Assembly: GCA_003220265.1 (NCBI GenBank) | Contig: QHRW01000118.1 | Coordinates: 23,186-87,185, forward strand | Source of the DNA: Candidatus Rokuibacteriota bacterium | GTDB lineage: Bacteria > Methylomirabilota > Methylomirabilia > Rokubacteriales > CSP1-6 | Length of the DNA stretch: 64,000 nt | Reading direction: 5' to 3' | Part shown: in pieces, positions 1-64,000 of the stretch | How the letters are laid out: each line of letters starts with the position of its first letter | How positions within the stretch are numbered: position 1 is the stretch's first letter | The notes under the pieces: model-generated | What the model was told of the DNA's origin: nothing | Databases searched by the model: none | What the model saw: the letters and a program-made list of their open reading frames with translations, nothing else | Program-made: the position numbers and the translations under genes

Positions 1-431
1 GTGGCGTGCTCGCCCGCCTGATCGACCAGCTCGCCCAGCACGAGGCCGTTGGGCGTGGGCTCGGCGGGCGGCTGCACGTCGTCGAAGGCGCTCAGCCCCA
101 GCACGCGCTCGATCAGGATCGCCGCGCGGTGCTCGCCGTCGGCGAGGACAAGCGCGCGCGGAGGGCCGATGGCCGCGCGGACCGGCAGGCCCAGCGCCGG
201 CCGCGCCTCCACCACGGGCAGCACGCTGCCGCGCAGGTTCATGACGCCGACGAGCGTGGCCGGCGCGCCCGGCACCGGCGTGGTCGTGTCGAGCATGACG
301 ACCTCGCGCGCCTCGACGACGTCCACCGCGAAGGGACGGCCACCCAGCATCACGACGCAGGCGCGGCGGGACAGCCGCGCCTCGGGGGCCGGGGCGGCCT
401 CGACCGCGGCGGTCGAGACGTCGGCCGGCAC
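1..431 (-). CDS. CheW/PilI-like chemosensory coupling protein, 3' end runs off window
   Basis: Manual translation of the minus strand from GTG at 431: ...RRACVVMLGGRPFAVDVVEAREVVMLDTTTPVPGAPATLVGVMNLRGSVLPVV, a CheW signature (GxxNLRG). It follows the response regulator. Confidence 0.85.
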   Translation of the reverse strand, partial: MPADVSTAAVEAAPAPEARLSRRACVVMLGGRPFAVDVVEAREVVMLDTTTPVPGAPATLVGVMNLRGSVLPVVEARPALGLPVRAAIGPPRALVLADGEHRAAILIERVLGLSAFDDVQPPAEPTPNGLVLGELVDQAGEHA

Positions 432-432
432 C

Positions 433-795
433 TCACCGGACAAAGCGGCCCACCATCGTGAGGAGCTGGTCGGACGTGAAGGGCTTGGGCAGGTAATCGT
501 CGGCGCCCTGGCGCTTGCCCCACGCGAGGTCGCTGGCCTGATTCTTCGACGACACCAGCACGATCGGCGTCGTCTTCGTGTGTTCGTTCTTCCTGAGCAA
601 GCGCAGCAGCTCGAAGCCGTTGCGCTTCGGCATGATGATATCGAGGAGCAGGATGTCGGGACGCTCCGCCGTGACCTTGTCCTCGAGCGCCTCACCGTCG
701 ATGAGGGTCACGACCTGGTGGCCAGCGTTCCGCAAGATGGACTCCATGAGCTTGAGCTCGGAGTAGGCATCGTCGACCACCATCACCTTCGCCAT
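433..795 (-). CDS. Single-domain response regulator, PilH/CheY-like
   Basis: C-terminal part of ORF 433..1626, from ATG 795: MAKVMVVDD...LLLDIIMP...KP; receiver motifs, adjacent to cheW. Confidence 0.9.
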   Translation of the reverse strand: MAKVMVVDDAYSELKLMESILRNAGHQVVTLIDGEALEDKVTAERPDILLLDIIMPKRNGFELLRLLRKNEHTKTTPIVLVSSKNQASDLAWGKRQGADDYLPKPFTSDQLLTMVGRFVR

Positions 796-1026
796 CGCAT
801 CTCCCTTCCATGGCGCACCGGGGGCGCGGATGAGCGGGAAGTGCAACGCGACTGCCAAGCGTGGGATGTGTCGCGTGTTGGAAATACGCCCAGGATAAGG
901 ACTGACGCTGTCGACGTTCTGACACGGAGGCCGTTGCGACACGGAGGATGCCGATCCGTGGCACTCGAGGCCAAATTGCCCAGGGGCCGGCGCGCAGGCG
1001 GGACGGAGTGACATATCATGGAGGCC

Positions 1027-1614
1027 ATGACGACACCCGTCGCCCTCACCGAGCGCGAGACGCTGCAGCGCTACGAGAAGCGCGGCGCCCTGCTGCGCGG
1101 CCACTTCCGCCTCACCTCGGGGCTGCACTCCGACATCTATCTGCAGTCCGCGCTGGTGTTGCAGCACCCGGAGGACGCGGCGGCCCTGGGGGAGAGCCTG
1201 GCCGCGACGTTCCGTGGCGACCGCGTGCACACGGTGCTGGCGCCGGCCATCGGCGGCATTCTCGTGGCCCACGAGGTGGCGCGCGCGCTCGGCGTGCGCG
1301 CGCTCTTCACCGAGCGCGAGAACGGCGAGATGCGCCTGCGGCGCGGCTTCACGCTGAGTCCCGGCGAGCGCTGCCTCGTGGTGGAGGACGTCATCACCAC
1401 CGGCGGCTCCACGCGCGAGGTGGTCCAGTGTGTCGAGGCGCACGGCGGGCTCGTCGTGGGCGTCGGCTCGCTGATCGATCGCAGCGGCGGCACTGCGACG
1501 TTCTCCGTCAAGCGCGTGGCGCTGGCCACGCTCAGCGCCGCGACCTATGCGCCGGAGTCCTGCCCTCTCTGCAAGACGGGCAGCATCGCCGTCAAGCCCG
1601 GCAGCCGCGCCTGA
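1027..1614 (+). CDS. pyrE: Orotate phosphoribosyltransferase
   Basis: GHFRLTSGLHS motif and PRPP-binding LVVEDVITTGGS; GGAGG precedes ATG 1027. Confidence 0.95.
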   Translation: MTTPVALTERETLQRYEKRGALLRGHFRLTSGLHSDIYLQSALVLQHPEDAAALGESLAATFRGDRVHTVLAPAIGGILVAHEVARALGVRALFTERENGEMRLRRGFTLSPGERCLVVEDVITTGGSTREVVQCVEAHGGLVVGVGSLIDRSGGTATFSVKRVALATLSAATYAPESCPLCKTGSIAVKPGSRA

Positions 1615-1669
1615 CCCGCCGCCCATGGCCGTAGCGCCGGCGGTGTGCGGCGCGGGCCGTCGTTCGAGC

Positions 1670-2026
1670 TCAGGGAGTCAGCACGCCGTTCTGCAGCAGG
1701 ACCACGCCGAGCCAGAGGAGCTGCGCGGCCACGAACACGGCGAGCCCGCGCTCGCGGCCCTGGTGGAGCTGCGTGCGGTACTGCCAGAAGCCGCCGACGA
1801 CGGCGACCAGGGCGAACAGCGTGCCGTCGTAGGTCTCGAGTAGGCCGTGGCGGGCGGCGAGCCCGCCGGCGAAGCTCCACAGCACCCACGCCGCCAGCCA
1901 GCCGGTCAGCACGGAGAGCACGGTGGCCGAGCGGGAGCCGGTGCGGCCGATCAGCCGCGAGGCGCCCAGCGTGAGCAGGCTGCCCACGATGACCACGCCG
2001 CCGGCGAGCCAGATCCAGCGTCTCAC
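1670..2026 (-). CDS. Small multi-pass membrane protein, last gene of ABC operon
   Basis: GTG at 2026 overlaps the permease stop (GTGA); 118 aa with several hydrophobic segments. Confidence 0.7.
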   Translation of the reverse strand: MRRWIWLAGGVVIVGSLLTLGASRLIGRTGSRSATVLSVLTGWLAAWVLWSFAGGLAARHGLLETYDGTLFALVAVVGGFWQYRTQLHQGRERGLAVFVAAQLLWLGVVLLQNGVLTP

Positions 2027-2844
2027 GCGCGGCCGCGATACTCGGGACGCCAGCGCAGCAGTCGCATCTCGAGCTGCTTGATGGCGAGCGCCATGACGAT
2101 GCCGATGACGCCGAGCGAGATCAGCGCCACCATCATGTCGGCGGCGTTCAGCGTCCCCAGCGACTGGATGATCAGGTAGCCGAGCCCGCCGCCCGACTCG
2201 CCGCCGAGGAACTCGCCGACGACGACGCCGATCAGCGCGAAGGAGATGGACGGCGTCAGCGAGGCGAACGTCCACGCCAGCGCCGAGGGCACGATGACGG
2301 TGCGCATGACCTGGCGGTCGGACGCGCCCAGGAAGCGCGCGGAGTGGATGAGGTCGGCGTCCACCGAGCGCGCGCCCTGGAACGTGTTGAAGAACACGAT
2401 GAAGAAGACGATGGTCCAGGCGAGCACGATCTTGGCCAGCACGCCGAAGCCGAAGATCATGGTGATCAGCGGCACCAGCGCGATGCGCGGCAGGGAGTTG
2501 AAGGCGACGATGTAGGGCTCGAACACGCGCGCCAGGCGCTCGTGGCGCCCGAGCACGAGGCCGGCCGCGAAGCCCGTGGAGACGCCGACCAGGAAGCCCC
2601 ACAGCGTGGACTGCACGGTCGAGAGCGCCATCTGCCAGATGGTGAGCCGCACCTGGCCGGAGGCGAGGTACGCGAAGCGCGCCAGGATCGCCGAGGGCCG
2701 GCTGATGAAGAACGGATCGATCCAGTAGAGGCCGGGCGTCCGCGAGATGGCCTTGATGCCGGTCAGCCATTCCCACGCGACGAGCAGCGCGGCCAGGATG
2801 GCCAGCCGCCACAGCAGCACGCGGCGGTGATCGGCGCGCGTCAC
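2023..2844 (-). CDS. ABC transporter permease, NitT/TauT (SsuC-like) family
   Basis: Hydrophobic; [10 protein letters not shown] and EAA-like loop (HSARFLGAS); GTGA overlap with the ATPase gene. Confidence 0.9.
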
Positions 2845-3629
2845 GCCCGCCCCGCGAACTCTTCGCCCAGCACGTGCCAGATCCGCCCGTACTCGTGGGC
2901 GTAGTCGTCCGTCTCCCGCAGCTTGATGACGTCGCGCGGCCGCGGCAACGCGACGTCGTGGACCAGCTTCACGCGGCCGGGCCGCCGTGTCATCACGACG
3001 ATGCGATCGGCCAGCGTGATCGCTTCCGAGAGATCGTGGGTGACGAAGACGACCGTCTGGTGGCGCGCCTCCCACAGCGCGAGCAGCTCGGCGTGGAGGT
3101 CGAGCTTGGTGTGGGTATCGAGGGCGCCGAACGGCTCGTCCATCAACAGGATCTCGGGCTCGACCACCAGCGTGCGCATGAGGGCCACCCGCTGGCGCAT
3201 GCCGCCGGACAGCGTCGCCGGAAACGCCTCCTCGAAGCCCTCGAGCCCGGCCAGCGCGATGGCGTCACGCACGCGGCGCGCCTGCTCCGTGCGCGCCACG
3301 CCGCGGTACTCGAGACCGATGGCGATGTTGCGCGCCACCGTGCGCCAGGGAAACACGGTGTCCTTCTGGAAGACGTAGCCGACGTTCCCAGGGACACGCC
3401 CGGCCACGCGGACGCCGTCGATCTCCACCGTCCCCGCGCTCGGCGCCACGAGGCCGCCGATCATGTTGAGGATGGTGGACTTGCCGCAGCCCGAGGGGCC
3501 GACGATCGCCACGAACTCCTGCTCGCGGATCGTCACGCTGACGTCCTGCACGGCCGCCACCTCGCGCCCGCCCTCGCGAAAGGTCTTGGCGAGGTCGCGG
3601 ATGACGATGCGCGGGCGCCGCTCGGACAT
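2841..3629 (-). CDS. ABC transporter ATP-binding protein, NitT/TauT family
   Basis: Walker [15 protein letters not shown] signature, LLMDEPF. Confidence 0.95.
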
Positions 3630-3650
3630 CGGCGCCGCTCGGCCGCTCGT

Positions 3651-4334
3651 TCAGGCGAGGCGGACCACCTCGCCGGTCGCCAGGCGATAGAGCGCCTTGA
3701 CGACGGTGAGGCGGCCGCCGTCGGCGTGCCGGCGGAGGATCGCGCTGGACTCGAGGAGATCCTTGGCGCTCTGGTGCACGTTGGCCTCGACCGCGCGCGC
3801 GAGCAGCGTGTCGGCGCTCCCCTGCCCGTGCACGCGCTCGACGGCGGGCTTGATGTGCCTGACGAGCGCCTCCAGGCCGGGGCTGGGCATCGGCTCGCCG
3901 GACGCGGCCGCCTCCACCGCGCCGCACTTCTCGTGGCCGAGCACCAGCAGCAGCGGGGTGCGGAGATGATCCACCGCGTACTCGATGCTGCCGAGCGCGA
4001 CGGGATCCGCCACGTTGCCGGCCGCGCGCACCTCGAAGAGGTCGCCCACGGTCTGGTCGAACACGAGCGACGGGCTCACGCGGCTGTCCGAGCAGCCGAG
4101 CACGGTCACCAGCGGGTACTGCCCCCGCGCCAGCTCGCGCCGCAGCGAGGCCAGCGCGCGCAGTCGCGGCTTGCCGGCCACGAACCGCTTGTTGCCGGCG
4201 ACCAGCCCCTCCCAGATCTGGCCCGGGCTGGGCACCGGGCGCGCGGGCGCCGGGTCGGCGGCGTGCACGGCGGCGCGCCAGCCGCCGGCCAGGACGAGCG
4301 CGCTCGCGAGCGAGAACTCCCGCCGGGTGATCAT
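3651..4334 (-). CDS. Beta-class carbonic anhydrase with twin-arginine signal
   Basis: From ATG 4334: MITRREF (Tat-like), CSDSR and HEKCGA zinc-ligand motifs. Confidence 0.9.
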   Translation of the reverse strand: MITRREFSLASALVLAGGWRAAVHAADPAPARPVPSPGQIWEGLVAGNKRFVAGKPRLRALASLRRELARGQYPLVTVLGCSDSRVSPSLVFDQTVGDLFEVRAAGNVADPVALGSIEYAVDHLRTPLLLVLGHEKCGAVEAAASGEPMPSPGLEALVRHIKPAVERVHGQGSADTLLARAVEANVHQSAKDLLESSAILRRHADGGRLTVVKALYRLATGEVVRLA

Positions 4335-5404
4335 GCGCCGTACTTGCCGTGAGCCTTCTTGACGAACGACATGTCCACCGCCTTGGTGAAGGGAATCGGC
4401 TTGTCGATGGCCGTCGGGATGAAGACCTTCAGGCCGTTCGCGTAGTCCTTCTCGCTGATCAGAAAGTCCCAGTCGAAGATCGTCTTGTAGTAGCGCACGC
4501 TCTTCAGCACGTCCTCCCGCTTGAAGGTGTCCATGTACGGCTTGTGGAGCAGCTCCACGATCTGCTCGTCGCCGGCCTTGCGGATCCACTGCTGGGCGCG
4601 GTAGCAGGCGTTGACGTAGCCCTGCACGGCGTCCGGCGACTTCTCGAGCGTCTCGCGCAGGGCGAAGCCGACCGTCACCGGGATCGGCCCGCCGAAGACG
4701 CGGTTCCACGCCTTCTCGTCCAGCACGTCGTAGATCGGATGCCCGAAGCCCTCACTCTCCGCCGCGAACTGCCACTCCGGCACGGCCATGATCGCATCGA
4801 ACTTGCCGGCCTTCAGCCCGCCCAGCATCGTGGTGGAAGCACCGCCGCCGACCCACTCGACGTGCTCGTTCACGGGCTTGCCGTCGGGAGCCTTGGTGCC
4901 GCCCAGCACGTAGACGCCGTACACGTAGGTCCCGGAGCCGATGGCGGTGGCGGCGACGACGGCCTTGCGGCCAACCAGCCTGGCGTCGGCCAGCGCCTCC
5001 ACGCTCATCACGCCCTTGTCGTAGAGCTCCTTGCGCACGACGATGTTCGCGTACGAGCAGCGCGTGTCGGTGGCGAACAGGATGACCGTCTCGCGGCCCT
5101 TCTCGGTGGCCTTCAGCGGATGGTTGCAGTCGCCCAGGCCGAACATCGCCTGGCCCGCGGTGACGGCGTTGATCACGCGCGCACCACCGCCCGGCACGTT
5201 GAACCCCGGCAGGCTCAGTCCCTCGGCCTCGAAGAACTTCTTCTCGCGCGCGACCAGGTGCTGGCCGTACACGAACGTGGAGACGCTATGGGAGACGGTG
5301 ATCGGCTTGCCCTGCGCCCGCGCCCGCGAGCCCCGGCCGGCGAGCGCGAGCCCCGCGCCCGTGAGGCCCGTGGTGATGAGGAAACGGCGGCGCGTCCAGG
5401 CCAT
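4331..5404 (-). CDS. ABC substrate-binding protein, NitT/TauT family, Tat signal
   Basis: From ATG 5404: MAWTRRRFL; periplasmic binding-fold features; first gene of the ABC operon. Confidence 0.85.
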   Translation of the reverse strand: MAWTRRRFLITTGLTGAGLALAGRGSRARAQGKPITVSHSVSTFVYGQHLVAREKKFFEAEGLSLPGFNVPGGGARVINAVTAGQAMFGLGDCNHPLKATEKGRETVILFATDTRCSYANIVVRKELYDKGVMSVEALADARLVGRKAVVAATAIGSGTYVYGVYVLGGTKAPDGKPVNEHVEWVGGGASTTMLGGLKAGKFDAIMAVPEWQFAAESEGFGHPIYDVLDEKAWNRVFGGPIPVTVGFALRETLEKSPDAVQGYVNACYRAQQWIRKAGDEQIVELLHKPYMDTFKREDVLKSVRYYKTIFDWDFLISEKDYANGLKVFIPTAIDKPIPFTKAVDMSFVKKAHGKYGA

Positions 5405-5425
5405 GCGCGACCCTCCTGGGCACGG

Positions 5426-5465
5426 ATCATAACATATTGACAGTACAGCGAATTTCAGCCATTCT
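5426..5465. promoter_or_regulatory. Overlapping divergent sigma70-type promoters (yicC operon and ABC operon)
   Basis: Plus strand: TTGACA(5437-42)-17 nt-CATTCT(5460-65). Minus strand: extended -10 TGT-TATGAT at about 5426-34. Confidence 0.6.
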
Positions 5466-5475
5466 GAAGCACTCA

Positions 5476-6369
5476 ATGGTCCGCAGCATGACCGGGTTTG
5501 GGCGCGCGGAACTGCGCGGCGACGCTGTCGTCGTGTCGGTCGAGGCGCGCTCCGTCAACCACCGCCACCTCGACGTCGCCCTCCGCCTGCCCCGTGCGCT
5601 GGCCCCGCTCGAGCTCGATGCCCGGCGCGTGGTCGCCGCGCGGCTGGAGCGCGGGCGCGTGGACGTCGCGGTGCAGATCACCACGGTGACCGGACAGCCC
5701 ACCCAGCGCGTCGTCACCGACGCTGCGCTCGCGCGCGAGTACGTCGAGCGCGCCCGCGCGCTGGCCGCCGATCTCGCCGGCGCAGGCGTCGCCGGCGAGG
5801 TGCCGCTGGCGTGGGTGCTCGAGCGTCCCGGCGTCGTGCGCGTGGAAGAGGCGGAGCCCACGGACGCCGCGCTGCCGTGGACGACGCTGGAGCAGGTGCT
5901 CGGCCGCGCGCTCGATGAGCTGGTGGCGCGGCGCGAGGCCGAGGGCGAGCGCCTCGCCCAGGAGCTGCGCAGCCTGCATGGCGAGCTCGGCGCTATCGTG
6001 GAGACGATGGCCCTGCGGGCGCCCGTGGGCGCGCAGCGCCGTGAAGAGCGGCTGCGCGAGCGGATCCGGTCGCTGCTGGGCAGCGCCGGACTCGACGAGG
6101 CGCGCATCCTGACCGAGGCGGCCATGTGGGCCGACAAGGCCGACATCGCCGAGGAGCTGACGCGGTTGCGCGCGCACCTGGCCGAGCTGGCGCTCGTGCT
6201 CGACAAGGGCGGGCCGGTCGGGCGCGCGCTCGACTTCCTGCTGCAGGAGCTGGGGCGTGAGGTGAACACGGTGGCCAGCAAGGCCGACGACCTCGAGCTG
6301 AGCCAGGCCGCGCTGGCCGGCAAGGGCGTGCTGGAGAAGATGCGCGAGCAGGTCCAGAATCTTGAGTAA
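5476..6369 (+). CDS. yicC: YicC/YloC family endoribonuclease
   Basis: N-terminal SMTGFG, VEARSVNHRHLD and C-terminal GRALDFLLQELGREVNT...EQVQNLE; upstream of gmk. Confidence 0.92.
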   Translation: MVRSMTGFGRAELRGDAVVVSVEARSVNHRHLDVALRLPRALAPLELDARRVVAARLERGRVDVAVQITTVTGQPTQRVVTDAALAREYVERARALAADLAGAGVAGEVPLAWVLERPGVVRVEEAEPTDAALPWTTLEQVLGRALDELVARREAEGERLAQELRSLHGELGAIVETMALRAPVGAQRREERLRERIRSLLGSAGLDEARILTEAAMWADKADIAEELTRLRAHLAELALVLDKGGPVGRALDFLLQELGREVNTVASKADDLELSQAALAGKGVLEKMREQVQNLE

Positions 6370-6637
6370 GGTGAACGGGACTGCCGTGCGGTTGATGAAC
6401 GTCGGGCACGGCAACGTGGTGGTGGCCGAGCAGATCGTGGCCATCGTCGCGCTCGACTCGCTGCCCGTGAAACGGCTCATCGAGAACGCCAAGCGCAGCA
6501 CCAAGCTCATCGACGCCACCAACGGGCGGCGCACGCGCGCCGTCATCGTCACCGAGAGCGATCACCTCATCCTGTCCTCGCTGGAGCCCGCCACCCTCGC
6601 CCAGCGGCTGGCCTCCGATCGGGGCCCGGCCGAGTGA
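6362..6637 (+). CDS. DUF370 / RemA-like protein
   Basis: LMNVGHGNVV...IDATNGRRTRAVIVTESDHLILS pattern; conserved yicC-DUF370-gmk order. Confidence 0.85.
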   Translation: MSKVNGTAVRLMNVGHGNVVVAEQIVAIVALDSLPVKRLIENAKRSTKLIDATNGRRTRAVIVTESDHLILSSLEPATLAQRLASDRGPAE

Positions 6638-7248
6638 TCAGGCGCCGGGGGACGCTCTTCGTCGTGTCGGCGCCGTCGGGGGCCGGCAAGACGACGCTCT
6701 GCCGCGAGATCCGGCTGCGCCTGCACGACCTGGCCTACTCGGTGTCGGTCACCACGCGGCCGCCGCGGCCCGGCGAGATCGACGGCACCGATTTCCGCTT
6801 CGTCAGCGAGGCGCAGTTCCGCGAGTTGCTCGGCCGCAACGAGCTGGCCGAGTGGGCGACGGTGCACGCCAATCTCTACGGCACGCCGGCGGAGCCGCTG
6901 GAAGCCGCGCTCAAGGCCGGCCGCGACGTGCTGCTGGACATCGACACCCAGGGCGCCCTGCAGCTGCGCGCGCGCTATCCCGACGCCGTGCTGATCTTCG
7001 TGGTGGCGCCGTCGATGGGCGAGCTCGAGCAGCGGCTGCGCGAACGGCGCTCGGATTCCGAGCGCGAGATCGCGCGCCGGCTGGAGCGGGCGCGCGAGGA
7101 GGTCATGCTGTGGCGCCGCTACGACTACCTGATCGTGAACCGCGACGTGAAAGAAGCCATGGACCAGCTGGAGTCCATCATCCACGCCGAGCGCTGCCGG
7201 GTGGCGCGCCTGGCCCTCACCTTCCCCGACCTGGAGGTACCAAATTGA
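6634..7248 (+). CDS. gmk: Guanylate kinase
   Basis: SAPSGAGKTT, TTRPPRPGE, YGT motifs. Confidence 0.97.
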   Translation: MIRRRGTLFVVSAPSGAGKTTLCREIRLRLHDLAYSVSVTTRPPRPGEIDGTDFRFVSEAQFRELLGRNELAEWATVHANLYGTPAEPLEAALKAGRDVLLDIDTQGALQLRARYPDAVLIFVVAPSMGELEQRLRERRSDSEREIARRLERAREEVMLWRRYDYLIVNRDVKEAMDQLESIIHAERCRVARLALTFPDLEVPN

Positions 7249-7463
7249 TGGCGTTCCCTTCGCTGGAAGACGCGCTCAACAAGGTCTCGAACCGTTATCT
7301 GCTCGTCGTGCTGTCGGCCAAGCGGGCCCGCCAGCTCAACCGGGGCGCCGCGCCGCGCGTCGACTCCAAGCACAAGAAACCGACGAGCTCCGCCCTGGAG
7401 GAGATCGCCGCCGCCAAGGTCGAGTACCGCGTGAAGGAAGAGGGCGAGTCGGCCAAGGGGTGA
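7248..7463 (+). CDS. rpoZ: RNA polymerase omega subunit
   Basis: From ATG 7248 (TGATG overlap): NRYLLVVLSAKRARQL...KPTSSALEEI; gmk-rpoZ-coaBC synteny. Confidence 0.93.
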   Translation: MAFPSLEDALNKVSNRYLLVVLSAKRARQLNRGAAPRVDSKHKKPTSSALEEIAAAKVEYRVKEEGESAKG

Positions 7464-7464
7464 G

Positions 7465-8688
7465 ATGAGCACGCTCGACGGACGCGAGCTGATCCTGGGC
7501 GTCACCGGGTCCATCGCCGCCTACAAGGCGGTGTACCTCCTGCGCGAGCTCACGCGCGCGGGCGCCCGGGTGAGCGTCTGCCTGAGCGAGCACGCGCGCG
7601 AGTTCGTGGGGCCGCTCACCTTCCGCACGCTCTCCGGCCGCCCGGTGCTGAGCGACCTCTTCGATCCGCAGAGCGACGCCGCCGTCGAGCACGTCGCCCT
7701 CGCCGAGCGGGCCCACGCGGTGATCGTGGCGCCGGCCACCGCGAACCTTCTCGGCAAGGCGGCCGCCGGCATCGCCGACGACTTCCTGACGACGCTGCTG
7801 CTGGCCGCGCGCTGCCCGGTCGTCATGGCGCCGGCCATGGACGGCGGCATGTGGGAGCATCCGGCGGTCGTGGCCAACGTGGCCACGCTGCGCGGCCGCG
7901 GCGTGACGGTGCTGGAGCCGGACGCCGGCGCGCTCGCCTCCGGCCTCAGCGCGCGCGGCCGGCTGCCCGAAGCCGACGTGATCGTCGAGGCGCTGCTGAC
8001 CGCGCTCACCGTGCGGCGCGACCTCGACGGCCAGCGCGTGGTGGTGACGGCGGGACCGACCCGCGAGCCGATCGATCCCGTGCGCTACATCTCCAATCGC
8101 TCGTCGGGCCGGATGGGCTACGCGCTGGCGGCGGCCGCCGCGCGCCGCGGCGCGCTGGTGACGCTGGTGTCGGGCCCCACCACGCTCATGCCGCCGACGG
8201 CGGCGACCTTCGTGCCGGTGCAGACGGCCGAGCAGATGCGCGAGGCCGTGCTGCGGCACGCGGCCGGCAGCGCCGTCGTGATCAAGGCGGCCGCCGTCGC
8301 CGACTATCGCGTGCGGAACGCCGCCGACCAGAAGATCAAGGGCAAGCGCGACCTCACGCTGGACCTCACGCCCAATGCCGACATCTTGGCCGAGGTGGCC
8401 GCGCGGGACACCGGCGCCTTCATCGTCGGCTTCGCGGCCGAGACCAACGACGTCGTCGCCAACGCCCGGGCCAAGCTCGAGGCCAAGGGAATCGACCTGC
8501 TCGTCGCCAACGACGTCAGCCGGCGCGACATCGGCTTCGACGCCGAGGAGAACGAGGTCCTGCTCCTCGACCGCTGGGGCGGCTCGCGCGCGCTGCCGCG
8601 CATGGCGAAGACGGCGGTGGCCGACGCGATCCTCGACGAGATCCAGGCGCTGCGCGCCGCGCATCCCGTGCGGAAGGCCGTCCGCTGA
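7465..8688 (+). CDS. coaBC: Bifunctional phosphopantothenoylcysteine decarboxylase/synthetase
   Basis: GVTGSIAAYKA, APATAN, TAGPTREPIDPVRYISNRSSGRMG, GFAAET. Confidence 0.97.
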   Translation: MSTLDGRELILGVTGSIAAYKAVYLLRELTRAGARVSVCLSEHAREFVGPLTFRTLSGRPVLSDLFDPQSDAAVEHVALAERAHAVIVAPATANLLGKAAAGIADDFLTTLLLAARCPVVMAPAMDGGMWEHPAVVANVATLRGRGVTVLEPDAGALASGLSARGRLPEADVIVEALLTALTVRRDLDGQRVVVTAGPTREPIDPVRYISNRSSGRMGYALAAAAARRGALVTLVSGPTTLMPPTAATFVPVQTAEQMREAVLRHAAGSAVVIKAAAVADYRVRNAADQKIKGKRDLTLDLTPNADILAEVAARDTGAFIVGFAAETNDVVANARAKLEAKGIDLLVANDVSRRDIGFDAEENEVLLLDRWGGSRALPRMAKTAVADAILDEIQALRAAHPVRKAVR

Positions 8689-9374
8689 GCGACGAGGCGC
8701 GCGCCGCGCTGGCCGACGCCCTCGGCGATCTGGCCGCCACGCTCCGTTTCCATCGGGACCTCGGCGTCGAGCACGTCACCCTGGAGGGCGAGTATCTGAA
8801 GTCGCCGGCCGACGCGCTCCGCGCCCAGGAGGCCCGCCTGCAGGGCTGCCGCGCCTGCAAGCTCTGCGAGGGCCGCACCACCGTCGTGTTCGGCTCTGGC
8901 AACCCCGAGGCCGACCTCGTGGTGATCGGCGAGGGCCCCGGCGCCGACGAGGACGCGCAGGGTCTGCCGTTCGTCGGCCGCGCGGGACAATTGCTCACGC
9001 GGATGCTCGCGTCCGTCGATCTGGCGCGCGAGGAGGTCTACATCACGAACGCGGTGTTGTGCCGCCCGCCCGGCAACAGGAATCCCGAGGCGGACGAGCT
9101 GGCGGCGTGCGCGCCGTTTCTGGCCGACAAGCTCGGCGTGATGCAGCCGAAGGTGATCCTCACGCTCGGCAGCGTGGCGACGCAGGCCCTGCTGCGGACG
9201 AAGGAGCCGATCGGCAAGCTGCGCGGGCGGCTGCACCAGTACGGCGACGCCGTGCTGATTCCCACGTTCCATCCGGCCTTCCTGCTGCGCAATCCCGGCC
9301 AGGACTACAAGCGCATGGCCTGGGACGACCTGAAGCTCGCCAAGCGGGAGTACGACGCGCGCCGGACGCGCTGA
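8685..9374 (+). CDS. Uracil-DNA glycosylase family 4 (Fe-S), probable CTG start
   Basis: CRACKLC, GEGPG, FVGRAG, CRPPGNR, TFHPA motifs; the only plausible start is CTG overlapping the coaBC stop, with GGAAGG upstream. Confidence 0.88.
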   Translation: MSDEARAALADALGDLAATLRFHRDLGVEHVTLEGEYLKSPADALRAQEARLQGCRACKLCEGRTTVVFGSGNPEADLVVIGEGPGADEDAQGLPFVGRAGQLLTRMLASVDLAREEVYITNAVLCRPPGNRNPEADELAACAPFLADKLGVMQPKVILTLGSVATQALLRTKEPIGKLRGRLHQYGDAVLIPTFHPAFLLRNPGQDYKRMAWDDLKLAKREYDARRTR

Positions 9375-9384
9375 CGGCCGCACC

Positions 9385-11244
9385 GTGATCGCTGACGTCG
9401 CGTTCGACGCGCCCGTCGATCATCCCTTCTCGTATCGCGTGCCCGCCGGCTGGTCCCTCGCCGCCGGCCAGCGCGTGCTGGCGCCGCTCGGTGGCGCCCG
9501 GCGCGTCGGCCTCGTCGTGGCGGTGCGCGACGGCGACGACCCCGGGCTCAAGCCGCTGCTGGCGCTCGCCGAGACGGCGCCCGCGCTCGGCGCCGCCGGT
9601 CTCGACCTCGCGCGCTGGATCGCCGCCGAGTCGCTGTCCTCGCTGGGCTCGACGTCCGCCGCGCTCTTGCCGCCGGTGGACCCGGGCGCCGCGCGCGCGG
9701 TCGCCGCCGCCCTGCCGTCCCGCGATGCGCGCGCGCCGGCCCGCGGCGTCTCGACGGCGCGGCCGGCGGGCGGCGGCCCGGCGCCGGGCGGGGCGGCGAG
9801 CGGCGTCGAGCTGCTCGTGGGCGCCGGGCGCGAGCGGCGCCTGCTCGACCGCGTCGCGCAGGCGCCGAGCGCACTGGTCATCGTTCCCGACGTGGAGGCG
9901 GCGGCGCGGTGGGCCCAACGGCTCGGCAAGCATCGCGCGGTGCTGCGGCTGGACTCCGGCGTGCCCGACGGCGAGCGCGCGGAGGCGTGGGCGCGCCTGC
10001 GCGACGGCGGCGTGGCGGTGGGCACGCGCTCGGCGCTGCTGGCCCCGCTGGCGCCGGACGCGCTGCTCGCCCTCGTCGACGAGCACGAGGCCGCGCACAA
10101 GCCGCCCGGCCCGCCGCGCATCCACTCGCGCGACGTCGTGCTGGAGCGCGCGCAGCGCGAGCGGCGCCGCGCGCTGCTCACGGCGGCGACGCCGAGCGTG
10201 GAGCTGTGGTGGCGCGCCGGCGAGCGCGGCGGCGTCGCCATGACGCCGCCCGCGCCCGGGCCCTGGCCGGCGGTGACCATCGCCGACACACGCGGCATCC
10301 TGCGGCGCGAGCCGCTCACGCCGCCGCTGGCGCGCACGGTGCGCGAGACGCTGGCGGCCGGGCGCCGCGTGCTGCTGCTGGTGAGCCGCCTCGCCTCGTC
10401 GCTGGCCTGCGACGAGTGCGGTGAGATCGTGCGCTGTCCCCAGTGCGCGCTGGCGCTCGTCTACACGCGCGCGGCGGCCACGCTCTCGTGCCGGCTGTGC
10501 GGCACGACGCTGCCGCTGCCCGACACCTGCGTGCACTGCCAGGGCCGGCGGCTGTCGCCGTTCGGCTGGGGCCTCGAGCGCGTGGAGCACGCGGTGCGCC
10601 GGCGCTTCCCGAAAGCGCGCGTGGCGCGCTGGGACCCCGAGGCCTCGCGCGGCGCCAAGGGCGAGGCGCAGCGCGCGGCGGCGGCTGCCGCCGAGATCGT
10701 CATCGGCACGCGCGGCGCGCTGCGCCTGTTCGGTCCCGCCTCGCTCGGCCTGGCCGGCTTCGTGTCCCCCGATCAGCTCCTGCGCCTGCCCGACTTCCGC
10801 GCCGGCGAGCGGATGTTCGCGCTGCTGTGGGCGGCGGCCGAGCGCGTGGGCGCCCACGGCAGCCTGGTGATCCAGTCGCAGAATCCCGGCCACTACGCGC
10901 TGGACGCGGTGGCGCGGCAGGAGCTGGCGGCGTTCTATCGCGCCGAGCTGAAGTTTCGCGGCGAGCTCGGCTATCCCCCCTTCCGCCGCCTCGCGCTCGT
11001 CACCGTGACGGGCGGCGAGCGGCGGCTGGCCGACGAGATCGTCGCGGCGCTGCGCGCGTCCACGCGTCTCACCGTATATCCGCCGATCGCCGAGCGGCGC
11101 GAGCGCGCGCGGCGCATCGTCGTGAAGGGCCACGCCGATCTTTCCGCCGCGCTCGCCACCGCGCTGGAGGACTTCCGCGGTCCGCGTCCGCGCAGCCGCG
11201 GTATCATAGATGTGGAGGTGGATCCCGTCGAATGGCCGTCCTGA
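9385..11244 (+). CDS. priA: Primosomal protein N' (PriA), helicase motifs degenerate
   Basis: N-terminal 3'-binding-like domain, four CxxC motifs, LRLPDFRAGER, YPPF; coaBC...priA-def-fmt synteny. Confidence 0.85.
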   Translation: MIADVAFDAPVDHPFSYRVPAGWSLAAGQRVLAPLGGARRVGLVVAVRDGDDPGLKPLLALAETAPALGAAGLDLARWIAAESLSSLGSTSAALLPPVDPGAARAVAAALPSRDARAPARGVSTARPAGGGPAPGGAASGVELLVGAGRERRLLDRVAQAPSALVIVPDVEAAARWAQRLGKHRAVLRLDSGVPDGERAEAWARLRDGGVAVGTRSALLAPLAPDALLALVDEHEAAHKPPGPPRIHSRDVVLERAQRERRRALLTAATPSVELWWRAGERGGVAMTPPAPGPWPAVTIADTRGILRREPLTPPLARTVRETLAAGRRVLLLVSRLASSLACDECGEIVRCPQCALALVYTRAAATLSCRLCGTTLPLPDTCVHCQGRRLSPFGWGLERVEHAVRRRFPKARVARWDPEASRGAKGEAQRAAAAAAEIVIGTRGALRLFGPASLGLAGFVSPDQLLRLPDFRAGERMFALLWAAAERVGAHGSLVIQSQNPGHYALDAVARQELAAFYRAELKFRGELGYPPFRRLALVTVTGGERRLADEIVAALRASTRLTVYPPIAERRERARRIVVKGHADLSAALATALEDFRGPRPRSRGIIDVEVDPVEWPS

Positions 11245-11759
11245 AAGTCCGCCGGTATGGCGACCCCGTGCTGCGTCGTCGCGCCGTCCCCATCGACGCG
11301 GTGACTCCGGAGCTGCGCCGGCTGGTGGACGACATGACCGACACCATGTACGACGAGGTCGGCATCGGCCTCGCCGCGCCCCAGGTGGGCCACTCGGTGC
11401 GTCTCCTGGTCGTCGGCGACGAGGAAGGGCGGGGCGTCCAGGTCCTGGTGAACCCCGTCATCACGGAGTCGGGCGGCTCCGTCACGGCGGAGGAGGGCTG
11501 CCTGTCGCTGCCCGGCATCTTCGCCGACGTCACGCGCGCGCAGTGGGTGAAGCTCGAGGCGCGCGACCTCGAGGGCCGTCCGATCGCGATCACGGCGCGC
11601 GGCCTGCGCTCGCGCGTGTTCCAGCACGAGATCGATCACCTCGACGGCGTGCTCTTCATCGATCGCCTCGATCCGGTCACCCGCGACCGCATCAAGCGCC
11701 GGATCAAGAAGGAAGGCTTCACCGAGGACGCCACCTCCCATCGCGCCTTCGCACTGTAG
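11232..11759 (+). CDS. def: Peptide deformylase
   Basis: From ATG 11232: GIGLAAPQVG, EGCLS, QHEIDHL. Confidence 0.97.
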   Translation: MAVLKVRRYGDPVLRRRAVPIDAVTPELRRLVDDMTDTMYDEVGIGLAAPQVGHSVRLLVVGDEEGRGVQVLVNPVITESGGSVTAEEGCLSLPGIFADVTRAQWVKLEARDLEGRPIAITARGLRSRVFQHEIDHLDGVLFIDRLDPVTRDRIKRRIKKEGFTEDATSHRAFAL

Positions 11760-11761
11760 TC

Positions 11762-11797
11762 ATGGGGGGCCCCGATATGGCCCCCCAAGCCCCCCAT
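11762..11797 (+). repeat. G/C-run palindromic intergenic repeat (REP-like), copy 1
   Basis: GGGGGGCC-CCGATAT-GGCCCCCC hairpin; the 23-nt core recurs inverted at about 39815-39850. Confidence 0.7.
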
Positions 11798-11802
11798 CTC
11801 GC

Positions 11803-12720
11803 GTGAAAGTGTTGTTCTACGGGACGCCGGCGTTCGCGCTCCCCGCATTCCAGGCGGTGCGCGACGCGCACACGATCGTCGGGGTCGTCACGCAGCCCGA
11901 TCGGCCGGCGCACCGCGGGCAGAAGCTGACGCCGCCGGCGGTGAAGGTTGCCGCGCAGGCCGCCGGTCTGCCCGTGCTGCAGCCGGCGCGGGTGCGGGAT
12001 CCCGAGTGGCCGGAGCGGCTGCGCGCGCTCGGCGCCGACGTCGCCGTCGTCGTCGCCTTCGGGCAGATCCTGCCGCAGGCGGTGCTCGACGCGCCGGCAC
12101 GCGGCTCCATCAACATCCACGCCTCGCTGCTGCCGAAGTATCGCGGCGCGGCGCCGATCCAGTGGGCCATCATCCGCGGCGAGACGGTGACCGGGATCAC
12201 GACGTTCCAGATGGACGCCGGCATGGACACGGGCGCCATTCTCCGGATGGCCGAGACGCCGATCGGGTCCGACGAGACCGCCGGTGAGCTGAGCGAGCGG
12301 TTGGCCCCGCTGGGCGCGCGCGTGATCCTCGACACGCTGGCGCGGCTCGACACGCTCACGGCCACGCCGCAGCCGGCCGAGGGCGCCACGCTGGCGCCGC
12401 GCCTGAAGAAGAAAGACGGTGTGCTCGACTGGCACCGCCCGGCGCGCGACCTCGTCAACCTCGTGCGCGGCTGCAACCCGTGGCCGGGCGCCACCGCGAT
12501 GACGCCCTCGGGCCCGCTCGCCGTCTGGCGCGCGCGCGTCGTGGACGGCTCGGGGCCGCCCGGCACCCTCGTCGCGCACGCGCGCACGCTGGCGATCGCC
12601 ACCGGCGCCGGCGCCGTCCTGCCCGTCGAGGTCCAGCCCGAGAGCCGGCGCGCGATCTCGTGGGACGACTACCTGCGCGGCGCGCGGCTCACGGCCGGCC
12701 ACGCGCTGGCCGCGCGATGA
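11803..12720 (+). CDS. fmt: Methionyl-tRNA formyltransferase
   Basis: FYGTPAFA, VVTQPDRP, INIHASLLPKYRGAAPIQWAI. Confidence 0.97.
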   Translation: MKVLFYGTPAFALPAFQAVRDAHTIVGVVTQPDRPAHRGQKLTPPAVKVAAQAAGLPVLQPARVRDPEWPERLRALGADVAVVVAFGQILPQAVLDAPARGSINIHASLLPKYRGAAPIQWAIIRGETVTGITTFQMDAGMDTGAILRMAETPIGSDETAGELSERLAPLGARVILDTLARLDTLTATPQPAEGATLAPRLKKKDGVLDWHRPARDLVNLVRGCNPWPGATAMTPSGPLAVWRARVVDGSGPPGTLVAHARTLAIATGAGAVLPVEVQPESRRAISWDDYLRGARLTAGHALAAR

Positions 12721-14117
12721 CCGCGGCCGCCGGCGCGCCGCGCGGCCGTCGCCCTGCGGGCGATCGGCCGGCCCGGCGCTCGGCTGCGCGCCCGTCGCCC
12801 GCGCGGGAGGTGGCGGCGCGCGTGCTGGAGCGCGTGGAGACCGACGCCGCCTTCGCCGATCTCGCGCTCGACGCCGAGCTGGCGCGCCGCGCGCTGCCGC
12901 CGCGCGACATCGCGCTGGCCACCGAGCTGATCTACGGCACGCTGCGCTGGCAGCGCTATCTCGACTGGATCCTCTCGCCTCACTCGCGCCGGCGGCTACC
13001 GTCGCTCGACGCGCGCGTGCGCGTGCTCCTGCGCCTCACGGCCTACCAGCTCGCCTTCCTCGAGCGGGTGCCGGCGTTCGCGGCCGTCAACGACGCGGTC
13101 ACGCTGGCGCGCGGCGCGCCGGGCGTCGCCGAGTACGTCAACGCGGTCCTGCGCGCGTTCGCGCGGCGCGGCGCGCCCGAGCGCGAGCCGGCGCCTCCGC
13201 GCGAGGCGCTGGAGGCCCTGGCCACGCGCTGCTCGTTCCCGTCGTGGCTGGCCGCGCGGTGGCTCGCCCGCTACGGTGCCGAGGAGGCCGAGGCGCTGAT
13301 GCGGGCGCTGAACGAGCGGCCGCCCCTCACGCTCCGCGCCAACACGCGACGCACCGGTCGCGACGCGCTGGCCGAGCGCCTGCGAGCGGAGGAGCAGGTG
13401 CAGACGCGACCCACGACTCTCGCGCCCGAGGGCCTGGTGGCCGAGAGCGGCGGGGCGCCCGGCCGCTGGCGGGCGTTCGCCGAGGGGGACTGTGTCGCGC
13501 AGGACGAGGCATCCATGCTCGTCGCGCGGCTGCTCGAACCCGCGCCCGGCGAGACCGTCGCCGACGTGTGCGCGGCGCCCGGCACGAAGACGACGCACCT
13601 CGCGCAGCTCATGGACGATCGTGGCCGCGTGCTGGCGCTCGATCCCCAGCCCGCGCGCCTTGCCCGCGTGACCGAGGCCGCCGCGCGCCTGGGCCTCACG
13701 ATCGTCGAGACGATCGAGGGCCCCGTGGAGACGCTGGCCCCGCGCTGGGCCGGCGCCTGCGATCGCGTCCTGGTCGACGCGCCCTGCACGAACCTCGGCG
13801 TGCTTCGCCGGAACCCGGAGGTGAAGTGGCGCCGCCAGCCGGGCGACGTCGCCGCCGTCGCCGAGCGGCAGCGCAGTATTCTGACGGCCGCGGCGACGCT
13901 GGTCCGCCCGGGCGGCTGCCTCGTGTACGCCACGTGCTCGCTCGAGCCCGAGGAGAACGATGCCGTCGTCCGCGACTTCCTCGCGGCGCAGCCGGAGTTC
14001 GGCCGCGACACTCCGGCCGATTTCTTCGTGGCCCCCGACGCGGCCGGCTTCGTGCGGTTCCTGCCGCACCGCCACGCGACCGACGGCTTCACAGCGATCC
14101 GCCTCCGCCGGCGCTGA
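12717..14117 (+). CDS. rsmB: 16S rRNA m5C967 methyltransferase (NusB-like + MTase)
   Basis: From ATG 12717 (ATGA overlap): QDEAS, DVCAAPGTKT, DAPCT, YATCSLEPEEN. Confidence 0.95.
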   Translation: MTAAAGAPRGRRPAGDRPARRSAARPSPAREVAARVLERVETDAAFADLALDAELARRALPPRDIALATELIYGTLRWQRYLDWILSPHSRRRLPSLDARVRVLLRLTAYQLAFLERVPAFAAVNDAVTLARGAPGVAEYVNAVLRAFARRGAPEREPAPPREALEALATRCSFPSWLAARWLARYGAEEAEALMRALNERPPLTLRANTRRTGRDALAERLRAEEQVQTRPTTLAPEGLVAESGGAPGRWRAFAEGDCVAQDEASMLVARLLEPAPGETVADVCAAPGTKTTHLAQLMDDRGRVLALDPQPARLARVTEAAARLGLTIVETIEGPVETLAPRWAGACDRVLVDAPCTNLGVLRRNPEVKWRRQPGDVAAVAERQRSILTAAATLVRPGGCLVYATCSLEPEENDAVVRDFLAAQPEFGRDTPADFFVAPDAAGFVRFLPHRHATDGFTAIRLRRR

Positions 14118-14141
14118 GGCGTTTGGGGTATAAGAGGGGGC

Positions 14142-14807
14142 ATGGTCAAGATCGCGCCCTCGATTCTCTCCGCCGACTTCGGCATCCTGGCCGAGGAGAT
14201 CGCCAGGGTCGAAGCCGCCGGCGCCGATCAGCTCCACATCGACGTCATGGACGGCCGCTTCGTCCCGAACATCTCGATGGGCTTTCCGATCCTCGACGCG
14301 ATCCGCAAGCGCACGCGGCTGCCGCTCGACCTCCACCTGATGATCGTGGAGCCCGAGAAGTACCTGCCCGAGTTCGCCGCCCGCGGCGCCGACATGCTGA
14401 CCGTGCACGTGGAAGCCTGCCCGCACCTGCAGCGCACGCTGGTGAGCATCCGCGAGCTGGCGGCCAGGCGCGGCGCGCCCGTGAAGGCCGGCGCGGCGCT
14501 GAACCCGGCCACCCATCCGTCCACGCTCGACTACGTCACCGACGATCTCGATCTGGTCCTCGTGATGTCGGTGAACCCGGGCTTCGGCGGCCAGAAGCTG
14601 ATCCCGGCCGTCTATCCCAAGATCCGCCAGATCCGCTCCCTGCTCGGCACCCGCCCCATCGACGTCTCCATCGATGGCGGCGTGAAGGTCGAGCACGCGC
14701 GGCCGCTGGTCGAGCACGGCGCGTCGATTCTCGTCGCTGGCTCGGCCGTGTTCGAAGCCAAGGACCCGGCCGCCGTCATCAAGCAGATGCGCAGCGCCGC
14801 CGGCTAA
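14142..14807 (+). CDS. rpe: Ribulose-phosphate 3-epimerase
   Basis: APSILSADF, HIDVMDGRFVPN, MSVNPGFGGQ, IDGG. Confidence 0.97.
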   Translation: MVKIAPSILSADFGILAEEIARVEAAGADQLHIDVMDGRFVPNISMGFPILDAIRKRTRLPLDLHLMIVEPEKYLPEFAARGADMLTVHVEACPHLQRTLVSIRELAARRGAPVKAGAALNPATHPSTLDYVTDDLDLVLVMSVNPGFGGQKLIPAVYPKIRQIRSLLGTRPIDVSIDGGVKVEHARPLVEHGASILVAGSAVFEAKDPAAVIKQMRSAAG

Positions 14808-14846
14808 CCGGCGAATCCTGCCGTAGCCCCGCGGCATCCCAAGCGC

Positions 14847-15515
14847 ATGAAGAGTGCGAACGGCCTGCGCGTGGCGGAGCTGTGGCGCTACCCGGTCAAG
14901 TCGCTGGCCGGCGAGCGCCTGCCGCGCGCGGTCGTGTCGGCCAACGGCATCGACGGCGATCGCGTCGTGCACGTGCGTGACGGCCGCGGGCGCGTGATCA
15001 CGGCCCGGACGCATCCGAAGCTGCTCGGTCTCTCGGCCGTGCTCGGCGAGGACGGCGAGCCACGGATCGCGGGACGCCCGTGGACCGCGCCCGAGTCGGC
15101 AGCGGCCATCCGCGCCGCCGCCGGGCCCCAGGCCACGCTGGCGCGCCACGACGGTCCGGAGCGCTTCGACGTCCTGCCCCTGCTGGTGGCCACCGACGGC
15201 GCCATCACCGCCCTCGGCGTGGATGGCCGGCGGCTGCGTCCCAACGTCGTCATCGCCGGGGCCGAGGGCCTGGCCGAGCGAGGCTGGCCCGGCCGCCGGC
15301 TGCGCATCGGCGAGGTGGTCATCGCGCTCGAGAAGCTCCGCGGGCGCTGCGTGATGACCACGTATGACCCCGACACGCAGGCTCAGGACCTGGGCGTGCT
15401 CCAGCGCATCGTCGATGAATTCGGGGGCCGGATGGCGCTCGACAGCGCGGTGCTCAGCGGGGGTTCGATCGCCATTGATGATCCAGTAGAACTCCTCGAC
15501 CCGGACAAAGTTTAG
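14847..15515 (+). CDS. MOSC domain-containing protein
   Basis: LWRYPVKS, RLRPNVVI, GRCVMTT motifs. Confidence 0.85.
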   Translation: MKSANGLRVAELWRYPVKSLAGERLPRAVVSANGIDGDRVVHVRDGRGRVITARTHPKLLGLSAVLGEDGEPRIAGRPWTAPESAAAIRAAAGPQATLARHDGPERFDVLPLLVATDGAITALGVDGRRLRPNVVIAGAEGLAERGWPGRRLRIGEVVIALEKLRGRCVMTTYDPDTQAQDLGVLQRIVDEFGGRMALDSAVLSGGSIAIDDPVELLDPDKV

Positions 15516-15540
15516 CCGATCGCCGACCGCGATTGCCCGG

Positions 15541-15586
15541 CAAGTCGCTGATTCTGCAGATTCCTGGGTTTGGCACTCTGATTGAA
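15541..15586 (+). promoter_or_regulatory. Possible sigma54 promoter with upstream IHF-like site
   Basis: TGGCAC(15571-76)-N5-TTGA (variant -12). The reverse strand of 15541-53 reads AATCAG-CGAC-TTG, matching WATCAR-N4-TTR. Confidence 0.45.
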
Positions 15587-15599
15587 CATTGGAAAGACC

Positions 15600-15764
15600 A
15601 TGAAACTCCTGAGGGCTCTTGGAATCCGGCGGTGGGACTGGCGGACGTGCTGGCGCGAGGGTGAGTTCTGGCTCTGCATGGCCACCCTGCTGATGCCCTT
15701 CGGCTTCGTGCTGCTGCTCTTCCAGTGGGAGCCCGTTCGCGCGCGCCTGCTCGCCCGTCGCTAA
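15600..15764 (+). CDS. 54-aa Trp-rich small membrane protein, unknown function
   Basis: MKLLRALGIRRWDWRTCWREGEFWLCMATLLMPFGFVLLLFQWEPVRARLLARR; fills an intergenic gap and has one hydrophobic segment. Confidence 0.6.
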   Translation: MKLLRALGIRRWDWRTCWREGEFWLCMATLLMPFGFVLLLFQWEPVRARLLARR

Positions 15765-15800
15765 AGCGCGCCGCCCGCGGTCGCCGTACCCGCCCCCGAG

Positions 15801-15829
15801 TTGAAATGTTCCGCATAGTTCCGTAGACT
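15801..15829 (+). promoter_or_regulatory. sigma70-type promoter of ffh operon
   Basis: TTGAAA-17 nt-TAGACT ending 11 nt before the ffh ATG. Confidence 0.6.
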
Positions 15830-15840
15830 GCGTTTTTCCA

Positions 15841-17190
15841 ATGCTGGACTCCCTGAGCACACGACTGCAGTCGATCTTCGACCGCCTCGGCGGGCGCGGC
15901 CGGCTGAGCGAGGACAACATCCAGGAGGCGCTGCGCGAGATCCGCGTGGCGTTGCTGGAGGCCGACGTCAACTTCAAGGTCGTGCGCGGGTTCGTAGACC
16001 GCGTGCGCGAGAAAGCGGTCGGTCAGGATGTCCTCAAATCGTTGACGCCAGCGCAACAAGTGGTGAAAGTTGTTCACGACGAGCTGGTCGAGCTGCTGGG
16101 CGGCAGCGGGCATCGGCTGGCCATGGCATCGCACCCGCCCACCGTCATCATGCTGATGGGCCTGCAGGGCTCGGGCAAGACGACGACGGCCGCGAAGCTG
16201 GCGCGGATGTACGGCAAGCAGGGCCAGCATCCGATCCTCGCCGCTGCCGACATCTATCGGCCGGCCGCCCAGGAGCAGCTCCGCACGCTCGGCGCGCAGC
16301 TCTCCTACCCGGTCGTCGGCGAGGCGGGCCAGACGCCGCTCCAGATCTGCCGCGCCGCCCGCGACGAGGCGGCCGCCCGGGGCCTCACGCCCCTCATCCT
16401 CGACACCGCCGGCCGCCTGCACATCGACGAGACGATGCTCGACGAGCTGAAGGCCATCAAGCGCGACGTGGCGCCCCACCACGTCCTGCTGGTCGTGGAT
16501 GCCATGACCGGCCAGGACGCCGTCACCGTGGCCGACAAGTTCAACCAGGCCGTCGGCATCGACGCGGTGATCCTCACCAAGATGGACGGCGACTCGCGCG
16601 GCGGCGCCGCGCTCTCCGTGCGCCACGTGACCGGCCGGCCCATCGCCTTCGTCGGCATGGGCGAGAAGACCGACGCGCTCGAGCCCTTCCATCCCGACCG
16701 CCTGGCCTCCCGCATCCTCGGCATGGGCGACGTGCTGTCGCTGGTCGAGAAGGCCCAGCAGGTCGTCGACCAGGAACAAGCCCAGGAGATGGTGCGGAAG
16801 CTCCGCGAGGACACCTTCACCCTCGACGACTTCCGCCAGCAGCTCCAGCAGCTCAAGCAGATGGGCCCGCTCGACCAGGTGCTCGGCATGCTGCCCTTCG
16901 GCAAGATGCTCAAGGGCGCGCCGGCCGAGCTGCAGAGCGAGCAGGCCGACTTCGCGCGCTTCGATGCGATCATCACCTCGATGACGCCGGGCGAGCGGCA
17001 CAATCCCGAAGTCATCAACGGCAGCCGGCGCCAGCGGATCGCGCGCGGCAGCGGCACCAGCGTGCAGGACGTGAACCGGCTGCTCAAGCAGTACGCGCAG
17101 CTCAGGAAGATGATGAGGCAGTTCAAAGGCATGGAAGGCAAGCTCGGCAAGCTCAAGAACCTGCCCGGCTTCCCCACGCTCAGGGGGTGA
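15841..17190 (+). CDS. ffh: Signal recognition particle protein
   Basis: [32 protein letters not shown], Met-rich M domain. Confidence 0.98.
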
Positions 17191-17194
17191 CGAC

Positions 17195-17449
17195 GTGTCA
17201 GTGACGATTCGACTGCGACGAGAAGGCTCGAGCAAGCGGCCACGCTACCGTGTGGTGGTGGCGGACTCGCGGGCGCCGCGCGACGGCCGCTTCATCGAGG
17301 TGATCGGCCACTACAACCCGGTCACGCAGCCGCCCACGGTCAAGATCGACCGCGACCGGGCGAGTGCCTGGATCAGCAAGGGCGCCCAGCCCTCCAACAC
17401 CGTGAAGAAGCTGATCGCGGTGGCCGCCAAGGCGACGCCGCAGCCCTGA
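17195..17449 (+). CDS. rpsP: 30S ribosomal protein S16
   Basis: [25 protein letters not shown]. Confidence 0.97.
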
Positions 17450-17450
17450 G

Positions 17451-17975
17451 GTGAGCGGCGAAGACCTCGTCGTGATCGGCGAGGTGGTGCGGCCCCACGG
17501 CGTGCACGGGGCCGTGCGGGTGACGCTGCAGACCGACCGGCCGGAGCGGTTCGAGGCCTTGCGCGAGTGCGTGCTGTGGGACCCCGCCAGCGACGCGCGC
17601 ACGCCCGGCCACATCCGCGGGGTGCGGCGGCAGGGCGACGACGCGGTGCTGCTCTCGCTGGCCGAGTACGACTCGCCGGAAGCGGCGCGCGCCCTCGTGG
17701 GACGGCTGATCGCGCTGCCGCGCGCGCAGGCGCTGCCCGCCCCGCCCGGCCACGCGTACCCGTGGCAACTGGCCGGCTGCCGCGTGGAGCTCGAGGACGG
17801 GCGCGTGATCGGCGAGCTGCGCGGCGTGGAGCCCTCGCCCGCGCAGGACCTGTGGATCGTGCGCGGGCCCGAGCGCGAGCACCTGATCCCGGCCGTGCCG
17901 GAGATCATCTGGGAGGTGGACCTGGAAGCGCGGCGCATCGTGATCCGGCCGCCGGAGGGACTGCTCGACATCTAG
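17451..17975 (+). CDS. rimM: Ribosome maturation factor
   Basis: [28 protein letters not shown]; rpsP-rimM-trmD synteny. Confidence 0.93.
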
Positions 17976-17983
17976 GGCGCGGC

Positions 17984-18733
17984 ATGCGCATCGATATCGT
18001 GACCCTGTTTCCGGGGATGGTGGAGCCGGTCGTCTCGGAGTCGATCCTCGGCCGCGCGCGAGCGCGCGGGCTCGTTGACATCCGGGTGGTCAATCTCCGA
18101 GACTACGCGGGGGGCAAGCACCGGATCACCGACGACTACCAGTTCGGCGGCGGCGGCGGGATGGTGCTGAAGCCCGAGCCGCTGTTCGCGGCCGTCGAGG
18201 CGCTGCGCACGCCGGCGGCGCACGTGATCCTGACGGACCCGCGCGGCCGGCGCTTCACGCAAGCGGTCGCGGCCGAGCTCGCGCAGGTGTCGCACGTGAT
18301 CCTCCTGGCCGGGCGGTACGAGGGCGTGGACGAGCGCGTGAGCGCCGGCCTCGCCGACGACGTGATCTCGATCGGCGACTACGTGCTGACCGGCGGCGAG
18401 CTGCCGGCGCTGGTGGTGGCCGACGCGGTGACGCGATTGCTGCCGGGGGCGCTGGGCGCCGAGGGCGCGGCGGAGCGCGAGTCGTTCGCGAGCGGGCTGC
18501 TGGAGCCGCCGCAGTACACGCGCCCCGAGGACTTTCGCGGGGCGCGCGTGCCGGCCGTGCTGCTCTCCGGCGATCACCCGCGCATCGCGCGGTGGCGCCG
18601 GGTGCAGGCGCTGTGGCTGACGTGGAAGCACCGGCCCGATCTGCTGGCGGCGGCGACACTGGACGCCGCGGACCGGGGCTGGATCGAGCGATTCGAGCGC
18701 GGGGAGACCCCGCCGACCGACGAGGCTCCCTGA
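17984..18733 (+). CDS. trmD: tRNA (guanine-N1)-methyltransferase
   Basis: From ATG 17984: [39 protein letters not shown]. Confidence 0.97.
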
Positions 18734-18756
18734 CGGGGCAAGGAGAAGGAAGCGCC

Positions 18757-19140
18757 ATGGATGCGATTCGACTGGTCGAGGCCGCGCAGCTCAAGAAGGA
18801 CCGCCAGGGCTTCGCCCCCGGCGACCAGGTGCGCGTGCACGTGAAGGTCATCGAGGGCGAGAAGGAGCGCACGCAGATCTTCGAGGGCACCGTGATCCGC
18901 CGCCGCGGCGAGGGCGCGCGCGCGTCGTTCACCGTGCGGCGCATCTCCTACGGCATCGGCGTGGAGCGCACGTTCCCCCTGCACTCTCCGCGCATCGAGC
19001 GCGTGGACGTCGTGCGGCGCGGCCGCGTGCGCCGCTCCAAGCTCTACTACCTGCGCGACCTCGCGGGCAAGGCGGCGCGCCTCAAGGAAAAGCGCGCGGG
19101 CGTGGTCCCGGCCACCACCACGGCCGAGACCGAAGAGTAG
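18757..19140 (+). CDS. rplS: 50S ribosomal protein L19
   Basis: From ATG 18757: [26 protein letters not shown]. Confidence 0.97.
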
Positions 19141-19156
19141 CCGGCCAGCTTCGCGC

Positions 19157-19795
19157 GTGCCGACCGCGGCGCCGTACCGGTACGAAGCTCAGGCCTGGCG
19201 CACGGGCCTGAGCCGTATCGCCGGCGTCGACGAGGCCGGGCGCGGCCCGCTGGCCGGCCCTGTCGTGGCCGCGGCCGTCGTCATCGCCCCCGACCGGCGC
19301 ATCAAGGGGTTGTGCGACAGCAAGGTCCTGCCCGCCGAGAAGCGCGAGGCGCTCTTCGCCGTGATCCACGAGCGCGCCGTGGCCATCGGCGTCGGCGTGG
19401 TGGATCACCTGACGATCGATCGCATCAACATCCTGGAAGCCACGCGGGTGGCGATGATGCAGGCGCTGGCCGGGCTCGTCGTCGCGCCCGAGCTGGTGAT
19501 CACCGACTTCGTCAAGCTCCGCGAGTGTCCCTGCCCGCAGCGCAACCTGGTGGACGGTGATGCGCGCTGCGCCACGGTGGCCGCGGCCTCGATCGTCGCC
19601 AAGGTGACGCGCGACCGGCTGATGTGCGCGCTCGACGTCGAGTTTCCCGCCTACGGCTTCGCGAAGCACAAGGGGTACGCCACGGCCGACCACATCGCGG
19701 CCATCGATCGTCACGGTCTCTGCCCGCTCCACCGGCGCTCGTTCGTGAGCGCGTGGCGGCAGGGCAACCTGTTCGCGGTCGAGACCTCCGAGTAG
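19157..19795 (+). CDS. rnhB: Ribonuclease HII
   Basis: GVDEAGRGPLAGPVV, DSK, AASIVAKVTRD, HKGY. Confidence 0.96.
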   Translation: MPTAAPYRYEAQAWRTGLSRIAGVDEAGRGPLAGPVVAAAVVIAPDRRIKGLCDSKVLPAEKREALFAVIHERAVAIGVGVVDHLTIDRINILEATRVAMMQALAGLVVAPELVITDFVKLRECPCPQRNLVDGDARCATVAAASIVAKVTRDRLMCALDVEFPAYGFAKHKGYATADHIAAIDRHGLCPLHRRSFVSAWRQGNLFAVETSE

Positions 19796-19799
19796 CGCG

Positions 19800-21359
19800 T
19801 CAGGCGTCCATCCGGCGCTCTTCGAGATCGAGCTCGCGCTCGAGATCGCGCAGCGTCTCCTCGTCGACCTCCCCCTGGGCGCGAAGCCGCAGCAGCGCCT
19901 CGCGCTCCGAGTCGATCACCGTCCGGCGGATCTCCCGGTGCTCGATGAGCTCCCGGTCCCCGCCGTCGCCGGAGGGGTCGCGCTGGCGCTCGACGTGCTC
20001 GGAGCGGTGCCGGTAGGTCTCGCGCAGCTGGTCCAGCAGCGGGCGATGGCCCGGCCACACCGGGTACAGCTCGTCGATGCGCCGCGTGGCCGCCTCGAGC
20101 AGCTTCTGTCGTGCGAGCGCTTCCTCCTCGCGGGCGCCGGCGTCCTTGCCGAGGCCCAGCGTGCGGATGAGCGAGGGCAGCGTCAGCCCCTGCCCGACCA
20201 GCGTGAGGACGATGACCGTGAGCGTCACGACGACCAGCGCCTCGCGCGCCGGGAACGGCGCGCCGTCGGCCACCGTCAGCGGCAGCGCGAGCGCGGCGGC
20301 GAGCGAGACGACGCCGCGCATCCCGGCCCAGGACAGCACCAGCGAGCACGCAAAGGCGTCCGGCCGGCCGCCCAGGCGCTGGGGCAGGAAGACCGTGCTG
20401 AAGATCCACAACGCCCGCACGAGGACGAGCGCCAGCGTCACCGCGACTCCGATGCCGACGAGTCCGGCCGCCTGCCGCAGCGTGAGCGCGCGCATCAGCA
20501 GCGGCACCTCGAGCCCCATCACGATGAAGACGAACCCGTTGAGGAGAAAAGTGATCGTGTCCCACACGGCGCGCCCGGTCAGCCGCGCGTCCGCGCCCAT
20601 GATGTGCGAGCCGCGATGGCCCATGTAGAGGCCGGCCGCCACGGTGGCGATCACGCCGGAGGCCCCGAGCCGGTCGGCGGGCAGGAACGCCGCGAACGGC
20701 GTGAGCAGCGAGATCGTCATCTCCACCGGCGTGTCCTCGAGGCGCGCCCGGATGCGGGCAATGACCCAGCCCACGGCGACGCCGATGGCCGCGCCGCCCA
20801 GCATCGCGCCGGCGAAGGTGACGACCGCCGTGGTCGGCGAAAACGCCCGCCCGGCCGCGACGGCAAGGGCGATGCGGTAGATCGTCAGCGCGGTGGCGTC
20901 GTTCAGGAGGCTCTCGCCGTCGAGGATCGTCACGATCTGCCGCGGGACGGTCAGGCGCCGGATGATCGCGGTGGCCGCGATCGCGTCCGGCGGCGCCACG
21001 ATGGCGCCCAGCGCGAAGGCCACCGACCACGGCAGGCCCGGGATGAGCGCGTGGGCCACGACGGCCGCCGCCACCGCGGAGGCGATGACCAGCCCGACGG
21101 AGAGCGAGCTGATCGTGCCCACGTTGGCGTGCAGGCTCCGGACGGGCGTGAAGTACGCCGCGATATAGAGCAGCGGCGGAAGGACGATGAGAAAGAGGAC
21201 GTCGGGGTCGACGTGGATCCGGGGCACACCGGGCACGAGGCCGAGGACCAGCCCGCCGATGACGAGGAAGATCGGGTAGGCGACTCCGAGGGCGCGGGCG
21301 ACGGTGACGAGGGCCGCCACGGCGATGAGCAGGCCCAGGACGAGCTCGGCTTCGTGCAC
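19800..21359 (-). CDS. Na+/H+ antiporter, CPA1 family
   Basis: LPPLLY, APPDAIA, GESLLNDA, WAGMRGVVSLAAAL. Confidence 0.93.
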   Translation of the reverse strand: MHEAELVLGLLIAVAALVTVARALGVAYPIFLVIGGLVLGLVPGVPRIHVDPDVLFLIVLPPLLYIAAYFTPVRSLHANVGTISSLSVGLVIASAVAAAVVAHALIPGLPWSVAFALGAIVAPPDAIAATAIIRRLTVPRQIVTILDGESLLNDATALTIYRIALAVAAGRAFSPTTAVVTFAGAMLGGAAIGVAVGWVIARIRARLEDTPVEMTISLLTPFAAFLPADRLGASGVIATVAAGLYMGHRGSHIMGADARLTGRAVWDTITFLLNGFVFIVMGLEVPLLMRALTLRQAAGLVGIGVAVTLALVLVRALWIFSTVFLPQRLGGRPDAFACSLVLSWAGMRGVVSLAAALALPLTVADGAPFPAREALVVVTLTVIVLTLVGQGLTLPSLIRTLGLGKDAGAREEEALARQKLLEAATRRIDELYPVWPGHRPLLDQLRETYRHRSEHVERQRDPSGDGGDRELIEHREIRRTVIDSEREALLRLRAQGEVDEETLRDLERELDLEERRMDA

Positions 21360-21477
21360 GCTATGCCCCCCGGGCCATCGTCATCACGCCAGAAGTGTAG
21401 CGAACGCCCGGGCGTCGAGACGGCCGTATCCAAAGCGCGGCATTGTCGAATCGCCCGGCCTGATCTATCCCTGCGTC

Positions 21478-21846
21478 GTGAGCCAGGCGCGACAGAGGCT
21501 GGGGGCCACAGCGGAGGCCAGCGCGGCGGTGGCGCTCGAGCGCGCCGGCCTGCGCGTGGTCGAGCGCAACGTCCGCTTTCGCGCGGGCGAGATCGACCTC
21601 GTGTGCCGCGAGGGCGACGTGCTGGTCTTCGTCGAGGTCAAGTGCCGGCGCGCGACGTGGGGCGACGCGCCGGCCGCGGCCGTCTCCTGGCACAAGCAGC
21701 GCCGCCTCACCCAGCTCGCCCAGCTCTATCTCAAGTGGCGGGGGCTGGACGGCGTGCGGTGCCGGTTCGACGTCGTCTCCGTCACGCTCGACGCCCGCGG
21801 CGTCTTCGACGTCCGCCACGTGCGGGCGGCGTTCGACGCGGTGTAG
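21478..21846 (+). CDS. yraN: YraN (UPF0102) family nuclease-like protein
   Basis: From GTG 21478: ERNVRFRAGEIDLV, VFVEVK, RFDVV. Confidence 0.9.
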   Translation: MSQARQRLGATAEASAAVALERAGLRVVERNVRFRAGEIDLVCREGDVLVFVEVKCRRATWGDAPAAAVSWHKQRRLTQLAQLYLKWRGLDGVRCRFDVVSVTLDARGVFDVRHVRAAFDAV

Positions 21847-21889
21847 CCCGACTTGACGACGGGGACGGCCACGCCCATCCTCGTCGCCG

Positions 21890-22783
21890 ATGACTCGCGA
21901 GCTGGCGTTCGTGCAGGTCGACGTGTTCACCGAGCGCGTCTTCAACGGCAACCCGCTCGCCGTCTTCCTCGACGGGCGCGGGCTCGACGACGGCGAGATG
22001 CAGGCCATCGCGCGCGAGATGAATCTGTCGGAGACGACCTTCGTGCTGCCCACCACGCGCGCCGACTGTGCGGCGCGCGTGCGCATCTTCACGCCGGGGC
22101 GCGAGGTGCCCTTTGCCGGCCATCCCACGGTGGGCACCACGTGGGTGCTGGCCACGCGCGGGCTGCTGGGCGGCGCCGACCGCGTGGCACTCGAGGAAGG
22201 CATCGGGCCCGTGACCGTCGAGCTCGAGGGTGACCCGGCGCGGCCGACCTTCGTGTGGATGCTCCATCGCGACGCCGAGTTCGGGCCCGAAGTCACCAAC
22301 CGCGACGGTGTGGCCGCCGCTCTCGGCCTGCGCACGCCCGAGCTGCAGCCGGGCGCGCCGATCCGCGTCGGCTCCACCGGCTCGCCCTTCCTCTACGTCC
22401 CGCTGCGCGACCGCACCGCGGTCGATCGCGCGGCGCTCGACGTTACCGCCATGCGTCGCGCCGCCGGCGATCCCCTCCCCGGCGTGTTCGTGTTCTGCGC
22501 CGAGGACACCGGCGCCTACTCGCGCATGTTCGCGCCGCACACCTCGCGCATCGCCGAAGATCCGGCGACGGGCTCCGCCAGCGGGCCGCTCGGCGCCTAT
22601 CTCGTGCTGCACGGTCTCGTGACGGGTGGCGGCGCCGTGCACCTCGTCAGCGAGCAGGGCACGCAGATGGGCCGGCGCAGCCTGGTGCACATGCGCCTGC
22701 GCGGCGACGCGCGCGGCGTCACCGACATCGGCGTGGGCGGCTCCGTGGTGCCGGTGCTGGAGGGACGGCTCACGATGCCCTGA
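21890..22783 (+). CDS. PhzF family isomerase/epimerase
   Basis: VDVFT, GNP, SETTF, EVPFAGHPT, EDPATGSA, EQG motifs. Confidence 0.92.
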   Translation: MTRELAFVQVDVFTERVFNGNPLAVFLDGRGLDDGEMQAIAREMNLSETTFVLPTTRADCAARVRIFTPGREVPFAGHPTVGTTWVLATRGLLGGADRVALEEGIGPVTVELEGDPARPTFVWMLHRDAEFGPEVTNRDGVAAALGLRTPELQPGAPIRVGSTGSPFLYVPLRDRTAVDRAALDVTAMRRAAGDPLPGVFVFCAEDTGAYSRMFAPHTSRIAEDPATGSASGPLGAYLVLHGLVTGGGAVHLVSEQGTQMGRRSLVHMRLRGDARGVTDIGVGGSVVPVLEGRLTMP

Positions 22784-22800
22784 GGTACAATCCGGTCCCT

Positions 22801-23847
22801 ATGGCGGTCCTCTGGGACGCATATCGCACCGCGCTGCCCTCCATCGCCGCCGCCGTCGGACGCACGCCGCTCGTGAAGCTCAATCGCGTGACGTCCGGCG
22901 CCCGTCCCGCCGTCTATCTGAAGATCGAGTGGTTCGGTCCGAGCGGCAGCCTCAAGGACCGGATCTACCTGTGGATGTTCGAGCGCGCCGAGGCGCGCGG
23001 GGATCTCAAGCCCGGGATGCGCGTGCTGGAATGCTCGACGGGCAACGCCGGCATCGCGTGCGCGTTCGTGGCGGCGGTGAAGGGCTACCCGTGCACGATC
23101 GTGATGCCCGAGGGCATGAGCGAGGAGCGCAAGAAGATCACGCGCGCGTACGGCGCCGATCTCGTCTTCACGCCCGGCGGCGAGAGCGACGTGGACCTCT
23201 CGCTCGAGCGCCTCGCCAGCATCCGTCGCGGCGACCCGGCCCGCTACTGGGTGCCCGGCCAGTTCGACAACGCCGACAACATCGAGGCGCACTACCGCAC
23301 GACGGGGCCGGAGCTGTGGGAGCAGGCCGGGGGCGTCATCGGCGCCTTCGTCGCCTCGCAGGGCAGCGGCGGCACCCTGACGGGCGTCGGCAAGTTCCTG
23401 CGCGAGCGCGACCCGCGCGTGCGGCTCTACGCCGTCGAGCCGGAGGAGTGCGCGTTGCTGGCGCGGCGCGAGTGGGGGCCGCACGGCATCGAGGGCATCG
23501 GCGACGGCTTCATCCCGGACAACCTCGACGTCTCCCAGCTCTCCGGGATCATCACCATCACCACCGACGAGAGCCTCATGATGGCGCGCCGCCTGGCCGC
23601 CGAGGAGGGCATCTTCTGCGGCATCTCCACGGGCTGCAACGTGGCCGCCGCGCTCAAGCTGGCCGCCCGCCACCCCGAGCTGCCGTCGATCGTGACGATG
23701 GCCAACGACACCGGGCAGCGCTATTTCACCACGGCGCTGTGCGGCGAGGACAAGAAGGTGGACGTGCCCGAGCGCGAGCACCCGATGGATCCCAAGACGC
23801 AGCGCGATCTCGATCGCTACCAGTCGGCCTGGGAGATCCTGACCTGA
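22801..23847 (+). CDS. PLP-dependent cysteine synthase (CysK/CBS-like) family protein
   Basis: VGRTPLVKL, SGSLKDR (PLP Lys), STGNAG, QGSGGTLTG, IEGIG, GISTG. Confidence 0.9.
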   Translation: MAVLWDAYRTALPSIAAAVGRTPLVKLNRVTSGARPAVYLKIEWFGPSGSLKDRIYLWMFERAEARGDLKPGMRVLECSTGNAGIACAFVAAVKGYPCTIVMPEGMSEERKKITRAYGADLVFTPGGESDVDLSLERLASIRRGDPARYWVPGQFDNADNIEAHYRTTGPELWEQAGGVIGAFVASQGSGGTLTGVGKFLRERDPRVRLYAVEPEECALLARREWGPHGIEGIGDGFIPDNLDVSQLSGIITITTDESLMMARRLAAEEGIFCGISTGCNVAAALKLAARHPELPSIVTMANDTGQRYFTTALCGEDKKVDVPEREHPMDPKTQRDLDRYQSAWEILT

Positions 23848-24809
23848 GGCCGGCCGAGTACGACTTCGTCGCCGCCCGCCGGCGCCTGGAAGCCAAGCCG
23901 AAATCCGCCGGGGAGAAGCTCACCACGCTGGAGGACGCCGCGAGTCGCGTGAAGGACGGCGACTCGGTCGTGGCCGGCGGCTGCCTCTTCTCCCGCACGC
24001 CGCTGGCCCTCGTGCGCGAGATCCTGCGCCAGCGGCGCACGGGCCTCACGCTCTGCCGCAACCTCATGTGCACCGAGGGCGAGCTGATGATGGCCGCCGG
24101 CGCCGTCGAGCGCGTGGTGACGGCGTGGATGTCGATCGGCCTGCCGTGGGGCGTGTCGAAGGTCATGCGGCATTACGTCGAGAGCGGTAAGGTCGCGCTC
24201 GAAGAGTGGAGCCACCTCGCGTTCGGCCTGCGCTTTCGCGCGGCCGGCATGGGTGTGCCGTTTCTGCCCGCGTTGACCATGCTCGGCTCCGACCTCATGG
24301 GCGTGGGCGGGATGAAGACGCTGGAGGATCCCTACACCGGGCGCACGCTGGCCGCCGTGCCCGCGCTCTTCCCCGACGTGGCGCTGCTGCACGTGAGCCG
24401 CGCGGATCGCTTCGGCAACTGCCAGATCGACGGCTATCCGCACATGGACGCCGACATGGCCAGGGCGGCCACGACCGTCCTGGTGACGACCGAGGAACTG
24501 GTCACCGAGGAGGAGATCCGGCGGCGCCCCGATCGCACGGTCATCCCGGGATTCCTGGTGGACGCGCTCGTGCTGCAGCCCTTCGGCGCGTATCCACACG
24601 AGGTGTGGGGACGCTACCACGCCGACTTCGAGCACTTCGCCGAGTACACGGCCGACATCGACGCCCGCGGCGTCACGACGGCGGTGGCCGACTATCTCGC
24701 GCGCTACGTCCACGCACCGGCGACGTGGGACGAGTACCTGGAGCTGTTCGGCGGCGAGCGTCTCAAGCGCGCGCAGGACGCCGCTAGGGAGCTCGTGCCG
24801 GGAGCATGA
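23844..24809 (+). CDS. CoA-transferase subunit A (glutaconate CoA-transferase GctA-like), probable CTG start
   Basis: VKDGDSVVAGG, EEWSH, LGSDL, PDVALLHV, ADRFGN; the CTG overlaps the upstream stop and follows GGGAGA. Confidence 0.85.
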   Translation: MRPAEYDFVAARRRLEAKPKSAGEKLTTLEDAASRVKDGDSVVAGGCLFSRTPLALVREILRQRRTGLTLCRNLMCTEGELMMAAGAVERVVTAWMSIGLPWGVSKVMRHYVESGKVALEEWSHLAFGLRFRAAGMGVPFLPALTMLGSDLMGVGGMKTLEDPYTGRTLAAVPALFPDVALLHVSRADRFGNCQIDGYPHMDADMARAATTVLVTTEELVTEEEIRRRPDRTVIPGFLVDALVLQPFGAYPHEVWGRYHADFEHFAEYTADIDARGVTTAVADYLARYVHAPATWDEYLELFGGERLKRAQDAARELVPGA

Positions 24810-25612
24810 GCACCACGCCGTCCGAGCTGCTCGCCGTCATGGGCTCGCGCGAGCTCAAGGACGACACGACGGTGTTCGCCGGCGTCGGCGTGCCCTTGCT
24901 GGCCGCCGCGCTCGCGCAGCAGCGGCACGCGCCGAAGCTGACGATGGTGATCGAGGGCGGGATCATCGGGCCGCAGATCAAGCCCGGGCGGTTGCCGATC
25001 TCCACCAACGAGATGCGCGCGGCCCATCGCGCCCAGATGCTGCCGGGCATCACCGACACGTTCTTGTTCGCCCAGCGCGGCTTCCTCGACTACGGCTTCA
25101 TGGGCGGCGCGCAGATCGACCAGCACGGCAACATCAACACGAGCGTCGTGGGTGGCGACTACTGGAAGCCGAAGGTGCGGCTGCCGGGCACCGGCGGCGC
25201 CAATGACATCGCGTCGCTCTGCAAGGAAGTCATCATCCTCACGGCCCACGAGAAGCGCCGCTTCGTGCAGAAAGTGGACTTCGTCACCAGCCCGGCCTGG
25301 CTCGACGGCGACGGCAGCCGCGAGCGCGCCGGCCTGCTCTTCGGCGGCGTCTCCCGCGTGGTGACGACGCTCGGCATCCTGGGCTTCGATCCCGAGCACA
25401 AGCGCATGCGGCTGGACGCCGTGCACCCCGGCGTGACCGTCGAGCAGGTGCGCGAGAACACCGGCTTCGAGCTGCTGCTGGCCTCGCAGGTCGCCACCAC
25501 GACGCCGCCGACCGACGACGAGCTCACGATGCTGCGCGCTCTCGACCCCGAGCGACGCTTCCTGGGAGGGGAAGGGGGGAACCCTTCTAGGGTCCCCCCT
25601 CCCAAGAGATAA
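24806..25612 (+). CDS. CoA-transferase subunit B (GctB-like)
   Basis: GGAQIDQHGNIN, GTGGANDI, FVQKVDFVT. Confidence 0.88.
   Translation: MSTTPSELLAVMGSRELKDDTTVFAGVGVPLLAAALAQQRHAPKLTMVIEGGIIGPQIKPGRLPISTNEMRAAHRAQMLPGITDTFLFAQRGFLDYGFMGGAQIDQHGNINTSVVGGDYWKPKVRLPGTGGANDIASLCKEVIILTAHEKRRFVQKVDFVTSPAWLDGDGSRERAGLLFGGVSRVVTTLGILGFDPEHKRMRLDAVHPGVTVEQVRENTGFELLLASQVATTTPPTDDELTMLRALDPERRFLGGEGGNPSRVPPPKR
25564..25603 (+). repeat. G/C-run palindrome (REP-like) absorbed into the 3' end of the CoA-transferase B gene
   Basis: GGGGGGAACCC-TTCTA-GGGTCCCCCC hairpin preceded by a G-run. Confidence 0.45.
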
Positions 25613-25619
25613 CCACGTC

Positions 25620-26561
25620 ATGCCTGTCCACTTCGGCCTCGCCATCAAGAACTTCGTCGGCCCCACCGAGACGCCCGACATCGACGAGCTCTACCGCTAC
25701 TCGGCGCGCGCCGAGGCGCTCGGCTTCGAGTCGCTGTGGGCGTGGGATCACGTCATCCTCGGCGTGGAGCCGTCGTTCCCGATCCTCGACGCCGTCGGTA
25801 CGCTCACGGCCATCGCCGCCCGCACGACGACGATCAAGCTGGGCACCGGCGTGCTCGTGCTGCCGCTGCGCAACCCGACCGTGGCCGCCAAAGCCATCGG
25901 CACGCTCGACGTCATCAGCAAGGGCCGCTTGATCCTCGGCGTGGCCGCCGGCTGGTACGCGCGCGAGTTCGACGCCGTCGGCGTGCCCTTCAAGCAGCGC
26001 GGCCGCCTCTTCGAGCGCAACTTCGAGATCCTCACCCGGCTGTGGACGGAGGATCGCGTGACCCTGCAGGCCGACGAGTTCAACCTGCGCGAGGCCGTCA
26101 TGCGTCCGAAGACCGCCCAGCGCCCGCGCCCGCCCATCCTCATCGGCGGCTACGTGGACGCCGTCCTCAAGCGCGTCGCGACCAAGGGCGACGGCTGGCT
26201 GACGTATTTCTACACGCCCGAGTCGTACAAGAAGGGCTGGGAAAAGATCCTCGGCTTCGCACGCGAGGCCGGCCGCGATCCCAAGGCGTTGACCGGCACG
26301 AACCAGCTCGCCATCCTCGTCGGCAAGTCGCGCGCCGAGACCGAGGAGCCCATGCGCAAGTGGCTTCAGACCGAGTGGGATGTGGCCGCGTGGAGCGAGT
26401 CCACCATCGAGCACGCCATCCGCGGCAACGTGAAGGAATGCGTCGAGCAGCTCCGCGCCCACGTGGCCGCGGGCACTCACCGGATCATCCTCATCCCGTA
26501 TCGTTATCAGCCGGAGCAGGTGGAGATCATCGCGAAGGAGATCCTTCCCGCGCTCCGCTGA
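25620..26561 (+). CDS. LLM-class flavin-dependent oxidoreductase
   Basis: AEALGFESLWAWDH, IKLGTGVLVLP, GRLILGVAAGW, PPILIGG. Confidence 0.9.
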   Translation: MPVHFGLAIKNFVGPTETPDIDELYRYSARAEALGFESLWAWDHVILGVEPSFPILDAVGTLTAIAARTTTIKLGTGVLVLPLRNPTVAAKAIGTLDVISKGRLILGVAAGWYAREFDAVGVPFKQRGRLFERNFEILTRLWTEDRVTLQADEFNLREAVMRPKTAQRPRPPILIGGYVDAVLKRVATKGDGWLTYFYTPESYKKGWEKILGFAREAGRDPKALTGTNQLAILVGKSRAETEEPMRKWLQTEWDVAAWSESTIEHAIRGNVKECVEQLRAHVAAGTHRIILIPYRYQPEQVEIIAKEILPALR

Positions 26562-26725
26562 GCCATGGTCTTCGGCGAATATCCGTTCGAGCGGTATTCG
26601 AGGACATGGAACGAGATGTCGTACGACTTCAAGCTCATGTTCGTCTACCACATCGTGGCGACCGCCCCGGCAGTCGTTGAGATTCGGCCAGTGACGAACC
26701 CTTCGACCAATTCGCCAACCAACCG

Positions 26726-26977
26726 TTGGACGGGCAGACCACTTTCGTGAATCGCGAGCGCGTCCCCGATCGACTCGAGCGGCGAATTCGCTTCGGCTGC
26801 GGGTTCGTGGCCGGGAGTATTCTCGGAGTGCTCGGGGCACTGTACCTTTTGGCCGACAATCTGTTTACGTGTGCACTGTTGGGAGCCGGCGTGGCGCTAC
26901 TTTTTGGGATTCTCGCGGTTCGATACGGTGACCGCTTCTGGTACGGGCTTCGTCATCTGCTGTGGTTCTGGTCGTGA
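26726..26977 (+). CDS. Small two-TM membrane protein (cassette-like ORF)
   Basis: Hydrophobic 83-aa ORF ending just before the attC remnant at 26981; alternative GTG at 26747. Confidence 0.55.
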   Translation: MDGQTTFVNRERVPDRLERRIRFGCGFVAGSILGVLGALYLLADNLFTCALLGAGVALLFGILAVRYGDRFWYGLRHLLWFWS

Positions 26978-26980
26978 GTC

Positions 26981-27011
26981 GCACCAACGCCACTGATCGT
27001 GATCGTTAGGC
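26981..27011 (+). other. attC remnant (centre deleted)
   Basis: Right after the stop: ...CCAAC (R''-like), then CACTGATC-GTGATC-GTTAGGC (L'-6 nt-R' core GTTRRRY). Confidence 0.45.
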
Positions 27012-27161
27012 CTCACCAGGGTATGCCCGCGTGTTCGCCAAGTCGCACCGGCCGCGTTCATCTGCGCAAGGACGGCGAAGAAGTCTAGGTTGGCGGCGAC
27101 GTCGTGGACGTGATACGTGGCGAGGTGAATCTCTAGACGTCGGAACGGAATCGGTGACCCG

Positions 27162-28061
27162 ATGCGGGACGGGCGAGCAAGTCGCACGGCGGAACAGAAC
27201 GCGCTCTTTCGCGCGCTCGAGTCGGCGCTTCCCGCGCGCAAGCGGCTCTTCAACGACCCGCTTGCTCGGAGCTTCCTCACGTGGCCACTCTCGCTTGTCG
27301 CTCGCCTGGGGGTTATGCCCGGCCTTCGCGAAATGGTGCCCTGGCTCATCGACAGCCGCTGGCCGGGGGTGCGCTCCTCCGTCGTCGCACGCACAAGGCT
27401 CATCGACGATGCGCTGGCAACCTCACTCGGAGGTCAGATCGACCAGCTCGTCATCCTTGGTGCGGGTTTCGACTCGCGAGCGTATCGTCTTCCCTGCTTG
27501 CACGGCGCCACCGTTTTCGAAGTCGACCATCCGGATACGCAGACCGCCAAACGAAAGGTGCTGGAGTGCATCCTTTCCGTCCCGCCGAAACACGTTCGCT
27601 TCGTCGCCATCGACTTCGACCGGCAGAACCTGGAGTCCGTCATGGCTGCTGCTGGCTACCGCGAGTCGGCGCGCACCTTCATTCTCTGGGAAGGCGTCAC
27701 GAACTATCTGACGGAAGCCGCCGTCGATACCACCCTGCGGTGGTGTTCGCGCGCGGCGGCCGGCAGCCTCCTCCTCTTCACGTACGTCCACCGCGACGTC
27801 TTGACGCGGCCGAGCGAATACATCGGCACCAAGAATCTGTTCGCGTCCCTCGCGAGTGCCGGGGAGAGGCTGACATTCGGGATCGAGCCCAGCCAGCTGC
27901 CCGAGTTCCTGGCGACCCGCGGCCTGTCCCTGGAGAGCGATGTGGGTGCCGCAGAGTATAGGGCGCGCTACTTCAAGGACGCGGCACGTAAGATGCGCGG
28001 GCACGAGTTCTATCGCGTCGCGCTGGCCCGCGTTGGTCCGCCTGACAACAGGCTCGTATGA
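27162..28061 (+). CDS. SAM-dependent methyltransferase, leucine carboxyl methyltransferase (LCM) family
   Basis: ALFRALES, DPLA, ARTRLID, QLVILGAGFDSRAYRL, FEVDHP, WEGVTNYL. Confidence 0.9.
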   Translation: MRDGRASRTAEQNALFRALESALPARKRLFNDPLARSFLTWPLSLVARLGVMPGLREMVPWLIDSRWPGVRSSVVARTRLIDDALATSLGGQIDQLVILGAGFDSRAYRLPCLHGATVFEVDHPDTQTAKRKVLECILSVPPKHVRFVAIDFDRQNLESVMAAAGYRESARTFILWEGVTNYLTEAAVDTTLRWCSRAAAGSLLLFTYVHRDVLTRPSEYIGTKNLFASLASAGERLTFGIEPSQLPEFLATRGLSLESDVGAAEYRARYFKDAARKMRGHEFYRVALARVGPPDNRLV

Positions 28062-28185
28062 CGAACAGAGAGAGCGTGCCTGGCGACGTCGGTCTCGGGA
28101 TCGCCGCCCGCGCGGAGACGTGATGACACCTGACAGGCGCGACGGTCATGCCCGACCCCGGATTTGGCGCATCTGTGTAGATCCG

Positions 28186-28461
28186 ATGATGATGCTGATA
28201 GCAATAAGCCTGTTGGTGGGCCTGGTCGTACCCAACATCCTCCTCCGCCCAACCCGCGCATCGGTAGGTGCACTCGTTCTCATGGTCGCCGGCCTTGCTT
28301 GCCTCGCTATCGCGAAAACTTCGCTCTGGCGGCAGGGCATCTGGACCTCTTGGGGGTCGCGGCGGATGACGAAGAGGTACGCGATCCTGTACAAGTGGGC
28401 GTGGGTGGGAATTGCCAGCGGGCTTTTACTCCTGCTGTTCACATGGCGATTGACGGGCTGA
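28186..28461 (+). CDS. Three-TM small membrane protein (cassette ORF)
   Basis: Hydrophobic C-terminal part of ORF 27940..28461; its TGA stop lies inside the attC R'' box (GGCTGAC). Start uncertain. Confidence 0.6.
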   Translation: MMMLIAISLLVGLVVPNILLRPTRASVGALVLMVAGLACLAIAKTSLWRQGIWTSWGSRRMTKRYAILYKWAWVGIASGLLLLLFTWRLTG

Positions 28462-28523
28462 CTTCTCAGTGCAGCGGACCGGGTCTCGCGTTGCTCGCCC
28501 TCCGGCCGCTGACCGCGCGCGTT
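28456..28523 (+). other. Integron attC recombination site interrupted at its R' core by IS110
   Basis: R'' GGCTGAC-TTCTC-L'' AGT[G]CAGC-GG[A]CCGG ... CCGGCC-L' GCTGACC-GCGCGC-R' GTT. The arms pair with two extrahelical bases and 5/6-nt spacers. Confidence 0.7.
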
Positions 28524-28543
28524 GATATGACTTCCGCTGTCAA

Positions 28544-28831
28544 GCGCCAGGATGGCGCGCGGACCACACCGCGGCTGGCTGCTTGCCTTCATGGTGGGTG
28601 CTCGAGCCACCGGAAGAGACGGAGCCTGTAACTGCGACGGTTGATCATGCTGATATCCGTGGGTTGGGTACCACCTTACTTGTGTCCGTCGCGGCGCCTG
28701 CTTCGCTCTAGGGTCGAGGATCGTGGCCTCGTAACGCGCCCGAAGATTGCGCCGATACCGGGGCCGCACCTCCGCCGATGGCTCGAGTTCCTCATCGATA
28801 TAGTTGCCGGTCAGTTCCAGAGTCTCTGTCG
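28544..28831 (-). ncRNA. Putative bridge/seek RNA of the IS1111-type element
   Basis: Non-coding region 3' of the transposase. It contains GCGCGTTA (matches the reconstructed target) 5' of GATATCAG (matches the circle junction). RNA boundaries are unknown. Confidence 0.55.
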
Positions 28832-38799: not shown

Positions 38800-39809
38800 G
38801 CGCGCTCACCCCACCGGCCGCCTCCGCCGAGACGCGGGTGCTGGACACCCGGCCCGGCGCCGAGGGCCCCAGCGCGGCCTACTGGACGGCCTTCGCCGTC
38901 GTGGTCGCGCTGCTGGCGCTGTCCCCGCTGGTGCTGCCCGGGTTCTGGCAACGCTTCGCCACCGAGATCTTGATCTGGGGACTGCTGGCGATGTCGTCCG
39001 ACCTGCTCATCGGCTACACGGGCATGGTGTCGTTCGGCCACTCGGCGTTCTTCGGGCTCGGCATGTACGGCGCCGCCGCCGCGCTGCTGGCCGTGCGGCC
39101 GCCCAGCCTGTGGCTGGCCTTGCTGACGGGGCTCGTGGCCGCCGCCGTCGTCGCGATGTTCGTGGCGTTCTTCTCCACCCGGCTGCGCGACATCTACTTC
39201 TCGATCACCACGCTCGTGTTCTCGCAGATCTTCTACGTCATCATCTTCACGTGGACGGAAGTGACGGGCGGCGAGAACGGCCTCACGTTCCGCCAGCCGC
39301 CCTTCGCCATCCCGGGCCTGTTCTCGATCCCGTTCACCCGCAACGGGCTGCACTGGTTCGTGCTGGCGGTGGTCGCGCTGTCCTACCTGCTTCTGCGGCG
39401 CATCACCCAGTCACCGTTCGGGATGGTGCTGCAGTCGATCCGGGAGAACGAGCCGCGCACGCGCGCCATCGGCTATCACGTCGAGCGCTACAAGATCGTG
39501 GCGGTGATGCTCTCGGGACTCTTCGCGGGACTGGCCGGCGTGCTCTACGCCATCCAGAACAAGTTCGCCGCGCCCGACTTCGTCCTCTTCCTCATCTCGG
39601 GCGAGACGGTCATCTTCAACGTGATGGGCGGGATGGGAACGCTGGTGGGGCCGGTGGCGGGGGCCGCGTTCTTCCTGCTGATGAAGGAGGTCTTCTCGCG
39701 CGTCTTCTACGAGTACTACCTGATCCCCGTCGGCGTCATCTTCACTCTGATGGTGATCTTCCTGCCCCAGGGCCTGCTGGGCTTCCTCCGCCGCCGTCTC
39801 AACCAGTAG
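38796..39809 (+). CDS. ABC permease, LivM-like
   Basis: GYTGMVSFGHSAFFG, TGGENG, IRENE, GGMGTLVGP. Confidence 0.92.
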   Translation: MSALTPPAASAETRVLDTRPGAEGPSAAYWTAFAVVVALLALSPLVLPGFWQRFATEILIWGLLAMSSDLLIGYTGMVSFGHSAFFGLGMYGAAAALLAVRPPSLWLALLTGLVAAAVVAMFVAFFSTRLRDIYFSITTLVFSQIFYVIIFTWTEVTGGENGLTFRQPPFAIPGLFSIPFTRNGLHWFVLAVVALSYLLLRRITQSPFGMVLQSIRENEPRTRAIGYHVERYKIVAVMLSGLFAGLAGVLYAIQNKFAAPDFVLFLISGETVIFNVMGGMGTLVGPVAGAAFFLLMKEVFSRVFYEYYLIPVGVIFTLMVIFLPQGLLGFLRRRLNQ

Positions 39810-39814
39810 CCCGG

Positions 39815-39850
39815 TTGGGGGGTATGGGGGGCCATATCGGGGCCCCCGTC
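39815..39850 (-). repeat. G/C-run palindromic repeat (REP-like), copy 2
   Basis: Its reverse complement shares GGGGGCCCCGATATGGCCCCCCA with 11762-11797; it lies between convergent genes. Confidence 0.7.
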
Positions 39851-39852
39851 TT

Positions 39853-41103
39853 CTACCGTCCCACGATCTCGCGCACCTTCTGGACGAGGGCGTCCACGGT
39901 GAAGGGCTTGTGCAGGAAGCCGCGGCCGGGATTCAGGCCGCGGTAGTCCTCCACGCTGTCCTCGAAGTCGCCCGAGAGATAGAGCACGCGGGCGGAGGCG
40001 CGGTACGGGCCGAGCCGCTGCAGCACGCCGTCGCCGGCCACGCCGGGCAGCAAGAGGTCCGCGATCACCAGGTCGATGGGACCCTGATGGCCGGTGCTGG
40101 CGGCCAGCGCCTCGTCGAGGTCGCGCGCGCTCAGCACGTGGTAGCCATGCAGCTCGAGGATCTCGGCGATCAGGTCGCGCACGCCGGGCTCCGGCTCCAG
40201 CACGAGGACGGTCGCCGCGGCGACCGGTGTCGCCACCGGCGGCTCGTCGCCGGCGTCGTGGCGGGGCAGGTACACGGTGAACGTGGAGCCCTGGCCAACC
40301 TCGCTCGCCGCCTCCACGTGGCCGCCGCTCTGGCTGACGAACGCGAAGACCGTGGCCAGCCCGAGGCCGGTGCCGCGGCCGGGCGCCTTGGTGGTGAAGT
40401 ACGGCTCGAAGGCGCGCGACAGCGTGGCGTCGTCCATGCCGCAGCCGGTGTCGGTGATCCGCACCATCACCGCGCGGAGGGCGCCGGTGGGGCCCTGCTC
40501 GAGGTCCACGTTGCCGGTCTCGATGGTGACGCGGCCGCCCGAGGGCATCGCGTCCCGCGCGTTGAGCAGCAAGTTCATCAGCGTCTGCTCGACCTGGCCC
40601 ATGTTCACGCGCACGCGGCCCAGCCGCGGGTCCAGGTCGAGCGCGACCTGGATCTGGTCGCCGAGCAGGGGCGCCAGCGTCCGCACGACGCCGCCGATGA
40701 CCGCGTTGATGTCGAGCGACATCGGCACCGGCGCGGCGGCGCGGCTCGTCGTCAGCATGTGCTGGGTCAGGTTGAGGCCCCACACCGCCGCCTTGCGAAT
40801 CGACTCGGCGCCCGTCCGCAGCGGATCGGTCGGATCCATGCGCTTGAGCATCAGCTCGCTGTAGCCGGTGATGACGGCCAGGATGTTGCTGAAGTCGTGG
40901 GCCACGCCGCCGGCCAGCCGCCCCACCGCCTCCAGGCGTCGCGCCTCGCGCAGCTCGTCGTCGAGGCGCCGGGCGCGCTCGCGCTCCTGCTCGAGTTCGG
41001 CGCCGAGACGCTCGACCTCGGCCAGCGCCTCCGACAGCGTCGCCTGACGCTTCATCGGCGAGGGTCCTCCGGACGAGCGGACGTCACCTAAGGTCGTCGC
41101 CAT
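39853..41103 (-). CDS. Cytoplasmic hybrid histidine kinase with C-terminal receiver
   Basis: Short coiled coil, H-box GVAHDFSNIL, NARDAM, YFTTK, GTGLGL, receiver IADLLLP. Start is ATG 41103 or 41055. Confidence 0.88.
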   Translation of the reverse strand: MATTLGDVRSSGGPSPMKRQATLSEALAEVERLGAELEQERERARRLDDELREARRLEAVGRLAGGVAHDFSNILAVITGYSELMLKRMDPTDPLRTGAESIRKAAVWGLNLTQHMLTTSRAAAPVPMSLDINAVIGGVVRTLAPLLGDQIQVALDLDPRLGRVRVNMGQVEQTLMNLLLNARDAMPSGGRVTIETGNVDLEQGPTGALRAVMVRITDTGCGMDDATLSRAFEPYFTTKAPGRGTGLGLATVFAFVSQSGGHVEAASEVGQGSTFTVYLPRHDAGDEPPVATPVAAATVLVLEPEPGVRDLIAEILELHGYHVLSARDLDEALAASTGHQGPIDLVIADLLLPGVAGDGVLQRLGPYRASARVLYLSGDFEDSVEDYRGLNPGRGFLHKPFTVDALVQKVREIVGR

Positions 41104-43003
41104 GCATCCCCGCTTCGGCGGGCGGATCCGGGAAGAGCGGGAGCTCGATCCGGAAGGTGGTGCCGCCGCCGGCGATGCTCCGGAAATCGATGCTGCCGCC
41201 GTGGTCCTCGACGATCTTGTGCGTGAGCGCGAGGCCGAGCCCGGTGCCACCGTCCTTGGTGCTGAAGAACGGATTGAAGACGCGGTCGGCATCGCCGGCG
41301 CTGATGCCAACCCCGCTGTCCTCGATCTCGACGCGCACGCGGCGAGCCCCCGTCGTGCGCGGGTGCCCGGGCAGCACGACGCCGGGATCGGCCCAGCCCG
41401 CGCGGACCGTGAGCCGGCCGCCCGAGGGCATGGCGTCGAGCGCGTTGCGGATGAGATTGACCACGGCCTGGTAGAGCGCGTCGGGGTCCGCCCACACCGT
41501 CGGCAGATCGCGCGCGTACTCGCGCACGACGCGGACGCCGGAGGACTCCATCTCGTGCGCGTACAGCTCGATGCCGCGCTCCAGCGTGGCGGGCAGCCGC
41601 ACGGGGGCGAAGGTCAGGCGGGCCGGCCGCGACAGCTCCAGCAGCCGCTCGACGATGCCGTTGATGCGCTCGAGCTCCCGCGGCACCACGGACTGGAACT
41701 TGGCGCGGAACTGCTCGTCGTCGAAGCGCCGCGTGAGGTGGCGGCTGAACGTCAGCAGCGACGTGAGCGGATTCTTGATCTCGTGCGCGAGGCCGGCGGC
41801 CAGGCTGCCGAGGGCGGCCAGCCGGTCGGAGCGGCGCAACCGCTGCTCGAGCTCACGGACCACCGTGATGTCGCGCATGGCGGCAATCACGCCGAGGTCC
41901 TTGCCGTCGCCACCCTTCAGCGGCACCGTGCTGATCTCGATCGGCAGCGTGCGGCCGTTGCGGCGGCGCAGCGTGGTCGTCACGCCCGGCGAGGCGGCAC
42001 GGCTGGCGATCGCTTCCATGAGGATCTCGCCGAGAGCGGGCGTCTCGGCGAAGACTTCCGTGCAGTAGCGCCCGGCCGTCTCGCCGGCGAAGAATCCCGT
42101 CATCATCTCGGCGGCGGGGTTCAGCGTCACCACGCGACCGTCGAGGTCGACGGTGACGATGCCTGTCGTCAGCGAGGCCAGGATGTTGTCCGTGTAGCTC
42201 TTGAGGTCCGCCAGCTCCTCCAGCCGCTGCCGGAGCTCGGCGTTGGCGTCCTCGAGCGCGCCGCGCTGCTGGCGGAGCTGGGCAGCCATGTGGTTGAAGG
42301 CGACGGCCAGCCGGCCGATCTCGTCGTCGGTGACCGGGTCGATGCGCAGGTCGAGCTCGCCGCGCGAGATCGCGGCGGCGCCCTCGGCCACGCTCTGGAC
42401 GGGCCGCGAGATGCGCCGCGCCACGATGGCCGCGGCCAGGCCGCCGACGATGAGCGTGGCCACCGTCAGCACGCCGAGCTCCCAGCGGGTCCGCCGGATC
42501 AACGCCTCCATGCGCTGCTTGGAGAGCCCCACGCGCACGGTGCCCCACTTGCGTCCCTGCACGATGATGGGCGCCGCGAAGTCGTACAGCGCCCGGCCGG
42601 ACTTGGTCGTGGTCTCCTGGATGAGCGGCTCGATGGTCTCGGCCGCTCGGCGGTCGACCGCGCTCGGCAGCATCTGGCCGATGCGCTCGACCCGCGCGCT
42701 CTCGGCGATGACCCGGCCGTCGGCGTCGAGGATGATCGCGTAATGCACGTCCTGCTCGATGGCCAGGCGCGCCACGTTCTGCTCGAGCGCGGTGAAGTTG
42801 TAGAGGAGCAGGTGGCTCTGCGAGATGGCCGCCAGGTCCTTGGCCAGCACCTGGCCGCGGCGCTCCGTCTCGTCGACGACGGCCGTCCGCTGCCGCTGCT
42901 CGACCACGACCAGCACGGAAACCATCACGAGGGAGATGACCGGCACCGTGCCCCACAACAACCGGGCCTGGAGAGAGCGCGGGCGAAGGCCGGCGAAGAT
43001 CAC
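41084..43003 (-). CDS. Membrane sensor histidine kinase (periplasmic Cache-like, HAMP, PAS, HisKA, HATPase)
   Basis: From GTG 43003: two TM helices, DEIGRLAVAFNHM, GIVTVDLDG, LAHEIKNPL, FFSTK, GTGLGL. Confidence 0.92.
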   Translation of the reverse strand: MIFAGLRPRSLQARLLWGTVPVISLVMVSVLVVVEQRQRTAVVDETERRGQVLAKDLAAISQSHLLLYNFTALEQNVARLAIEQDVHYAIILDADGRVIAESARVERIGQMLPSAVDRRAAETIEPLIQETTTKSGRALYDFAAPIIVQGRKWGTVRVGLSKQRMEALIRRTRWELGVLTVATLIVGGLAAAIVARRISRPVQSVAEGAAAISRGELDLRIDPVTDDEIGRLAVAFNHMAAQLRQQRGALEDANAELRQRLEELADLKSYTDNILASLTTGIVTVDLDGRVVTLNPAAEMMTGFFAGETAGRYCTEVFAETPALGEILMEAIASRAASPGVTTTLRRRNGRTLPIEISTVPLKGGDGKDLGVIAAMRDITVVRELEQRLRRSDRLAALGSLAAGLAHEIKNPLTSLLTFSRHLTRRFDDEQFRAKFQSVVPRELERINGIVERLLELSRPARLTFAPVRLPATLERGIELYAHEMESSGVRVVREYARDLPTVWADPDALYQAVVNLIRNALDAMPSGGRLTVRAGWADPGVVLPGHPRTTGARRVRVEIEDSGVGISAGDADRVFNPFFSTKDGGTGLGLALTHKIVEDHGGSIDFRSIAGGGTTFRIELPLFPDPPAEAGMHGDDLR

Positions 43004-43005
43004 GG

Positions 43006-44613
43006 CTACTGGAGCCAGATCTTCCGGAGCGGGATGTAGGGGTCGCCGAGCCCGTTGACCTCGACGCTCTTCACCGACGGCTGGAACAAACGCTCGTAGC
43101 TGTAGTGCCAGACCGGGAGCACGGGGGCGTCGTCCAGCACGAGCTGCTCGGCCTTGCGATACAGATCCACGCGACGCTGCGCATCGCGCTCGTTGCGGGC
43201 GGTGAGGAGCAGGTTGTCCACCACGGGGTTGGCGTAGCCCGTGTAGTTGCGCGGGCTGCGCGAGTGGAAGAGCAGGAAGAGGAAATTGTCGGGATCCGGG
43301 ATGTCGGCGTTCCAGGAGTACATGAACATCGGCGCCTTGCCGTCGATGAGCAGCCGGGAGAATGCGGGCCAGTCCGTCTGGTACTGGTAGGTCGCCCGGA
43401 TGCCGACGTCGGCCAGACTCTTCACGATGCGCGCGTGCTCCTCGAGCAGCCGATCGGTGCGCGCGCCCGCCCAGATCGTCACCGGTGGCAGGCCGGCACC
43501 GCGGGGATACCCGGCCTCGGCCAGCAAGGCCCGCGCGCGCGCAGGATCGTACGTCAGCGGCCGCACGCCGGGGTTGTAGCCGAGCGTGCCGAGCGGCAGG
43601 ATCGACTGGGCCAGGTGGTAGCGGCCCTGAAACACCTGCTGGATGAGACCCGCGCGGTCGATGGCGTGCACGATGGCCTGGCGCACGCGGCGGTCGTCGA
43701 GCGGCTTCATCCGCACGTTGAGCCCGTAGAAGCGCAGGTTGAACTGGGGGCGCTTGACGTACTGCCGGCCGGGCGCGCTCACCACGCTCCCGTGGTTGCG
43801 GGTGGGCACCGGCGACTCCTCGAGGTTGCCCTTGACGAACTCGTCGTAGACCGCGTCCCACGGCTCACCAGGAAAGATCCGGTAGATCACGCGCGCCAGC
43901 CGAGGCGGGCCGTCGAAGTAGTCGCGATTGGCGGCCAGCGTGATGGAGCGGCCCCGCTCCCACGCCACGAAGCGGAAGGGCCCGGTGCCGATCGGGCGCG
44001 CACCGAAGTCGTTGCCGGCGGCCTCCACGACATCACGCGGCACGATCTTGGCGTTTCCGGTGGCGAGCGCCGTCACGAACGGCACGAACGCCTCCGTGAG
44101 CGTGATCTCCACGGCGTGGGTGTCGAGGGCCTTCAGCCCCACGACGCTCCGCGCCCGGCCCTCGGCAAACTCGCGGCCGCCCTTGATCACCCAGAAGGTC
44201 TCGGCCGCGCTCGACTTGAGACGCGGGTCGAGGATCCGCGTGAACGAGAACACCACGTCGTCGGCGGTCACCTCGCGCCCGTGATGGAATCGAACGCCCT
44301 TGCGCAGCGTGAAGACCCACGTCAACCCGTCGCGCGATGCCGTCCAGTGCTCGGCCAGCGCCGGCATGATGGCCAGCGTCTGGTCGAATGCCACCAGGCC
44401 ATCGAAGATCTGCTGGGCGACCGAGCGCCCGTAGATGTCGCTGATGCGGGCAGGATCGAGCGTCGACGGATCGTTGCCGAGCGGCCGGCGGTAGTCGAGA
44501 CTCTGGGCTGCCGCCGCACCCGCGAGCAGAAGCAAGCACACCGTGAGCAGTGCGATGAGCGGGAGGGACGGCGTGGCGCCGTCCCTCACCGCGGCCAGTC
44601 CGCGCCAGCGCAC
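43006..44613 (-). CDS. Family-5 (OppA/DppA-like) peptide-binding protein, no cognate permease nearby
   Basis: DPSTLDP, IFDGLV, LRKGVRFH, GTGPF, VRQAIVHAIDR, W-x-AD-x-PDPDNFL. Start uncertain (GTG 44613 or 44589). Confidence 0.9.
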   Translation of the reverse strand: MRWRGLAAVRDGATPSLPLIALLTVCLLLLAGAAAAQSLDYRRPLGNDPSTLDPARISDIYGRSVAQQIFDGLVAFDQTLAIMPALAEHWTASRDGLTWVFTLRKGVRFHHGREVTADDVVFSFTRILDPRLKSSAAETFWVIKGGREFAEGRARSVVGLKALDTHAVEITLTEAFVPFVTALATGNAKIVPRDVVEAAGNDFGARPIGTGPFRFVAWERGRSITLAANRDYFDGPPRLARVIYRIFPGEPWDAVYDEFVKGNLEESPVPTRNHGSVVSAPGRQYVKRPQFNLRFYGLNVRMKPLDDRRVRQAIVHAIDRAGLIQQVFQGRYHLAQSILPLGTLGYNPGVRPLTYDPARARALLAEAGYPRGAGLPPVTIWAGARTDRLLEEHARIVKSLADVGIRATYQYQTDWPAFSRLLIDGKAPMFMYSWNADIPDPDNFLFLLFHSRSPRNYTGYANPVVDNLLLTARNERDAQRRVDLYRKAEQLVLDDAPVLPVWHYSYERLFQPSVKSVEVNGLGDPYIPLRKIWLQ

Positions 44614-44633
44614 GGACCAAGCGTTGTTTCCCG

Positions 44634-44771
44634 TTACTCGCCGCCCGCGCCACCGTCGGCCGTGCCGATCGCCTGGAAGAGCTGCGTGGAGCCGGAGGTG
44701 CCGGACTCGATCACCGGAAGTGCGAGCAGGAACGAAGCGAGCAGGAGCACGGCGGCGAAGATCTTGGTCAT
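44634..44771 (-). CDS. 45-aa putative secreted signalling-peptide precursor (absent from ORF track)
   Basis: Manual translation MTKIFAAVLLLASFLLALPVIESGTSGSTQLFQAIGTADGGAGGE; strong RBS AAAGGGGAGG; signal-peptide-like N-terminus; typical host GC codon usage. Confidence 0.75.
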   Translation of the reverse strand: MTKIFAAVLLLASFLLALPVIESGTSGSTQLFQAIGTADGGAGGE

Positions 44772-44834
44772 GGACCTCCCCTTTCAGGAGCGTGGAGTCC
44801 CTCTCCATGAGGGCTCCGACGGGGGGAAGCCTAA

Positions 44835-44850
44835 AGCAAATCGGTCGCCA
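44835..44850 (-). promoter_or_regulatory. sigma54 (-24/-12) promoter
   Basis: The minus strand reads TGGCGA-CCGAT-TTGCT with exact GG-N10-GC spacing, about 64 nt upstream of the peptide ATG. Confidence 0.7.
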
Positions 44851-44923
44851 CAGCTGCCACGGGGGTCGAATCATCGGAATTCGCCGATTCTGGGCGACGG
44901 CGCCCGGTGGGGCGGCCCGGCGA

Positions 44924-44940
44924 TGCACAGTAGCTGTGCA
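44924..44940. promoter_or_regulatory. NtrC-type enhancer palindrome
   Basis: TGCACA-GTAGC-TGTGCA, resembling TGCACC-N5-GGTGCA, about 75-90 bp upstream of the sigma54 site. A weaker site lies at 44997-45013. Confidence 0.6.
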
Positions 44941-45024
44941 TGGCGCCAGGCCGGCGTGGACGACAACGCGTTGGTTTTCTGCGTGTTTCGGCCGATTGGC
45001 CAACTGCGGTGCAGCGGTGGCCCG

Positions 45025-46452
<1,428 letters not shown>

Positions 46453-46553
46453 GGGGCTCGAATGTAGCACCAGGACGGCCCCGACGGATCCGTTTGTAAG
46501 CGTCTGAATTTCTGGGCATTGACGGACAGTGGCGCGACCGAAAGAATCGCGGC

Positions 46554-48071
46554 GTGCTGGCCCACGTCCTCTCGGCGGCGCTCAGCGGAGTCGAAGCCGC
46601 GCTCGTCCGCGTGGAGGTCGATGTCGCGCCGGGGCTGCCGGTCTTCACGACCGTCGGGCTGCCGGACTCTGCCGTTCGTGAGAGCCGCGAGCGGGTGAAG
46701 ACGGCGATCCGCAACGCCGGCTTCCCGTTCCCCAGCGATCGAGTCACCGTGAACCTCTCGCCGGCCGACGTGCGCAAGGAAGGCGCCTCGTTCGACCTGC
46801 CGATCGCGCTCGGCATCCTGTCGGCCACGGGCTCCGTGCACGAGGGCCGCATCGGGCCGTTCGCGGTCGTCGGTGAGCTCGCGCTCGACGGGCAGATCCA
46901 GCCCGTGCGCGGCACGCTCGCCGTGGGTCTCGCCTGCCGCCGTCGCGGTATCGCAGCCCTGCTCGTGCCGCGCGACAACTCCGCGGAGGCGGCCGCCGTC
47001 GATGGCTTGCGCGTGCTGCCGGCGGCGACGCTCCGCGATGCCGTGTCGCTGCTGAACGGCGAGACGCTGCCCACCGCGCCCGCCGCCGCCGAGCCGAGCG
47101 TCTCGACGTTCGACGACGCGGACTTCGCCGACGTCCGCGGCCAGATGCACGCCAAGCGCGCGCTCGAGGTCGCCGCCGCCGGCGGCCACAACGTGTTGAT
47201 GGTCGGCCCGCCGGGCGCCGGCAAGACGATGCTGGCGCGCCGGCTGGCCGGGGTGCTGCCGTCGCTCGGTCGCGACGAGGTGATCGAGGTGTCCACGATC
47301 TGGTCGGTAGCGGGGCTGCTGCAGCGCCGCGGTGGGCTCGTCACGGAGCGGCCGTTCCGCGCGCCGCATCACACGATTTCGGTGTCGGGGCTGATCGGCG
47401 GCGGCAGCCCGCCCCACCCGGGCGAGGTGACGCTCGCGCACCGCGGCGTGCTGTTCCTCGACGAGCTGCCGGAGTTCCAGCAGCACGTGCTCGAGTCGTT
47501 GCGGCAGCCGCTGGAGGACGGGCGCGTCGCCATCGCGCGCTCCACCGGCATCGGCAACTTCCCCGCGCGCTTCGTCCTCGTCGCCGCCGCCAACCCTTGC
47601 CGGCGTGGCTGCCCATCGCTCGATCGCTGTCTCTGCACGCCGGCCGAGCGCAACCGCTACCTCGGCCGCCTCTCCAGGCCGCTGCTCGATCGCATCGACC
47701 TGCAGGTGGAGCTGCCGGCGCTGGAAGCCATCGAGTTCCAGGGCAACGGCGTGAGCACGACGTCCGCGGCCATCCGCGCGCGCGTGCTGGCGGCGCGCGA
47801 CTCTCAGCGCGCGCGGCTGGAGGGCACCGGGCTGACGCTCAACTCGGAGATGAGCCCGCGTCTGCTGCGGCGCCTCTGTCCGGTGGCGCCCGAGGCGGCC
47901 CGACTGCTCGGCGCGGCCATGACGCGGCTCGGGCTCTCGGCGCGCGGTCACGACCGGGCGCTGCGCGTGGCGCGCACGATCGCCGACCTGGCGGGGGCGA
48001 AGATGATCGGCGCCGAGCACTGCGCGGAGGCCGTGCAGTATCGCGGCCTCGACCGGTCCTGGCGCGCCTGA
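46554..48071 (+). CDS. comM: YifB/ComM Mg-chelatase-like AAA+ ATPase
   Basis: VGLPDSAVRESRERV, VTVNLSPAD, GPPGAGKT, RAPHHT, LFLDELPEF, LDRIDL. Confidence 0.92.
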   Translation: MLAHVLSAALSGVEAALVRVEVDVAPGLPVFTTVGLPDSAVRESRERVKTAIRNAGFPFPSDRVTVNLSPADVRKEGASFDLPIALGILSATGSVHEGRIGPFAVVGELALDGQIQPVRGTLAVGLACRRRGIAALLVPRDNSAEAAAVDGLRVLPAATLRDAVSLLNGETLPTAPAAAEPSVSTFDDADFADVRGQMHAKRALEVAAAGGHNVLMVGPPGAGKTMLARRLAGVLPSLGRDEVIEVSTIWSVAGLLQRRGGLVTERPFRAPHHTISVSGLIGGGSPPHPGEVTLAHRGVLFLDELPEFQQHVLESLRQPLEDGRVAIARSTGIGNFPARFVLVAAANPCRRGCPSLDRCLCTPAERNRYLGRLSRPLLDRIDLQVELPALEAIEFQGNGVSTTSAAIRARVLAARDSQRARLEGTGLTLNSEMSPRLLRRLCPVAPEAARLLGAAMTRLGLSARGHDRALRVARTIADLAGAKMIGAEHCAEAVQYRGLDRSWRA

Positions 48072-48123
48072 CTCGTGCGAGAATGAGCCGGCTCGTAACC
48101 CGTCGTGTTCCGGAGGAGGCGCC

Positions 48124-48660
48124 ATGACCCGCCCCGTGCTGACCATCGTCGACGTGCAGGAGCGCTTGTTCAACGCGATGGACGCCGAGCGGCGCGACGA
48201 GATGGTGGCCAACGTGAAGATCCTGGCCACCGCCGCGCGTCGTCTCGACGTCCCGGTGCTGGTGACCGAGCAGTACCCGAAGGGCCTCGGCCGCACGCTG
48301 CCCGAGCTGAAGGCGCTGCTCGCCGACGCCACGCCCTTCGAGAAGACGGCCTTCTCGTGCGCGGACGCCGAGGGGTTCGTCGACCGGCTGAAGGCGCTCG
48401 GCGCCGATCACGTCGTCCTGACGGGCATCGAAGCCCACGTGTGCGTGCTGCTCACCGCGCTGGACCTGCTCGGGCGGGGGATGCGGGTGTCCGTGGTCGC
48501 CGACGCGGTCTGCTCACGGCAGGCGGCCAACCTCGAGATCGGGCTCGCGCAGGCGCGTCAGGCGGGGGCGACCATCACCGCGACCGAGACCGTCGTCTTC
48601 CAGCTCCTCGGCCGCGCCGACAACGACGCGTTCCGCGAGCTCAGCAAGCTGCTGCGCTGA
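48124..48660 (+). CDS. Isochorismatase-family (YcaC-like) cysteine hydrolase
   Basis: IVDVQE, TEQYPKGLG, EKTAFS, IEAHVCV. Confidence 0.9.
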   Translation: MTRPVLTIVDVQERLFNAMDAERRDEMVANVKILATAARRLDVPVLVTEQYPKGLGRTLPELKALLADATPFEKTAFSCADAEGFVDRLKALGADHVVLTGIEAHVCVLLTALDLLGRGMRVSVVADAVCSRQAANLEIGLAQARQAGATITATETVVFQLLGRADNDAFRELSKLLR

Positions 48661-48661
48661 G

Positions 48662-49333
48662 CTAGGGCTTCCCCCGAGGCGGGATGTTCGTGTAGACGAT
48701 CGTGCCGTCCGGCGCGACCGTCTGGTAGATGCGGGTTGGCGGTGTATCCCCGCCTTCGATGGGCGCGCCGTAGAAGTACAGGACCTTGGTGACGTAGTCC
48801 TGCGTCTCCGGATACGGCGGGATCCCGCGATACTGCACGACGGCCTTCTCGCCGGCGTTGTAGGCCGCCAGCGCGAACGGCAGGTTGTTGGGGAAGCGGT
48901 CGATCAGGCTGCGCAGGTGCCGCACGCCGCCCTCGATGTTCTGGCGCGGATCGAACGAGTTCCGTACCCCCAGCGTGGCGGCCGTGGTCGGCATGAGCTG
49001 CATCAGCCCCTGGGCGCCCTTGCGCGAGACCGCGCGCGGATTGAAGCCCGATTCGGCGCGGATGACCGCGGACACCAGCTTCATCGGCAGGCGGTAGCGT
49101 TCCGCCGCATCCCGGATCTCATCGACGTACGGGGCCGTATCGCCTTGCGGCAGCCGAAGGAACCCGGCCTCGGTTCCCGAGTTGAAGCCCATCCGCTGAT
49201 AGCGCGGGTCGGTGGGAGCGTTGGTGAAGTGCACCGTGCCGTCCGGCTCGGTGAGCTTGAACGACTCGGCCCCGGCCGGGGCGGCCGAGGACACGAGAGC
49301 GATCACCAAGGCTGCACGCAGGCGAGCGAACAC
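48662..49333 (-). CDS. Secreted lytic transglycosylase (SLT) with DUF4124-like segments
   Basis: Signal peptide, DGTVHFTNAP, AESGFNP, GAQGLMQL, AAYNAG, ETQDYV. Confidence 0.9.
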   Translation of the reverse strand: MFARLRAALVIALVSSAAPAGAESFKLTEPDGTVHFTNAPTDPRYQRMGFNSGTEAGFLRLPQGDTAPYVDEIRDAAERYRLPMKLVSAVIRAESGFNPRAVSRKGAQGLMQLMPTTAATLGVRNSFDPRQNIEGGVRHLRSLIDRFPNNLPFALAAYNAGEKAVVQYRGIPPYPETQDYVTKVLYFYGAPIEGGDTPPTRIYQTVAPDGTIVYTNIPPRGKP

Positions 49334-49418
49334 GGTGAGGTCATAATAGCCAAGTCACCGGGGCCGGCGCAACCGGGCCCCGGCGGCCGAGGCCGCCGGA
49401 GCCATGGAAATCGCCGGC

Positions 49419-51812
<2,394 letters not shown>

Positions 51813-51821
51813 TTCACTTTC

Positions 51822-52205
51822 TCAGAACAGATCGACGGGCTTGAGCTGGTTGGCCGCCGCCCGCACCAGCGCCTCGCGCGGCTCGCCGCCGGTGGCGGGC
51901 GCCGCACCTCCGCCCTCGCGGACGTAGGCGAGCAGGTCTTCGATCTGTCGCTGCATGTCGGTCATTCGACGTCTCATCTTTAGGATGATCTCGACCCCGG
52001 CGAGATTCACGCCGAGATCACGTGTGAGACGGAGCAGCCGCGCGATATCTTCGACGTCCTCGGCGGAGTACATCCGCGTCTGGCCCTCGGTACGGCTCGG
52101 CCGCACCAGGCCCTTCTTTTCGTAGAAGCGCAGCGTCTGGGGATGCACCTTCAGCATCTCGGCCACGACGCCGATCATGTAGAGCGGTTTCGCTCGGTCG
52201 TTCAC
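51822..52205 (-). CDS. hspR: MerR-family heat-shock repressor HspR-like
   Basis: From GTG 52205: YMIGVVAEMLKVHPQTLRFYE, LGVNLAGV; directly after dnaJ. Confidence 0.85.
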   Translation of the reverse strand: MNDRAKPLYMIGVVAEMLKVHPQTLRFYEKKGLVRPSRTEGQTRMYSAEDVEDIARLLRLTRDLGVNLAGVEIILKMRRRMTDMQRQIEDLLAYVREGGGAAPATGGEPREALVRAAANQLKPVDLF

Positions 52206-53055
52206 GATGCTCCTCCCCGGAAGCGAGCGAGCTCGCCGCGTGACGGCCCCGGCAGGAGCCGCTCGAGCTCCCGCACCAGCTCGTCTGTCCGCGCGTCGAG
52301 CCCCGTCGGGATCGCGACCCGCACCGTCACGTACAGATCGCCCACCGTGCCGTCGGCCAGGCGTGGCAGGCCCTGGGCCCGCAGGCGGAAGACCTGGCCC
52401 GCGGCGGTCCCCGGCGGCACCACCAGCACCGCCTCGCCGAGCGGCGTCGGCACGCGAATGCGCGCGCCGCGGAGCGCTTCCCACACGCTGAGCACCACCT
52501 CGCAGTGCACGCCGTCACCCTGGCGGACGAAGAACGGGTGCTCCCGCACGCGCGTGCTCACGACCAGATCGCCGCGGGTGCCGCCGAATGGCCCCGCGCT
52601 GCCCTCCCCCGTCACGCGTACCTGGGTGCCGGAGTCCACGCCGGCCGGAAGATCGACCGTGACCGGCTCCACCGCGCGCCGCACCCCACGGCCCTGGCAG
52701 GCCGGACACGCGTGGCCCTCGCGCCGCCCGCTGGTGTCGCAGTCTCCGCACGGGGAGAAGCGCGGCACGCTGAGGGACAGCCGCGCGCCGCGCGCCACGT
52801 CGGCGAACTCGAGCTCCACGGTGACGTGCACGTCCTCGCCGCGGCGGCCGGCGCCGAGCGCCTCGGTGCCCATCGCCGGCCCGAACCGGTCGTAGAGCGT
52901 GCGGGCGTGCGGATCGCTGAGGACGCGGTAGGCCTCGGCGATCTCCTCGAACAGCGCCAGCGCGGTGTTGTCCCAGAAATTCACGTCGGGCGAGTACTGC
53001 CGCGCGAGCCGCCGGTAGGCCTGGCGGATCTCGCGCGGCGCCGCGGTCGCCGCTC
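52202..53055 (-). pseudogene. dnaJ: DnaJ/CbpA-like protein with SPD in place of HPD, J-domain start missing
   Basis: In-frame ATAAPREIRQAYRRLARQYSPDVN lies upstream of the first start codon (52984); two CxxC repeats; DnaJ C-terminal domain. Confidence 0.7.
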
Positions 53056-54975
<1,920 letters not shown>

Positions 54976-55044
54976 GTCCTTGCGTTCCTTTCTGAGGTTT
55001 CGAGCGCCGGCTTTGCCGGCGCAATCCTTGCCGCGGGGGAGGCA

Positions 55045-55090
55045 TCGGAGGGGGCCGTCGAGGCCCCCTCCGAGTGCTGGCCCCCTCCGA
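55045..55090 (+). repeat. G/C-run palindrome (REP-like) with partial duplication
   Basis: TCGGAGGGGGCC-GTCGA-GGCCCCCTCCGA 12-bp stem, plus a second GGCCCCCTCCGA at 55079-90. Confidence 0.6.
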
Positions 55091-55102
55091 AGTGACTAGT
55101 GA

Positions 55103-55570
55103 CTAGAGAATGTCGATCTTGATCTCGCGCGGCTTGAGCTCCTCCGCCTTGGGCAGCGTGATCTGCAGCACGCCGTCGCGGTAGCTCGCCTTCACCTTGT
55201 CGGCCTGCACCGCCATCGGCAGCTGCACCAGCCGCTCGAACTGGCCGTACACACGCTCCGTGTGCAGGTACTGGCGGTCCTTGGCCTCGTCGTTCCAGCG
55301 GCGCTCGCCCTTGATCGAGAGCAGGTCGCCGGTAATGGATACCGTCACGTCCTTCTCGCTCACGCCGGGCAGCTCGACGTTCAGCACCAGGTCATCCTTG
55401 GTCTCGTGCATGTCGACGGGCGGCAGCCACGCACGTCCGCTCGGCCCCGTCATGGGACGGCCGAGGAGCGTGTCGAACAGCCGGTTCACCTCGCCCTGGA
55501 TGTCGCTGACATTGCGGAACGGCTCCCAACGATCTGCGGCCCCGAACGGACGCCAACGCTCCATCGCCAT
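55103..55570 (-). CDS. Small heat-shock protein Hsp20
   Basis: From ATG 55570: PPVDMHET, ELPGV, ERVYGQFER, YRDGVLQITLPK. Confidence 0.95.
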   Translation of the reverse strand: MAMERWRPFGAADRWEPFRNVSDIQGEVNRLFDTLLGRPMTGPSGRAWLPPVDMHETKDDLVLNVELPGVSEKDVTVSITGDLLSIKGERRWNDEAKDRQYLHTERVYGQFERLVQLPMAVQADKVKASYRDGVLQITLPKAEELKPREIKIDIL

Positions 55571-55616
55571 AGTCGAACCCTCCTTGGGTCGGCCGGCCTC
55601 CTCGGCCCGGCCATAT

Positions 55617-55661
55617 CTTGAGTACACATGTCATATATCATCTGAGTCTATGTCTGTCAAA
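55617..55661 (-). promoter_or_regulatory. sigma70 promoter overlapped by HAIR-like (HspR) operator half-sites
   Basis: Minus strand: TTGACA-17 nt-TATATG. Plus strand: CTTGAGT(55617) and TCTGAGT-N7-TGTCAAA(55641-61), versus HAIR CTTGAGT-N7-ACTCAAG. Confidence 0.6.
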
Positions 55662-55722
55662 TACCTCCATGGAGATTTCCCAAGCCGGCCCACCAGGAGG
55701 CCCAGGTGATAGGGTGGCGGCC

Positions 55723-56320
55723 ATGAAGTCCGGGTGCTCGGGGTGCCTGGTGGCGGTCGTCTCGCTCGGGATCGTGGCTTTGGCGGTTGGGGGGGCGGTG
55801 GGAGCCGGGCTCCGGATGCTGGCCAAGCCTGAGGCCGCGACCCTGCCCGCGACGACGGCGGCCGACGGCACGCGCGCGCAGCAGAAGATCTTCGACCTGG
55901 CCCGCCACCGATCGTCTCAGCCGGTGATTCTGAGCGAAGCCGAGGTGAACGCCCTGCTCTCGCGCCACCTGGTGGAAGCCCGCGGCGTCCGGCTCAACAC
56001 GCTGGGCGTGCGGCTCCTTGGTGGCGATCGGCTCGAGCTGACCGGACAGACCCCGCTGCATCAGCTCTTCGAGGAGGCAGGCCTGCCGGTCGTGCTCGGG
56101 GTGCTGCCGTCGCGCTGGCGCGAGCGCCCGCTCTGGGTTCACGTCGGCGCCGTGGCGCGCGTCAGAGAGCTTCGCCGTCGGGCGTCAGCGGCTGCCGGCC
56201 CGGGCGCTGCGGCTGCTGCTCGATCCGGCGGCGCTCGGGCTGCTCCAGTGGCCGCTGCCCGAGCACGTCGAGCGCGTGAGCATCGAGCCCGGGCGCGTCG
56301 TCATCCGGGGCGCTTCGTAG
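55723..56320 (+). pseudogene. Membrane-anchored hypothetical protein, frameshifted near 56164
   Basis: MKSGCSGCL + TM in frame 1 up to ...ARV; the C-terminus ESFAVGRQRLP...VVIRGAS* is in another frame. Confidence 0.6.
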
Positions 56321-56696
56321 CGCTCACGTAGCGGAGCTGCAGGTCGTACAGCAGCTCGTCGAGCACCTGTGTCTCCTCGGCCGAGCGCCGGCCGTCGGTC
56401 TTCTCGCGCAGGAGCGCGAGGAGGTCGATGACCTCGGCCGCCATCGGCAGATCCCGCTGACCGCGCTGTCCGGTGGTCGGGTCGGCCTCGCCGAGCGCCA
56501 TCAACGCCGAGCCCCCGAGCATCATGAAGAGTCCCACCAGGCTGCGGCCGGGATCGCCGGGATCCGGAGGCGGCGACGGTGTCCGCGGAGGCGCCGCCGG
56601 CTCGGCGCGGGGCTGGGCAGCGCGGGGCGGCTCGTCGTCTCCGCGGCGGCGCCGGTCGGTCACCTTGAACGTCGCTTCGGGCTCTTCGGCCGCCAT
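56301..56696 (-). CDS. DUF1844 domain protein
   Basis: FKVTDRRR, ALMALG...DL..A..VIDLLALLREKT.G, LYDLQLRYV. Confidence 0.85.
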   Translation of the reverse strand: MAAEEPEATFKVTDRRRRGDDEPPRAAQPRAEPAAPPRTPSPPPDPGDPGRSLVGLFMMLGGSALMALGEADPTTGQRGQRDLPMAAEVIDLLALLREKTDGRRSAEETQVLDELLYDLQLRYVSATKRPG

Positions 56697-56762
56697 ACGC
56701 CCCGGAGCCTAGCACACGCGCAAACCCCTGCTGTATAATCACTCGACCGCCAGGAACGCACA

Positions 56763-57518
56763 ATGCGCCGCCTGCGCGGGGCGGCCGGCTGTCCCTGGGA
56801 TCGCGAGCAGACACGGACCTCGCTCAAGCCCTACCTCATCGAGGAGACGTACGAGGTGCTGGAGGCGATCGAGTCCGGGCGCGCGGAAGCGCTGCGCGAG
56901 GAGCTGGGCGACCTCCTCTTCCAGGTCGTCTTTCACGCCGAGATCGCCGCCGAGCGCGGCGAGTTCACCATGGCGGATCTGCTGGGCCATCTCGTCGACA
57001 AGATGGTGAGCCGCCATCCGCACGTCTTCGCCGACGCCAGCGTGCAGACCCCGGGACAAGCGCTCGCCCAGTGGGAGACGATCAAGCAGCGCGAAGCGGA
57101 AGCGCGCGGGCGGCGGCGCTCGATCATCGATGGCGTGCCGCGCGCGCTGCCGGCGCTGGTGCGGGCACAGCGCATCCAGAGCAAGGCCGCCCGCGTGAAG
57201 TTCGACTGGCCCGACGCCGGCGCCGCCTGGGGCAAGGTCGAGGAGGAGCTGCGCGAAGCCGGCGATGCGCTGGCCGGCGGCGATCGCGGGCGCTTCGCCG
57301 ACGAGCTCGGTGACGTGCTGTTCTCGCTCGTCAACGTGGCCCGGCTGTCCTCGCTCGACGCCGAGGACGTGCTGCAGGGGGCCATCGAAAAATTCCGGCG
57401 TCGCTTCACCACCATGGAGGACGAACTGAGCGCCAGCGGCAAGTCGGTCGCCAGCGTGTCGCCCGAAGAGCTCGAGCGATCCTGGGACGCCGCCAAGGCG
57501 CAGGAGCGGTCGCGATGA
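56763..57518 (+). CDS. mazG: Nucleoside triphosphate pyrophosphohydrolase
   Basis: GCPWDREQT, EETYEVLEAI, EELGDLL, RHPHVF, KVEEE, ELGDVLF. Confidence 0.93.
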   Translation: MRRLRGAAGCPWDREQTRTSLKPYLIEETYEVLEAIESGRAEALREELGDLLFQVVFHAEIAAERGEFTMADLLGHLVDKMVSRHPHVFADASVQTPGQALAQWETIKQREAEARGRRRSIIDGVPRALPALVRAQRIQSKAARVKFDWPDAGAAWGKVEEELREAGDALAGGDRGRFADELGDVLFSLVNVARLSSLDAEDVLQGAIEKFRRRFTTMEDELSASGKSVASVSPEELERSWDAAKAQERSR

Positions 57519-58051
57519 GAGCCAAGGTCGGAGCCGCCTCGGTTGCCGTCGAGCGCGGGGACATCACGGACTGGGACGTGGACGCCATCGTCAACGCCGC
57601 CAACTCGACGCTGACGATGGGCGCCGGCGTGGCCGCCGCCATCAAGCGGAAGGGCGGCGTGCTGATCGAGGAAGAAGCGACGCGTCAGGGCCCGATCGAG
57701 GTGGGCGAGGCGGTGCTCACGCCGGGCGGCAACCTCGCCGCCACCCACGTCATCCACGCCGTCGCCATGGGGCCGGACCTCAAGACCGACCCCGACACCA
57801 TCGCCCGCACGACACGGGCCGTCCTGGCCCTGGCCGACAAGCACCGGCTGACCTCGATCGCCCTGCCCGCGCTCGGCACCGGGGTCGGCCACGTGGCCCC
57901 ACCAGCGGCCGCGGAGGCCATGCTGACGGTGGTGGTGACCCATCTCAAGTCCGCGAAAACAACGCTGAAAAGGGTCGTGTTCGTGCTGTACCAGGACGAG
58001 GCGCTGCGCGCCTTTACCGATACGTTGAAGCGGCTCGCTGCGATACAGTAA
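57515..58051 (+). CDS. Macro domain (ADP-ribose binding/hydrolase) protein
   Basis: GDIT, AIVNAAN, GAGVAAAI, SIALPALGTG. Confidence 0.9.
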   Translation: MRAKVGAASVAVERGDITDWDVDAIVNAANSTLTMGAGVAAAIKRKGGVLIEEEATRQGPIEVGEAVLTPGGNLAATHVIHAVAMGPDLKTDPDTIARTTRAVLALADKHRLTSIALPALGTGVGHVAPPAAAEAMLTVVVTHLKSAKTTLKRVVFVLYQDEALRAFTDTLKRLAAIQ

Positions 58052-58060
58052 TAGTTCGCG

Positions 58061-59732
58061 ATGGCCCAGGTAAAACTCGGGCAGCAAATGGTGCGCCGGC
58101 TCGGCGACCTCCTCGTCGCCGAGGGCCTCATCACCGACGCCCAGCTGCGGCAGGCCCTGTCCGACCAGAAGGGCAAGACCGACAAGCTGGGGACCATCCT
58201 GGTCGGCCTCGGCTTCATCACCGAAGAGCAGCTGATCGGCTTCCTGTCGCGGCAGTACGGCATCCCGTCGATCACGCTCGGCAACCTGGAGATCGACGCC
58301 GAGACCCTGCGGCTGGTGCCGGCCCACATCGCCAAGAAGTACGAGGTGATGCCGGTCAAGCGCATCGGCGGCACGCTGACGCTGGCCATGGCCGATCCGA
58401 CCAACGTCTTCGCCCTCGACGACGTCGCCTTCATGACCAACCTCCAGATCCTGCCCGTGGTGGCGCCGCAGGCGGCCAGTCATCGGCGACCCCAGCGGCG
58501 TGGAAGTGGTCGGCGAGGAGGCGGCGTCGCCGCAGGTCGACGTCTTCGAGCTCAAGGAGTCGGCCGACGAGGCGCCGGTCGTCAAGCTGGTCAACATGGT
58601 GCTGGCCGACGCGATCCGCAAGGGCTCCTCCGACCTGCACTGGGAGCCGTACGAGAAGACGTTTCGTATCCGGTTCCGCATCGACGGCGTGCTGCACGAG
58701 ATGCTGTCGCCGCCCAAGCGGCTGGAGCCGGCCATCATCTCCCGGCTCAAGATCATGTCGAGCCTCGACATCTCGGAGCGCCGGCTGCCGCAGGACGGGC
58801 GCATCAAGCTGCGCTTCGGCCAGCGCGAGATCGACTTCCGGGTGTCGATCCTGCCCACGATCTTCGGCGAGAAGGCCGTGCTCCGGATCCTCGACAAGGA
58901 CTCGCTGCAGCTCGACCTCACCAAGCTCGGCTTCGACTCGTGGAGCTACGACAAGTTCAACACGGCCATCCATCAGCCTTACGGCATGGTGCTGATCACC
59001 GGCCCCACGGGATCCGGCAAGACGACCACGCTCTACTCGGCCATCTCCACGATCAACGCGCCCGAGCACAACATCATGACGGCGGAGGATCCGGTCGAGT
59101 ACAACCTCAAGGGCGTCAACCAGGTCCAGGTCAGCGAGGGCATCGGTCGCACGTTCGCCGCCGTCCTCCGCTCCTTCCTGCGGCAGGACCCCGACGTGAT
59201 CCTCGTCGGCGAGACGCGCGATCTGGAGACCGCCCAGATCTCCATTCGCGCCGCACTCACCGGCCACCTGGTCTTCACCACGCTCCACACCAACGACTGC
59301 CCGTCGACGGTGGCCCGGCTCGTCGACATGGGCGTGCAGACGTTCCTGCTGTCCTCGGCGCTGCTGCTGATCCTGGCGCAACGGCTCGGCCGCAGGATCT
59401 GCAAGGATTGCCGGGCGCCGATCCAGGGGCACGAGGACGACCTGGTGCCGTACGGCCACGTGCCGGAGGGGCGCGGAAAAGTCACCTTCTTCAAGGGCAA
59501 GGGCTGCCAGACTTGTAACTTCACCGGCATGAAGGGTCGGGTGGCCATCTACGAGGTGATGGCGGTCACCGAGGAGCTGCGCAACGTGATCCTCAAGGGC
59601 GGCACCACGGCTGAGATCCGCGAGATGGCGCAGAGCCAGGGCATGAAGACGCTGCGGCAGGCGGGCCTCATCAAGGTGCTGGAGGGAACCACGACGGTCG
59701 AGGAAGTGCTGCGCGTCACGCTGGCCACGTAG
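58061..59732 (+). pseudogene. pilB: Type IV pilus assembly ATPase, frameshifted by a deletion near 58478
   Basis: N-terminal GSPII_N domain (RLGDLL, LAMADP) in one frame; SDLHWEP, RLPQDGR, GPTGSGKTT, LRQDPD, TLHTN in the next frame. Confidence 0.9.
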
Positions 59733-59742
59733 GAGGGGATGA

Positions 59743-60957
59743 ATGGCGGTCTTCGCGTACAGGGGACGCTCGGGGGCCTCGGCGGTCAACGGCGAGATCG
59801 AGGCGGACAACCGCCCGGCCGCGGTGGCGCTGCTGCGTGCCAAGGGCGTGGTCGCCACCCAGGTCGAGGAGAAGAAGGCCAAGGCGGCCGCCGCCGCCGC
59901 TGCCGCCGCCAAGCTCGGCGGCTCGGTCAAGGCCAAGGATCTCGCGATCTATACGCGCCAGTTCTCCACGATGGTCGACGCCGGCCTGCCGATCGCCCAG
60001 TGCCTGCAGATCCTGTCCGAGCAGAGCGAGTCGAAGGTCCTGCGCGACGTGACCGCCAAGATTGCCGCCGACGTGCAGGGCGGCGGCACGCTGGCCGAGT
60101 CGTTCGGCAAGTACCCCAAGACCTTCGACAACCTGTTCGTCAACATGCTGGCCGTCGGTGAGTCGGGCGGCGTCCTCGACGTATGTCTGCAGCGGCTGTC
60201 GACCTACATCGAGAAGGCCGCCAAGCTCAAGGGCCAGGTCAAGAGCGCGATGGTGTACCCGATCACCATCATCAGCGTGGCGTGCCTCGTCATCATCTTC
60301 ATGATGGTCTTCGTGCTGCCGACGTTCGCGAACATGTTCAAGAACATGGGCGCCGACCTGCCGCTGCCGACGAAGATCGTCATCTGGATGTCGGACATGA
60401 CGCGCAAGTACATCATCGTCATCATCATCGGCGTCGCGGCCGGCATCTACGCGCTCAAGCGCTACTACAACACCGACAACGGCAGCATGGTGATCGACAC
60501 GTTCATGCTGAAGGTGCCCGTGGTCGGCATGCTGATCCGCAAGATCGCCGTCGCCCGCTTCACCCGCACGCTCGGCACGCTCATCGCGTCGGGCGTGCCC
60601 ATCCTCGAAGGGCTGCTCATCACCGCGCGCGCCGCAGGGAACCGGGTGGTGGAGAAGTCCGTGATGGCCGCCCGCACCCACGTCACGGCGGGCGGCACGC
60701 TGGCCGAGCCGCTCAAGACGACACCGGTGTTCCCCGCCATGGTCGTGCACATGATCTCGGTCGGCGAGAACACGGGCGCGCTCGACGCCATGCTGAACAA
60801 GATCGCCGATTTCTACGACGACGAGGTCGACGCCGCGGTGGCCGCTCTCACCTCGCTGCTGGAACCGATGATGATCGTGTTCCTCGGCATCTCGGTGGGT
60901 GGCATCGTCATCGCGATGTACCTGCCCATCTTCAAGATGGTCACGCTCATCAAGTAG
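59743..60957 (+). CDS. pilC: Type IV pilus inner-membrane platform protein
   Basis: RQFSTMVDAG, GESGG, SAMVYP, RFTRTLGTL, GENTG, EPMMI. Confidence 0.95.
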   Translation: MAVFAYRGRSGASAVNGEIEADNRPAAVALLRAKGVVATQVEEKKAKAAAAAAAAAKLGGSVKAKDLAIYTRQFSTMVDAGLPIAQCLQILSEQSESKVLRDVTAKIAADVQGGGTLAESFGKYPKTFDNLFVNMLAVGESGGVLDVCLQRLSTYIEKAAKLKGQVKSAMVYPITIISVACLVIIFMMVFVLPTFANMFKNMGADLPLPTKIVIWMSDMTRKYIIVIIIGVAAGIYALKRYYNTDNGSMVIDTFMLKVPVVGMLIRKIAVARFTRTLGTLIASGVPILEGLLITARAAGNRVVEKSVMAARTHVTAGGTLAEPLKTTPVFPAMVVHMISVGENTGALDAMLNKIADFYDDEVDAAVAALTSLLEPMMIVFLGISVGGIVIAMYLPIFKMVTLIK

Positions 60958-60981
60958 CGGGCGGGCCAGCCGCCGCGCGCC

Positions 60982-62584
60982 ATGAAGCTCGGGGATTCCA
61001 ACAGGCTGCTGCGCGGCTTCGGCTTCGCGCGTCTCGGCGTGGCCGCGCTCCTGCTGGGGCTGGGCCCGCTGCTGCCCCAGGAGCTGATCCCCGGTGCCAA
61101 CCGCAGCATCCTGGCGCTCGCGCTGCTGACGGTCGTCGTCACCTCCGGCGTGCTCATCGCCTTCACGCCGGTCATTCGGCCGCTGCGCGTCGCCTGGCTC
61201 GTCTGCCTGCTCGACACCGCGCTCGTCACCTCGGTGGTGGCGGCCACCGGCGGCGCCCGCTCGATCTTCGCGTTCCTCTACGTGCTCTCGGTGACCGCGG
61301 CCTGCGTGCTGCTCTCGCGCACGGGCGGCCTCACCATCGCCGCCGCCGGCAGCGTGTTCTACACCGCCCTCGTGTTCGGGCGCACGGTGTTCCCCCTGAC
61401 GGTCCTGGAGGCGCCCAAGGAGACGACCGCGCTCGAGATCATCACGATCTTCCTCAACGCCGGCACCTTCCTCATCGTGGCCATCGTGGCCGGCGGCCTC
61501 GCCGAGCGCTTTCGCTCCACGCGCGAGGAGCTGGAGACCAAGCAGACCAACCTCGAGGACCTGGAGGCGTTCACGGATCTCGTCTTCGACTCGGTCGGCA
61601 CCGGCCTCATCGCCGTGGACGGTGAGCATCGCGTGACGGCGCTGAACCGCGCGGCCGCGCGCATCACGGGCGTCGCCACGCCGCAGGCGCTCGGCCAGCC
61701 GTGGGACGTCTTCGGCGCCGGCGTCTCGCTGGCGGCGATCGAGCCGGAGATCGAGACCCCCGACCCGCGGCCCGTGTGGCGCGAGGTCACGCTGCACCGG
61801 CCCGGCGGCGACGACGTGCCGGTGCGCATGACGTTCTCCGCCCTGCGCGCGGGCGACGGCCGGCGCATCGGGCTCATCGCGGCGTGCGAGGACCTGTCGG
61901 CCATCCGTGCGATGGAGGCGCGCATGCGCGCGGCCGACCGGCTGGCCAGCCTCGGGCGCATGGCGGCCAACATCGCCCACGAGATCCGCAACCCGCTGGC
62001 CTCGCTGTCGGGCGCCGTCGAGGTGCTGGCCGCGGGGGCGCCCGGCGAGACGCGCGAGCGGCTCGGCCACATCGTGGTGAAGGAGACCGAGCGGCTCAAC
62101 AACATCATCCGGGAGTTCCTGGAGTACGCGCGCCCGGCGCCGCTGAGCTGCGCCACCGTCAACGTCGCCGAGATCGTCGACGAGGTGCTGGTGCTCCTCG
62201 AGCACCGGGCCGAGCCCGGCACCCTCAAGGTCGTGCGGGAGTTCGCCGCGTTGCTGCCGTGGAGCGTCGACCGCCAGCAGTTCCGCCAGGCCGTCTGGAA
62301 CCTCGGCGTGAACGCGCTGCAGGCGATGGTCGAGGGCGGCGAGCTGCGCGTGTCGATGTCGGTGACTCGGAGCCGCCTGCTGGTGCGCGTGGCCGATACC
62401 GGCGAGGGCATCCCGGCCGCCGACCTCGGCCACATCTTCGAGCCGTTCTTCTCCACCAAGCCCGACGGCACCGGTCTCGGCCTCGCGCTCGTGCACCGCA
62501 TCGTGCAGGACCACGGGGGCGAGATCGACGTGCAGAGCCGCCCCGGCCTGGGTAGCGCCTTCACCCTCACGCTGCCGACCGCGC

Positions 62585-62592
<8 letters not shown>
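60982..62592 (+). CDS. pilS: Multi-TM PAS sensor kinase, PilS-like
   Basis: TGGARSIFAFLY TM block, PAS, IAHEIRNPL, FFSTK, GTGLGL; pilC-pilS-pilR order. Confidence 0.85.
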
Positions 62593-63973
<1,381 letters not shown>

Positions 63974-64000
63974 GGCCCGCGCGCCGGTGACGAATCCTGT

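What the first reader, a model, noticed from the sequence alone, without database searches (positions are those of the whole stretch)
28544..28831. Guide-like segments of a bridge/seek RNA readable directly from the IS non-coding end
Seen, in the transposase direction: GCGCGTTA (28739-28732) is the reverse complement of the reconstructed target strand TAACGCGC spanning the insertion point. Downstream, GATATCAG (28657-28650) matches the predicted circle junction CATATC|AG over 7 nt. The order, target loop then donor loop, is that of IS110 bridge RNAs. A left-target guide could not be assigned by eye. Inference: a programmable recombinase naturally aimed at the conserved CGTTA of attC sites.
Basis: partly seen in the sequence, partly recalled or inferred. 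Interest (0 to 1): 0.7.

Follow-up and report, generated by a model that had tools for sequence, protein, structure and literature searches.

The report
Guide RNA of attC-targeting insertion sequence
The non-coding tail of this jumping gene encodes a folded guide RNA whose short loops match the integron recombination site it sits in and its own ends; this is a well-supported new example of the RNA-guided mechanism first described in 2024, so it is ordinary in kind.

Summary
In this window alone they are only modestly unlikely (both by chance: 0.6%). Fifty-two related elements settle the matter. The 187-nt stretch 28787-28601 (minus strand) is a conserved structured RNA: a long closing stem and two internal-loop modules. 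Ninety percent of pair cells are paired, and 30 pairs show changes on both sides.

GCGCGTTA lies on the 5' side of the first loop. Across relatives it follows the target sequence (0 of 20,000 shuffles reach the observed match). [quoted passage not shown] No guide for the left-end side of the donor was found.

The target is a genuine attC. Uninterrupted relatives read ...GCGCGCGTTAGnn, and one lies beside an integron integrase gene. The element is split inside the R' core GTT|AGAA. That is a different sub-site from ISKpn4/ISPst6, and the transposase is only 27-32% identical to those.

Verdict: correct reading, known mechanism, new lineage. There is no expression or activity evidence.

The parts
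28523..30059 (-). Whole insertion sequence, 1537 bp. One A is ambiguous between 28523 and 30060. Reading on the minus strand: left extension GACAG (30059-30055), left sub-terminal repeat, transposase gene, 3' non-coding region, right sub-terminal repeat, right extension TCA (28525-28523).
   Evidence: The same end structure occurs in 59 homologous loci. Uninterrupted attC relatives and loose ends at 28523 fix the right boundary. Contigs that leave the window at 30059-30063 fix the left boundary.
28832..29947 (-). Transposase gene, 371 aa, intact. It has an N-terminal DEDD (RuvC-like) domain and a C-terminal Tnp domain with [10 protein letters not shown].
   Evidence: translation. PF01548 E 7e-23, PF02371 E 4e-22. 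NF033542 'IS110 family RNA-guided transposase', 278 bits against a cut-off of 140.
30043..30054 (-). Left sub-terminal inverted repeat, TATGACTTCCGC.
   Evidence: pair I7, 12 nt, 100% complementary. In relatives the inner positions change together on both arms, for example TTCCAC/GTGGAA and TCCCTT/AAGGGA.
28526..28537 (-). Right sub-terminal inverted repeat, GCGGAAGTCATA.
28601..28787 (-). Bridge/seekRNA-like structured RNA, 187 nt. A long closing stem (about 28787-28762 with 28626-28601) encloses a target-binding module and a donor-binding module.
   Evidence: 47 pairs; 90% of cells paired against 36-45% when partners are slid; 30 pairs with changes on both sides; 0 of 500 shuffles reach the observed values. 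No Rfam family matches.
28693..28753 (-). Target-binding module. Stems GGCGC/GCGCC and CTTC/GAAG, an internal loop, and an apical hairpin CGAGG..CCTCG (28731-28727 with 28719-28715).
   Evidence: helices 2, 3, 4.
28732..28739 (-). Target guide 1, GCGCGUUA, on the 5' side of the internal loop. It pairs with the transposase-sense DNA strand 5'-TA|ACGCGC-3' across the insertion point, 8 of 8 at this site.
   Evidence: covariation over positions -2..+6, 0 of 20,000 permutations. The apparent mismatches in L012 and L025 are U-G wobbles.
28707..28713 (-). Target guide 2, CCCUA, plus GA, on the 3' side of the same loop. CCCUA has the sense of the left flank and would pair with the opposite strand. 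GA matches the first bases of the element's left end, like a handshake guide. At this site CTA+GA match; an ideal site would read GTTAGGG.
   Evidence: left-flank positions -5..-2 covary, 0 of 20,000 permutations. Examples: L013 GTCTAGAC, L014 TTTCAGA, L007 CTAAGAC, and L019 GTCTCGTCAG where the left end is GTCAG.
28635..28691 (-). Donor-binding module. Stem CGACGG/CCGTCG, 5' loop ACACAAGUAAG, hairpin GUGG..CCAC, 3' loop GGAUAUCAGCAUGAUCAA.
   Evidence: helices 5, 7. It is the most conserved part of the RNA. Single copy in the window.
28649..28657 (-). Donor guide within GAUAUCAGC. AUAUCA has the sense of the right end. The next G equals left end +1 in the circle junction. GC can also pair, with one G-T wobble, to the first two bases of the right flank, like a handshake guide.
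   Evidence: runs of 7 and 8 in at least 85% of loci. (right end -3 covaries: 78% against 46% expected); a C in the guide occurs only with a C in the right end, whereas a U occurs with C or T.
28538..28543 (-). -35 hexamer TTGACA. After circularisation it would lie 17 nt from CAGTAT (30057-30052), giving a junction promoter. TTGAC is invariant in the 19 relatives aligned.
   Evidence: No sigma-70-like promoter in the linear element. The junction promoter itself is inferred from ISEc11 and IS621 (PMC11187229, PMC11208158).
28455..28522 (+). Body of the interrupted attC site, on the cassette strand. R'' is GGCTGAC (28455-28461), overlapping the stop codon of the upstream ORF. The L''/L' arms are CAGCGGACCGG / CCGGCCGCTG. 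R' begins at G28521.
   Evidence: 66-nt match at 88% identity to uninterrupted attC relatives. One relative (L154) lies in an array next to an integron integrase gene fragment (TIGR02249, E 9e-60).
30060..30066 (+). Rest of the attC R' core, (T)AGAAAG, and the start of the next cassette.
28628..28631 (-). UUAC. Candidate pseudoknot partner of GUAA (28679-28676) in the 5' loop of the donor module.
   Evidence: helix 6: 96% paired, with A-U to C-G in 7 sequences and U-A to C-G in 1. Its function is unknown.

Best explanation
The 3' non-coding region of an intact IS1111-type insertion sequence of the IS110 family encodes a bridge RNA (seekRNA).

**Proposed mechanism**
1. The element excises as a circle.
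2. Joining its ends places an invariant TTGACA in the right end 17 nt from a -10-like hexamer in the left end. Transposase and the downstream RNA are then transcribed.
3. The RNA folds into a closing stem with two internal-loop modules.
4. In the first module, GCGCGUUA pairs with one DNA strand across TA|ACGCGC. CCCUA pairs with the other strand to the left of the cut. The two overlap at the dinucleotide TA.
5. In the second module, AUAUCA pairs with the element's right end at the circle junction.
6. Two bases after each 3'-side guide (GA and GC) can pair with the partner DNA after strand exchange.
7. The DEDD/Ser recombinase then joins the circle to the target.

Here the target is the R' core (GTT|AGAA) of an integron attC site.

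**Shown:** the RNA structure by covariation, guide/target covariation, the donor match, attC identity, and an intact gene and ends.

**Inferred:** transcription, processing, protein binding and activity.
For: - Both words are present.
- The structure is conserved: 90% of cells paired against 36-45% when slid, and 30 pairs with double changes.
- Guide 1 covaries with the target: 0 of 20,000 permutations, span -2..+6.
- Guide 2 covaries with the left flank: 0 of 20,000 permutations.
[quoted passage not shown] ATATCAGC fits the right end/right flank junction with one wobble.
- Mismatches are wobble-compatible in the expected direction.
- The transposase hits PF01548, PF02371 and NF033542.
- The 12-bp sub-terminal repeats are perfect.
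- The architecture, the position 3' of the gene, and the order 'top-strand match 5' of bottom-strand match' are those reported for IS1111 seekRNAs (PMC11187229). The loop order and handshake guides are those of IS621 (PMC11208158).
- The attC identity rests.
Against: - No RNA data exist for this organism; only soil DNA runs hold the sequence.
- No circle-junction or empty-site joint was seen in contigs.
- No guide for the left-end side of the donor was found.
- The -10 of the putative junction promoter is weak here (CAGTAT, 3 of 6).
- Guide 2 matches only 3 of 5 target bases at this particular site.
- The loci are related to each other, so the permutation tests overstate independence. The retargeted members are scattered among them, however.
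Confidence: 0.9

Rival explanations
1. The matches are chance, and the non-coding region is only a spacer or a set of protein-binding sites for the transposase.
For: In the window alone, an 8-mer spanning the target is expected by chance in 4% of shuffles and a 7-mer spanning the donor junction in 14%. No transcript evidence exists.
Against: The guides change with the target in relatives. The helices show compensatory changes on both sides. Both are hard to explain for duplex protein-binding DNA.
Confidence: 0.03
2. The conserved fold acts as single-stranded DNA, for example during replication or in the excised circle, and pairs with the folded attC strand. It would be a DNA guide, not an RNA guide.
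For: attC sites act as folded single strands. Guide 1 has the same sequence as the cassette top strand and so would pair with the attC bottom strand, which is the strand IntI recombines. Covariation cannot tell RNA from ssDNA.
Against: G-U/G-T wobble-type tolerance is strand-specific in the sense expected of a transcript of the transposase strand. Related IS1111 elements were shown to co-purify with RNA from this same region (PMC11187229).
Confidence: 0.04
3. The RNA guides target choice only, like the 82-nt seekRNA core. The donor ends are read by the protein through the 12-bp sub-terminal repeats, and the ATATCAG match is a by-product of end conservation.
For: No left-end-side donor guide was found. 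Only one donor-guide position varies, so its covariation is thin (50 of 20,000 permutations, and confounded by phylogeny). The short seekRNA sufficed for ISEc11 (PMC11187229).
Against: The second module is the most conserved part of the RNA. ATATCAG sits in an internal loop with the same geometry as guide 2. A C in the guide is found only with a C in the right end. Donor loops are reported for IS1111 elements (PMC11208160).
Confidence: 0.2

Closest known systems
ISKpn4 / ISPst6 / ISPa21 (and ISPa25): the IS1111-attC group, with an experimentally shown seekRNA (Siddiquee et al. 2024, PMC11187229)
   Same: - IS1111-type layout: sub-terminal repeats, with the guide RNA 3' of the transposase gene.
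- Two short segments in one internal loop match opposite strands of an attC site, with the top-strand match 5' of the bottom-strand match.
- The transposase gene is oriented against the cassettes.
   Different: - The transposase is only 32% (partial) and 27% identical to ISKpn4 and ISPa25.
- ISKpn4 sits between R'' and L'' (TAACAATT|...|CAAGCC). This element splits the R' core (GTT|AGAA) at the other end of attC.
- Hosts are soil, uncultured lineages rather than Pseudomonas or enterobacterial plasmids.
IS621 bridge RNA (IS110 group; Durrant et al. 2024 PMC11208160; Hiraizumi et al. 2024 PMC11208158)
   Same: - A target loop followed by a donor loop.
- Each loop is an internal loop whose two sides read opposite DNA strands and overlap at a core dinucleotide.
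- Two extra bases after the 3'-side guide fit the partner DNA (handshake guides).
- A DEDD plus Ser recombinase.
   Different: - The RNA lies 3' of the gene, not 5'.
- Seen in transposase direction, the strand polarity of the guides is mirrored.
- The sub-terminal repeats are 12 bp against 2-3 bp.
- No left-end-side donor guide is recognisable.
- A long closing stem encloses both modules, and there is a candidate pseudoknot.
ISSso6, ISPye17, ISSfr2 (ISfinder entries; sequences from the source data of PMC11187229)
   Same: These are the nearest named transposases: 55%, 56% and 51% identity over the full length. ISSso6 has the same end structure (TTGACA, sub-terminal repeat, ATATCA) and the same donor-module sequence.
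   Different: No guide or target assignment for these was found in the papers read here. The ISSso6 copy examined lies inside another IS, not in an attC.

Membership tests
IS110-family RNA-guided transposase | N-terminal DEDD (RuvC-like) domain and C-terminal Tnp domain with a conserved S/T-G | tested here: met
   PF01548 (E 7e-23) and PF02371 (E 4e-22). NF033542 at 278 bits against a cut-off of 140. [10 protein letters not shown] is in the translation.
IS1111 group | Sub-terminal inverted repeats of 7-17 bp with short terminal extensions | tested here: met
   A 12-bp perfect repeat, with extensions of 5 nt (left) and 3 nt (right).
IS1111 group | The longer non-coding region lies downstream of the transposase gene | tested here: met
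   309 nt downstream (28831-28523) against 112 nt upstream (30059-29948).
IS1111 group | The transposase clusters with IS1111 proper in a phylogeny | not tested
   Only pairwise identities were obtained: 55% to ISSso6 and 27-32% to ISPa25/ISKpn4. No tree was built.
Bridge RNA / seekRNA | A conserved structured RNA with internal loops in the non-coding end | tested here: met
   90% paired, 30 pairs with double changes, and slid controls at 36-45%.
Bridge RNA / seekRNA | Two target guides read opposite strands, overlap at the core, and covary with the target | tested here: met
   both give 0 of 20,000 permutations.
Bridge RNA / seekRNA | Donor guides for both sides of the circle junction | tested here: inconclusive
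   The right-end side is present. The left-end side was not found.
Bridge RNA / seekRNA | The RNA is transcribed, binds the transposase and is required for transposition | not testable with these tools
   Only DNA metagenome runs hold the sequence.
IS1111-attC group (ISPst6/ISKpn4/ISPa21) | Inserted in an integron attC site in one orientation | tested here: met
   attC identity. The transposase gene runs opposite to the cassettes both here and in ISKpn4.
IS1111-attC group (ISPst6/ISKpn4/ISPa21) | The same insertion position, between R'' and L'' | tested here: not met
   ISKpn4 reads TAACAATT|IS|..CAAGCC. This element lies inside R', GTT|AGAA.
IS1111-attC group (ISPst6/ISKpn4/ISPa21) | Transposase closely related to the group (more than about 70% identity within it) | tested here: not met
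   32% identity over 205 aa to TnpKpn4.
Any Rfam family | A match at the gathering score | tested here: not met
   only three sub-threshold matches, none in 28601-28787.

The most novel reading that the evidence does not exclude
This widespread lineage (soil Methylomirabilota/Rokubacteria-type genomes through to marine Alteromonadales) may use a 'three-guide' bridge RNA. It would have two target guides and one donor guide for the right end. The left end would be read by the protein through the long sub-terminal repeat, and a conserved pseudoknot (GUAA/UUAC) would lock the donor module. It would have evolved attC targeting independently of the ISKpn4 lineage, aimed at the very box where the integron integrase crosses over. 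Insertion would then disable cassette excision at that site.
Probability: 0.2. Interest if true: 0.5.

Novelty: new member of a known kind. Interest (0 to 1): 0.35.

Why it matters
The result adds a second, independent lineage of RNA-guided insertion sequences aimed at integron attC sites, and it uses a different sub-site, the R' core. It also supplies a natural series of some 50 related elements whose guides and targets change together, including three fully retargeted members. That series documents the pairing rules: an 8-nt guide, a guide of about 5 nt, a core of the form NA, wobble tolerance, and handshake-like bases, all for an IS1111-type scaffold that has not been studied at the bench. 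This is useful for annotating integron arrays and for choosing new programmable recombinases. It does not change the known mechanism.

Tried and rejected
Copies in the window's own genome could not be counted.
- **Rfam** at a permissive threshold gave nothing in the RNA region.
- **Other placements of the element's ends** were considered: a CA core giving target TAGACAACG, and a TA core giving TATCAACG. Both were rejected, because uninterrupted attC relatives read GCGCGCGTTAGnn.
- **Mutual information** between RNA columns and end positions was swamped by the split into two clades and gave no left-end guide.
- **A family-wide complementarity scan** found no run of 5 or more to the left-end top strand. 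UACUG(G)CU in the 3' multiloop fits AG-A-CAGTA with one mismatch. It does not follow left end +5 and is itself paired within the RNA, so it was not assigned.
- **An integrase next to the island** was sought and not found. The flanking genes are a luciferase-like monooxygenase and CoA transferases.
- **A circle junction or empty site** was sought in four soil runs. None was seen, but contigs drop rare forms.
- **The metagenome scan** with a 20-mer of the attC arm returned mostly chance hits in GC-rich genes. About 15 true attC relatives were picked out by their flanks.
- **A covariance model** was not built.

Full report
**What is at the site**

The minus strand carries a 371-aa open reading frame at 29947-28832. 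It has the two domains of IS110-family transposases, PF01548 and PF02371. It also passes NCBI's model NF033542, 'IS110 family RNA-guided transposase', at 278 bits against a cut-off of 140. A perfect 12-bp inverted repeat, TATGACTTCCGC, lies at 30054-30043 and 28537-28526. The repeat is sub-terminal, and the long non-coding region (309 nt) lies downstream of the gene. This is the IS1111 layout described in PMC11187229 and PMC11208160.

**Ends and target**

I fetched 80 loci encoding relatives of the transposase (56-86% identity). In 59 of them a pair of sub-terminal repeats could be defined. All show the same junctions: left flank ...[C/A]TA | GACA[G/T/C] + repeat, and repeat + [T/C]CA | ACGC... 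right flank.

Two other placements of the ends were possible by eye. A scan of metagenome contigs with 20 nt of the right flank removed them. Among many chance hits, about 15 contigs carry an uninterrupted repeat of the same family. An example is CGTCTAAC-ATCGCAGTGCAGCGGACCGG-AGCTCGCGATGCTCGCC-CCGGCCGCTGACCGCGCGCG-TTAGACCC (L144). Others end in TTAGGG, TTAGTG, TTAGCG or TTAAGG.

These repeats have the attC boxes R'' (RYYYAAC) and R' (GTTRRRY) and paired inner arms with a bulged base. They recur within contigs. In L154 two copies lie next to an ORF that matches the integron-integrase model TIGR02249 (E 9e-60, C-terminal half).

The window's site is therefore an attC. R'' is GGCTGAC at 28455-28461, overlapping a stop codon. 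The R' core GTT|AGAA is split by the element, with one ambiguous T/A. Soil contigs that follow the window up to 28523 and then read AGGCGG... confirm the point.

No integrase lies beside the low-GC island at 26.4-32.2 kb. The array is therefore of the integrase-less kind.

**The RNA**

An alignment of the non-coding regions shows a conserved block of about 190 nt. RNAalifold, and a pair count on a structure I specified, give these features:
- a long closing stem;
- a first module at 28753-28693, with an internal loop and an apical hairpin;
- a second module at 28691-28635, of the same design.

Of 1220 pair cells, 90% are standard pairs. The figure is 36-45% when the partners are slid. Thirty of 47 pairs show changes on both sides, and no shuffle of 500 reaches the observed values. 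Rfam has no matching family.

**Target guides**

GCGCGUUA is the 5' side of the first internal loop. Its reverse complement was compared with the target (2 nt of left flank plus 7 nt of right flank) in 35 non-redundant loci. Cognate pairs match 5.29 of 7 right-flank positions against 3.85 for shuffled pairs, and 0 of 20,000 permutations reach that.

Naturally retargeted members are the clearest cases:

| Locus | Guide | Target |
|---|---|---|
| L007 | AAGGACTT | TAA\|GTCCTT |
| L009 | CAGCGCTG | TCA\|GCGCTG |
| L014 | CAATATTG | TCA\|ATATTG |
| L005 | GGTCGTTA | TA\|ACGACC |
| L068 | GGAAGTTA | TA\|ACTTCC |
| L074 | GGGTGTTA | TA\|ACACCC |

The 'mismatches' in L012 and L025 put a guide U opposite a target G, which is a wobble.

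CCCUA has the sense of the left flank, and GA equals the first two bases of the element. Left-flank positions -5 to -2 covary (0 of 20,000). Examples are L013 GTCTAGAC, L012 GCCTAGAC, L014 TTTCAGA and L007 CTAAGAC. In L019 the left end itself is GTCAG and the RNA reads GTCTCGTCAG.

The two guides read opposite strands and overlap at TA, as the seekRNA and bridge-RNA papers describe. At this site guide 1 matches 8 of 8 and guide 2 matches 3 of 5. An uninterrupted relative, L128 (GCGCGCGTTAGGG), would match both fully.

**Donor guide**

GGAUAUCAGC lies on the 3' side of the second loop. AUAUCAG equals right end -6..-1 plus left end +1 in at least 85% of 53 loci. AUAUCAGC also fits right end -6..-1 plus right flank +1..+2 if one G-T wobble is allowed.

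Only one position varies. Elements with right end ATACCA carry AUACCAG. A guide C never occurs with a right-end T, whereas a guide U occurs with either base. That is what pairing to the opposite strand with wobble predicts.

The GA after guide 2 and the GC after the donor guide are placed like the handshake guides of IS621. Read on the cassette strand, the whole scheme becomes that of IS621: the 5' guide reads the bottom strand on the left, the 3' guide reads the top strand on the right, and handshake bases follow. This explains the 'reversed order' reported for IS1111 elements (abstract of PMC11187229).

I found no guide for the left-end side of the donor.

**Expression**

The linear element has no sigma-70-like promoter or terminator. 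The right end carries an invariant TTGACA (28543-28538). After circularisation this would lie 17 nt from CAGTAT in the left end. In relatives that hexamer is CATAAT or CATTAT. This matches the junction promoter known for ISEc11 and IS621, but it is inferred here.

The sequence occurs only in soil DNA runs. Contigs of four runs show no circle or empty-site joint. They do show that the donor module is highly repeated in those soils, with summed word depth 760-1940 against 4-7 for the flanks.

**Comparison with known elements**

The nearest named transposases are ISSso6 (55%), ISPye17 (56%) and ISSfr2 (51%). ISKpn4 and ISPa25, the attC-targeting elements with a shown or predicted seekRNA, are 32% (partial) and 27% identical.

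An ISKpn4 copy in a class 1 integron sits between R'' and L'' (TAACAATT|...|CAAGCC). That is the other end of attC. This element therefore works like those elements but is not a member of their group. ISSso6 carries the same donor-module sequence.

**Verdict**

The mechanism has been known since 2024, including for attC-targeting IS. The new points are the lineage, the sub-site and the natural covariation series. No expression or activity evidence exists.

Noticed in passing
29948-29958 and 30025-30035 (minus strand, 5' leader): A perfect 11-bp inverted repeat, GGCUGACCUCC / GGAGGUCAGCC. Its downstream arm contains the GGAGG ribosome-binding site and ends at the ATG. This hairpin could block translation of the transposase from read-through transcripts (pair I17).
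   Followed up: no
30002-30057 (minus strand): A weak match (18 bits, E 0.7) of the element's left end to Rfam RF02470, the Mycobacterium sRNA Ms_IGR-8. The match includes CAGUAUGACUUCCGCGAG. That 'sRNA' family may itself be the end of an IS1111-type element.
   Followed up: no
28768-28777 and 30021-30030: A 10-nt perfect complementarity between the 5' leader (ACCUCCGCCG) and the 5' arm of the RNA's closing stem (CGGCGGAGGU) (pair I18). It may be chance in GC-rich sequence, or a link between leader and guide RNA.
   Followed up: no
30059/30060, runs X3 and X4: In two soil runs the downstream cassette (30060-30300, identical) is joined to a different attC-like sequence (...GCCGCCGCTCAATAGGCGCG|C TAGAAAGG). 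This replaces both the element and the upstream attC. The cassette therefore occurs in another context, and the break is at the element's left boundary.
   Followed up: partly
26975-27017 and 30429-30470 (plus strand): Short palindromic remnants ending in GTTAGGC and GTTAGAC, for example CTCAACGCCGGCCCGTTAGAC. They look like collapsed attC sites. The array seems eroded and has no integrase in the window.
   Followed up: partly
L003 and L031 (relatives): Both target guides of each element encode C at the base just left of the cut (TC|AC and CCTC|GA), while the DNA has A there. The agreement of the two guides suggests that this core base in the product came from the donor.
   Followed up: no
L068 and L070 (two Alteromonas species): The same insertion site (ATA|ACTTCCAAAT) is occupied in both. 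Guide 1 matches in L068 (AGGAAGTTAT) but not in L070 (AGGGTGTTAT).
   Followed up: no
28635-28701, runs X1-X4: The summed contig word depth over the donor module is 760-1940 against 4-7 for the flanking cassettes. This RNA scaffold is very abundant in these soil metagenomes.
   Followed up: no
L201 (Pseudoalteromonas sp. Bsw20308 pPBSW1, 127363-152457): Three IS110-family transposase genes lie on one strand within a run of small co-oriented genes on the other strand. This looks like a cassette array colonised several times. No integrase lies within 12 kb.
   Followed up: no
27162-28061 (plus strand): The cassette upstream of the element encodes a leucine carboxyl methyltransferase-family protein (PF04072, E 7e-48). 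A 99-aa ORF without a family match follows it in the same cassette.
   Followed up: no

Follow-up and report, generated by a model that had tools for sequence, protein, structure and literature searches.

Gene content of the locus

The window, by which we mean the whole 64-kb stretch of DNA that was analysed, carries on its minus strand a compact cluster in which a gene of 45 codons lies between a response regulator and an orphan periplasmic SBP, followed by two kinases (Table 1). The regulator gene lies immediately upstream of the small open-reading frame, encodes REC, AAA+ sigma-54 interaction and Fis-type HTH domains, and keeps its syntenic position in almost every locus with a contig that extends that far; the order regulator, peptide, SBP, Cache kinase was found at essentially every locus long enough to display it. 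Genes for YifB, isochorismatase, SLT, Lon and a Liv transporter flank the cassette. The small gene is present in one copy within the window and encodes the product MTKIFAAVLLLASFLLALPVIESGTSGSTQLFQAIGTADGGAGGE. Its ribosome-binding site, AAAGGGGAGG, is followed by TCC and then by the ATG, and a GGAGG/GGGGAG-type site also precedes the ATG in the listed orthologues.

Table 1 Features of the small-gene operon in the window, in the direction of transcription
Feature	Coordinates	Strand	Basis or remarks
NtrC-type sigma-54-dependent response regulator	45025..46470	minus	Pfam: Response_reg 6e-31, Sigma54_activat 5e-72, HTH_8 5e-10
Perfect palindrome TGCACAG-TAG-CTGTGCA, candidate enhancer (UAS)	44924..44940		NtrC-like 6-5-6 geometry
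Sigma-54 -24/-12 promoter match, TGGCGACCGATTTGCT	44835..44850	minus	64 nt from end of core match to ATG
Shine-Dalgarno GGGGAGG	44775..44781	minus	3 nt 5′ of the small-gene ATG
45-aa small gene	44634..44771	minus	Stop included; ATG 44771-44769, TAA 44636-44634
Codons 1-23, putative Sec-type signal peptide or N-in membrane anchor	44703..44771	minus	Inspection of sequence
Codons 24-45, acidic Gly/Ser/Thr-rich tail, predicted exported	44637..44702	minus	GTSGSTQLFQAIGTADGGAGGE
Orphan family-5 (DppA/OppA-type) periplasmic SBP	43006..44613	minus	Pfam SBP_bac_5 1e-87
Membrane histidine kinase (sCache_3_2, HAMP, PAS, HisKA, HATPase)	41084..43039	minus	Pfam; syntenic; exact start uncertain
Hybrid kinase (HisKA, HATPase, receiver domain), last gene of the operon	39853..41103	minus	Syntenic in L001-L003 and many others

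By inspection, the first 23 codons comprise an n-region (MTK), a 15-residue hydrophobic h-region and PVIES, with a putative signal-peptidase site made of Pro at -5, Ile at -3, Glu at -2 and Ser at -1, followed by Gly. Cleavable Sec signals have a positive n-region, an h-region of 7-15 residues and small or neutral residues at -3 and -1. The tail contains neither Lys nor Arg nor Cys, and the positive N-terminus and acidic tail make an N-in/C-out topology plausible. From these features the protein is very probably exported or inserted in the membrane, and the proposal that it is a cleaved precursor is plausible.

The SBP begins at GTG 44613 or GTG 44589, the latter being followed by a clear signal peptide. 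Among NCBIfam families and PDB structures, its closest relatives bind peptides (DppA, OppA and HbpA, with PrgZ more distant). The Asp aligned with Asp408 of DppA, which we take to be the anchor of the ligand alpha-amino group, is retained in 61 of 63 SBP orthologues, and the Arg that presumably forms the carboxylate clamp of DppA is not kept, which would fit a ligand longer than a dipeptide. No Opp/Dpp-type permease was found near the SBP in the contexts read, where the only transporter genes were convergent Liv-type BPD_transp_2 permeases.

A sigma-54 promoter precedes the small gene

A scan for sigma-54 -24/-12 elements returned two matches in the 64 kb, with 0.76 expected by chance, and one of these, TGGC-N7-TTGC, is the promoter of the small gene, the sole recognisable sigma-54 promoter of the locus. 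Across orthologous loci, TGG[CT]-N8-TGC lies 61-98 nt upstream of the small-gene ATG in 81 of 82 cases. Both the sigma-54 promoter and the linkage to regulator, SBP and kinase are conserved phylum-wide. The palindrome in the window starts 90 nt upstream of the -24 element. Sites of its form, TGCAC-N7-GTGCA with at least 9 of 10 matches, were seen upstream of the gene in about 25 of 77 orthologues, frequently as a pair 19 nt apart, and conservation of this element is thus only partial. The 5′ leader of the small gene showed no significant fold (z = -0.45). The small gene is the first cistron of this sigma-54-dependent operon and probably the one translated most strongly.

The small open-reading frame is a conserved and transcribed gene

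The initial annotation had described an open-reading frame that is preceded by a ribosome-binding site and encodes a protein with a hydrophobic N-terminus and a Gly-rich, acidic tail, which was confirmed on the minus strand, and had proposed that it is a separately translated gene with an export-type N-terminus. The latter was borne out by the conserved frame and by the homologues recovered, which form 453 public clusters of 43-46 aa and lie at loci in 79 species genomes, nearly all of them from the soil phylum Rokubacteria/Methylomirabilota. A profile search of 1.84 billion representatives returned nothing but the same small-protein design. Among 75 loci that were chosen through the SBP alone, and are therefore unbiased as to the peptide, 74 contain the small gene.

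Variation within the frame is that of a translated sequence. The summed entropies of the first, second and third codon positions are 26.6, 19.1 and 50.0, and in the tail the first two positions are nearly invariant while the third varies. The ratio dN/dS (NG86) is 0.27 for the whole small open-reading frame, 0.20 for the tail and 0.35 for the N-terminal part, which is variable in sequence and retains its hydrophobicity. The start codon, Shine-Dalgarno site and length are conserved among orthologues. Transcription was also seen in relatives, as RNA-derived contigs that are 89-96% identical span the small open-reading frame in four of four metatranscriptomes. Words from the small-gene segment occurred in 20 RNA runs and those from an SBP segment of equal size in none; an AAA+ segment of the regulator likewise matched 20 runs, but this segment is conserved across bacteria, leaving the SBP segment as the only informative control.

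In the window, the SBP frame is open across the small gene as far as 45003, as had been pointed out, which raised the prospect of a long N-terminal SBP extension conserved at the expense of the small frame. The opposite was found. The SBP frame is offset from the small frame by 2 in 49 loci, by 1 in 17 and by 0 in 15, it is closed by stops over the small-gene region in 37 of 81 loci, and in the 15 loci where both share a frame the stop of the small gene lies between them, indicating that there is no conserved SBP extension. The small gene does end directly before the SBP start, as first described, at a distance of 20 nt from the first in-frame start (GTG 44613) rather than 21; at other loci the distance is usually 2-40 nt, within a range of 2-357 nt. 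Many long open frames are expected in GC-rich DNA, and the view that this one arose by chance, with conservation reflecting a DNA or RNA element or an SBP extension, is effectively refuted by the third-position variation, the low dN/dS, the conserved gene signals and the shifting SBP frame. The small open-reading frame is almost certainly a real coding gene, under purifying selection and transcribed in relatives.

Nor is the gene hidden from annotation, as had been supposed. The 45-aa frame, said to be missing from the ORF track, is present in the mechanical list of open-reading frames, the exact protein has been called on 24 public contigs, and relatives with NCBI accessions are labelled 'hypothetical protein', showing that public gene callers routinely call it. 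Since these calls begin the SBP 3′ of the small gene, the feared over-extension of the SBP is generally absent.

Conservation within the family and family status

Residues 19-42 of the small protein have a median identity of 83% to the window copy across 78 species, the highest in the cassette, whose other parts lie at 62-72%, with the SBP at 62%. The constrained block reads PV[ILV]ESGT ... FQA[IV]G[TN]A[DE]GG. A mature product consisting of a short C-terminal fragment had been suggested; this is not supported, as the constraint covers residues 19-42 in their entirety and the extreme C-terminus is the least conserved part, where the length of the Gly run varies and the last residue may be Y, W, F, D, E, G, I, M, S or others. 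Conservation extends into the hydrophobic segment at S13, L15 and P19, the Glu at -2 (E22) is invariant, and in some clades the hydrophobic stretch reaches about 22 residues. Most family members have no Cys. In one subclade the small gene is repeated in tandem, with 2-5 copies that all have a Shine-Dalgarno site of their own, and the copies in one such locus (L064) are 98% identical. The small gene is a core gene throughout the phylum and is conserved more strongly than any other element of the compact sensory cassette, which suggests that it has a specific role.

The family has already been called in public data and is without a Pfam or NCBIfam family: the small protein matched no Pfam family at E ≤ 0.01 and no NCBIfam family at E ≤ 1. 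A literature search found nothing on it, a scan of IMG/VR viral contigs with the family alignment found no relative, and the neighbours of a divergent homologue (L084) had no match in PHROGs.

Several known classes of small protein were considered, and the RiPP precursor, the Phr-type peptide, the SecM-type leader, the lipoprotein, the type IV pilin or Flp protein, the C-terminal sorting signal and the RTX-like repeat were rejected. The only conserved neighbours are the regulator, the SBP and the kinases, with no maturation enzyme (cyclase, dehydratase, radical SAM, protease/exporter) of the kind expected for a RiPP precursor, and the contexts read hold neither the TPR/RRNPP gene nor the Opp/Dpp permease of a Phr/RRNPP-type peptide. 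Co-diversification of signal and receptor in the manner of pherotypes does not fit a tail that is better conserved than the SBP, with no positive covariation between them. Sequence membership in an MgrB-like family is not supported, as Pfam gives no match and most members lack Cys. A lipoprotein would require a Cys, a type IV pilin or Flp protein and an RTX-like Ca-binding repeat would each require a different order of motifs, and a C-terminal sorting signal is at odds with the N-terminal position of the hydrophobic segment.

Proposed function of the small protein

Given that the small gene heads a sigma-54 operon together with an SBP and a membrane kinase, its product probably acts on that sensor, and we consider a functional partnership with the adjacent two-component system likely. 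The reading that we favour, with a probability of roughly 40%, is that the protein is exported through Sec and cleaved to a soluble peptide that serves as the ligand of the SBP/kinase pair in an autoregulatory loop. In such a loop, the phosphorylated NtrC-type activator would bind the upstream palindrome and fire the -24/-12 promoter, the N-terminal hydrophobic segment would direct insertion or export of the 45-aa product, and signal peptidase I would cut after Ser23 (PVIES|GT) and so release into the periplasm a peptide of 22 residues, acidic and rich in Gly. This peptide, with its free N-terminus, would bind the co-encoded DppA-like SBP, and the loaded SBP would set the activity of the Cache kinase, which would feed back on the activator. 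On this proposal, the cassette would be a self-contained, self-signalling feedback loop. Within it, the export, the cleavage site, the interaction with the SBP and the direction of the feedback are inferred.

The n-h-c architecture of the N-terminus and the acidic tail, which by inspection fits the positive-inside rule, are consistent with a cleaved peptide ligand, as are the peptide-binding relatives of the SBP, the retained Asp that would anchor an alpha-amino group, and the lack of a cognate permease. The tandem arrays point the same way, as amplification of this kind typifies products that a cell needs in large amounts, secreted peptides among them. On the other side, a mere signal peptide would not need S13, L15, P19 and an invariant Glu at -2, the longer hydrophobic stretch of some clades resembles a true membrane anchor, and a tail nearly invariant over the phylum is the opposite of the usual diversification of pheromones. 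An AlphaFold2 model of a peptide-SBP fusion, based on a natural read-through (L031) with the stop read as Gly, placed the tail as a coil with pLDDT 20-29 and thus gave no docking signal; this is a weak result, obtained with the monomer model and an alignment (A4) holding only 6 peptide rows. Covariation between peptide and SBP was absent, and the partial Mantel correlation was negative, a weak test that tells little, since SBP identity reaches saturation at about 63%. In one locus found through its SBP (L164), the promoter and enhancer sites are retained and the peptide gene is missing, and divergent homologues of the small protein exist with no two-component system nearby. Finally, in a diderm a peptide of 2 kDa could act between cells only if it had a way through the outer membrane.

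Nearly as likely as a peptide ligand, and itself tentative, is a membrane-anchored modulator of the kinase: an uncleaved, N-in/C-out single-pass protein whose periplasmic tail of about 25 residues, together with a conserved motif at the membrane interface (SFLLxAPVIESGT), would touch the Cache kinase or hold the SBP in place, tuning the kinase as a feedback element in the way of MgrB-PhoQ or ZraP-ZraS. The same residues that a signal peptide would not require (S13, L15, P19 and E22) would here form part of a conserved membrane segment or interface, the hydrophobic stretches of about 22 residues in several clades would serve as the anchor, and a tail conserved above every partner is what might be expected at an interface with a conserved machine. 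The small protein diverges in step with the regulator and the kinase (r 0.48-0.58) but not with the SBP (r 0.13). AlphaFold2 modelled residues 2-20 as a confident helix; the model of the peptide alone, a single long helix over residues 2-40 (pLDDT 81), is uninformative. Judged from the promoter, the gene would also be induced by its own system. What speaks against an anchored modulator is that a first cistron with the strongest Shine-Dalgarno site and up to five tandem copies fits a product made in excess rather than in stoichiometric amounts, that Pro at -5 and Ser at -1 are arranged as in a signal-peptidase site, and that Pfam gives no match to MgrB or any other family of small regulators.

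It is also conceivable, if rather unlikely, that the SBP, kinase and regulator sense an external peptide or nutrient and that the small protein has no sensing role but is the main regulated product, for instance a periplasmic, envelope-protective, metal-binding or matrix peptide. Such an abundant effector would account for the position of the gene as the first and best-translated one downstream of the single sigma-54 promoter that can be recognised in the locus, for its tandem amplification and for the divergent homologues outside a two-component context, and the DppA-like pocket could bind environmental peptides equally well. The almost invariable association with the SBP and kinase, seen in 74 of 75 loci, and the phylum-wide invariance suggest a specific partnership instead; the tail has no recognisable effector feature, being neither cationic nor amphipathic and mostly free of Cys, and no further target genes were evident.

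Very unlikely is a leader peptide that, like SecM, MifM or VemP, is a monitoring substrate whose translation or C-terminal stalling controls the downstream SBP: a putative export signal with a highly conserved C-terminal block ending shortly before the SBP start would be in keeping with this, but the distance to the SBP varies too widely, the next gene encodes neither a Sec factor nor a YidC factor, the arrays consist of complete units, homologues occur with no SBP downstream, and the 5′ leader has no significant structure. In addition, by what force-profile work has established, the 24 residues from hydrophobic segment to stop would be too few for the signal to emerge from the ribosomal tunnel and be pulled during translation.

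Comparison with known systems

The cassette resembles AioX-AioS-AioR (arsenite; Agrobacterium/Rhizobium NT-26) and PgtC-PgtB-PgtA, in which an SBP with no transporter likewise has for neighbours a membrane kinase and a sigma-54 activator of the NtrC type, with output from a -24/-12 promoter. In the rokubacterial cassette, the SBP adjoins a membrane histidine kinase and lacks a cognate ABC permease, and the NtrC-type activator and a -24/-12 promoter lie ahead of the regulated genes. The AioXSR and PgtCBA systems, however, have no co-transcribed mini-protein, whereas the rokubacterial operon is headed by a 45-aa predicted exported protein, and their SBPs belong to other families with small inorganic or organic ligands rather than to the DppA/OppA type. 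The proposed loop is also similar to LuxP-LuxQ-LuxO of Vibrio (AI-2), where a self-made signal acts through a periplasmic SBP that gates a kinase and a sigma-54 activator; there the signal is an enzyme-made furanosyl molecule and LuxP is of the ribose-binding type, whereas the rokubacterial candidate signal is encoded by a gene of the same operon.

In MgrB-PhoQ (a 47-aa feedback inhibitor in the membrane), and in ZraP-ZraSR and CpxP-CpxA (small modulators in the periplasm), an exported or membrane protein of small size, induced by a two-component system, acts back on the periplasmic side of the kinase. The rokubacterial small protein is like MgrB in size and predicted topology and like zraP in its sigma-54 control (ZraR is sigma-54-dependent), but it has no sequence or family relation to these proteins and no counterpart of the periplasmic Cys of MgrB, and the rokubacterial cassette differs in having an SBP as a third component and the small gene inside the sensor operon. 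The Phr, PapR and NprX pro-peptides of Firmicutes are pre-peptides of about 40-45 aa with Sec signals, a format that the small protein may share, and the signalling peptides are recognised by family-5 SBPs (OppA, PrgZ). They are imported by Opp and received by cytoplasmic RRNPP proteins, whereas the rokubacterial cassette has no permease and its partner is a kinase; their mature part is short, C-terminal and fast-diversifying, whereas in the rokubacterial family a whole block of 24 residues is conserved and the C-terminus is conserved least. Like the small protein with its putative export signal, SecM, MifM and VemP combine such a signal with a conserved C-terminal block just upstream of the next gene, but the small gene is far shorter, has no translocon gene on its 3′ side, and occurs in tandem arrays and as stand-alone homologues.

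Implications

Annotation often misses small proteins of such size, and functions are rarely given to them. If the small protein is the ligand of its own sensor, it would amount to a peptide signal that is encoded by a gene and perceived via an SBP and a kinase in a diderm, extending peptide signalling beyond the Firmicute models; we know of no peptide autoinduction or periplasmic self-reporting loop of such design in Gram-negative bacteria. That, throughout the phylum, a gene-encoded, Sec-exported and almost invariant peptide is read outside the cytoplasm by an orphan DppA-type SBP coupled to a Cache kinase and drives its own sigma-54 promoter is a possibility that we put forward with some doubt. 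If the protein is instead a membrane-anchored modulator, it would represent a new family in the MgrB/ZraP class of kinase regulators. As the circuit consists of five genes and one promoter, its reconstitution in a laboratory host is feasible, although the Rokubacteria are uncultured. On either reading, the family merits a name and a profile, which would end its 'hypothetical' label in annotation.

The small ORF is a conserved gene under selection

The small ORF precedes the SBP gene on the minus strand (see table below). The initial annotation described it accurately except for the gap from its stop to the first in-frame SBP start, which is 20 nt and not 21, and was correct that the SBP frame stays open across it, in the window as far as position 45003.

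Features of the locus, in order of transcription
Feature	Position	Strand	Detail
NtrC-type regulator	46470-45025	minus	first in order
Spacer, regulator to small ORF			253 nt
-24/-12 element	44850-44835	minus	TGGCGACCGATTTGCT; in the spacer, 64 nt to the ATG
Predicted transcription start	near 44824		
Ribosome-binding region of small ORF		minus	AAAGGGGAGG, then TCC, then ATG
Small ORF (45 aa)	ATG 44771 to TAA 44636-44634	minus	product MTKIFAAVLLLASFLLALPVIESGTSGSTQLFQAIGTADGGAGGE
SBP	44613-43006	minus	first in-frame start GTG 44613
Alternative SBP start	GTG 44589	minus	gives MRDGATPSLPLIALLTVCLLLLAGAAAAQS, a typical signal peptide
Cache-HAMP-PAS kinase		minus	follows the SBP
Hybrid kinase		minus	with receiver domain; follows the Cache-HAMP-PAS kinase

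Among 5.8 billion protein clusters searched, 453 were relatives of the small protein, nearly all of 43-46 aa, called independently by the JGI, ENA, Logan and NCBI pipelines and, where named, labelled Methylomirabilota or Rokuibacteriota. The gene had been expected to be hidden by callers that over-extend the SBP; the identical protein is present on 24 public contigs, relatives hold NCBI accessions as 'hypothetical protein', and public callers place the SBP start 3′ of the small ORF. Profile searching against 1.84 billion representatives clustered at 50% identity yielded just 63 hits, and nearly all of those that convince have the same layout: hydrophobic N-terminus, APV[IL]E[ST]G, a variable linker of 6-9 residues, F-x-A-[IV]-[GS]-x-A-[DE] and a Gly run. 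Scanning one genome per GTDB species identified 79 loci with the small gene, nearly all in Rokubacteria/Methylomirabilota MAGs; a few lie on contigs, mostly short, binned to other phyla, the phylum being that of the bin label. All of the organisms involved are uncultured.

Across 79 aligned coding sequences, summed entropies at codon positions 1, 2 and 3 were 26.6, 19.1 and 50.0, and across the block P19-A38 positions 1 and 2 are nearly invariant while position 3 varies freely. NG86 dN/dS was 0.27 over the whole ORF; the N-terminal segment gave 0.35 and the tail 0.20. Orthologues do not conserve a long SBP N-terminal extension instead, the pattern named by the initial annotation as contradicting a gene here: the SBP frame is offset from the small ORF by 2, 1 and 0 in 49, 17 and 15 loci, and is closed by stops in 37 of 81. 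As these 81 loci were ascertained through the peptide itself, the test was repeated with 80 metagenome loci found by alignment to the SBP only, to avoid that bias. The small ORF was present in 74 of the 75 with at least 330 nt upstream, counts that are not all independent since samples overlap. We are confident that the small ORF is a real, selected and transcribed gene encoding a predicted exported or membrane-inserted mini-protein. The gene can nevertheless be lost, as L164, one SBP-ascertained locus, lacks it. In the region L164:2010-2400 it keeps two TGCACC-N5-GGTGCA sites directly after the regulator stop and a TGGC-N7-TTGC promoter, TGGCGCGAAACTTGC, some 130 nt ahead of the SBP start.

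Some callers add an N-terminal extension (...LLKGE..M; database entries P0032, P0047, P0057, P0061 and others) matching window positions 44772-44826. In the window this stretch reads in another frame, so the extension is not coding, and the likeness among such calls stems from a 5′ leader and SD conserved at the nucleotide level.

Divergent homologues (L084:6001-6135 and L083:446-583, e.g. MRTLLAIVTILVLGLFVAPVIEHETAATNMFHAIGNAECGAGGD) lie amid numerous short ORFs without an assigned function, and neither an SBP nor a kinase nor a sigma-54 regulator is close by. A DUF6197 gene is near the L083 copy, none of the eight L084 neighbours scanned against PHROGs had a match, and the setting may be mobile-element or phage-like.

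The small gene heads a sigma-54 transcript

Wherever a locus is long enough to display it, the order regulator, small ORF, SBP, kinase is kept with essentially no exception. In 81 of 82 loci the -24/-12 element lies 61-98 nt before the ATG, within flanking sequence that has diverged. This places the small ORF first in a sigma-54 transcript. The sole locus with no match within 300 nt upstream is L075, where regulator and small gene are about 3 kb apart (L075:2185-5377). A perfect palindrome, TGCACAG-TAG-CTGTGCA, lies 90 nt upstream of the -24 element; TGCAC-N7-GTGCA-like sites occur in about a third of loci, often paired 19 nt apart, and the palindrome also resembles the general NtrC consensus. 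Most simply, the adjacent activator would control this transcript. That the small gene is tied to the sigma-54 two-component cassette can be stated with confidence. Assembly CAZXPE01 has two separate peptide-then-SBP loci (contigs L015 and L029) with differing peptides, reflecting either true paralogy or two strains mixed in the bin; the regulator is visible only in L029, the L015 contig ending just upstream of the peptide gene.

Sequence words of a 461-nt segment around the small ORF were found in 20 metatranscriptome runs, and those of a segment of the same size from the SBP body in none; a control segment from the regulator AAA+ domain, which is conserved across bacteria, likewise gave 20 runs. 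RNA contigs from relatives (89-96% identical) covered the small ORF in all four RNA runs mapped, and one comprised the small ORF and 300 nt of the SBP, indicating a polycistronic transcript. Two ended at 44799-44800, downstream of the predicted transcription start; being assembler contigs, these data speak to presence and neither to levels nor to exact ends.

In a subclade with tails of the form ...VFQAVGNACDGGGGGW, the small gene is amplified into tandem arrays of two to five copies (L064, L072, L054, L057, L068, L078, L131 and L162). L064:6001-7004 holds five, in a 216-bp unit repeated 4.5 times at 98% identity, each with its own SD, and L072 has four diverged copies with differing linkers (PNQVH, PSHVH, PSHAR). 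L057, L068, L078 and two metagenome loci have two copies each. Three of the five copies in L054:5784-6862 appear frameshifted after residue 25, which could be homopolymer error rather than pseudogenization, as this MAG series presumably consists of long-read assemblies. Amplification suggests that the product is needed in quantity.

The tail is the best-conserved element of the locus

The protein begins with MTK and 15 hydrophobic residues whose sequence varies while hydrophobicity is kept, and conservation starts within this segment (S13, L15). The near-absolutely conserved P19-V-[ILV]-E-S-G-T is followed by a variable linker with indels, the motif F32-Q-A-[IV]-G-[TN]-A-[DE]-G-G and a Gly run of variable length with a variable last residue. 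Over residues 19-42 the median identity to the window copy is 83%. The SBP reaches 62%, the kinase 65%, the regulator 72% and the neighbouring YifB 75%, so no element of the locus is better conserved than the tail. Within the protein, conservation is lowest at the C-terminus, which argues against the short C-terminal mature fragment first proposed.

Judged from sequence, Pro at -5, an aliphatic residue at -3 and Ser at -1 fit a signal peptidase I site after Ser23, where cleavage would release a 22-residue acidic peptide without Lys, Arg or Cys. An uncleaved N-in/C-out anchor is just as compatible with the sequence: Glu at -2 is invariant, residues inside the hydrophobic stretch are conserved, and in some clades that stretch runs to about 22 residues.

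The SBP is a peptide-type orphan

The SBP belongs to SBP_bac_5 (1e-87), and the named families and solved structures closest to it are peptide binders (DppA 1DPP, 3e-58; the peptide SBP 8UPI; HbpA; OppA), with the pheromone binder PrgZ more distant. The only transporter genes nearby are convergent Liv-type permeases, leaving this DppA-type SBP an orphan. The Asp aligned to DppA Asp408, which anchors the ligand alpha-amino group in DppA, is kept in 61 of 63 orthologues, and the residue aligned to Arg355, the DppA carboxylate clamp, is not conserved. This pattern suits a ligand peptide that has a free N-terminus and exceeds a dipeptide in length, without indicating which peptide.

The SBP (window 43006-44613 and orthologues) diverges unusually fast between close relatives, median identity being only 65% where regulators are 80-85% identical; across the phylum, identity plateaus near 63% with about 70 columns invariant. 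Tail distances correlated with those of kinase and regulator (r about 0.5-0.58) and hardly with those of the SBP (r = 0.13; partial correlation negative), a test with little power given such rapid short-range divergence and plateau. AlphaFold2 modelling of a natural read-through fusion, a locus with peptide and SBP in one frame and the stop read as Gly, gave a coil tail (pLDDT 20-29) and no support for the tail as ligand.

Possible role of the small protein

Our leading reading, held tentatively at a probability of roughly 0.4, is that a cleaved peptide would enter the periplasm, where its recognition by the orphan SBP/kinase would close a feedback loop. In favour of this are an SBP of peptide type that has no transporter, the place of the small gene as first cistron, its amplification, and an architecture like that of a signal peptide. 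Almost as probable, though itself doubtful, is a membrane-anchored modulator of the kinase with MgrB- or ZraP-like logic; here the arguments are that conserved residues extend into the membrane segment and that the protein is invariant across the phylum. That the protein is purely an output product is improbable, and a leader peptide is very unlikely. A classical pherotype-style quorum signal is a poor fit, as the peptide hardly varies.

SBP, kinase and sigma-54 regulator form known triads in AioXSR, PgtABC and, in logic, LuxPQ-LuxO, which the present cassette resembles, and MgrB, ZraP and CpxP are small feedback proteins of kinases. The 45-aa protein matched no curated family in Pfam or NCBIfam, and our literature search found no paper describing it. 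What is new is a co-transcribed, phylum-wide 45-aa protein, predicted to be exported, that heads an SBP-kinase-sigma-54 cassette and is paired there with an orphan SBP of DppA type.
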